Positions 1 to 57,704 of a DNA stretch of 57,704 nt are shown here, one piece after another. The stretch spans positions 1-57,704 of the forward strand of contig MU271338.1 of assembly GCA_021432655.1 (NCBI GenBank), in the 5' to 3' direction. Source of the DNA: Atractiella rhizophila. Taxonomy: Eukaryota. The notes under the pieces were generated by a model. It had not been told where the DNA came from, searched no databases, and saw nothing but the letters and a program-made list of their open reading frames with translations. Position 1 is the stretch's first letter. Each line of letters opens with the position of its first letter. The position numbers were made by a program, and so were the translations under genes.

Positions 1-192
1 CGCGTTGCAAGATGGATGAAGGATAGTATTTGGAGTGTACCTTTGCGTCAGACTTTGCGTAAATGCATGCAATGGGAACGTCGAAAGTGTAAGCCACATT
101 CAATAAACGCACAATGCGTCAACCATTCGATTTCCTTACTTCGCTACAGTGCTGATAGATCCCTTCTAAGAGATTTCCTAGGGGGTTTATTT

Positions 193-430
193 CACGCAGA
201 ACTGCCGGCCTTTGTAGTCAAGATTTTGGCAACAGATTGCCTTTTTTCATCATCTACTTCATCAATAGGTTTTCTGCCCGTGCTTCCTATCTTACTATGG
301 CCACGAATTCCAGCTCGTATGGCTTACCCTTGCCGTATTTCTCGACCAGCACGTGGTCGACACCTTCCTTCAACTTCTCACCCAGTTCCCTTTTCTGTTC
401 GTCCGTCCAAAGGATTTGATGATATTGATT
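193..430 (-). pseudogene. Decayed 3' exon paralogous to the methyltransferase at 5858-6865
   Basis: WTDEQKRELGEKLKEGVDHVLVEKYGKGKPYELEFVAIV, then an 8-nt insertion and STGRKP, aligns with WSEEQKKELKEKLKEALEQVLVEWHGSDSPFELNFVAVICTGRKP at 5858-6005. No upstream SAM-binding exons found. Confidence 0.7.
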
Positions 431-1074
431 ATTTTGGTGTTTTGTACGCGTGGCTCCAAGTTGGCTAAGAACATTGCGCACAAATGTGACTTATTCGACG
501 TGAAGCGTGCTCATTTAGTGCAACAATTCTAGCATCCCCATGGTTGACAGAACCATAAGTGCTCTTATTTCGTCAGTCTGAAGCTTGGACCATTCAATTG
601 CACGCGAATCGCAGCCTGTGAATTTGTGAAAGGAAAGAAGAAGGATAATTTATCATCTGCGCATACACAGGGAGGTGTGGCGTCTCTCTGTCTGTCTATG
701 GTCTGCTTTCGCGACAGTCAACACCTTGGTCTGATAATCAATCCTCAAAAGGCAAGCGTCACACGAGAGGCTTCTCCATATCGTGCTTCAAGCCCTTATC
801 TTACACTGCGTTATGAGAGTCATCGCATTGGCAAAGTGCCTTTTTCCTGAGAGAACGGAATCTGACACTGTTGTGAGATGCTGTGCTGTCCGCTTATTGA
901 GTCCACGAATGTCTAGGTATGATGTTTCTTGGATGCCTTTCCTTCTGCTCGAATGTTAATCATAAAGACGATTGTATTTATTGTCAGACTGCATGTGTTC
1001 AACCTATTACCTCCCGCCTGTGTTTCCCGCTCTTGCTCCTTAGTCTCCTTCCACGCTGATCAACGCACTCCCCA

Positions 1075-1760
1075 GTGGCAAAATTCACAGGTGCAAGCGT
1101 AGCCAGCCGGTTCGGACTGCATCCCATCCTGCGAGCAGGAATCGGTATGACCGACGGTTGGTCGTCCTTATCTTCCTTTCCCTCTCCTCCTCACCTTGGC
1201 CCGCAACGAGACAGGCATCCTCTCCTCTTCCCTAATCCTACAGTTCTGCGTCTCGGTCTGTTCAGGAATGAGAATACGCTTGATCCAGTAGAATAGTAAA
1301 CTCCCAAAGACGGTGGTTGTAGATGAAGTCTTTGTACGTCCCTCCCCTTTTCGCTTCCTTGCCTTTTATCTCTTATTCTTATTGGCATGGTGTGAGATGC
1401 AGATCCTAGGTCCATTATCGCTACTAGTCGCACAGCAATCGCAGCCGTCCACATGCTTGTGCGTTACCGTCCTATCTCACACTATATACCTTATCATGAC
1501 GCGGTGACGAAAGAGCAAGATTGGGTACACCCGTAGAGAACATCAAGCTCCGCCGGCTCGTTCCCAGGCCTTCAAAAGATCATGCGAGCCTTTCCCCAAC
1601 TGGAGATCTGGACTGCAGCCATCCATCAAGAAGTGCGTCCTTCCCCCTTCCATGTCTCCATGCCCCATCCCTGAAAACCTTTTATTGAGGTTGAATTGGG
1701 GTAGTGCAGCTTACGAAAGAAGGTATGATCTCCCCTGGACTAGGCGCAGCCATGCGCAGT
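1075..1760 (+). pseudogene. Uracil phosphoribosyltransferase (upp/FUR1-family) pseudogene fragment
   Basis: Motifs GLHPILRAGIGMTD, LGLFRNENTLDPVE, SKLP, IATSRTAIAAVHML (degenerate DPxIATGGT) and FPQLEIWTAAIHQE|LTKEGMISPGLG. Stop/frameshift at ~1294 and frameshift at ~1415. GT-AG introns retained (e.g. 1334-1402, 1633-1709). N-terminus not seen. Confidence 0.85.
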
Positions 1761-2336
1761 CATGATTCTTCATCCTCCCTTTCGGCTTTCGGCTTTCAGC
1801 TTTGTCTGAGATGAAGCCGCCAGCAGAAGCACTGGCGAGGCAGATGGCGAAGCGGCTGTGTTCTTAGGTTCGCTGTGTTGTAATTTATTCTTCTCTTCGC
1901 CACGGTTTTTTTCATGACTGGAGACTTGCAAAAATCCACGGCAAGTCTGGGCAGAGGCATGCACCTGTTATCACTACACACTGGCAGTTCACGTTCAAGT
2001 TGCTTCCAAGCTGTGCTATAGTAGGTTTTTGAGTTTTTTATGGGGTGGGTATGATCGATCATTCAACCAAACTTGATCTTCCTTCTGAGAGGTGAAGGCT
2101 AGTAAAAAGTAGATCGCGGGGTAGTGAAACGCTTAAGCGGAAGTCCAGGAAAAGCTCTAAAGCGTAACAATTAAGAGGAGGGACATTTATCAGCAAAAGA
2201 AGTCGTCATTGTGAGAACACTCCTATTTCTGAGACTGTTACACGATATCAATACGCCCAGTTAGAGAAATCATACAATCATGTCGGTTCGTTACATTCTT
2301 CGAACCATGGGCTCAGATGAGACCCAATCACAACCA

Positions 2337-4561
2337 TCACAATCCTTGCCGCGTCGCAGTCGGCGGGGCTGTATAAATTTCGGGATATCTGGACGGGTAC
2401 GGATATCCCCCATAGCCCTCGCGGGACTGCTGGTATTCGAAGGCTGGCGTCACGCTCAGCTGGTGCCTATTCGTCATATCGGTGACCTGCAATGCGTTCA
2501 CCTGTCCCATCGTGAAAGGTTGGAAGAATTGCTCCTGATCCCCCTTTTCGTACGAATGCAAAACATCCGAAGTTTGATAAAGTGTCGATGACCTATCGCT
2601 AATGGGTACGCCTATGGGAGAAGAGATGGACTCTCTGTTTGGCGGTTCGCTCGGTGGCGTTCTAGAACGTTTGTAGCGACGGCGTAGGCAGAACGCGAGA
2701 AGGAGGATGAGGATGAGTGCCACAGCCCCACCAACCGCGCATCCCACGATCAAACCCACAGAGTGGTGGGAAGGATAATCGGTGGCGGTGTAGCTTCCCC
2801 CACTGTTGGGGGCCGTTCCGTCCGTGCCAGGAAGGCCAGAACCGGCTAGAGAGCCAGAGTTGACTTGTTTAGCCTGCGCAAAACCGACAGAATGCGCTTT
2901 GTTGGCGTCAAAAGAGTAGGCGGTGTACCAGTTCTTCAGGAAGCCGGCACCAAGAATGGCCATGGGCGTACCATCGGTGTCTTGAGCCTGTCACCCACGC
3001 AGGGACAAAAAGGATTAGTGAATAAAATAGACAACGAAGGCGGGAGACATACGTCCGTGCTGTAAACGAAAAAGCTACACGAGTCGCTATTGTTATTGTA
3101 GAAGAGATCAAGAGGAGCTATGTCTACTTAACCATGTAAACACCGTTCCCAAGAAGCAATGGGAAGACGAAAACCTACCGTATACATGACCCAAAATTTG
3201 GAATCCCAGCCGCATCGTCGCCATGTTTGCACAGGTCGTAGTAATCTGGTATGCAGGTCCCCCATCTCCGACAGTCTGGATCTGGGCCCCAATCTCCTGC
3301 GCGTAGGCTTGGATGACAGACAGTGGGAGAGCCAGGTCATATCCCGCAGCAAGGAGAGCCCTACACTTCGTTCCGTCAATCGTTCGACCTCTGTAGGTCA
3401 AACCAGCGGTATCCACAGCCCAATACGAATCGCTCGCCACTGGGACCCACTTCAAATCTCCTCTGTAATGCTCAACGTTACTGCAACCGATACAGATTTC
3501 TCCGCCATCCGAATTGCTCTCATCGAAGTTACCGCTCGAGTCGGTGTTGAGGATTGTGTTCTGGATCGTATAATCCCGTTCGAAGAATATCGAAAAGTAG
3601 TTGTGATCGAGCGTCCCTCCGTTTCCAGCGACGAGATTCTCCATGAACGTACGTTGGTTGTTCCGTGCTTGCGCGAACCCAAGCCCAATGATTCCATCCG
3701 CCACCTGCCACTCAAAACTTAGCGTTGTGTGGTTGGCAAGGCCGAAGCCACTATCAGGGATGGTGAATCCAGCGATGGTGAGTGTATCTTGGGCTACGAA
3801 TCCGTCGGATGTGTACCCTTTCAGGTTTTAGGAAATGCATCAGAAAGGGGAAAGGTGGAAATTCAGCGGACACACCTCCACCATAGCTTATGTTCCTAAA
3901 TGCAGACGAATTAGACTGACTGGATGAAGGTGAAGGTTGAGCAGACGAACCAAGGGATTTGGGAACCGACAAAAGTGAAAGAAGCTGACGGTTGGAATTT
4001 ACGATGGGCAGTGGTCTATACAATATGCCAAACTTGTGTGTCCTCCACCGTAGGAGCAAAAAGCAAACGTACGTTAGCAGTCAGGTCATCTAGGAATTCA
4101 TCAGCTCCTTAGAGAACCATGGGTCTAACTGAACTCACAAACCCACAGATCAGATGATACAGCTTCCCGCACTTGAGTACGCTTTTATCGTGTAAGAAGG
4201 CACGTACTGTCAACCTGTAGGCAAGGCATGGGATCAGCGCCTCTTCAAGGTTTCTCAAGATGCGGGAGAAACTCAAACCTGGACAAGAAGACTTTGAGGT
4301 GGTGTACCAAGCTCCACCGTTGCAGCGTAAATTCCGTCCAGTGGAGGGCCTGTTTGCAATCATTAAAGGCTGTGATGCATGAAAAACGATCTTTGACATA
4401 CCATTGACTAAAGGCGCCGTCTCGGAAGCTCTCTTCCACGCTCTCTTCTCCTCCTGCCCAGCCTTGATACTCACCGAGTTCTTCAACTTTCTGGTCAATG
4501 AAATAGTATTGAGAGCAGAAGCCGCCTCCAACCCTGCGAGTAGGCACAAGAAGTGCTTCAT
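2337..4561 (-). CDS. Pepsin-like (A1) aspartic-peptidase homologue with signal peptide, C-terminal TM helix and cytoplasmic tail; multi-exon
   Basis: Signal MKHFLCLLAGLEAASAL. Pepsin-fold motifs VELGTPPQ, SSDLWV, DGIIGLGF, YWAV and ILGAGFLKNWYTAYSFDANKAHSVGFAQ. TM GLIVGCAVGGAVALILILLLAFCL followed by RRRYKR. Confidence 0.9.
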
Positions 4562-5857
4562 GACGAAAAACCAATATCCAAGGAGTTGGTGATGTGCCGT
4601 TGACGCGTTACTGGTTGCTGGTGGCTTCCATTGTCGCAGACAGAGCTTTTAAAGGTTTCTGCGTGTTCCACGAACAAAAAGGCGATTATGCCAAGTTAAA
4701 TATTGGATTGGATTGGATGGCACCTGTAAGTTGAAATGAATCTGAAGTAGCTGGGTGTATGGATGTTTTCCTCTACCCCCACATAACCCAAGTTCCCATC
4801 CTCCAAGAGAAGCTACCGAAGCCTTTAATCTTAAAACAACAAACTCAGCGAAGGCGGGGATCCCGCATAAACCCGGCCGATGGGTTTTGAAGGTTGCTTG
4901 AACCTCGAACTGTTCGAATCAAGATCACATTCCGATTCGTTGAATTCACTGTTTCCCGCAGAGAGAAAGAAAGGAGGCTAAAGTCGAACCTGAAATCGAC
5001 GCCGTACTGCAAGGAATGCTAACGGCGATGCTTTGAACGCCTTGAACATGAGAGGGAATATCGTAACGTCCTTTAAATTATCGTTGCATGATCCGAAGAA
5101 TTGGCTTGACATGCAGTTGTCTAGAGTCTCTAGCTTGGCATCCCTCCACTCCCAGGTTTAGAGAATCATGCACATAGATCAATATGAGGCTCCTACGGCT
5201 ACGTGCGGAGAAGGCTTCGACATGGCGATTCCAAGCAGGCGGGATTTCCTATTTGGAAATTTGGAAAGCGGTGTAGAAACTAATTTGAACATTGCAAGCT
5301 AACAAACTCCAGTTTTCTACACCAAAAAGCCGCAAGCTGTTGCCCTTTGCCTCTCCTTTGCATACGGCGCATACGTTAAAGGTGCAAGGTAGGTTATTGG
5401 CCTAATGGGAGGTTAAGTCTTTCAATGACGACCCATTCGAGATTGCGATAATCACAGTACGGCGACGCATCGAGGTTATGACCTGTGTTTAGCTCCTGGT
5501 TTTTTGGGCCTAAAGGTAAAACAAGCACATTTGCTCAACTAGCTGGTGTGCTATCCAAAACGTGCTTGCTTCTTATGCACCATAGCTTTCGATGTGTTCT
5601 CACAGGAATTATTTATTCTGTGCAGAAAGAGACAAATAACATTCCTAAATTCTCAAATCCAGTTTGCCAATTGTTTTCCCAATGTCTTGCATAGAATTTT
5701 CCAGCGCTCAAGCCCGTACGATGTCCAATGCTTGTTGCGTATGCGAGTCAGTTCTCTCAGAAAAAACAGGCGATAATGCGATCAGAATTTCTTTGGTAGA
5801 CTTGATGTCTGTTCGAGAGGCGTCGCTATGGTGGTGCATAGGTCTATACAGTCCATC

Positions 5858-6865
5858 TTAATTTGCAGTTGGTTTCCTTCCAGTACAAATGACAGCGACA
5901 AAGTTGAGCTCGAATGGCGAGTCACTCCCGTGCCACTCGACTAGCACTTGCTCAAGGGCTTCCTTCAGCTTTTCTTTCAATTCTTTCTTCTGTTCTTCAG
6001 ACCAAGCCATGGTCATCAAAGCATCGGTTGCTCATATGCAAATGTGTGAGCGCTGTCCACCTTGAACTTGCACGGGTAGAGTTCGACTTGGACGTCTTCG
6101 AGAGATAGAGGCGGCGACTGTACAATTTGGGATGTATTCAGATGAATACCGGTCCCCGGTCCTGACCGAAAGCCTGGTGGGGTCTTGAATTGCTGGTGGC
6201 CCGGGAGACGAGATATTGCTTCGTTCGCTGGTGGAAACCTGTCAAGCCGTCCATAATCCGGATAGGCTTAATTGAAAAGTAACGAGAACGCACCACCCAA
6301 GGCTATTCCAGGTTGTGAAGCCAATGACTCCTCCTGGCTTTGTCACTCGTATTGCCTCTAAAACTCAAGTCAGTCAATCAACATACATTGATTTGAGGTT
6401 GCAGACCTTGTATTGCTTTCACAGGTTCCGGAACCATCATGAAGCAGAAGTTGGTCAGTGCGTGAGAAAAGGTGTTGGAAGGAAGTTTGAGATCCTGCCA
6501 GATTGTTAGCGAGGAAGAATCAGAAGTACTAGGAGATGGCACACCATTGCGTCAGCAACCTTCGTCGATACATTGTTCCAGCCCTCCTCTTTGATTCTCC
6601 CGTCAAGGATGTGAAGCATTGCCTGGCTGATGTCGGTTGCAGTGATTTCGACATTTTCGAAGTGCTTTTCATTCTTGATTAGCGCAGTGATGACTCCAGT
6701 CCCACATGCATTGTCCAAAATGTTGAGCCCTTCGAAAGGCAGAGGCTGGGAGAAAACGCCGCTTTTCTCCAGAAGGCGCCTTCCGGGAATCGAAGTGCCT
6801 CGCTCAAACTCGCGATATTGCAGAGCAATTTCAGAATTATGAAACTGGTCTGAAAACTTTTGCAT
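5858..6865 (-). CDS. Class I SAM-dependent methyltransferase (possibly frameshifted near 6015-6040)
   Basis: Motif I ILDNACGTG, ITATDISQAML, KVADAM, RVTKPGGVIGFTTW. Short introns. The last exon appears to change frame before MAWSEEQ. Confidence 0.8.
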
Positions 6866-7978
6866 GATGGTAAGCTTTTCCAACTGGTGTGATTGAAATC
6901 TCACGCCGTGTCGTGGGAAGGATGACGGTTCTCTCCATCCTTTTATGGAAATGTCATGCACAGGCCGCATAACTCGGCTAGGACCAACACCAGATGGCAT
7001 GTTCTTTCTGTTGTACAGTGTCACCATTGAACATTCATTCCCTGCCATCCTGAAGCTAGTGGCGACGAGCTGACTTGAATGTCCAGGATATCGAGAAGTC
7101 TATCCGTACAAATTGAGCTTATCCGTCAAGAGGCTCTGTCAATAAAGGGCTGGGATCAGTAGAAACGCAGCAAGGGACAGCGAAACTGCAGTGCTCGCGT
7201 CAACAAACTCTCATTTTAGGATGGCAGTCTGTTAATTTTCAACCTATTATCCCGAATGAACTCCTCATTGCAAGCTCAGATGATCGAACACAGCATAGAA
7301 GCCATATGCAGAAGCCACCTTATTGAGGCTGATGCTGATGATGAAGGTGTGAGTTGGGTTGGATCCAACAGAGATATCGCAACTGATAAAAGATCTCAGA
7401 ATAGAGATCCACTGACGGCCTGCTCCTCAAATTTGAGTACGCTTCATTGAGAGTTTTGTTGGATGTTGACCATACTACGAAGGTAGTCGTAAGGAGAGAA
7501 AGGCATTTCGAGCTAGACGTTTTCCTAGAAGAAATATACAATGCGTTGCTCGAACCCCCATTATTGTGAGTGACTATAGAGTTGGGCAACTGGTCTGAAA
7601 GCTGCTGGATACTTTCCAAAGAGAGCCGCTAACTTGGCTCAAACAGACCAGCAAGGAATTGCACTTTTCAGGTTTGTTACCACCATCTTTGGTAACTTAC
7701 AAGCTGAATATGAATGTAGGGCAGGTTGAGGGTCTAGATATGACCACTCTGGACGAGCATCACATTATTCCCTAGTTCTGGCTGCGATTGAGTATGTAAT
7801 CTTTGCACTTTGAAGCTTCTGCAAGCAGCTACTAAGAAACCTCCCTGTCAGAGTCAGAGGATGCAGTGTATAGTTGATCCATGCCAGCCAGTTTTGACAA
7901 TGGCGTGTTCGGGTACTATTCCGTTTCGTGACTGTTTTCTGGAAGAAATGAAGGCAGCATTCATTGAAGCATTAGACG

Positions 7979-9665
7979 CTAGATGTTACGTGCTTCCTCA
8001 ATTATCACTCCAAGGAGAGTGTGGTCTATGTTCACTGGCTGATCCGCAAAAGACTTCCAAACTTCGGTATTTTTTACTTTCGACTTTGACGAAGGCAACA
8101 CATCAACTTGTGGGCAGAAAAAAACGGGTCGGCGTACCCAATTTGTTGTTAAGTACTTCGCTACTTCGCGATACACATCCGGATAAGTCTTTGAAAACTT
8201 GGAGTTTAGTTCATAGACGGCACTGTAATTGCCAAGCTCGGTTTTGATTCTTTCCAGTGCTTCTGACTTTAGTTTCTCCAGACGATAACCTGCTCATTCG
8301 TACACCACGTCAAGGGTCAATCTCATACGATGCGAAGGAAGATCTACGGTCAGCAAGTTTGTAAATGGATTTCGGTGAAGCGACATCCGTCTTTTCCAGT
8401 CGATAGACCCAAGGAGCGTCCGAACCGTCCCCTCCATGCGGAGGGTGGAGTCGCTCAGCCTTCAAATTTGAGGAGAGAGGGCCAAAATGAATTGTTCCCG
8501 AAAGTATATAACGTAGCATGGCTTTATACGTGGTATACGAAGCACCCCGCACGTTTACGACTGAGACTGGGCGTTCCGTCTTGCGTGGTTTCTCCGTAAA
8601 TAGGTTAGCCGTCAAGAAGCCGCCAGTGATGCTTGAGAGTACTTACATAAAGCTTTCTGTATAGTCGGTCTCGCTCCTCGTCCGAATCTGTCTCTTCCGA
8701 ATCTGCATCTTCGGAAGGCTTCGTTTCCGTATCCTTTATAGCGGATTTCGCTTCAGGTCCAGCATCCGTGATCACCTTTGAAGTTGAAGACTCTGCCATA
8801 TCTGATTCAAACACTAGGTGCCCGTGATAAGTTGCTCAAACACAAGCCAAATTTGAACTCACTTTCTTCAAAATAATCACAGAAGTGACTTAAGATCTTC
8901 TTCTGAGAATAAATCTCCAACACCGTTTCATTCTCTTTTGCAGGAAAGCGAAATACGACGTCTGCGAAGTCGGCATCATCAAACGAAAGCATCAACCACT
9001 TCACATGGGCAGATAGTTCGACATGCTGAGGGCTTGAAGTTGCCGGTTTCGTGTCATGGGTAACATGGATTTCCAGAATAAGCAGATCCTGGTGTTTGAA
9101 TTAGATCCTAAAGTTGTAATATTGAGGTTGCCACATACACTGTTTGCAGTATCTTCGTGATCGAACCATGTACGATCTGGCACAGTCTCTTTTCCCCATG
9201 AAAGGCATCCGGGTCTGAAATTTTGGTCCATTGAGTAAGTGTCCCAAGTTTCAGCCTTGGTGCTTGTGTGTACCTAGACATGAAGTTACTATTTGATGCT
9301 CCGTGGGCACGAAGGGAGATTGCCTTGATACTGAAGGTTGCATTTTTTGGAAGTCCTGTCTTTGCACTGTTCAAATAGACCTCGACAGCTCCATTCTTCT
9401 TGATCTGAAAGTCGACCTGTAGGTGAGGAATCAAAGGGGGATTCCGGTCAAAATGACTTCACCACATACTTTCCATTGGCCATTACCAAACCAAGGTGAG
9501 GCTGTCTCCGTTGGACGATCTTTGAAGAGCTGTTTCACTCCAGTGAGCGTCCAGGTGAAGTTGAACTGAATCATCATTATTCAACAGCACCTCAAAGAGA
9601 GAAGCGGCGATAGTGCGCACCGTCTGAGTCTCCTTATTCTCGCTGGTACTCACGTCCGATGACAT
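7979..9665 (-). CDS. BTB/POZ-domain protein (basidiomycete type, multi-exon)
   Basis: FADVVFRF...EIYSQKKILSHFCDYF, MFESDMAES, VNVRGASYTTYKAMLRYILSGTIHFGPLSS and ASPKSIYKLADR. Confidence 0.85.
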
Positions 9666-10081
9666 TCTTGACAGTCTTTCGATTGACAGTCAAGCGCTTT
9701 GCAACTGGCAACTGTGGGATTAATTGCTTCTGGTGGCGTTGGGATGGTAGATTAAACCTGAAGCTCCAGCGGAGGCCGGAGATGATTAAATGACAGGATT
9801 TGGTGCAAGTCATAGAGCTTAAAACCTTGCAGTGAGCAGCAGACCTGTGTGATAGGTGTCAGAACGTGGAAGAAAGTCCGCCATCAGGCAAGTCACAGCA
9901 CCGACAACACGACAACATTAAGACCGTCACGGTGACTGCCCCCACCCTCCGAAAGCTGGTGAAGAGGGGTTACCCAGGTGGAAAGTTAGGGTTATGGAGC
10001 ACAAGGTCCTTCATTATGAGTGATAAAATATTAAACACAAACTGGAAAGACAACACTGGAATATCTTCAGGACTCTCAAAT

Positions 10082-10480
10082 CTATTTTTTCTTCGGTGCT
10101 TCCTCCTCATAAGGAGTCTCATCCCACACTGGCTTTGGCTGCGTCTTCTCCCATGCTTTCGTCCAATTGCTTGCATCGTCTTCTTTATCACCTTCCTTCC
10201 GTGCGTACTTGAGGAGTGCCTCCCTCGGGTCTTCATCACGCATCGAATCCCTCACCAAACCACGCACAATATGCTGGGTCGCACTCGCTCCCACGCTTCC
10301 ACCCTTTCCTGGCCCAACAACAGGTGGTTCAGGCCTCCTGGACTTGACAGGATCCATACGTTCTTTCTCCCTCTTCCGCTTGCTGCTCGCACTCCATCTG
10401 AGCAGACGAAGCGACCGACCCGATGTCCTTACTATCACCCATTCTAAACATCAAAGATCCATGATGCTTCTCGGGTATCC
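10082..10480 (-). pseudogene. WDR70: Isolated C-terminal fragment of a WDR70 (gad-1-like) homologue
   Basis: KREKERMDPVKSRRPEPPVVGPGKGGSVGASATQHIV...DEDPREALLKYA...WTKAWEKTQPKPVW resembles the conserved WDR70 tail. The upstream LMFR remnant is in another frame. No WD repeats upstream. Confidence 0.8.
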
Positions 10481-10536
10481 TTGGGACATTTCCGCTGTCC
10501 ATTCTTGTTCTTGCTACCTTGCTTATTTATGCACTA

Positions 10537-11189
10537 TGGGATGGGAGGTCAGTCACGGGACGACTTCTCAAATGATGGACCTCATCTTCGACATGGCACG
10601 AGAAGCACTGACCGCTACCGACCAGACCTTTGCGAGATTACCGTCTACTGGAAAATCCTGTGCTATCATCCTCGCTCGACTTTGCTTTACTTCCTCTTCC
10701 TTCGGAGCCCGAGTGCCACCTTCTTGCATTGGCTGTTGCAATCGACATCTGGACCCTCCGTTGAAGGCAGCCTTTTAGTGCCCCTTCCTTCGGTGTATGC
10801 AGATTGGCTACAGTGAGCCTTCTTTCTCATTACCCGACATGGACCAAGAGGTGTGGTGTAGGCTCTATCAATTCGCTGCTCGGGTGTCAATGCTAGAACA
10901 CGAACTGCAATACTTTCGAAACTCCCTCGCTACGACAGAGCAAATGAACAGAGCAATCCAAAGAGGCAGGACTATCCTTCAACGCATGATTTCGTTCAAG
11001 GAGCAACTGGATGGTGGCAATGATTTTTGCCAGTCGTATTGCACCACTAGCGTCCCAACCATTTTCGTGAACCTTACCGCTGACCTGCTCAACCTCAGGT
11101 ACAAATCTGTTTTTGTGATTCTCTCATCATTTACCTTGGCCGAATTATCCACTGTCGACCCGAAAGTCGTTACAGCTCCGAAATCGTAA
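10537..11189 (+). pseudogene. Unknown reading frame broken by one in-frame TAG (10776-10778)
   Basis: ORFs 10167-10778 and 10797-11189 share a frame. No family recognised. Confidence 0.3.
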
Positions 11190-11796
11190 CGACTGCAGCA
11201 ACAATCGCTCAATCAGGCGAAGACCCGTCATATCATATATTCCCTTGGTGTTTGCTTCGGCAGGGTTGGAAGCTTCCAAGCCACAAGATGTATGTCCTCT
11301 CTAACCAGAAACACTGCGATGATAATTGTAAACTAAAGTATCGCTGGATATCTGCGTGTTTTGATCGCATGGCTTCCGCTGGTTGGATTTCGTCAAAAGC
11401 AAAGCTGCTTATGGAAAAATACGTGAGGAAGAAGCAAAATTAGGACGAACTCAGCCGCCAGAAACCATTTACAATCGCAGCATTTGATTGCTTTCTGATT
11501 ATGATAACGATTTGATAAAGGTATGCACACGTTGGTCAAAAGCAATTCAAGTTAGATCAGTGTTGTATCAAGTTCTTTGTCAATTTGACCATTAGCTGTG
11601 AAGTCTCTAGATGTGCAAGTAGTTCGGTGACAAGGAATGATGAGTATGATTGCTAGTAGAATCGGGATGCGAACAAGGTGAACCTGGCTACTTTGCATCA
11701 GGCTTTGCTGGTGCATAGACTCCGAAGACTGGATCAGTCGTCCATATAATCTGATCCGTAGTCATCTTTGCCGATCCATCCTTAATCCCTCGAGGC

Positions 11797-12101
11797 GACC
11801 AGTTTGTGTCGATCAGTTTTAACTCCGACGGACTCCGCCTTTGGCGACAGTTCACGGCAAACTGGTCACGCCGAGGGTTTTGCGAAAGCGGCCGGAGGCC
11901 GCAAGCGAAAAATGGTTTTGCGCTTGAATTTTGAGAAAATTTGCTGCCAAAAAGAAGGTCAAAACTGGTCGACGAGTTTTATCGCCGACCAACTCCGACC
12001 CCTTGGGCGACGAGTCTGCCCAGTTTTCGACCAGTTTTCGACCAGTTTTAACCCCGACGGTCTCCGACCACTTGGGCGACGGGTCTGCTCCTATACTGGT
12101 G
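11797..12101 (-). mobile_element. Putative DNA-transposon terminus (CACTA/CMC-like) with a subterminal repeat array
   Basis: Three imperfect ~50-60 bp units (cagttttaac.ccgacg..ctccg.c..ttgggcgac), a tandem ccagttttcga, and dense CGAC/GTCG in both orientations. The minus strand begins CACCAGTATAGG at 12101, about where the GYF frame loses recognisable coding character. Confidence 0.55.
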
Positions 12102-15100
12102 ATCACACGGTTTAAAGGGGTTTGGTTTGGAGCAGCTGAAGCATTAGTTGTTGGAGGAACTAGACCAGTCGGTTTGGGTTTTCGCGCCGACAACTGTCCA
12201 AGAAGCATTTGCAACCTGAAATCATCGATATGAGCACGACCACATGCAGATGTGAGTGGAAAGAATGACTAACCTTTTGGGCAGCCGTGGCTGCACATAA
12301 GCACGCTGACGCGGATTAAGTTGATTTGCGGTAGCCGCAGCCTGAGCCTGCTGAGCAGCTATCCTCTTTTTCTTCGTTCTTCCTGCAGGATTTCCATCAG
12401 ACCCTTCGTCCGCTGTGGTCTAGAACCCGTCGGCTTGACCCAGCCCGCACCTCCTTTCGCATCACCGCCTGACTCCCAAACGCTCAATAACGGTAAGGAC
12501 TCCGCTTCCTTTGCTGATGCAGCACGCTCAGCAGCCAATTGCTCCGCATGCGCGTGCGCTTGAGACTGTAACACCTGAGCCTGCCTCTCCGCTGCTTTGA
12601 TCGCTTCGGCTACCTTCGATTCAGCTTCCTGATTTGTTTTAACGAAGGAGCGGTTCGGTCTTCCTCCTTTACCCATGGCGCAGGTTTAGTAATAGCTGCA
12701 GCTAGCGCGGCTCGAGGTTGTTCGTGGAAGAAGGTAGTGCTTGAAGCCTGGGCGCTGCCGGAAGATTTGACTGCTTGGAACTGGGCTGGAGTGACGACGG
12801 ATACCTTTCCAGACGTAACTTGGGACGGTACAAGCTCAGGAATTGAGTCTGAAGGCGGTGGCGGGTCCGCAACTGGATTTGAGTGTGTCTTCATGACCAC
12901 AGATTGCCACGGTCCTGATTCCTCTTCTGCTTCAAGGGGGGCATCGGAGCTGTGGACACTTGTTGAATCTCTTGTCTGGTCAGCGAGTGTTGCGCAACGG
13001 TGACGTCTGCTTGCTGTGGTGCAGGAGCACGTATCTGAGAGGGCATGATGGACTCGTCTTCCTGGGCGAAATGGTGGCGCTAAGATTGGAGTGACTGTTC
13101 AAATGCGACGGGGGAAGAGTTAAGCTCATCTAAACAGGGAATGTAAACTAGGGAATGGGGACTCGTGAATTACATCTGTACCAGTGCCAGCAAGAGGTGC
13201 AAGGCCCACACTCCCCTCTCTTTGATTCCGCTGCAAGTGAGGCAGGGGACCCAGAGGATCGAAACTCCCTTGAGCGGGAAGTACCTGGGACCACGGTCCA
13301 GGTGGGCTCGTCATAGGTGGTGTGGATTTTTTTTGGCCGTCAAACCCCATTCGGGGGAAGGGCAGCAGGGGAGTGTTGAGGGAATCGATCAAATAACCCT
13401 GGCGAGGTGGGACCCGTCACACCTTGCGTGTGTGTGGGATGAGAAACATGGGTTGAAGGGGATGTAGAAGCGAAAGAGTCTTTCATGGGAAGGCGCAATT
13501 GCAGATATTGTTGAGCATATTCGCGAAGAAGATTCTGGCGTTCTCGCTCGTGCGACTGACACGACGCCAAGGGCAGCGAGGAGATCAGCCTGCTGCCTCG
13601 AAGTGAGAGATTGCTGCTGGGTCCCATATACTCCCGCTCCGTTTAACCTCTGTTGCGCTTAGGCCGCCAAAAGCGACATCTCCAGTTCCTGTACATCCTG
13701 CTATCCGATTGACAGGCCCACACTTCCCCTCCTTATCGGCTCCAATCCTCCAGATCCCATCCATGGGTCTCCTTTCTGAAGCTCAGGAGAGAATGTTTCC
13801 CTGCCGGGCAAGGGGATAGACATACTACGGCCAGGGGGAGAGGTCGCCTGCCGCAGAAGAGCTTGGATCTCCTTTTGCTGTTGCTGTTGCACTTGCTGGG
13901 GTATCCCAAACGCGTGGTAACCGGCAAAGATAGAGGAAGATTGTTGTTGCGTTGTTGCAACTTCTCTAACAATAGATTTGACTGGCAATCCAACTCCGCT
14001 CCTCCTCGTCCTTCCATAACATTTCCACTGCGAGACATCTCATAAACCCCCTCTGCTACTCGCACTCCTCCTCTTCTAGTCATCGAAACTCCTTGGTCGA
14101 GCAATAGATCGCTACCTCGTCTCTCCCCTCCAACTCGCAAAGCCGCGCGCACATCCTCAATGGGAGCATTGTGCATCAGCATCATTTCTCGCCTAGCCCA
14201 GAAGTCCTCATCTGACGACCCGATCTGAACCGGCGGCACCAGCTTGAAAAAGGGTTCTTCGTCGGTTCCCACCCTCACAATAAAGTCCACAAGCTGCACA
14301 AAATCTGATCCTCTCCCAGTTGCTTCACCAGCAAATCGTCCGGAAAGTAAGAGCGCGAATACCAATCCTGCATCTGCGTTGCACTGAATGGTCCTTGCAC
14401 TTGGCCCTTGGGATCGCGATACTCCCATTTCGCATTCATAGGATTCTGGGATGGGGCTCTTGGGGAGGAGAAAGCCGGGTGGAGCTTTGAGTTGAGAATG
14501 GGAGGGACCAAGCAGATCGCTCGATCTCCTGCTAGTACTCGGGACCGGTTTCTCTAGAACCTGATTGTGCCCCAGGAGTTGATCCATCTCTGCCTCCTCA
14601 TCCGCTTCATTCAGCCATAAATTTCGGACGTCAGTTAGGGTGGGTTAGGTCCAAATCGGAAATCGCGTTCGGGGACAGAGGAAAGGAAGGTCGAGGCTTG
14701 GAATGTCGGCTGCTGTTGACCAGATAAGGCATCGGGTTGCGGGGCTGGAAGATACGAAGTAGAGAGCAGAGAGCAGAGGGTGGGAGAATGGGGACAATTG
14801 TTGTCGCGATTGGCTGGAAAGGGGAGGAGAAAAGGTAGAGGTGGGGAGAATGGTGGAAAGCAGAGGATCGGCTACAGGGGAGATAGCAGGCAGCTCGAGG
14901 TCTTCTTTCGCTGTTGCTACTTTGACACCCCAAGTTTCCTGTTGTTCATCTGGCGGCTTCGCTTGAACCGTCAACTCCCCTTGCTTATTCGTCTGCAAAT
15001 CGTCCACCTGCTCTTCCCAGCTATTAGGCGGTTCTTCTGTTGCCTCAGCCGCTTTCTCAGCGCCAGTCTTCGTAGCGTCTCCATTGGCCCTCTCCTATAC

Positions 15101-15680
15101 ACGTCCGGAGCTAACAAACCCAACCCTTCCCTATCAGCCTCTCCCACCGTTTTTCTCCTCCACATCGCAGGTCCCCATGCATGCCCACTTCCTTCTTTTG
15201 CCTTCTGACTCCACTTGTTATCTACTCCCTCCTTCAAATTAGTCGCGTTTGCTGTGGGAAATGTGGGGCTCTCGTTCAGAATAGATTCGCGAATGTTGAA
15301 GGAGGAGGAGGTCATGCAGTTTAGGGAAGGAGGAGGTATCGTGCCAACGCCGGAGGCGGATGGCGTACGTTGAGGGAAGCGGGAGGATATTGTGTCTTGA
15401 AGGTCGCCAGTAATTCTAACCTAGCAAACTTGAAGGAGGAGTGTAACTAGCCACCACCGTCACTCTCCTCTGCTCCTCTGCTCCTCCCTAACTGAAACGT
15501 CCTACCTCCGACTCCGTGCCGTTCCCTCCAACACCTGCTATCACTCCTCCCAATGCAGGTTTATCTCAGTTCTACCCTGATTCTCGGTTCTACCCATATT
15601 CTGAGTTCTACCTAGTTCCAACGTCTCCATCAGATGCCCCGTCGCCCCTCTGGGCGTCGAATTGAGGAGAAAAGACATTT
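12102..15680 (-). pseudogene. GYF-domain protein (Smy2/GIGYF-like) pseudogene, truncated at both ends
   Basis: GYF domain KWEYRDPKGQVQGPFSATQMQDWYSRSYFPDDLLVK (~14330-14430), PSLKQI and KGLMEILQEE motifs, Q-rich tracts. Coding sequence hops across many frames without splice signals. One intron retained at 12216-12273. Confidence 0.8.
15564..15617. repeat. 3x 18-bp tandem repeat
   Basis: tctcagttctaccctgat / tctcggttctacccatat / tctgagttctacctagtt. Reads GRTQNM-GRTENQ-GRTEIN on the minus strand. Confidence 0.8.
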
Positions 15681-15848
15681 TACTGATGTTCCAACAATTT
15701 CACCACTCTTTTGGACAAGAGCCTTACTGGTAGACTTATATCGTTGAAATCACTGTAGCTTGGAAGTCAGGAGTGCACTGTACCTTTTTCCCTCTTTGTA
15801 CTCGCACTTTTATGGGCAAATGAGTTTACATTTATGATAGGCTTTTCG

Positions 15849-17483
15849 ATGGCGTCGATTCAATCGCTCCCTGTTGAGCTGCTACTCCAGATATTCGAAA
15901 TACTTGCCACCCACTGGATCGAAGAACGACGAGATTACACACGCGATAGGCATCTGCCATCTGTCTGGTTAACTACGCGATCGAACAGCCAAATCCTACC
16001 TTGCTCGCTGGTGTGCAAACAATGGAGCGAGCTCTCCCTACCCTATGTCGATTGGTTGCTTAGACTTTCTACTGCGAATATGGACGGGATTCTTTCGTTC
16101 ATACGCCACTCCCCCACGCGTCGAGCCAGCATTAAACATCTGTTCGTTAACTTTCCAAAATCGTCGCAAGAATCCGGAGACGTAAATTGGACGGCGCTTT
16201 GGGATGTTTTCAGCGAAGTCTTAACATCTGTGGGTGATCAGCTTCAAACCATGGATGTCATGCTGTGGTGGATGAAGCGTCCAGCACCAGAAGCTCGTAT
16301 TCGATTGCCCTCGAATTTAAGACGTCTTTGGGTGCGAACGAGTAGCGGTATGACCAATCCAGTTCTTCAAGATTGGTTTACCGGTCTGGAAGAATGCAAA
16401 TATTTGCGATACCTCCACTTACGAGATGTTTATGCATCGCTCTCCTCCCCAGCTCCGTTTGCACTCTACGAACTCACTATCAGCGCTATTCTGCCTCCAG
16501 AGCCGGCTTTTTTCTCGGCGTCAGCGAGGACTCTGAAATCTCTTGCAGCATTCCGATCAGCGAGCTTCGACAGCGAAACATATCTTCAATTCTGGCGCGC
16601 GTTCTTCCCACTCCTCTACCTCATCAAAGACACTCTGGAAGAGCTGGATATGAACGGGCGTTCCGACGACATCTGGTTGCGCTATGTTGGAGAAGATCAA
16701 CTCGTCGCTCCGATCTTACCACGTTTAGTGACGCTTAAACTGTCCACAGACTTCTTAGGAAACCTAGTTGATTCTTTCCCAGACCTCCGCCTCTCATCGC
16801 GTTTGGTGAGATTGAAACTAAAAAACGTCCCAATCATGTCGACAACGCAGGATACGCAAGGTCGAGCGTTCCAATGTAACTTCCAGCATTTGCAGAGATT
16901 GACAATCCGTGGAAGTACCGAGGACTTATCGATTGGGATGGCACAAATTGTCTTTGATCCCATATTGCGTCCTCAGAGGCTCATGCGACTTGACACCAAT
17001 GTAACAACATTCAAATCTTCAGAGGAACTCAAATCTTTCCTGCAGATGACACAACCCCGAATGCTCGACATCTCTGTTGAAAAGTCTTTCGAGGTCTTGG
17101 ACTTTCTCCTCACATCAGGTCACACTATCCCTGACATCCAAGAGATGTCCATCGCGGGCAGATTCTCCAGTTCGTATTTTAGTTCCTCGTCATTCACAGA
17201 GGGTTCTTGTGCTGCCAAACGTCTCAACTTCGGGTTCTGTATTTCGTCAAGATTCGACAGTCAAGGATTCGAACCTCTGACCGCCTATCTTTCTGGCGTA
17301 GCCTGGACGGATCAGTTGGAAACACTGACTTTTGAAAATCTGGCCGCGCAACGTCCAACCGTTCTATTGGACGAAGGGCCTTGGTCAGACCATAAAACAT
17401 TGACAGAACGACTTGGATCAAGATTCGTGCTCAAAGGACTAGGATTTTGTAGTTACGAAGAGGCGAGGAAAGAGGCAGTCTGA
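15849..17483 (+). CDS. Intronless F-box-like / RNI-like LRR protein
   Basis: Uninterrupted ORF of ~545-549 aa. N-terminal SLPVELLLQIFEIL...CSLVCKQW, then LxxLxL repeats. Confidence 0.85.
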   Translation: MASIQSLPVELLLQIFEILATHWIEERRDYTRDRHLPSVWLTTRSNSQILPCSLVCKQWSELSLPYVDWLLRLSTANMDGILSFIRHSPTRRASIKHLFVNFPKSSQESGDVNWTALWDVFSEVLTSVGDQLQTMDVMLWWMKRPAPEARIRLPSNLRRLWVRTSSGMTNPVLQDWFTGLEECKYLRYLHLRDVYASLSSPAPFALYELTISAILPPEPAFFSASARTLKSLAAFRSASFDSETYLQFWRAFFPLLYLIKDTLEELDMNGRSDDIWLRYVGEDQLVAPILPRLVTLKLSTDFLGNLVDSFPDLRLSSRLVRLKLKNVPIMSTTQDTQGRAFQCNFQHLQRLTIRGSTEDLSIGMAQIVFDPILRPQRLMRLDTNVTTFKSSEELKSFLQMTQPRMLDISVEKSFEVLDFLLTSGHTIPDIQEMSIAGRFSSSYFSSSSFTEGSCAAKRLNFGFCISSRFDSQGFEPLTAYLSGVAWTDQLETLTFENLAAQRPTVLLDEGPWSDHKTLTERLGSRFVLKGLGFCSYEEARKEAV

Positions 17484-18299
17484 AGGACCATGGAGAATGA
17501 TGATTCACTATAGATGTAGCATGTCCAATGAATACTGTATGTGCAACATTTGAACAATGTAACGACCTGTCTGATCCAAGAAACCGACAGCCGTAAGTCT
17601 TCCTCGTGCTGCAAACATTCTAGAGAAACTATCCCACTAGGCGCTTAAAGAAAAAACCACACTGATCACACTGATAACAATACAAACCGTTCATTAATTC
17701 GAATGGAACAAAGGAAAGAGACACAGAGAACAAACAGGGTAGACGATTGGCACATTTCGGGGAAGTTGGGTGAAGCGAGAGATCGTTTTATTGTGGTGCC
17801 CACTACCTGTCTTATCAGTTTTGACAAGCTTGACCGATTGCGAAGTGAAGCGAGCTTAGAAATGCACCGATACAAAGAGGAACTTGTTCCATGATCACAA
17901 GCTAACATTCAGCTAGTACTATCGCAACGAAATGCATGCAAGAGTACTGGAGGTGGTAGGCAAAAGCGGTGAGCAGACTTACCGCAATGACGCGAAGATT
18001 ACATCAAGAGAAGGAGCCGGGACATTGCCAGGAAAGGGCTTCTCGGGGAATGTTACAGTGGTTTGGGTTGGAGATATTGCTTTGGTTTGTACTCACTTTA
18101 TCGCAATTTCATTTTTCCTACAGCTACCTTCGCGACACTTCAATCCTGAACGCAGAGCATGTAGAGGGACAGTATGATGGTCAAAACGCTTCCTTGTGGC
18201 GTGAGCTATCACTCTCTCTCAAAGAAACCGTTGCTGTTTTCCTCGAAAGACGGTTAGCTGAACGGTTGTTTTAGGCTTGTTTCTTTGGGGTATCAAGTT

Positions 18300-18950
18300 A
18301 GGAGAGCAGTTCTACATTATCCTAGAGTGAAAACCGGACGGAGGAGTGGGGAGGACGAGGGATGGTGCCAGTGATGGACGATGGACTCGGCAAGCTTGGG
18401 GCTCAGTCATGTACGAGAACCTAAATGATGCCCACTTGACAAGGTACAAATAAATCGACAGAATCTGGAGGTTAGGTACCTCCAGGGCACGCACGACTGG
18501 GCCAGACACCACCAAATTAAGCTGATAACCTGCGATATAACTTCTACTAGTGGAATAGATGCCGTTAATACGCAGGAATCATTCTTGATCACGCTGCTCT
18601 CCAGCTTTGGGCGAAGTCTATCAAGGAAGAGAAGGAACGAGCTGGGGAGCCAGTCGAATGGAATGACTTCAGCTATGCCCTGCTCCCTTGGAATGAACTG
18701 CGATCGTTCCCAAAACCTTTGCAAATCAAACCCTTGGCGAAACCTCGAGGTTCACCTCTGGAGACGGGGCGCTACGTTAGCCCTTGCACCACCCCTTCGT
18801 TCAGCATGAACAACAGCCAATTTCAAAGTATGGAGTTCGATCAAGATAGTCTACCCAAGTGTAAACCGTCCAACAAGACAGCCCCGAAAGTTATTGAAAT
18901 GCTTGACCGACGTGGTGAGTTCAATTCATTATCATATGGTAAGCAAAATT
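18300..18950 (-). pseudogene. Possible decayed LRR/F-box-type gene fragment
   Basis: Short overlapping frames such as ALEVPNLQILSIYL and FLLFLDRLRPKLES. No continuous ORF. Confidence 0.25.
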
Positions 18951-19552
18951 GACGAAGGTTCAGGTGTTCCACATCATGGCTTGAACACGGCTTATGTTTG
19001 GGATGTGGAATAAGAATTTATGTTCTCTCTTATAATTGACCAGATATTATTCCTTGATTCAATGAAATGGGAATGCTATATGTAGTCTGATATGCTGTGC
19101 GCTATGTTACACTCACATTGTATTTCGAAACGGCTAAGGATCAGTTAAATCCAAGACGTCACTGGCGACTTGGAAGCGCGAGAGAAACCTTCAAAAAGTG
19201 TCAACCGCCTTCGATTTCCTGGTTGCTTTCTAACTTAAGCTGAACTTGAAACACCCGCCTGCTCTTGATCTTGTCTCTCTGCAAATAGGAAGGCAATCTA
19301 CCGATCTTAACCCGAAGGAGAGAGGTGGGACAGTTGACAAGACAAGTATGAAACCAACTATTCTGTTGAAGGAAAGGCATCACTGCTGCATTTGAGAGAG
19401 GAACTGCAATCTCCCCCTCCTGCGCTCTGCACTATTTACTGCACAAATTGTCACCGATTACAACCTAGATTCCTGGATAATACCTTTGAATTGTCGTTGA
19501 AAGTCACGGAACAGAAAGACGAGCCTCTAACCTGCCTATAGCATACGACCTA

Positions 19553-21452
19553 TTATTTTGCCCCTTGATCTTCCTCCCTCTTCGTTTTGAACGACCACCT
19601 TTGATAAGCTTCTGAATAACCATACATTATCTCAACTGATTGAGATTCTTCAGTCAATTCTATCCCGAAGGTCTTGCTCTCGTGGCCTTCCAAGTCCGGA
19701 TTTCGAGTCGCGAGCAGGAATTGGATGAAGTTAAGTTGGAATGCGCTTCGATTGCGAATGACAGATAGGAGACTAACGAAGGAAATTGCGAGCGTGACAA
19801 TAAATCCAGCGAGATAAGCCAAGAGGAGCGTTCGTTGATTATACGCATAGCGGATGAAGGACGAGGTCTGGAAGCACTGCGTTGTTGTAGATTGATTGAG
19901 AACGAGGGAGAGGACGCTAACTATCCCAGAATCAGAACTGCATGTTGCTCATGAATATACCGACTACTGAGATTATTCATGAGCTCCGGGAGAGCAGCAG
20001 AGAGTCCTTCAAACGTGGGACGGGTTGTGGAGTTTGAATTATAGAAGCGAGAATCCGATGAAAACGTTATCAAAGTGTCGTTGCTGGCCAACACTTGCTC
20101 TTCATCAATATCACTCGAATTTCCATGCACCCAATGAAGGAAAACAGAGCCATCAAGCATTTGAAAGACGCTATCTGAGATCCCGATCATGTTTAGCATC
20201 CCCCAAGACACGAAGTTCTCTCCAATCCCTTGAATGGCGCCTACGACTTCGGAGTTGTTCAAAATACCTCTAGCAGCGTTGGCAGAAGCTATCGGTGCAC
20301 CAATTTGAAGAGCAGTGGAGGTTATGGCGAGTGAATCGCCAGTTTGAATCACATGGATGGTATAATCGCCAACGTAGGGATTGCAAGTCAAGTTCCCGCT
20401 CATATCTTCTCCGAAGCGAATCTGAAGCTCATCGAGGGTCGCGCTGCGAAATGATTGGGCTGACCAGTAATAATCGGAAGACCCGACTTGATAGGTGTCT
20501 GAGTCTACGCCATGCCATGCTGATGCTGTACCGTTTGAGCATTGAAAAGCAGGTGCCTGAAAGCTCGTAGAAAATGTGCAGTTTGTGGATTGACAGTCTG
20601 CCTTCCAGTTTGCGAAAGGAGAGCCGGTAACGAGGACTCTGACGATTTCTTAGTTGGATAACTCGAGGAGGGGTTTGAACTCACCGTGAAGCGAGGCGTT
20701 TGATATCGCAGGTCCTAAGTAAACTTCCGCATGAAGTTCATCAGGAAAGCCAGGAACACTATAATAAGTGCTTTGGGTCTTTGCAATCTGCTGAAGGCTA
20801 GCAGGAACGGTGTATCCGGCCGCATTGGCCTGGTCGTCGAACTGGGCCAGAGAAACGGTTGGTACAGAACACATAACAATTTGAGAAGACTCTGTAAATG
20901 TTGTCGTAAGAGTCGCTGGGGTCACGATTCCCGACAAGCTGGCGAGGCGAAAGATGATCGAAATAGCGATGACCAATTTGGCAGTTCTCAGAAGAGTGAA
21001 GTTCAAAAACGACGTCGCTGAATCCTTCAGCTGAAACAGGTCGTTGACTTGGTCAATTGTCATCCACTTTCGCTTCACAGTGTCCCTTGTAGCTTCGCGT
21101 CATTCCTCCTCCTGGTAGAAAGTAAGACAACGAACCAACACAGCTGTCCAAAAGCAAGCGAGATCGCAGCTCCCGCAAAGTTTTGCCATAAGAAAGCTAG
21201 CACACTACCGATGCGAATCGACCATTCCTGCGAGACAGGGAAGTCGGTAGTGGCATGGCCATTGGCGTATGCGTAGAAGAAATGATGTCCCAGCGCCACG
21301 AGCACACAACCAAGCAGCCAGGAGGAGGAGAAGATGATCCACTTGAGCATCGGACGAGACTTGGTAGGACCTTGTGGTGCCCTGTAGGCGATCAAGTGGT
21401 TGACCATGACACCTTCGTCTGGGTGGTTGGTAGCAAGTGAGTCGTAAGGCAT
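19553..21452 (-). CDS. Uncharacterised fungal multi-pass membrane protein
   Basis: LVALGHHFFYAYANG...QEWSIRIGSVLAFL...AISLAFGQLCW, IVTPATLT, and a C-terminal TM followed by NFIQFLLATRNPDL. Multiple short introns. Confidence 0.8.
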
Positions 21453-21667
21453 TGGACCAGCGGCTGTGGAGAGACAGAGAGGTTTTTAAGAGGGTTGTGA
21501 GAGGGCGATGCAAGTAACATTCGGGACAGCCACCTGGATTCAGAGAATTGGAATCTGGCCAAAGGTATATTCGATGTTGGCCCGTTCTTGTGAGATTTCC
21601 AAGCTGCAGGAAGAACGACCACCATCTTCAAGTTTAGCTTTCGCTTTATTTCTTAACTACTGTGGCC

Positions 21668-22567
21668 ATGAGGTTTTTCCTCTTCTTCCTAGCTTATCTC
21701 GTACTCCTTGCTGGAGCTCAACCAAACCAAGGAACGATGGTCAGTCCCTATGAAGTAGATTGCGATTTCAGCTGTTGTTCCCAATTCTACCCAAATCCTT
21801 GTGAGTCTCGCCTTTTATTACGATGACCATGGAGCTGACATTGTCAGTGGTGGCATGTCAGACTGCTATCATCGTCGTGAACGGCACGGCACCGCCTTGT
21901 ATGCACTATGAGTTCCTCTCCTTTCAACTCTTCTGAAGCATAGTGGCATAGTCTCCAATTTCGAACTGGACATAGTCAACGGCACAAGCTTAGAATGGCC
22001 CTATTCCTTCTTTCTCGATGGCCCAGGCTACTTCAATTGGACTGTGAGTCCCGTTCTTGCCCTCCCAATCACAAGACCTTGATACGGTGAATACCACCAG
22101 GTCATCGCTCCCCCAGGGTCCACCCTCGAGTTCACAGCATATGGCGCTGGAGGTCCTCACGGTGGGATCTGCACCAATACGCTCGAGGTCATATCGTTTG
22201 TCTTCTCTGTTCTTCCTGCGTACCAAGCCCATGAAAGATTTCGCAGGGGAGATGATCAGAGCTGCCTAAACCAACCTTTTTCGTACGTAGGACCGTCGAG
22301 TGGACCCTCGTACTCATTCACGAGGTATGTTGTGGTTCAATGTCGTCACTGTCGTTTTGAACAGAAAGTAGCATCTCAAAAGTGACCAGCGTATCAGTGT
22401 CGCTAAAGCCAACTTCTGTAGAAGCGGCAACAACTCCAGCATTCTCTCTTGTTCCAACAACGACAAGTGCGTCAGCGCCAACTACAAGTTCCAACGCAAA
22501 AACAATGATCGTTCCTTGGCTTTTGATTATGGGTGGAGTGGGAGCTTGGATGATAGCTTCACTTTAG
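21668..22567 (+). CDS. Small secreted Ser/Thr-rich, probably GPI-anchored protein
   Basis: ATG at 21668 gives MRFFLFFLAYLVLLAGAQ (signal). Exons CQTAIIVVNGTAPP, GYFNWT and VIAPPGSTLEF. S/T-rich stalk and hydrophobic end IVPWLLIMGGVGAWMIASL. Confidence 0.75.
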
Positions 22568-22681
22568 ACTGACATAAACTCTGATTGATCATAATCTTGC
22601 CCAATTAATCGTTGCAAGGCATCCGATTGAACGAAAAGGTTGTCCTTAAGTAGGGAGGACGCTGCAAGAAGGGTTGACCTC

Positions 22682-23720
22682 TCAAAGAGGCAACAAAGAA
22701 AGCGCATACACATCGTCTGTTTTGCCAGTATACAAATATCCGTCCTGGATGAGCTGTTCAACTTCCTGGCGAACACTCGAGAGAGAAAGATGTGGAAGGA
22801 GGTCAGAAGCTATTGTCCTCAAAGGGAAGCCAGCATCAGGAATAGTGTCATGCAGGGCTTCGAGCAACTCCATGATTTGTTTCTGGGTGGCGTTGCGACA
22901 GGAGGTGTGCGGGGAGTCAAAAGCAGCGATCGAAGGTACGACCCATAATTGTCTACTTCGAGAGGTCAGCTGGTGGCTCTTCTCATAGAACTTTGACCCA
23001 GGAGCTTGGTGCAGGTGCCACCATCGAGGGACGTGCTAGTGGCTCTCACATGTTCTTCTCGTCTTCCCGCTTCATCACAGAGGAGAGACATACCTCTTCC
23101 TGGCTTAAAACAGCCACCCATTCCAAGCATGAATAAGCTTCGTCGCTGAAATTATCTCCTTCCAGTCCCAGCCTGGCGAGAGCTCTTCTAAGCGCTTGAG
23201 TGCTTGTTCCCATCAGCAGCTGGTCCTCGAATCCGGCGTTCGTCGTGTAACGAAATGATAGTTGAAATAAGGCTCCACTTCATGAAAGCTGAGGTGCTCA
23301 TGGAAAGATTTCATTCATGAGCTTAAGAGTTTGTAGGCTGATGTCGTGCTATTGGGGAAGTGCTGCAATTGCATCTTGGAGGATTTGAAACTTCTGAGTT
23401 GCTCGAGCGAGAGCAGAGATGTTGTGAGAGGCGACTGCGGGGCTCATGTTGTATTCTCAGCGACACGCGTTCCTCCACCAGCGACGAATCGGGATCCACC
23501 ATCCATTCCTTCTTCGCCATCAATTTATCGTCCAGATCCTCCAACAATCGCGTTTCCACTGCAGTCTCGAGATTCCGACGAATGAAGGACATAACGGCCC
23601 CCTTCAGAGGCAGGAGATCGAAGGGATCAGCGTCAGCCAGAATCGAAACTGTGAGATGCGTACCTTAAGACAAAGGATTCCGCAGCGTTTCCTATTTCGG
23701 AAGCGGGAACCTTAAAGCAA
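22682..23720 (-). pseudogene. Decayed fragment ending in an RPA32/Stn1-like winged helix
   Basis: GFPLRTIASDLLPHLSLSSVRQEVEQLIQDGYLYTGKTDDVYAL resembles the RPA_C wHTH. Upstream frames are broken by stops. Confidence 0.4.
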
Positions 23721-23957
23721 AAACATCGAAATAAGCCTTTTTCGGCCCCCCTCCACTTTCCTCCTCTTAAATCCTTTCTGAGGAGTCAGCACTAATCTGA
23801 ATCCGTGCCTTGGACGGCAGAGAATCCCTCCAATGGGAATGGGGGATTCTCTATGGCTTACTATGTATTTTTCGCTTTTTTCCTATTTTAGCTAATATTT
23901 CGCTTTGTTTACTTTGTTTACCTCATGTAACATACAAACCAAGTGAGTCCTGAGAGC

Positions 23958-24700
23958 CTATAAAAGGCCTCTCTCCTCCTCATTGAAACTCAGCTTTTTT
24001 CCACCTCTCCACTGCTTGATTTTGCACCTGACCGCAAAACTTAAGCCCGGAGTACCAGTAAGTTCCCTCAGTTCAATAGACTGTTGTAAAATAGAGTTGT
24101 GCCACGTGTTAAACACGCGTATACGAGACCGCGCAACGTTCTTGCAGAACCTTATAACTGTGAGGTTGCATGCACTTAAGCTCCTGCTTAAAGTTGAGCC
24201 TTAATCTCGCTATTAGCTTGAAGAGACATTAATTACTTAAACTCGCGTTTACCGCTTGAGCTTAATATTATCTTACATTGTTAGAAGGCCCAGCCTCACA
24301 GAAACGCAGTTGTGAGATTGAGAGAGAACCAAGCACCAATCCGCTTGCACCCTTGAAATTGTCGAGCAGCAACTTGTTAGCGATAGAGAGCATATCCAGT
24401 ACACTGGACGGGGCGCATATCGGTGAGAGAAATACTGAAACAAACTCACAAAGCAACACCAGGCGTAAATGAAAACTAATCCGCGGTTACGCTGTAACAG
24501 AGTTCCAACGAGGTACCTCCTTGGAGGCGAGGTTGCGAAACGGCTCCTTCATTTCGAAAGAATCAAATGGGAGTCAGCTGAAGGTACATCCATTACAACC
24601 CGCGTGCTCCCGCGGAAAGCTACCAACTGTTCCTCCATCGTCCATCAAATCAACTGATCCCTCCGCCGTCCACGTCGCATTCCGAGTAATAGGTCGATCG
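23958..24700 (+). pseudogene. Hypermutated gene or TE remnant, possibly HNH-type
   Basis: TATAAAA at ~23959, then KPGVPVSSLSSIDCCKIELCHVL (like the HNH_2 'ExCHI' motif), followed by several TAA/TAG stops and excess TTAA. Confidence 0.4.
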
Positions 24701-25257
24701 AACCCGACTTACAGATACGGCTGGCGGATATCAAGAAGGTTAATGCAAAATGTCTACGAATCCCCTCCATCGACAATGGAGGCGTCTGTGCCTTCTCTTA
24801 CCTTTACATGCTTGTGGGCACTTCGACCGGAGGATGGGTTGCTTTGATGGAAATTACACCACACAGTTCGAAAGATCGATGCTCGCCACCCTGGACGACG
24901 TGAGCCCTGTGGTGGTACATGAAAGCGAAACTTGTGGCGATGGCCGATGGCGGAGGAGGCGGAGACGACATTCGAGTGAAGTAAAAAATAAGGGCCGCGC
25001 TGTCTATGATATAAAGGTGCCATTTGTGAAGGTAGTCCTTTCTGTGAAGCATGCCTGTTGCAAAGAATGTAGCACAGCAGAGATATTTAACTGGTAGGAT
25101 TGAGGGACCCTCCCAGGGTTGGAGCAGGCAACGTTTTAGCCCCTCAGAGGCAGGGTTCCCCAACGTCTCCAACGTTCAAACCGTAAAGCACCGTCAGGAG
25201 TATCCCAACAACAACACAGCCCCTCCCTCGAGACTCGCTCGTGAATGAGAGGCTGCA

Positions 25258-25773
25258 TGGATGTGTGAGCCCTTCTGCTTCGTAAGCTGTTTTGACCCGC
25301 CGCAAAAGGGCTAGAGCAATATCAGATGATTTTCAAACTATCCTTGACTGGAAAAATCCTCCACCTGTCGCAAGTTGGAGCTCTGGGAAGCCGCACTACA
25401 GTCTGGGATGGCTACTTGAAGGAGAATTATACCGATCCCTCAGTATGGAGTTCTTTGACAAGCCGGATGGAAATGTTAGGTTGTTGCCACACCGTTGTGC
25501 TGGGAAGTGGAAGAAAGAGAACATGTTTGTTTCTCCTCCGTGGTCTATGCATGGCCCGCTCAGACAGGCTTGAGGTGCTGCAGGGAAGGCCCATTGGGAG
25601 GCTTTTACTTCCGCAAGGATGGTGTCTCGAAACCTGTGCTCACTATTGCGCTGAGCACCTCAAATAATTTGTTAAACAAAGCAATGGATGAAGCGTATGT
25701 CGAACAAGCGAAGAGAGTGTTTGGGATAAAGGAAGATCCGAAATGGTATTGGGTTGGTGGAAGACACTTCTAG
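25258..25773 (+). CDS. Small hypothetical protein
   Basis: Exons HYSLGWLLEG... and PVLTIALSTSNN...AKRVFGIKEDPKWYW. Putative introns gtaagc..cag (~25282-25325) and gtttgt..cag (~25524-25567). Confidence 0.55.
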
Positions 25774-27782
25774 TCCCTGAGTATACCTGATGTAGAGAGG
25801 AATAATCAATGTGGTCGACTCACGAATGTGATGCCATTCAAGTTATAGAAAACAGGTACATGAGTGGAACTGTCTAAATGAAGACAGAGTGATATGAGCA
25901 CTGAAGTTGAGGCACCATCTTCTCCAGGCTCTTCTCCTAACCAACCGGGATGCGCTGTCACCATATATGGTATTGGTGTGGCAAGTCTGCAACGCCATGA
26001 CTTCTTCGATCCACATGGTGGATGGATGAATGCCGATCACCGAAAATGTGCCATGGTCTGGGAGCGGCGAGAAAGTGTTCCCAAATGGACGGCGCGTAAA
26101 CGCCAATTTTGTAGTGGAATGCGGACGGAGCACGTCGAACGTCGTGGTTAGGATTTCTCTGTTCTTCCTCCGGTTTTTGGGGATCAAATTCCCCTGCTTG
26201 AAGCCTCCCGCGGTTGATCCTACTTTTTATACTTCGTTCTTGCGGGGAAATAGCGAGAAGTAGCTGAAAAGTAGGTAGTTGTTTAGAGAGAGAATGTGAC
26301 AATAAAGGAGATGACAGGTGGGATTCTTCCAAGAAGGCGTGACGTCGACGCGGTGCGAGAGGGAGAAACAGTTCATTGAAAGTATCATCGCACCTGCATC
26401 TCCTGCGTTCCAACTTCATTGCTCCATATCGTGATACTGGTGAGACTTCCGCCATGCAGTGTTGACAAATAGTTAGAAGGATTGTGGCATCCAGACAATC
26501 ACGTACTATCCCCTACAAGGACTTTGTCAGCAATCAGTTCAAAAATTCCTTTGCTTGAGATGGACAACCCACCATGGCGAGCATTTTTCAGTTTTAAACG
26601 AGGAGATTTTTGTGCAAGTAGGCTTTAGAAATGATGGAGCCGATGAAGACTAGTCCGGACCATCCGATCGTTGGCTCTGCAGGGTGTACATTGTCTTTCG
26701 ATGAAGTTCTGTTAGATCAACGTCGCCCGCACAAGAGGCCAGTGAGAACTTGGCATTCCCAAAGTAGGTTCTTGTGAGGCATTTCCAGCTCCAGAATTCC
26801 CAGCTGCTGGGATGAGGAGAACTTCATCCTGAGACACGTATGGAGTGGTTGAGAATAAGCATAGAACCTGATCCGCAACTTGCGCTCGAGCAGATTCCAT
26901 TTTTTGTCTGTGGCTTCGAACGAACTTTGAATTGACCCAGATCTCGTTGGTCGTTTTCAATCCTTACGATCTTTACGAGAAGCGGCACCACAAGAGAAGT
27001 AATGCGAAATTTTTAGTCGTCCACATGTTGGCACCAACACCCCTCTGTAGGGACTGATTCTCTCAGCGACCTTTCGAAATGCCACCCATTGGAATGATAA
27101 AGTGCCTGACTTTATGCCGATGTTATCCAAGTCTTTGTGCTGGAGAGATGAGAAGGCTATTTTCTGGAAAGATCAGCGCAAGACAGCATGGTGAATAAAT
27201 TAATACATCTCTCGGAGTCTGCTCTGACATGCTTTCCAGCGTCTTGATCTCGAAGGCATTGATGCGACAACTTCTACCCTTAAGTGCTCCGTCCGCCCCT
27301 TCGACTTCCCAACACATGTCGATCAGTCTTGGATCCCTGATGGTCTTGTTCGCGATTGGCGAGCGGAGAAAAAGTTGGAGGGGCACAAACAGCGTGGCAC
27401 AACAGCATGGCACACTGGTCGCCTGCGCATCCAAATAGTTTTGCCCATCTTGGGCCTCGCTTTTTTGGTGACGGATAGTTCCGACAGACGGTAAAGTCGT
27501 GTGCCATCGTTGGCTGACAAAGTTCTTTAAGCTGAGACTGGTCAGGCTGCTGTCAATAGAGGGCTGTAGTCATTGTATTCGACTGAAGTGGAAGGAGGAG
27601 CTGTATGTCCTCCGCTCAACTGTCCACTTTTCAAGGCGCTGTTCAAATGCCGATTCCTCAGAGCACTAGAAGTGGGATCGTCCAGCGAAAGCTCCATGGA
27701 GCAACCCAACTGCTCGCCCTTCGCCCATTATGTACACCGCAGCGTAAAAGCTCGTTCCGCGATTCCCTATGTGGCCGCTCGC

Positions 27783-27839
27783 ACTTCGCCACTTCGCTTT
27801 GTTCACCTTGGTTCCTCGAAACTCTAACGAGGTATAAAG
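27783..27839 (+). promoter_or_regulatory. Tandem ACTTCGC motif plus TATA box upstream of RTA1 copy 1
   Basis: ACTTCGCcACTTCGC at 27783-27797 and TATAAA at 27833. The same motif lies upstream of copy 2. Confidence 0.5.
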
Positions 27840-27926
27840 TGTGGCGGCAGACGTCTGTTTTACGCTCCTTCATTTACCAGCCTCTTTTCGCTCTACCATC
27901 CCTGGATCTATCCTTTTAGCCAGCAA

Positions 27927-29338
27927 ATGGCCAACTCAACCCTCTCTCCAAAAGAGCAGAAAGATCTTTTTTGTCAGGAACAGGCAAAGCTCAAGCCTTG
28001 GAACCAGCCTGGTTATGATGCACACGGAGACGAATGCGGGCAATATGGATATGTCCCATCTATCTACCTCGGCATCGGTTTCACTGCGGCTTTGTTCGTC
28101 ATGGTCTTACTCCTCGGTTAGTAACGAAAAGCACTGATTTGGGTATATTTAGCGGTATCCTAACCCTTCTGCATACTGGTTTTGTGTTCTACTCAAGGCG
28201 ATGGAGCTTGTTTACCATTACGGTTGGAGGAATAAGTCGGTCTCCTTTATGTTAGCGGCAGAGAACACTCTGACACTGACTGAATAGTTGAGATCGTCGG
28301 ATGGGTATCCCGTGTTCTGTCGAACAATAATCCTTACAGTGACGGCCCTTTCATCGCTCAGGTCCGTTCATGCTTTCCCACCTGTTGTCATCCTTCTTGA
28401 TAAGAGCTCCCTACATAGACGACGACACTGATCATTGGCCCGACCCTTTTCAGCGCAGCTCTCTACCTCCTTTTCGGTGTCATCATCGTCCAGCTGGGAG
28501 AGCATTACTCCTTGCTTAAGCCGAAACTTTACGGCCTTATCTTTATTGGCGCAGATTTCATTTCCCTAGTTCTTCAAGGAGCAGGAGGAGGTATTGCTGC
28601 GACAGCGGATGACAGCGACACTTCAAAAATGGGTCTGTTGCCCTCCCTTTCTCCCTTCGGGCTCAGTTGACACGGTACACAGGAACCAACATCATGGAGG
28701 GTGGGATTGTCTTCCAACTCGTTGCTACCATAGTCTTCGGATTCCTTGCTCTCTCCTTTAGGCGGAAGGCGAAGAAAGATGACGGGTTACCCGCTCGTCG
28801 AACACCACTCTGGTATCTCGAAGTTGCGCTTGCAGTAGGAACGGGAGCAATCATTGTTCGTGGGATCTACCGAACTGTGGAGCTTGCACAAGGATGGGAT
28901 GGGTACAGCTTCACTCCGTTCGTAGGTGGACCTTAACTGAGGACGTTGCATTGGTGCAGATACTTGGCAACACACGAGATATATATTCTTTTCGACGCAG
29001 TTCCCATGGTCATCTTGCTTCTAGCCCTTGCCCTGGCGCACCCGTTCTGGACACTCCCACTTCCCGGTCGCGAACCAAGAAAGATCAGGAAGCTCTCAAT
29101 GTCTTACACTAAAACGGGTAACGACTCTTCCGCCAACTTGGCAGTAAAGGGCCATATCCCGCTTGGAAGTAAGAGCGACATCGAGTTTCGACCACTTGTC
29201 AACGTAGCTGATACGGAACACATTCCCTATGGAGCCGGACCGCCTGCGAGCAAGGATTTCGGCAGCGGTCTCGCTTCAACTTACGGCGATGGACCTCGAA
29301 ACAGCAGGGAACATCTCAACTCAGGATACGCAGCGTGA
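27927..29338 (+). CDS. RTA1-like (lipid-translocating exporter family) membrane protein, copy 1
   Basis: QYGYVPS, EIVGWVSR, TTLIIGPTLFSAALY, IFIGADFISLVLQGAGGGIAA, IIVRGIYRTVELAQGW and EIYILFDAVPM. Confidence 0.92.
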
Positions 29339-29717
29339 CTAACTGTTGGAGATGCCGATGGTTTGAGCATGAATGAGCAGGGAGGTTGGGAGAATATCGA
29401 CTTAATGTCTCATCCTTTGTCGACCTGAAGTGGTGGGATAATGGCAACTAGACGCATTGAGATGACCTTACAGCAAATGGAAGCGGACATCATATACCTC
29501 TCTGACTTTGCTGCTACAGTTCCGTTTCCGACGTGTGCTTAGGACATTTTGATGATCCCTTGGTCTGATACCTTGCTCTTGAATAGCATCTTGAACAGTA
29601 TTGATGATATATGTTGCCTTGCACCTTATATGGATATATTTTCCCAAACACCGCGATTTGCACCTTGAACGTTATTGTCATTGCGAAGATACCTCCATTA
29701 GTGGCACTGTGACCTTG

Positions 29718-31372
29718 TCATCTGGTGATCGTCTGTTTCTTCGATTGAGAACCAAAAAGTACTGCTTCCAGAGTGCTTAATCGTCGCATTTTCTTTTGCT
29801 TTTGCGGCACACTTGAGGACTGAGAAGGTTGTGAAGTTGGAACGATTTGAGAGGATCGGGACTGTGACCGAACGGAACGCTGAGTTAACTGGGAGGAAGC
29901 AGTCAAGGTAGAAGACTGAGACGACTTCGGCTCAGAGTGCGAAAAAGGGATGTGGTCAAAAGGCTGTTGGTGAGGCATTGAAGAATTCGAAGAAGACTTG
30001 CAGGGATATGAAATATGAGATCGGAAGATGCCTTCCTCCTTCTGCGAACGTCGCCTCTGCTCCTCAAATTCTGACATCCCTCGAAATCATGTTAGTATGG
30101 TTGAGATGCAGAGAGAAAGGGTATCGACCATAGACTTTCTCCATACAATTCTCTAAGTTCCTTAAAGACTCCCAAGTAGGTTCGTACCTTCCTCCATTAG
30201 AATCATGACCCATCCACGAAACCTTGTACTCTCGCTCGCCAGTGGTAAGGTCGCTTCTGGCGGCCAAAATTTGTTCTACCCCCCATTCAACTACCGTCTT
30301 ACTTTCCCCAACATTCCGCTTTGGGTCTTCGGGTTCCCATCTGTAGCTTTTCTCCCTCCAAACGAGATTGCTCCGCCTGATTCCGCGGCTCCTCATCCAA
30401 TCTTGTTTTAGGCGTAATTGGCCCCTTTCCTTCACCAAAGTTTCATCTGAAATCCATCGCTCAGTGCCATCGGACAGCGCCACGAGAGCTTCAGAATATG
30501 GCGGGGTCCCAAAATTGGTAATGGAATGCAACCAGTGAATGAGTTTAATCGAAATGATTGTCACTTCTACTGGTAGTGTCGCAGCATAAATTGGGACGCC
30601 AATAGGTGACATCCTAAAGGGGAATTGGGATTTTTTACTGGCAGATGCACGGGAGCATGATTGTCGGGTTACCTTCAGCGGACGGTCCTAGCAGCGAAGA
30701 TGTAAGCACGTAAGTGATATCTTTAAACACTGTACCAAAATTTCAGCATCTGGAGCTTTCTTTCGTTTCCCCTCGAATTTCGCAACATGCTATAACTAGA
30801 CGTCAGAATGAATTAGTTAGTGTGGTGAGCGACTTCTTTACCCTTTCATCCCTGTGTGGCGAAGATTTGGGACGTTCGACTTCGGATAGCTGGGTAATAG
30901 GTCTGGATTGATGGACCGATGCTACATCGCACTTGGCTGGGAAAGCGTCTCTCCCAGCCTGGCTCTGGCTCTGAACGATGGTTGGCGCATATGTCTAGAT
31001 TCGAACCCGCCTATCAGATGGATCCAACCAAGGAAGTGACAGCGACCGAAAGCCAAATAAAGATTGGCGGTTCAGCAAATATGATCTTGCAGCGGAAATG
31101 GACTAAGCAAATGAGCACGAATTCGAACTCACCGAGAGTCTCTCTTTTCCCTTCTCCTTCGCCTGACCGTGTGCCTTTTTCTTCAGCTTCCAGCCTTCCT
31201 CTCTCCCCAAACGCGAAAAGACGGTTTCATCGCAGACCCAAACCTGCTTCCCGCTCTCCAAGCATTCGACCAGGTTGAGATATTTTCCTGTGAGGGAACA
31301 CTTCTCCACTCTGTATATCATTGGGTGGATTTTGACGGTAGGAAGGAGGGCAGTAAGGGACGGCTTGGACAT
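29718..31372 (-). CDS. Chromodomain-containing protein (multi-exon)
   Basis: EWGVEQILAARSD...REYKVSWMGH...EPTWESLRNLENC and an S/Q-rich tail. Joining the 31103-31372 exon is inferred. Confidence 0.75.
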
Positions 31373-31753
31373 AGTTCAAGTGGAGTCCGGAAGATGAATT
31401 GGAAAAAGGAGGAGGATGAAGTGATGGACTGCAAGGCAAGGAGGAAGGAGCCATAACAGTCGGATCGTGTTTTCTGTCCGTTGGTCGAGTTGGTCACAGA
31501 TGGAATGACTAACGTGACTTTGCTTTTGAGAGCAGTCTTATTCTCCACGTACAAAGGTAATGGGAACTGGCTCGGGAACGAGCGAGAACACAGGAGCCTC
31601 ATCTCGTTGATATGTCAACAATGATTCTGTGAGACAAATGCGAATGATTCGACAAATAGATTGCGAAAGGGGAGATAAACAACAGATAATCACACTAGAA
31701 ATACGCACGAAACACAGATCGAGCTCAAACGAATGCAAGAGCTGAGAACTCCT

Positions 31754-34700
31754 TCACACACCACCACAACTCCCACTTTCACTCATAAAGCTCGCCTCGC
31801 TCCACCCTGCACTCCACGAGTTATTCGTACTCCTTCGCTTTGGGCTTGCAGTCGCCTTTCCTCCCCCACCAGCGTCACTTGAGACTACACTTTCCGACCT
31901 TCCATCCCTCGCAAAACTTCCTTTACGCAACTCTCCATTGTTAGGACGAGAGTTTTTGCGGCTCTTCTTCGAGCTTTCTGACGTGAAGCTCCCCCTGCGC
32001 ATCGAAGCATGAGAAGAGCGTGAGCGTGGGCGTTTGATAGACCCTGGTGTGGGATTGGGGTTTGGCGGAAGAGTGCGTGTGTTTGATCGTGACGAAACGG
32101 ATGGGGTGGAAGGTCGAGAGAAGGAAGCTTCGGAAGGTGGAAGTGGGGTTGGGAGCGGTGGCCAGACATAGGCTGATGTTGATGCATGCGGAAAGGAGGA
32201 GGTACGCGGGAGCATGGCCTTTGATTCTTCCCACAGCGGCAAGTGAACGGCTGAGGTTGTGGCCGACGGAGCAGAATAGTCAACCATCTCTTCGTTTTCT
32301 GCTTCCTCGATCGGTTCTTCTCGAGCCCTCTTCCTGCTCATTTCGATAGGGAGCTCGCCTTCTCCATCTTCCGAAGAGCTACCGTCCAAACCTTGCGCTT
32401 CCAAAAGCGCACGAGAAGGCTTTCGTTCCCGCTTGGACTTGCGGACCTCGCCGCCATCGAAGAGTACCCCTCCACCACCTCTGCCGCCTTCAGAGCGACT
32501 CCTCACACGTCCCAGCATCCGCCGCAGTTCCTCATCTGCAAAACGCAGGCGAAGGGCTTTTGTCCCTTCCTTGGGAAGCGAGGAGTGGTGTTCCAAACAT
32601 GTGATGCGGGCTGAGGGTCGGTGGATGACTTGAGAAAGGTAGTACATCCCTTGACACCGTGAGCATTGATACTCCCCATCCGCTACATCCTGAGAGTCAA
32701 CGTCCTCTTCGATCTCAGGGAGTTCCTCTCGCAAGACGTTGCGGCGTCGGACCTCTCGGTCAACCATCTCACGGTATGCTGGGAGGAGCCTACATCCGAG
32801 TTAATTCGTGGTTACAGCAGAAAGAAAACACTCACCATTTCGATGTGCCTGCCGTCTTGTCGTGGACGGAGATGGTAACCAATAACTCGTCATGACAAAA
32901 GACAGGGGGCTTCGACAATTCCTTATATGCCATCACACACTCCAGTCCTTTGTCGAGCCAGTCCGGAAGCCTGTACCATCGCCATTCAGTGCAAAGTTCC
33001 TGATCGGATACCAGCAAGAGACACTCACGCGAAGTTTACAGCGGTATTATAGTTCAGCCCTTGATTGAATCCTGCGTGATACGCCTTCGGAAAAGTGATT
33101 ACAAACTCGTTCGGTCGTTGGTCGACTGCGTAGACCTTCACACCTGCTTTTTTTAAGCGTCCGGGAGACATAAGTGTGACCAGCTGGAAAAGGAGGTCGG
33201 GCTGTTGTTGGAATAACTCGGGAGCCGCAGCTTTCATAGCAGAATCCAAAAGCTCATCTTGGTGCCCTGGAACTCCGTACCAAGTCTTGGTTGCGCCCCA
33301 TGACTGGAAGTTGATTCTATTACATACTCGAATGAGCGGACGCTCCCGGGAAGGATTAAGCGAGTGAGCTCACGAGTAAGTGTAATGGTCTTCCTTGTGC
33401 CATGCAAAGGTGGAGAAGAGCATCCCAACATAAACCCAAGGAACAGTCATGCCAGAAACGTCGGATTTAATGTATCGCAGGAGGGACCCTGGTAGGATAG
33501 GGAGATTGTTGAGGTTCCACCCGTCCCTTGCATAAGGGTTTGTCGGGTCTTTCTCGAGACCGGGAAGACCACTATTGACGGCAATTAAGCATGTTAAAGG
33601 CCATGCGGAGGAATGGGGACTAAAAGAATACGAACCTCCCATATTTTGATGCATAAATATCAGCTCCATATTCCACTTCTACCGTTTCACTAGGGCTCTC
33701 CACTAGCCTCCAGAACTCCCTCTCCAGATGATCTTCAACTTCACCTTCTCTCGTATGCTTCACCGGATGCCTTGCCAACCATAGTTCCCGAAACCTGTCC
33801 GCTCGCTTCTTAAATGAGTACAAAGAATGCGTTTGCCCCTCATCGAAGCCATAGTCCCCTCCAATAACCCGCAAACATCCATCGCACAGCCACGAGGGAG
33901 ATTTGGGTACCGATTTCAGAGGAGGGGTGAGGCAGTCAAGGTGCCAACCGCGCTCGCAACCGTCACAAAGCAAGATTGCTTCAGGGCGATCATCCGTTCC
34001 GCAGACCTCACATAGCTATCCAACCCAAAGTAACCCACAGTTCAACCGATTGTTGGAGATGAGAGACGAGATCGAATGACGCACCTCCCCTGGAGGTACT
34101 TCCTCTTCCACCTCCATCCCCGACTCCGTATTTAGCGCCTCTTCCAGACGCTTCGTAGCCTCCTTCACCCTCTCCATAACTTTGGGCGTCTCCAAACTTT
34201 CCTCTTTGACGATTAAGTTGGATCGAGCTGCTGGTTTCGGAGTGATGCTTGGATTGGTCGATGTGGCGGAAGAGGATGAAGCGGAATTGGCCATGAATTC
34301 ATCAAAAGGAAGGATGATACGTTGGAACGCCGTCTTGAGCTGAGATGAGACAGACGGGACGTTACGAACGTCGTAGCCCAATGACTTAGCGACGGATGGC
34401 CACTTGCGGGCTTGAGTGATCTTCACAGGCCATCAAACAGTGACCTTAGGAGAAGGGAAGACGAACCGCCTGATATCCTCCTTGGGAATGCACCTCTTTC
34501 CTCAATCTCCACAAGTCCACAGGGCGATGGTTGATCTGGGGGACAGTGATTTTCGAGTGTGGACTCTTGTCTAGATTCTTTCTTACACCCAGGGTTTGAA
34601 AGGTCGGGAAAGCACACCTTGTTGCTTATGGAATATGTAGAGCTGTTCCATAAAATTGAGGTTCGCCCTCGCGCACGCCTCCATCGAATTCAACGTTTGC

Positions 34701-35846
34701 ACTCGCGTCTTGAATCTGAACACCTAGACACCACAAAAGCAAAGAAGCCGAAGTTAACGAACAGCCACCGAATCTACCACCATAGAGAAATCATGACAAC
34801 GAACCTCAGTATCCATATCCCAAGTCATCTGCCAACCCTGTGGCGGCACAATTTTCGCTATCCCATACTCAGCCGCTCCTAGACCGCCTTCCTCTCCCAC
34901 AGGTTTCGCCAATCTTTGGATATACGCCATTGGATCCGCCCACTCCTCCGCCGTCGGATAGAAAGTCGGCCCTCTCTCCAAACCGAAAATTCTCTCCTTC
35001 CGAGAAGCTTCGTCGTATCCACGAGGAATTGGAGATTGGGTTCGTAGTGAGGACATAGGGACTACTGGCGCTTTGGTCTGCTTTTGGGAGAGCCGGGAAG
35101 GGTTGAGTGAAGCGTGTGGTGGGTTAGGGAGAGTCGAACGCGGAACGGGTCCAATGCCTGCCGCATCGTCCGAGGGGAAAGTGAGGGCGAGAGAGGAAAA
35201 GACCGTGGTTTGTGCCAGGGAGAACGGGAGCCTGTATGAGGGCATGTTATCAACATTCCTTCCGTGAACACCTTCCAGAGATAAATGTTTTAGAGGAGAA
35301 ATAATGATTCAAATCCAGCGAAATTTTGCACAGGCCCGTCGAAAGCCCATATAAAGAGATTAAGCACACTTTGAAGGAGGAAGCAGGGAGTTTGGCCGAT
35401 CTTCGACTCTCATCCCGCTCCGTCTCAAGTGACAGCATGGGACGATAACTCTCGATCCACCCATTCAATTGCGCTCGGACCAACGCTACAATGCTCGCAG
35501 AATTTTTCTAAGATTGTTCAGCATGAAAACAAGACGAAATAACGAGGTAAGAAACGGAACAGAACAACGACCCCACTCAAAATCCACAATGTCGAGGCCA
35601 TTCTCTTCCCAAACCAGGGAATTTCGACTGGAAGGAGGATACTAACCCATTCTTCTCCTTCTTGGCACTCTTGCTGCTGCTCCCTTCTCCATTGATGGTT
35701 ACATGCGAAGTCGAACCTCCGTTGTTAGCTGGTGTGGAAGGTTGGGATTTAGGCGGACGTCCTCTGCCGCGTTTGACTGGCGGATTGGGCGTAGAGGGAA
35801 TAGACGGGGGCAGGGGGGGAACAAGGAAGGCTGTCGCTGCTTCCAT
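31754..35846 (-). CDS. KDM5/JARID1-family JmjC histone demethylase (AT-hook, JmjN, ARID, PHD, JmjC, degenerate C5HC2)
   Basis: [24 protein letters not shown]...[13 protein letters not shown] ([11 protein letters not shown]); [51 protein letters not shown]. Confidence 0.93.
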
Positions 35847-36784
35847 GCTGACGCTCGCTCGATTGAAGTGCAAATTGGTAGTTCCGGATGACACCGGTTC
35901 TTGATCGGATGATTTGGTGCTGAGCAGGAAGCGAGTAGCAGATTATTTCCGTGATAATTCTCAATGATATCGCATCAAAACTTCAACGTCTCTTATGATG
36001 AATGGCGAACTCGTCAATATTGTGGAATCAGGGGAATGAGGAGGGTTTGTCATAAAGTTCAGCGAACCACTTGCACGATCCACCAACCACCTACACGACC
36101 TACACAGCTCCAAACTCAAACGAGGGAAGGGGAGATGAACACCGCAGGAAGCAACTGATGCGGGAATGAAGTATGTCTTTTTCATGGCCAAAATTGGATT
36201 GCTGGACTGTCGGCCTGTTCCTGTGCGATTTTGAGCTCCATTCCACAATTTGGAGGTATCATGGCATCAAGGTATCATTACCATAAGGACAACTGAAACC
36301 AGAACGATATATAGCACCTGAGCTGTCCAACGCGAACCAGTGCGATTCACAACAAAGCCTTGTCTGTGAAAAGACTTCTCATCATGACGCCCAATTTCCT
36401 GACCGCTCGATACCATCCACTCAATTTTGTCCCTAATAGGAAAGGGATACAGACAGGCGTATTGGAGGGGGAAAAGATTGCCCGTTATATCACTCTTATT
36501 CCTGAACTCGGCGGCCATAAATACTCAAGGTCGCAATACATTTAGGCTGAATACTATGCGTCGTCCTGAAATTGAGAATTCCTGATTCAAGTTGCATACA
36601 TTTTCTGATGACTGAGAGGCCGACTGGATGCCCAGCATTCTCCAAATTGGCCTCCTGAGTACGGGCAAAGAGACGGAAGGACGGACCGTTGCTCCGGAGT
36701 GCACATCGATTGACAGATTTATAAAGGAGAGCCCTTTCCCGCTCTGGTTGCTCTACCCCCAAAAACCTTCATTTGTGTAACAAG

Positions 36785-39048
36785 ATGACGCCAAGACACA
36801 CTATCCATGCACTTCGCGAGGCGCGAACGCGAACTGATGTCCGTGCCATCCTCGAGAATCTCCTGGAAGCTATCAAGCCTGTCAATGGCAGTCCCGTACA
36901 CGAATTTGGGATTGGTCCTCATGCGACACATTACGATCGACATGCTGCTGCTTTCGAAGCATTTGCTCGCCCATTATGGGGACTCGCTTCTCTCACTGCT
37001 GTCGAGCCTGACCTGGAATTGGCCGCAAGTTGGATTCAGGGACTTGAAAAGGTCAACGAAATCGGAGAGATACGCGATAGAGACCAGAGAATGGTGGAAT
37101 GTGCACCCGTTGGATTTGCGATTGTGGTTGGGAGACTTAGTGAGCGGATGAGTGAAGATGGAAAGGAACAGTGTGCGAAGTGGTTGACAGGGTTAAATTC
37201 GAAGGATATCCCAGACACAAATTGGCGTTGGTTTCGAGTACGGTGCCCTTTTCTTTCCTTCCACATGGATTTTCACGTCCTGCAAGGTCTTCGCCAATCT
37301 TGCACTCCTTAATCTCAATATTCCCTCCGCTCCATACTCTCCCTCCCAGCTCAAAGCAGACCTGGACCGCTTGGACTCGTTTTACCTGTCTAACGGTTTT
37401 TCTCGTGACGGGCCAGCTGGAGTAAAGCAGATTGATTACTATAGTGGCAGCTTTGCGATCCAGTTTGAACAACTGGTTTATTCTGCCATCCGTTCGAAAG
37501 AAGATCCAGTTCGGTGTCAAGAGTATAGGGAGCGTGCTACGGCTTACGCACAGAGCTTCCTTCATTATGTGGACAGGAAAGGTAGGTTTGTCTACCCGCG
37601 CTGGAACCAGTTCTCATGAAATATGAAAGGACGTCCAATACCGTTTGGTAGATCGCATATTTATCGTTTCGCCATGGTGGCATTTTGGAGTGCAATGGCT
37701 TTTGCCAACGTGCCTCCTCCATCCGGTCTGCATTGGGGACACGTGAAGGGCATCATCCTACGCCATCTTCGCTGGTGGTTGTCCCAAGAGGAATGGCTGC
37801 ATGAGGATGGGACAATGACCATCGGGTACACGTATCCTAATATGAACATGACTGAGTAAGTCGACTCCCTGTCTGCCCCAAAAGCCGCCTGATATTGTGC
37901 AGAAACTATAACTCGGATGGCAGCCCATATTGGTACGGGTTAGTATTGTTCAGAGGAATAGCTTCTGATGTCTTGCAGGGCGATGAAAATCTTCGCTTGT
38001 CTTGCTCAAGGGGAGGAACATCCGTTTTGGAAGGAGGAAGAGCTTCCATCCCCATTCAATGATCCAACACTCAACCTTCCAAAAGTGGTCGAACTGGAGG
38101 AACCGTCGCACATAGTCGTAACGGACGGTAATCATTCCTACCTGCTTTCCTCGGGCCAAGCTTGTCACTACCCCTTACGCGCTGGATCAGAAAAGTAAAT
38201 AGTTTCTCTATCACAAATATGCCGCCCTGACATGATTTGTTTACAGATACGGCAAATTCTCATACAGTGCCGCATTCGGCTATTCTGTTCCCGTCGGCGA
38301 CATTGGACTTGAGCAGAAGGCAGCCGATTCCATGCTCGCCGTCTGCGACGCGGACGAAGAAGACGACTTAAATGCTGGACTCCTGAATACAGACAACGGC
38401 AAGGTGGTATCAGGATGGGAAAGCTGGAAGGTCCGCAGAGTAGTGAAGGAAGAAAGAATCAAGGACGGCGTCCTTGTTGGAACGTGGATGCCTTTCCGCA
38501 ACACAGAAATCCTGACTATCCTCGTTCCTCCACCTCTCGATTCTGACAACAACGTTCTACTTCCAGGCTGGCACCTTCGCATCCACCGTCTTCGCTACAT
38601 CGGCTCCTCTGGAGGAGGCAGGAGGCTGAAACTCGCAGATGGAGCATGGGCGATTCATGGACGTGCGGAGGGTGAGGGACGAGTATTACCCTATGTCTCC
38701 GATATCTCTGCGCAACAAGGAAAACTAGAAAAAGAAGGGGAGGCTTGGGCTAGAAGTAAAGCTGGGATTGTCGGAATCAAGGACTTCTCATGGGATCAAG
38801 CTCCGCCACGACAAGGAGTGGTCGTCTTGGCCGATCCAAACACAAATATCATGGATGCTCGAACTGTCATACCAACTCTCATCTCAATGATCGACTTGAG
38901 AGCTGGAGCGGAGGTTTGGTTGACTTCTGCAGTTTATGGAAGGCCTGAAGAAGAAGGAGTCGTGGATAACAAGGAGTTCCTTGAACGTGCAGATGCTCTG
39001 AAGCTTTGGGCTGTCGAGGCCCAACAGCGGGTCAGGAGGGAGCTCTAG
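36785..39048 (+). CDS. DUF2264 family protein (GH154-related putative glycoside hydrolase)
   Basis: [53 protein letters not shown] and KYGKFSYS. TATA at ~36720. Confidence 0.9.
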
Positions 39049-39261
39049 CTGTAATAATACAGAACATTTTCATTTGGTGAATACATACTCGTAGCAATCG
39101 TATTTCAGATTTATTTACATCTTTGGTTTCCGGGGTCTATTCCGATATTATTTGAGGATATCGTTAGCAGAGACAAATTTACAAATCGAAGGCGTCGGTT
39201 CTCCAACCATCTCTGTTCCTTTCCAATTCCGTCCTAGCAGTAACGGCATCCTTGAAGCTAT

Positions 39262-41865
39262 TCACCCTACCTTTGGCTTCTGCTCCGATATTCTGCGCTT
39301 GTCTGCTGGTTCCAGAATCAACCTCCATGGCGACTCCACTTTCCGCTGTTGTATGAGCAAGAGGACCGTGCTTGTCTCCACTGATGAGTTGCGGAGCTGC
39401 GCCAACAGCAAAGGCCTTGTCGGATTTCGGATCGTCTGTAATAATACCAACCTGTAGGAACCCACGCTTTCAGAAATGGCTGAAAGGAGTTGGGCGAACG
39501 TACACTTGTGAGCCGCATCCCATCCCACACACTAGGTTGCTGTGAAAGATAGCCAATTTCACTCTTGACTGCACCCAAGAAGGCAGCGGAATCATTCAAG
39601 CCTGTGTCCTTAAACACCCCGTATCTCTTCCTCACATCCCATGCTACATGATCGGCAAAATCAAAGGCGAGTCTAGGACGTTTTGAACTTGCAGCTTAAA
39701 AGGGGAAGAGATGACATACTGTAGATAGTTCTCCAAGGTCCTTTCAAACATTTTCTTAACACCGGAACGAAGCGTGCCTTTGAACAGCTTGCTGAGAACA
39801 CTGTGCTGGTTTTCTCTGATCACTAAGTCAAAGTCGTGTAGAATGACGTCAACTTTAGTGACTTCCCAAAAGGTAGTTCGCTCGTTACCCGTCTTGGAAG
39901 ACAGCTTGTAGGCAATCGTCGCGTCGAAGCCCTCGAGAGGGAGGGAAACGTCCGCAATTCCACTATCAGACTTGAGGAGCGGAACTTCTTTCGTTTTCAT
40001 CCAATACGACACATCCTGAGCTTTAAACTGACCTCCGCGAATGACGACATGACCGTGAGTAGTCGTGTGTTGATTGGCATCAGAAGAGGTGTCCTTTTTC
40101 GAGATATCCGTATCGATAGTCTGAGAGACCTTGATTTTCCCTGGAAGAATCTGAACAGAGGACAAGTTGACATTCTCCATGACGAACTCTCCTTCCGGAG
40201 AAACGTATTCCGTTCTGCTCATTTCATTAGTTGTTTTCTCATGAGACACATCAAAGCGCACCTCGGGATTGGGAGACTCTTGACATAAGCGAAAACACGT
40301 GGCAAGAGAACGTCGAGCAGATCCTTCAACGCATCTCGAGTAAAATTGAGGCTTCCTGCAGCTTGTTCTGCTCCTTGTACTCCAAGAATGCCGACCCAAT
40401 CAATCGCCGTTTTCCCAAGGTTGACGTTCGCCGTCTTGACTCTCTGCACATCCTTGTCCTCGACAAAATTCCTGGAATCTCTTTCCAAAATCTCTTGGAG
40501 CTTCCTTCCGTTGGGCGAACTAGCATCCGTATTAATCTGCTTCCACTCGTTGTAAAGCTTCCTCCCGTCTTCGGTTGATTCCTCTGACTCGGCATAACCA
40601 ACATCATCGATGAGTCTTCTGAAGTAGGCATCAGCTCGATCGTATAGTTCTGCAAGAGGACGGCTAGAGTCTATGTCGCTGAGGAAGGCTCCTCCGACCT
40701 GAAGAAGCTCCTTGAATGAACCCTGCGTGAAGCGAGAGAAAAGTCGATCAGCAGCCTGGAGCGCGGGTCTGAGGTGACCTGACGGATCAGGGATTGCATC
40801 GAGTTCAAAGGAAGCGGAGGATTCTCGTACTGCCGGAGGTTTTTCGCGCGCCCATTTGCGAAGGAGGTCGAGGAGGGAGTGGAGGGATGACTTGAATTCT
40901 GGCGAAGTGCGAGCGGGGTGAGTAGCCTGCAGACCTTGTGAGCCAAATGACATAAGAAAGAGAGGACGATTTACATGCTTCAACCTGTTGATAAATATCC
41001 CTCTACCTTCTTCCGTCAGCTCCTGAGTCTTATCTCTCGTGGTCTGAGCCACATCAATTCCTTGCGCTCCTCTCTTCTTGGTATAATCCATCCTGTCCTC
41101 GAACTTCTCCTTCGCATCCCTCTCCATCTTGTCATCTTCGGCCTGAACAAGATCGCCTCCTCCCTCCTCCTTCTGTCTTTCCAGCTCTCCCATTCTGTCA
41201 TCCCTTTCCCTCAAATGTTCCTTTACCTCCCGAGCACGGATCTCGACCGTTTCTGCTCCACTCGCCAGGTTTTGGCGCACAAAGTGACCATAGTCTTGTC
41301 CCAAGGCGGAAGCAAGATCGGGATAGACGCGGAGTAGGAGCTCGTAAAGCGTTCGAAGGGACGAGCGGATTATTGCCTCATCCGTTTGAAGCTCTTCCTT
41401 CGAGACTGGGATGTTTGAACTTTCATCGACCTTCTCTGATGTGACAGTTAGTTCAGCAATGAAGAATATGTCGATATATAGAGCGACGAACGCGTATGTT
41501 CCTTGGCAGTTGCCTTATGGTCCATAACGGCGGTATGCCAAAGGAAATCCTGCAAGGAGTCATCGCCTATGCATTGCTCAATCAGTAAACTTCTTTAGGT
41601 AACAACGTTCCCCATTGAGGCTTGCGTATGAAGTGAATGATAACTCACCGTTCTTGTTCTCTCCAAGCTGCTTCCACGCCTCCAGCATCTCTCTCAAATC
41701 CTTTATCATCGTCATCCCCTTCTCGCTAAACTGACCTCCATTCTGAACGCCAGATGGCTTTATAAAGTCGGATTCGAGGAGCCATGCCAAGAACGCGTTG
41801 CTTTGGGCGGTAGAGGGCAACTTCCCTGTACTGAATGCTGCTGAAATATTAGCTGCTTTTTCCAT
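39262..41865 (-). CDS. DUF4449 / HAM1-like protein
   Basis: FSTGKLPSTAQ, WKQLGENKNG, SLPIPR|TEYVS..EFVMENVNL..ILPG, and QDVSYWMK..DSGIADV. Confidence 0.82.
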
Positions 41866-42448
41866 TTTGTGAGTGTTCGTTCCGTCGTTATTGCGTTACT
41901 GTATGGCGGGAGGTTACTGTAAGAGAGGAGAATACTGTACTCGCCATTTATGAGAAGTCCACAGGCTGGTGTGCAGCAGTGAGCGCATCGAATACGCCAT
42001 TTGACGTAGACCACGAACACTTGAAAAGGTGCCGCCACCGCACGTGCAGAGTTCATTATGAAGCCCTGGCAGCTCGCACTTACGAATAAGAGTCAAGTCA
42101 AGTAGAGCGAAGGAATATTCTGTGCCATTTTCGCTCATGAGAAGGAATATGGGCAGAGCAAAGGAGGTGAGAGTGATGCAATTTCAAGCTATATTTAAGA
42201 TATCACATGGAGTATCCGAAAGCCACTCAAGTAATATCCAGCTCACACCATGGTGGGATACATTTCAAGTTTTCGGGAGCATCAATGATGGGAGAGCAAG
42301 CAAAGCTAGTGAAGACTCGAGTGAGTATGAATTGAGCAGACTTCGTACCCCAAAACCTCTCTCCCATCGTAGCTGATAAGAATTTTCAGCATCCTTGATT
42401 TTCACAAGTTTTAAGGAGGAAGATATGCGCTCCGCAAGAGGGGCGAGC

Positions 42449-42525
42449 GTGATGATCATGACGGAAACCGGCGTTCAGTCTTCATGACTTAGATGCTCAG
42501 TTGATTCTCACCTGAATGGATCTGA
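42449..42525 (+). ncRNA. Candidate box C/D snoRNA
   Basis: Box C GTGATGA (42449-42455) and CTGA at 42512 and 42522. Internal GGCGTTCAGTC and TGACTTAGA are complementary to the recalled LSU rRNA segment GRCTGAACGCCTCTAAGTCA. No terminal stem. Confidence 0.25.
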
Positions 42526-43060
42526 GGTAAATATTCAAATATTCCTTATTCCATCACTCTATATAAGATTTATTGGCTAGATAGAACAGGGATAGAGATA
42601 TGGATGAAAAACTTGAAGACAAACATGTATTTTAATATTTTCGACCAATATTTACGACCAAATCGAGCAGATAGAGTTTATAATGCTCAAGGACTCTCCT
42701 TGTTTTCCATTACAGGCTCTTTCTTCTCTCATTAACTGAAAGCTGACACACCTCCCACTCCAAACCATCTCCTTGCCCGCCGTTCCATCCCTGTCTCTTA
42801 CTGAGACTTCCACATCGACTGCTAACTGTTAGAAAAGACCAGAGGCAGTGTGGTGCCCGCAAACAGCCGGATTTGAGGATTTGTAAGGCAAGGAAGGTCA
42901 GAACGCTGGAAGTGCGATTGCCAAAGTGAAAGTGGCAAGTGCTTGCGGCGTTGTGGCAATACTGAATACTCCCTTTTCCACCACCAGCTTCGTGCTCGTA
43001 TCCTTTCCCCTGCAACACTCCAGCTGTCCCCTTTCTTTCAACTCTTCTTAACTGCCCACA

Positions 43061-45363
43061 ATGGGTCGCCTAGCCGTACGTCTTTCTTCGTACTCTGAAC
43101 GCACCTCATTCGCCTCTCGGTTGGTCAACAGGAAATGCAGCGCAAGCACCTCGAACAGCTCATGGGCCCAGAAGCCATGGGCGTCATACAGGCCGATATC
43201 AAGTTCTGGGACCCAAAAGTCTGCCGCAATTTCCTCTGCGGGACATGTCCCCACGACCTTTTCACCAACACCGTTCGTGCAGTTCCCCCTTGCTTCCCAT
43301 CTTGCGAGTAATTAGAGGAACGCGGTGTATGAATGGGCTGGTTGTAGAAAATGGACCTGGGACCGTGTCCAAAGTCTCATAATGCACGGTTAAAGGACGA
43401 ATTTAAGGCTGCACTGGCAGATCCGGATAATGCGCCAGTGGGAAGGGGAGAGATGGTTGGTTTGCAACAGGTGCGTCGCTTGTTTTGTATGAGAACTGGA
43501 AGTGGGTTTCTTTTGCGTTCGGAGAACGAGACAAGAAGGGACGTCTGAGGGAGGACACAGATGAGGGGGGAGGAGTGCTTTGATTCGCAGAGAAAACAGA
43601 GCAGAATGTGCCGCCTCCTTCTGTGGCAACTCATACTTTTATTCCTCTCTTGGATGAGACTCGTTCCATCTTAACGTCCAGTCTGGAAACCGTCGCCTCC
43701 TTGTTTTGCAATTTGGATGATTTCGAGACCTGCTGAAAGCGTTATGGAATAGAATGTAGAGTGGGAAGTAGTCAGGTTGGCGAATGTCGCGGATCACAAA
43801 CGGGAGACCTATCCACATTTAGTCTCTTCTTCATTCTTTACATGTCTTGCAACTTTGCACGAAGTTGAGCATGCATCTTGCAATGTTCAAGCGACATTTG
43901 TCCAGTGTTCTATTAACAATTTCTGCACGGATAGTTGCCTTTCAGCTGCATATGCTGTGAAAGTTGGGATTGTACATGGGCGAGAGCGTCCATGCAGCTT
44001 TTCAGAAGTAAAGATAGAGTCTGCCTGATTAACAACGACTTCCAAACGGAAGTCCAGCTGGCACCAGGTCGTTTTCGGTTTACCTACAGGATATCTACCC
44101 TACCTGTTGAATACATTTCAACGGCGCAGAGTACATGGAGACGAGGCCGTATTTCCAAATGGAAGGTGAAAACGTCAGGCTTTTAGGGATGGTTTTTTCC
44201 AGCTGCTGTTATGGTGTTTTCTGCCAAATTGTTACACCAAAGCAGATACTTCGGCGGTTGGATCTACGAGCATGATAGATTGTCTCAGCGTGCGCCGCCT
44301 GTAGGTAGACAGTGGCGTCATATCTGGAGTCAGGAATATGTTGCGAGGTAAAGCGTACTCCATATTGTTCGAATTGATAGAATGCGGAGGAGGATTTTTA
44401 GTTTGCCACATCGGGAAGTGAAGCAGACGAGGTATCCACTTTGAGAAATCTGACTGAAGATGTCAACGACAGCGAGCTTAGATGCAGGGGACATGATCTT
44501 CATTTATTTTATATTGATGAACTTCTTCCCTTCCTTACAATTTTACTACTCGTTATTGCCCTCGACCAACCCAATACTATCCTTTGGCTTTGCAAAACTA
44601 TTCATTCAGCTTCCATTTTTGACGACCCAAGGAGCCTGAAGTTAACAAATCACTTAACCAGGAATACGAACGTGCAATCCTGTCCTTTGTCGAAGAATGC
44701 GATCGTCGCATCCGCGGCTCACAACGAAGGTTGGAAAAGACGCCAGAGGAGAATAACAAGAGCACTGCGTTGATGAGAGAAATTGGGGAGATTCAGACTG
44801 CCCACGACCTGGCGATGCAAGAAGTGGAAACTCTTGGTAAGCCCTCTCTTCCCAGTCTTCCTTAACATTGCGCTCATCTGCGATTCCACCAATAGGTTCG
44901 CAAGGAAAGATTGATGAGTCAATGGCGGAACTTCAGAAAGCTGATGCTTTAAAGGCGGAGAAGCAGGAGAAGGAACGAGAGCTTCAAGCGTTGACAGAGA
45001 CAGCAGGAGCTTCAGGGCACCAGAAGTTGCGAGTGTGCGATATCTGCGGTGCTTATCTTTCAGTGCTGGATTCGGATCGTCGACTTGCAGATCACTTCGG
45101 AGGCAAGGTAACGTGCTTTCCGTCTTTGGGCTATTGAGAAAGCAGTCACAAATGAAAGACAGATGCACATCGGCTATCTTCAACTGCGTCAAACGATCGA
45201 GGAATGGCGAACTCGTGGTCCCCTCAACTTTTCTTCCATTGCTGGCGCGGGTACTGGTTCTGGCGCTGCGGCTGCTGCAGGGACGCCTAGCAAGGAAGAT
45301 GGGAGGAAGAGGGAAAGGGAAGATCGGGGTGACGACAGAGAAAAGAGAAGAAGAGTTGATTGA
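43061..45363 (+). CDS. LUC7: U1 snRNP protein Luc7
   Basis: MGRLA|EMQRKHLEQLMG, ZnF1 CRNFLCGTCPHDLFTNT|KMDLGPCPKSH, ZnF2 QKLRVCDICGAYLSVLDSDRRLADHFGGK|MHIGY, and a short R/D/E tail. Third intron is 43471-44661. Confidence 0.96.
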
Positions 45364-47044
45364 TTGTTTCCATGCACCTTTCTTCCAACTGTTGTAATCA
45401 ATTTTGGTATTGCGCACGTGACTATTTCTTCTCCGCGACATTCCTTTGAACAATTTACGGGCACCAGAACAGGGCAGTGAGGTTCCAAGAAGGAGCGCAG
45501 AATGGAAAGAAGAACAAGTTCTTTTGACTGTCTTCCTGCTCCGCGCTTCCGGAAACCAGAGAAATATATGGCTCTGAGTCCTTATTGAAGGAACCTCTCC
45601 TTCCATTATTTCTTTCGTTTACCGTATTGTGACACTCCTTTCTTGAAAGAAATGGGAGCTGCAAATGTAATTCGACTGTTGGAGCATTTCCGACTTTTCC
45701 TAAGTCCTATGGACTTCAGGGCTATCATCTCGATTCCTTCACTTCTACTCTACCATGTCCGTCTCTCGCGATCTGTAGCCATTGACGGAAATTGTAGAGT
45801 TCATTACTGCCGTCAGGGGAATTGTAATTGTAATTCACAGGGTTCGCTCTGTCTCCATCGTTTTCCTCCCTTGGCCTCAATCTCAACGATGGCCTTGTTC
45901 CCGACGCTTTCTGATGGTGGAAGGTCAAGAAAGGCTTCCCGAACTGTCCCACTCAAACGATCAATAATACGATCAATGACACAGAGTCCAGATCCATCTA
46001 GGAAGTTCGCCGACGATATCTGCGAGTGTGCATCGTGACCCTTTGAGTTGTTGGGATGAGGGGAACCTGATGAAACCCGATGGGACAGCCCCACTGATGG
46101 AGATGCTCACAAATGACAAATGAAGGTGCTCACCCTGATTCAGTGAGTTGTGAAAAGGGTCTGGGCAAGTCAGAAATAGCAACGTCTGGCTTTGCCTGAA
46201 AGCTCTATCTCCTGACCTGCCTTTGAACAAACTTGCTTTCCTCATGTTTTCATCGAAGCGGTATCGGTCCGTTCGACGCCTTTCAGAGGGAAGGGAAGCC
46301 GTCACGAGATTCCTGTGACAAATGACGAGAGACGGAGAGAAAGGATAAGGACCAGGCAGCAAAAATCTCACCCGTCACGTCAAAATCCTATCGAGACGGC
46401 ATTGACCTTGCAGGCAGACCCCTGCTTGGCTGTTCCTTCCGCTTGCTTCGAAGCTGTGCGCTGTTGACCGCGCCTGCAAAACAGGGCGTGAGCCGGACAT
46501 TCTTCAAGGAAACAGAACCCACAACTTTCTGCTCGTGTGCTTGCTCGGTCGCGTGGATGCTTCGCTGGAACCTTCGCTTTCTGATATCACTTCATCAGCA
46601 TGAGCTCTGATTATGCTGCAGACTGAATAACCATGAATGGTGCATGTTTACTGGGAGACACGACATGCTGACATCTGGATCTGCGTTGAAATTACATGTC
46701 TTCTGTCGTTCTTCTTGAATGAGCGTGTTTAAGACGCCTGACGAATCCCCAGATCCTTTCATTCGGTTCTGCGACCATTTGTTCCCGAATTAGTCCGATA
46801 AGAATGAGCAACGCGTCGAACACACGGAGGTTGGACGAACACCGACGAAATCTGCATGTGGGATCACTTAGCGCGAGGCTATCCAATATCGTTATCTCCC
46901 ACTTGTATTCAAGACTTTCTTGGCCTCATGGACCAATGTCAACGCTCCATAGCTATATAACATACACGTCTTTAACTCCAGAGCTTGGACTTGCCACCAG
47001 CCCTCCCCTTTCCTCCCACTTTCAAAGGCGCAATCACGTCTACA

Positions 47045-50000
47045 ATGGCGTCCGCTTTGGAGAAGCAACACGATCTCGATGCGAAGGACGGTTCCTTCAA
47101 CGAGAAGGGAGATGAATTCGGTGATACCGTAAGTTTTTTTTGTCACCTTCATTCCCTGTCGTACTCACCCTCGTCTCCAAACAGAATGTCGCGGTTGTGG
47201 CGGCTGACATGACGGCTCTCGCCGATGGTGCGAAGCATCTTCTCTTTCATGAGAGGGTTCTGACCGTGTGCAGACGTCGGAGAGGCTCTGGCTTATGCCA
47301 GGACTATGTCTGACGAAGACGTCGAGAAGAAGGCTGATTACGTCCTCGACTTTCATGGAAAGGATCCCAACTTTCCCGCGAGGAGTCTTGAGCTCGTTCA
47401 GCGCTGGAAAGAAACCCCCAACTTCAAGAACGTCGACCCCGAAGGATGGCACGAGTTGAAGGTTGAGATGGCCCTCATCACCATTGTGAGCCTTTTATAC
47501 TTGGCTCTAAGTCCAGAGCTTAAAATGGTTTCATCAGAACTCGCCTTACACTGAAGTCCGGGCTGTTGTCGATAACCAGTATGAATGCCTTTTCCTTTTT
47601 TAGAGTAATCCCTAATCAGTTGTCCTTCACAGCGATGATCCCTCGGAGCCGTGCCTCACATTGCGCGCTTGGATTATTGGTTTGTTTTCCTTTCACCTTC
47701 CAGTGCATTTCTGAAGTGAACGGCGCAGGTCTCATCTACGTCGCCGCCGGGAGCTTTATCAATCAGTTCTTCGATATCCGTCAGCCTGGTATCTCCATTT
47801 CTTCCAACGTCGCCCAGATTTTGGCCTACCCTGCTGGTGTCTTCTGTGCTAAAGTCCTTCCTACCCATGTGTACGTTCACCTTATGTCTTGTTGGTACCT
47901 GACCAACGTCTCAACCTAGCTTCAACACTTTCGGATACCGATGGAGTCTGAACCCTGGTCCGTTCAACAAGAAGGAGGTGAGAGATTCCCCTCAGCTGGC
48001 ATTGAACTTGGCTCAATGATGCCGTAGCACATGGTGGTTACGATCATGGCTAACGTCGGTTTCAACACACCGTACACTGCCAACATCGTCTGGGTTCAAG
48101 TGCCCGACAGGTTCTTTGGTCAGAAATGGGCTATGGATTACGGTTATCAGATCACAACCGCTCTCTCCACCAACTTCATCGGATACGGTCTTGCTGGACT
48201 GACTCGACGATTCTTGGTTTACCCAGTTATCTCGGTCTGGCCCGCCAACTTGGCCACCATCGCTCTGAACCGTGCCTTCCACGACCAGGACAGCAACAAG
48301 GTTGTTGAAGGTATGTGAGTAGCTGGTCTACAGACTGGGACTGATGCAATACCGGTGTACAGGAGGCTGGAGGGTCTCTCGAATGAGGTATTTCACCTAC
48401 TGCTTCGTTGGTGCGTGAAACTCCACCCATTCTCAGAACAGGTCTGATCTGTTTTCGCAGGAATGTTTGTCTACTTCTGGTTCCCCAACTTCATTTGCGA
48501 GGCGATGTCTTACTTCAACTGGATTACGTGAGTTTGACGTCTCTCAGAAGTGCGCATCTCACTGCGGTCGCAGATGGATTGCCCCCAACAACTACAAGCT
48601 TGCTGCTGTGAGTGTCGATGCTACCAAGGAATCGCAGAGTACTCATGCTCGCTGTAGATTACTGGATCCGTCAGCGGTCTTGGTTTCAATCCTTTGCCAA
48701 CCTTCGACTGGAATCAGCTTCTAGTCTTCACCGATCCTCTTATCTCGCCTTTCGTGAGTTGGTTGACTGGAATGTGAATTTTGCTGAGTAAACGCCTCGA
48801 TTTCCAGTACAGCACGGTGAACAGTTTCCTTGGGGCTTTGATCACCTTCCCGGTCATCGTCGGAGTTTGGTTCAGCAATGTCTACTACACCTCCTACTTG
48901 CCCATCAACTCTAATGGCGTTTTCGACAACACTGGAGCGCGTTACAACGTCTCGAAGATTGTTAACGATCAGGGTCACTTCGACTACGACGCCTTCCTCG
49001 CGTACTCCCCCGCCTACCTCGCTGCCGGAAACATTCTCCTCTACTCCTTCTTCTTTGCCGTCTATACCGCTACCATCGTCCACGCTTTCCTCTTCCACCG
49101 ATTCGAGATTGTCAATGGTTTCCGCACCATCTTCAGGAGGAAGTCTGCTTTCGAGGATCCTGAGGATATCCACATGAAGCTCATGTCCAAGTACAAGGAA
49201 GTCCCAGAATGGTAATTCCCCTTCCTATTCACTTGCTCTTAGCTGAATTCGCCCATAGGTGGTACTTCATTACCCTCCTTGCCTCAGTTGCCCTTGGTAT
49301 CGGCGGAGTAGTTGGATACCCGACACACACCAATGGAGGTATGTCTCTGCTCCTTACTCAAAATGCAGTATTAACTAACCTAACAAAGGCGTCGTCGTAT
49401 ACGGTGTTGCCTTGGCCGCTATCTTCTGTATCCCTGTCGGTATTATCAAGTCGATCACCAACCAGGAAATTACCCTCAACGTGCTTGCCGAACTTTGTGC
49501 GTCATTTTATAAATACCTACAAAATCCGCTGACTTGAAATCCCAGTCGGAGGATTGTGGTTCCCTGGTGATGCTCTGTCCATGAACTACTTCAAGAGTTA
49601 CGGCTACGTGACTACTGCCCATACCGTTCGATTCGCGCAGGATCTCAAGCTTGCGCACTACACGCATATTCCACCCAGAATTACTTTCTGTTCGTCTTTA
49701 TTCGCTCCAAAAAAACTGTTTGTTCATATTCGTGAACAGGGATCCAAATGGTTGCTACTATCGTTTCGACCTTCGTGGCCATCTCTATCGTCAATTTCCA
49801 GATGACAAACATCGAGGATGTGTGCTCTCCAACCCAGAAGGACCGATTCACCTGCCCTGGTATCAACACCTTCTTCACCGCTTCCGTCCTTTGGGGTACC
49901 CTTGGTCCCAAGAGGATGTTCGGTGCAGGATCGCTCTACCAATACCTCCTTTTCGGTTTCTTCGCTGGAGCCATCCTCCCCATCCCATTCTTTTTGCTCC

Positions 50001-50464
50001 GCAACAAGTACAAGATCATGAACTACGTCCACCTTCCCGTGAGTCCTTAAGCCGTCTTTTCCTGGCTGCCATTAACTGTCTCCCAGGTCTTAATCTACGG
50101 CTCCCTTATCTGGGCTCCTTACAACTTGGCCAACGCTTGGCCCAACGTGCCTGTTGGATGGTTCTTCAACAGCTACATTAAGAAGCACTACGTTGGATGG
50201 TGGTCTCGATACAACTACATCACCTCCGGAGCCTTCTCCTCCGCTATTGCTATCGCAGCTGTGCGTTGTTCTTCCGGCGTTTCTGATGGGTAACTGACCC
50301 ACCGTTTATAGATCGTTATTTTCTTTGCTATTCAATGGCCGGGAGCAAGCATCGAGTGGTCCGGTAACGAGCGACCATACGCAGGATGTGACGGCAATGC
50401 TTGCAGGCGTTTGCCCATCCCTGACGTTGGGTACTTTGGGCCTGGTGTTGGAGAGTTCAATTAA
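47045..50464 (+). CDS. OPT-family oligopeptide transporter (many introns)
   Basis: NSPYTEVRAVV, NPGPFNKKE|HMVVTIMAN, WPANL, DIHMKLMSKYKEVPEW, QDLKLAHYTHIPPR and WWSRYNY. Confidence 0.95.
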
Positions 50465-51874
50465 ACGACCTTTGATGAGTCTTAGATCGCTGATCGCTGT
50501 CTTCATGGGATTGTATGCTGTATTTGGTTAACCCTGTCATGAATCTCTAATTCTCTCTCTGGAACCTTATTGCTTCCCTGAACTGAGCAGAACTGTAGAT
50601 TCTAAGGAAAGGAGTTGTCGTGGGTGCCAGCATGACAATCTCTGTTAGCTCTGTTGATAGAACCCTCATTGCGTTTCAATCGCTTGTCCCTTGGTCAAAT
50701 CCGTTGTGGAACAAGACCAGACTAAGAACCTCACTTTCATTTCCCTATTCTCTGCCTCTCTTCTTCGAGTCGCAAACTGCGACTCCACAGGTGCGACAGC
50801 AGTCAAGTTAGTCCCTGAAGCAACTAACTAATGCTTTTCATAAAATGCCAATAGTCTAATTATCATCCACGCAACTCTCTTATAGGCCAAGACCCAGAAG
50901 AAACGAGGGAAGCAGGAGGCACCCGAATTGGGATCTGAACCGAGCAAAAAATGATTCTCCCATTGTCATGTTAGCATCCCGCCTTGCCATGCGCTCCCTA
51001 CACGTCCCCGAAGAGTTCCTTTATGGACAAGCGCCGTACCCGCAAAAGTCGTTTGTAGAGCAGGGACCATTAAAATAAAGTTCCTAAGCAAGTAGGAGGG
51101 CTGGTTTTGCATAAGAAGTGTTGGAAAGACGTGGTATGCTCCATGCTTTTGTTTCAGACAAAGAGCTTTGACTGGGCTTGCTGGGATGTAGGTTTAAAGC
51201 ATGAGGGGCACCAAAGCGTTTTGATCTTAACTATACCGCAAAGACCTGAACGATCATCGGAGCGTTCCCATGCTCGGCATCTCGCAATTCGCTAGCCGTC
51301 GTAACAAAAACCTACGAATGTTAAATGCTTCTTTCAAACATCTCCTCTCGAACCTCGCAGTACGAAGAGAAGCGTAGTTTGAGGGAGAAGGTAGTAGACC
51401 GATTATAGGAGAGTGACATGAGGACGATAGGTTGGGGATGAAGAGGACGCATCTTGTCAACCCGCGCTTTTATCAACGAGGAACGGTTACATTCTGGATC
51501 CTCGTGCCGGACATTATGGAGATTATACTGGGCTATGGCTCCTCAGATATTTCTTGTTCATCCTCTTCTGGGACCAAAATCGAAAGCGTTGGGTAGTTGG
51601 AGCACATGTAGAATATGGCAATCTGCAGCTATGGCATAAAAGGAGTGTCTGATTTGCAAAGATAAACCGACTGTTCTTACATCGATTTATTTTCAAACAA
51701 TGTCCTTTACAAAAGCAACCACAAGTATCCATTTCCCCTGCAACTTACATTGTTTCTCGTCCTCAGTGACCAGTTAGTGGATTTTGACCCTATCCAAGAG
51801 CTAAGTGGCATGTCTCTATGCATTCCTCATATCTGTTCCTTTCATGGTGCCTGCAAGGATGATTCTAGGCAAGC

Positions 51875-53132
51875 TCACTTCAAATTAGTCGGGAACGAGA
51901 TTTCGCTTTGTGAGGTGAGTGGTATAAGCCCTTTCTCGGTTTTCCTGAAAGGACTGGCCCTATTTCCAGCGCCGGAGAGCGGGAGAGTCCAGAAAGGATG
52001 TGCCAGCGCCAGCGCGATGAGCAGGATGACCATTGGGACTCCGTCGAAAAGGATATAGACTTGGTGCTCCGCCAAGTAACTTCGGACCACAACTATCAGC
52101 TCTCAAAATACCACAGCCAATAAAGGAACCGCACCCGTTCCATCCTTGTGCGAGCTCGATAGAACGGTAGATTCCGCGAATGATCACCGCTCCAGTGCTT
52201 ACAGCGAGCGCGACCTCAAGGTACCAGAGCGGTGTCTTCCTCGCTGGGAGGGCATCGTCGGCCTTCGCCTTCTTCCTGAACTTGAGGGCGAAGAAGCCAA
52301 AGACACAGGTGGCGACGAGTTGGAAAACGATACCAACCTCCATGATGTTTGTCCCTGCATGTCGACTCAGTCCAGCTGCTCATACTTCCAGAAAGAAGTG
52401 GAGGTTGCACAAACCCAGATCGGACCCCGACCGATCCTCAGCGGTCGCTGCTATGCCACCTCCTGCGCCTTGAAGGACTAGGGAGACGAAGTCGGCGGTG
52501 ATGAAGATTATTCCATAGAGCTTCGGTTTGAGAATGGAGTAGTGCGATCCCAGTTCCACGATGATGATTCCGAAGAGGAGATAGAGAGCAGCACTGAAAA
52601 GGGTTGGACCGATAATAAGTGTTGTCGTCTTTCGAAACCAGTTATTTCATTTCGTCGAACAATGAGAGCAGCGCAAAGGACAAACCTGAGCAATGAAAGG
52701 TCCATCACCGTATGGATCGCTGCTCGACATCACACGAGAGACCCATCCGAAAATCTCAACTATTGGCAAGCCCACTATTAACATCTGCTCTCCATTGGGG
52801 GAGGAAGGGCCACACGAGCACTCACGAATTCCGCCACCAGTGATACACAACAGCGACCAGCGCTTTGACTTAATAACCAAGCCGGTATGAACGAGGGTGA
52901 GTATAGCGCTGTAATTCACCATGAATGAGTGAAATGAAACTGAAAGAGATGTTCGAACGACAAACAAAGCGGCTGCAAAAGCGATACCGAGAGCGAGGGA
53001 AGGAACGTATCCATATTGGTTGCAATCGTCCTCCAACGCATTATAACCTGGTTGTTCCCATGGCTTTGATTCCGCTTGTTTAGTGCAGAAGAGCGCCTTC
53101 TCTTGCTTGGGAGTAAGTGTAGAGTTGGACAT
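51875..53132 (-). CDS. RTA1-like protein, copy 2 (3' end uncertain)
   Basis: MSNSTLTPKQEKALFC..QYGYVPS, GIVFQLVAT..RKTPLWYLEVALAV..IIRGIYRSIELAQGW and LFDGVPM. Intron positions are shared with copy 1. Confidence 0.9.
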
Positions 53133-53902
53133 AATTAGGAAATGAATGAAAATGATTTATCTCTATGAGTTGAGGATCTACAGAAAGGTCAAGAGTTATA
53201 TATACAGGTCATTAGCATGCCGAAGAAGCGAGAGAAAGAAGGAGTTTCGCAGAAGCGAAGGAGTGCGAACGAGCGAAGTGTTGGCGAAGTTGCGCAAGAG
53301 TGTCCTCACGACACATCAGGAAAGGAAAGTAGCAACAACTAAAGACACAAGGGATAAAAGATGATGTGACTCAAACTGCAGACTACCCGTAGGTCTTCTG
53401 GAGCCTTTGAGCGACGCAGTATGTGAGGAAGATCGCAAAACAGGGGAGGGCATAGTTGAAAATAGCCAGTTGTCATGGCATATAGACTCCCATGACGCAA
53501 AAAGTGTACGTTAAGCGACTGTTAGATTCGTCTGCAAGAGAACGACACTGTGACTTCATTCCCTTTATCCCGATATCCTCATCAAGTACGCCGGCGGCAT
53601 GGATGTCATGGAAAAGTCCTTCGGTCATTCATCTGATTTTTTTATGACGCTCTCCCTGCTAGCTATTTGCTGTAATCAAGTTCTGAGTTTTGCAATAGTC
53701 GGTTTGTGCAGGAGATAAAACTCGTTGATCTTTCAGATAGGCATGACTTATGACACTCGGGGAATCACTGTCTCCTTCTCCAGAGAACACCTCAATGTGT
53801 CTAATTCAGGCGCCTTTGGGGAGGTTATGAGAGAGAGTAATGAACTATAAATAAGCATATAACGATCATATTTCCATCAAAAGCTCGCAAGCGGAAAAGG
53901 AC

Positions 53903-54410
53903 ATGCTCAGCTACAAGGAGTTGGTCGCAACTTCGCCTCAACTTCCTCAACTAATCATACACCGTCTTCAGGGGTTCAGCTTTGATATCGCTTGATATAC
54001 AGCCCATACAATCCATTTACTCGTGCACACTGACCTTCAAGGTCTCGCATTTCTTTCTCTAATAACGCACCTGAAGAACCTGAAGCAAAAACGTCCTTTC
54101 ATGCCCTACATTGATAACATGCTCCTTTGCCTGTGCCACCTCTGTTACTGCACCTGCATAACTTCCCTAACCCTACCATTCTCCAGCCTCCAGCCGTTTT
54201 TCTTCCCAACTGCCACATCATCGTCTCCCCCGACTCGCCGTTCGTTCAGTCGCCGTCGATCAATCTCGCCGACACCGCTTTGAAAGACGCTGATTGGACA
54301 AGGAAGCCTGAGCATGTTATTTAGACCGCCTGGGAGAGACTGCAAGTTACGGAGTGTTGACGTTGAAGCCAAAAGGGGAATTTGCAGATTGAGCTGCACG
54401 ACGTTAGTGA
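53903..54410 (+). pseudogene. Decayed multi-exon gene of unknown family
   Basis: TATAAAT at ~53846, ATG at 53903, intron-like segments, and in-frame stops after KDADWTRKPEHVI. Confidence 0.3.
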
Positions 54411-55281
54411 GCTTATCTTGTCTTGCGTCGGTGGTTTGGTGATGGTTGGGATTGGAGTTCGCTTCCCTTATTACTGTAAAAACTATCTATAGCTTCTGTT
54501 ATCAAGCATGCGAAATTTCCAAAAAACTATATAACAAGGAAAGATTCTATATCTGAACAAGAATACCATTTCGCTTCCTTCATCCTTCTTTCAAGTCTAG
54601 GCGACATCCGTACGGATTTTGGGGTCACCTGTGGCATCACGCTTAGCAACGCGTTACGTGCTCTATCTAAGCAGTGGCCAGTTCTTTCCATGTCTCTCGT
54701 GGGATCTTTGAGAGGGATTTCCACCGTCATTACTTATCCCACTTGAGCGTCTGTACCTACCTGCCATTTTCTCAACCTTGTTCATCTTTTACGAAACAAC
54801 AACAGCATCAGACAAGGCGCTGTTGACGTCGTTGTCAGACTCCCGCTTTCCAAAGACTTTGCCAGTATGTTGAGTGAATTCAACGTCACGTCTGTCGTGC
54901 GAAAGGTTAGACCAGATAACGTGCCGCAAACCAGAGATTTCTACTGCATGATCCTCTTGGGTGATGCCCGATCATGATCCACTTGTTGGCCAACAATTCA
55001 GGTTGCCTCTGGGTTTCGATCTTTCTTAACCGCCTTGAACGACTCCTCCTGTTTATCTTTCGCATTCCAGTGAGCTCAACCGTCCGTGTCTGGTCACCTT
55101 TCCAACTGATCCCAGTTGAACTCCAAAAACTTACGCTTACAACGAATCGTTCATGTTCGAACAAGTGGATGAGTGGCCTCAGCTTGTTCCTCGCCAGAAC
55201 TATATTGATCACTGACACGATTGGTGAGGTGAACCATAGTCTTCAAGATTCAGGCTAAAGAGCTTCCTCTCTTCTTTTCAA

Positions 55282-57530
55282 TAACACAGCGAGCCGCTCC
55301 AGCATGGACGTCAAATTTAAACATTTCTGACTGTTCAGAATCATGACCCTTTCTGCAGGCACAAATTGATCTGACAGTGGAGCGACTAACATATGACACC
55401 ACGTAGCTCTTTGCAATGCATCAGGATATATTCCTTCCCTAGCTTCGGAATGGCTTTAAGCATCCGTTTTGAGTTTTGACATCTGTTGCATGAGAGAAGA
55501 TATTCATCAGGAACGTACATCTCACACTCATACTCGGCTGGACCAACATCCTATTCCAACGGTGGGCACTACTGACTCTGACAACTGGGCGACCAAGTGG
55601 GTTCTATGGGATCTAGAGGGATGTTGCTGACGAGACGATTCATTAGCTGAGGTTGTTAGATAGATTGTGCATTCGTAATCGCCTTAACGAGACCGTTCAC
55701 GACACAGGCAACTCATCCGTCTCTTTCAGAAGGCCATAATCTCAAAAGCAAGCATATAGACGGCAAGGCTGATCATCATGCCCTCCCTCTTCAGCCCTGA
55801 TTTTACCTCTCATGTAGCATCATAATCATCCACTGAGATATCGATACTCCCTCTCAAGCCGAAACTCTAGGGTTTGTGCTCATCAGTGCGGATGTGATAT
55901 CTGGTACGTTTCCAGCCACGGGAGGAGCGTTGTGTGTGACCCCAGACGACGATGACACTCAAATAGGTGTTTGTTGCTAGATTCTTGATGTGCGACATTT
56001 CCTCATGACCGATGATGCCCTGCTAATCACAGCCAACTGACTTAGCACCAACCTACATGTTCGCTGGCACTCAATCCTTTTCCGTCGTTAATGGTGGCTA
56101 CTTAATCTACAGTCTGCTTGTCAGAACCACCTTTATTAGGGTAGACGTGCCGACACCCGAGAGACAATTTATTGTTTGAGGAGCAACCAGGGATAAGGTT
56201 CGCAGCAAATTGTAAGGACTGCTCTCATGGATGGGAGAATGAACGGTGAGTGTTAGGACCATGGGTTGCCACAAGGAATGATGAACCAATGTGACAGATG
56301 GTAATCGATTCGTTCGTAACAACTTGAGTTGAGAGGAAATAATTCACAATATTGATGATGAACATGTTTTTACCCTATGCCTCAGGCTGTCAGTGCTTAC
56401 TTAACGCAGCGAGCCGCTCCAGCGTGGACGTCAAATTTAAACATTTCTGACTGTTCAGAATCATGACCCTTTCTGCAGGCACAAATTGATCTGACAGTCT
56501 GGGAGCGACTAACATATGCCCCCACTTAAGATCTTCGGAATGCATCAGGATATATTCCTTCCCTCACTTCGGAATGGCTTTAAGCATCCGTTTTGAGTTT
56601 TGACATCTATCGCATGAGAGAAGATACTCATCAGGAACATAGGTCATTCTCACACTCTTACTCGGCTAGACAAACATTCTATTCCAACTTTGGGCACTAT
56701 TGACTCTGACAACTGGGCGACCAAGTGGGTTCCGTGGGATCTAGAGGGATGTTGCTGACGAGACGATTCATTAGTTGAGGTTGTTAGATAGATTGTGCAT
56801 TCGTCATCGCCTTAACGAGACCGTTCACGGCACAGGCAACTCATCTGTCTCTTTCAGAAGGCCATAATCTCAAAAGCAAGCATATAAACGACGAGGCTGA
56901 TCATCGTGCCCTCCCTCTTCAGCCCTGATTTTACCTCTCATTTAGCATCATAATCATCCACTGAGATATCGATACTCTCTCTCAAGCCGAAACTCTAGGG
57001 TTTGTGCTCATCAGTGCGGATGTGATATCTGGTACGTTTCCAGCCGCGGGAGGAGCGTTGTGTGTGACACCAGACGATGATGACACTCAAAGAGGTGTTT
57101 GTTGCTAGATTCTTGATGTGCGACATTTCCTCATGACCAATGACGCCCTGCTAATCACAGCTAACTGACTTAGCACCAACCTACATGTTCGCTGGTACTC
57201 AATCCTTTTCCGTCGTTGATGGTGGCTACTTAATCTACAGTCTGCTTGTCGGAACCACCTTTATTAGGGTAGAAGTGCCGACACCCGAGAGACAATTTAT
57301 CGTTTGAGGAGCAACCAGGGATAAGGTTCGCAGCAAATTGTAAGGACTGCTCTCATGGATGGGAGAATGAATGGTGAGTGTTAGGACCATGGGTTGCCGC
57401 AAGGAATGATGAACCAATGTGACAGATGGTAATCGATTCATTCATAACAATTTGAGTTGAGAGGAAATAAGTCACAATATTGATGATGAACGTGTTTTTA
57501 CCCTACGCCTCATGCTGTCAATGCATACTT
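55282..57530. repeat. Head-to-tail tandem duplication, unit ~1.12 kb (55282-56401 / 56402-57530)
   Basis: Both units start taac[a/g]cagcgagccgctccagc and end ...gctgtca[g/a]tgc[t/a]tact. They are collinear throughout with scattered substitutions and small indels. Confidence 0.97.
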
Positions 57531-57704
57531 TGGATGATCTCTGCACTACACACCTGCAGCACCACTTGCTGGCGTTGACCTTCTATGAATTGTATGTTGC
57601 AGAACACCAGCAGTTGAACGGCAACAATGTGCTTCACCATAAACATCACCTACTTCCGTGTAAAGCCCCTTTGCCTCTTCAAACGCCTTCAGAGCATCCT
57701 CATT

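Follow-up and report, generated by a model that had tools for sequence, protein, structure and literature searches.

For animals and plants there is ample documentation of unproductive splicing as a means of stabilizing the levels of splicing factors, and in fungi it has been documented chiefly as the retention of a single long intron, that of srp2. This gene, the fungal orthologue of SRSF5, carries a long intron containing stop codons, whose retained form is a target of NMD in Neurospora and which, by length, belongs to the top 1-3% of Aspergillus and Neurospora introns; in the parts of that report drawn on here, srp2 in fungi has no poison cassette exon (Lareau and Brenner 2015, PMC4379411). 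In the LUC7 family itself, a PTC exon of human LUC7L and the alternative exon AE2 of LUC7L2 are described as auto- and cross-regulated. These human exons respond to LUC7L and LUC7L2 in minigenes and, by the portions of the study used here, need a 5′ splice site that is strongly right-handed (+5G; Kenny et al. 2025, PMC11842720). Our literature search found no account of a fungal LUC7 that is spliced unproductively. Splice sites can also be masked by RNA stems, as at the MAPT exon 10 donor or by the TSL2 of SMN2, for example, with sites that are proven to be used and an effect that was shown by mutation.

Atractiella rhizophila is a member of the Pucciniomycotina associated with roots. In the window, that is, the whole stretch of 57,704 nt that was analysed, the gene at 43061-45363 is a member of the LUC7 family, a U1 snRNP protein. 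Its translated six-exon model of 288 aa is a 100% match to P0001, the LUC7-domain-containing protein of Atractiella rhizophila, on which PF03194 is annotated (Pfam, precomputed) and which has 1327 relatives at E<=1e-5. By this match, the DNA belongs to A. rhizophila or to a strain almost identical with it. In the following lines, as in those further below, coordinates are those of the window, and a slash within a motif marks the cut.

43061..45363, + strand: LUC7 coding region in six exons; the 288-aa translation equals P0001, and all five joints are found in an X4 contig
43061-43075, 43132-43272, 43348-43470, 44662-44836, 44896-45107 and 45163-45363, + strand: the six LUC7 exons
43471..44661, + strand: intron 3, 1191 nt, GT..AG (GTGCGT...CCAG), phase 0, from the joint 43470->44662
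43546..43548, + strand: TGA, the first in-frame stop when intron 3 is retained (the frame 43348..43548 ends there)

The RNA evidence consists of assembled contigs and not of raw reads, so that rare forms get dropped. Among 23 runs with words in common with 43000-45400, four (X23, X1, X4 and X5) were compared as assembled contigs. All five LUC7 introns are backed by RNA-contig joints, and a single 915-nt contig of X4 spans the five of them; its sequence is about 98% alike, with 15 of the 16 differences listed in exons being synonymous, the mark of a related strain or species in which the LUC7 mRNA is spliced alike. The canonical joint of intron 3, 43470->44662 (listed as 43467->44659, with the cut moved by +3), occurs in three of the four runs, namely X23, at a depth of 519, X1 and X4, and therefore both the long intron and the protein as annotated are correct. 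The 1191-nt intron is thus genuine, and the length of about 1.19 kb given for 43471-44661 in the initial annotation is confirmed by the RNA contigs. The remaining LUC7 introns measure 56, 75, 59 and 55 nt, which makes intron 3 between 16 and 22 times longer than any of them; its length is exceptional within LUC7, and the range of 45-65 nt that the same annotation had put forward for most introns of the window was checked in this gene only. A missing coding exon inside intron 3 was ruled out, as the relatives align unbroken across residue 93/94.

Besides the spliced form, two contigs of X23 (43451-43763 and 43734-44688) cross both borders of intron 3 at a depth of 13-20, which is 2-4% of the exon depth of 519-664 in this run. 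In the same comparison X23 has no cover downstream of where the mRNA ends, a hint that the cover of the intron stems from RNA, either unspliced or with the intron retained, and not from genomic DNA. Polyadenylated retention is indistinguishable from pre-mRNA in such cover, and ordinary pre-mRNA might yield as much as these 2-4%. At 44090, 44305 and 44348, three positions that are of importance below, the X23 intron contig continues without a break. One X23 contig of the intron has a gap, probably from an indel by which strains or alleles differ:

43880..43933, + strand: 54 nt absent from an X23 intron contig, with the non-canonical ends GC..TA (RNA-contig comparison)

The likeness to srp2 is apparent at this level, since both are splicing-factor genes of fungi in which one over-long intron contains in-frame stops and in which RNA containing the intron is detectable. 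It is another gene, however, and NMD sensitivity is established for srp2 but would be putative for LUC7, whose retention, at the low fraction of exon depth just given, comes from one run. A further difference is that LUC7 additionally uses an internal 5′ splice site, which was found in X5:

44348..44353, + strand: internal 5′ splice site GAG/GTAAAG, joined to the normal acceptor 44662 in an X5 contig
44158..44384, + strand: covered by X5 contigs that represent two haplotypes and are as low in depth as the X5 exon contigs (records 13-15)

The X5 contig in question (record 16, 180 nt, depth 2.4) has 44321-44347 joined to 44662-44814, a joint that skips 314 nt with GT..AG ends and lands precisely on the border of exon 4; it was aligned as 44321-44345 (0 mismatches) plus 44660-44814, with the cut moved by +2 and a short side of 25 letters. 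Splicing is much the likelier source of 44347->44662, because of the exact exon border and the GT..AG ends. The joint is carried by one contig of one run, the RNA status of X5 being an automated guess, and it shows a three-letter microhomology, AGG, with which a deletion of 314 nt or a template switch gives the same letters. The RNA that precedes the 44347 donor could belong to an exon entered through an internal acceptor, to a 5′ portion of intron 3 left unspliced, or to a transcript started internally. Six pyrimidine-rich AG sites are listed in 43500-44340, and all six lead to a stop or a frameshift when combined with the 44347 donor; the contigs of X23, X1, X4 and X5, from which rare forms are dropped, do not join 43470 to an acceptor inside the intron. 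The use of an unproductive internal splice site in this intron had been part of the initial annotation, and this part stands, thinly, on the one X5 contig with its premature stop or frameshift, whereas the stem-gated exon 44090-44304 is not supported.

Two kinds of shortened protein were considered. An N-terminally truncated product made from an internal start was rejected, as there is no in-frame ATG between the last stop and the 44347 donor. Proteins of truncated isoforms, taken as those of <158 aa matching residues 1-93, gave 301 matches, the best of them 74% identical and none from A. rhizophila.

Set against human LUC7L and LUC7L2, the locus belongs to the same family, and in both an exon or splice site internal to an intron brings in a premature stop. 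The internal donor of Atractiella is nevertheless -1G/+5A, in contrast to the human +5G, and Atractiella shows the donor side alone, in one contig; homology of exon sequence is not expected. By analogy, srp2 would be the nearest fungal precedent that the locus resembles, and the human LUC7L PTC exon the nearest one in the family, with a looser resemblance.

We lean, with considerable reserve, towards reading intron 3 as an instance of fungal unproductive splicing in a splicing-factor gene, in other words a genuine long intron with unproductive by-products. Most LUC7 transcripts have intron 3 removed by means of the 43471 donor and the 44661 acceptor, and two types of unproductive RNA would accompany them; directly observed are the intron itself, RNA in which it is unspliced, the joint made from the internal donor, and the early stops. 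The first type would keep the whole of intron 3, which brings a stop 78 nt in, and the second would be spliced from the internal donor at 44348 to the normal acceptor. We infer that these forms would be degraded by NMD and would regulate the levels of Luc7; the long intron would plausibly be maintained since it permits the unproductive splicing of LUC7. If true, this would be a second fungal case, in a component of U1 that helps to choose 5′ splice sites, it would suggest that this logic of control predates the SR proteins and reaches beyond them, and over-long introns in fungi with short introns could mark such control. As it stands, LUC7 intron 3 is a lead rather than a result, composed of one thin junction and an ordinary-looking cover of the intron.

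The same observations could come, although we consider it somewhat unlikely, from a neutral long intron with splicing noise, an intron grown by non-coding insertion in which 44348 is cryptic and the intron RNA is pre-mRNA. The low depths agree with noise, both that of the internal joint (2.4, in one run) and that of the X23 intron relative to its exons, and so does the free variation of the intron, seen in the 54-nt indel of X23 and in the 10 substitutions and 2 gaps within 170 nt of the diverged X5 haplotype (in 44158-44384), as opposed to the almost wholly synonymous differences of the X4 exons. Fungal introns are, on the other hand, under pressure to be short, as the other four of this gene are, and splicing-factor genes form a class that keeps long, unproductively spliced introns, in the parts of the srp2 report drawn on here (PMC4379411).

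Neutral growth of the intron is also opposed by the absence of any hallmark of a mobile element, an origin that we rejected after several searches. A blastn search for copies of intron 3 elsewhere in the window returned only matches of 12-19 nt with E>=0.7; Pfam gave nothing at E<=0.01 for the seven reading frames of the intron, where a single weak TUDOR match (E=0.07, below its cut-off) is probably due to chance; no tandem repeats were found in intron 3, and the search for inverted and terminal repeats found no long terminal repeats. An open frame of 91 codons in the intron is, by our estimate, about what chance gives for 1.2 kb in six frames. An embedded RNA gene was discarded as well: Rfam at E<=1 over 42500-46000 produced only a chance lncRNA match, located in exon 5, hence no family in the intron, and a crude scan yielded 0 box C/D candidates.

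On the side of neutral growth, distant relatives do not have a long intron at this position. When metagenomes were scanned with P0001, 352 stretches matched and 44 loci were confirmed, most of them cDNA-like, and the closest relative was 70% identical in its best protein segment. Introns are present in 14 loci; 11 of these have no intron at residue 93/94, the remaining three show a gap of 58-61 nt near residue 99-101, and a long intron near residue 93/94 was seen in none of the 14. As all of these relatives are <=62% identical, one may say only that the long intron 3 is no general feature of fungi.

The other readings involve a helix inside the intron, or a second splicing step. The initial annotation had pointed to a stem of 12 Watson-Crick pairs and one G-U pair that would enclose a cassette exon with a premature stop, and its elements are indeed present:

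44078..44090, + strand: 5′ arm of the stem, covering the acceptor-like tacAG/G and containing TTACCT (inverted-repeat listing and stem scan)
44298..44310, + strand: 3′ arm of the stem, covering the donor-like TAG/GTAGAC, with the cut after 44304 (inverted-repeat listing and stem scan)
44108..44110, + strand: TGA, in frame for an exon starting at 44090 (translation)

The scan recovers the arms 44078-44090/44298-44310 as 13 nt with 92% complementarity, in 13 uninterrupted pairs that include the one G-U, and TAG/GTAGAC lies within the 3′ arm as described. The acceptor-like tacAG/G (44088-44090) has pyrimidines at 14 of the 20 upstream positions, and an exon starting at 44090 reads DIYPTC followed by the TGA; a stop codon within a non-coding insert of 215-258 nt is a chance expectation. 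The TTACCT of the 5′ arm (44080-44085) is complementary to donors of the AGGTAA type, and this arm can also pair with the donor that is in use, at 9 of 10 positions (44076-44085 against 44346-44355).

In a partition-function fold of 43440-44700 the stem pairs reach probabilities of >=0.985, and with such a prediction the stem may have a role; dominance of this kind is expected of any 13-bp helix. When intron 3 was shuffled 300 times with its dinucleotides preserved, 19 shuffles contained a stem of >=13 bp with <=1 G-U, and the local fold of 44050-44380 has a z of -1.55, with 8 of 100 shuffles folding equally well or better. Comparable stems with a span of <=450 nt number nine in the window, against 3.1 +/- 1.4 in 25 shuffles, and several of them would therefore meet a scanning reader. 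Moreover, the ACCT...AGG of the 5′ arm forces an AGGT into its complement, so the pairing of an acceptor with a donor is partly automatic. The 13-bp stem is only marginally beyond chance and, together with the donor-like site at 44305, most likely incidental, which is in agreement with a noisy neutral intron and weighs against each reading in which the helix is a regulator.

The diverged X5 haplotype adds to this, with a T>C change at 44300, the partner of A44088. The AG of the proposed acceptor begins with A44088, so that restoring the pair by a change on this side would abolish the acceptor, and this haplotype, in which 44088 is outside the coverage, has either a stem minus one pair or a lost acceptor. 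The gate function attributed to the stem thus meets with unremarkable shuffle statistics and with a broken pair in a relative. The sites under the stem do not fare better, as neither 44089/44090 nor 44304/44305 is found among the joints, and the donor seen in RNA is not 44304/44305 but 44347/44348, located 43 nt downstream of TAG/GTAGAC and outside the stem. The two predicted junctions, 43470->44090 and 44304->44662, were encountered 0 times in the contigs of X23, X1, X4 and X5, a material that drops rare forms and in which absence is unproven. A stable predicted helix over splice-site-like sequences is what LUC7 shares with MAPT exon 10 and SMN2 TSL2, but the stem-covered sites of LUC7 are not seen in use.

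An exon could still exist in altered form, as a 258-nt cassette running from the acceptor at 44090 (or another one) to the 44347 donor, included in a minor isoform targeted to NMD, with the stem hiding the acceptor and the decoy donor and tuning inclusion. This is improbable. The use of the 44348 donor speaks for it, as do the exon-like depth of the X5 contigs over 44158-44347, the place of 44090 among just six listed pyrimidine-rich AG sites, with its stop after six codons, the thermodynamic dominance of the stem in silico and the 9/10 pairing of its 5′ arm with the real donor. Against these points, the contigs of the four runs contain no joint that enters at 44090 or at another acceptor within the intron, one X5 contig (record 15) continues unspliced through the 44348 donor, the statistics of the stem are weak, and cassette exons are uncommon in fungi with intron definition. 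The fungal precedent, srp2, is one of retention, with no poison cassette exon in the parts of that report drawn on here (PMC4379411), and the donor is of the -1G/+5A class that LUC7L2-type proteins repress, according to the portions of the human study used here (PMC11842720).

Distinctly improbable, too, is a removal of intron 3 in two steps, where 44348-44661 would be cut first, at the AG/GT of 44346-44349, and 43471-44347 afterwards, the X5 joint being an intermediate on the way to a normal mRNA. As in recursive or nested splicing and in stwintrons, there is an AG/GT inside a long intron, and the joint, ...gcgAG/GAATAC, regenerates a 3′ splice site at the border of exon 4; a further AG/GT, at 44303-44306, has a better pyrimidine tract, and nested introns that are removed consecutively (stwintrons) are documented in fungi, within what is drawn here from the source (e.g. 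PMC5639578). Nevertheless, the region upstream of 44347 is not pyrimidine-rich, failing a 13/20 filter, no evident branch-site-like motif was found there by eye, and the contigs contain neither a 43470->44348 joint nor another second-step intermediate. In addition, the internal intron splits no splice signal and is therefore not a strict stwintron.

Very improbable, in our judgement, is a self-control of Luc7 based on RNA structure, by which a premature-stop cassette exon (about 44090-44347) would be governed through the pairing of TTACCT with either the decoy donor (13 bp) or the real one (9/10), with structure set against U1/Luc7 at the 5′ splice site. If true, a fungus with otherwise short introns and intron definition would possess a feedback device that works through RNA structure. 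The two internal donors, 44305 and 44348, are both of the -1G/+5A class, and LUC7L/LUC7L2-type proteins repress such left-handed donors rather than promote them, and fungi have the LUC7L2 type alone, as stated in the parts of the study cited here (PMC11842720). Simple negative feedback is accordingly a poor fit. Because both donors are left-handed and fungal Luc7 is of the LUC7L2 type, more Luc7 would mean a lower use of these donors, the wrong sign for homeostasis, if a rule taken from other kingdoms holds here.

The exact form first proposed, a cassette exon of about 215 nt (44090-44304) whose splice sites are paired with each other in the 13-bp stem as a feedback switch sensitive to Luc7/U1, comes close to being negligible. 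Its elements all exist, namely the stem, which is predicted to form, both splice-site-like sequences and the stop. However, the donor in use is 44348 and not 44305, GTAGAC is without +5G and would pair with the 5′ end of U1 at fewer positions than GTAAAG, a relative has lost the pair with the A of the AG acceptor through its T>C at 44300, and the stem is within chance expectation. The reading that we favour, with retention and the internal donor as sources of unproductive RNA, makes no use of this stem, and the intron contains another inverted repeat:

44157..44170, + strand: arm of a further inverted repeat (14 nt, 93%), whose partner at 44605-44618 lies close to the 3′ border of intron 3

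The 5′ arm region of the 13-bp stem that the initial annotation placed within the 1191-nt intron 3 of LUC7 (44078-44090 pairing with 44298-44310) offers a second pairing, as positions 44076-44085 are complementary at 9 of 10 positions to 44346-44355 (AGGTAAAGCG), which is the donor really used inside this intron. This same region contains the motif TTACCT, which resembles the 5′ end of U1. Other inverted repeats occur in intron 3: one of 14 nt and 93% complementarity (44157-44170 / 44605-44618), which reaches from the middle of the intron to about 45 nt upstream of its normal acceptor and equals the 13-bp stem in quality except for one mismatch, and an adjoining one of 18 nt and 78% (44171-88 / 44626-43). 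Within the last LUC7 exon, a perfect-type stem of 13 bp (45224-45236 / 45347-45359), whose 3′ end lies shortly upstream of the stop codon, counts among the nine stems of at least 13 bp, with at most one G-U pair and a span of up to 450 nt, in the window.

Intron 3 also varies among the sequencing runs compared with the locus. In run X5, the segment 44158-44384 occurs as two haplotypes, one identical to the window and the other differing from it by 10 substitutions and 2 gaps over 170 nt, which indicates that related strains co-occur in this sample. A contig from run X23, otherwise near-identical to the window, lacks 54 nt of the intron (43880-43933), and the missing stretch shows non-canonical ends (GC..TA) with an overlap of 1 letter. 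This absence is probably a strain or allele indel, in which case that portion of intron 3 would be dispensable.

As for the remaining introns, the donor of intron 5 (AAG/GTAACG, 45108-45113) lacks the +5G present in the other four donors of the gene, despite which it is spliced in three runs.
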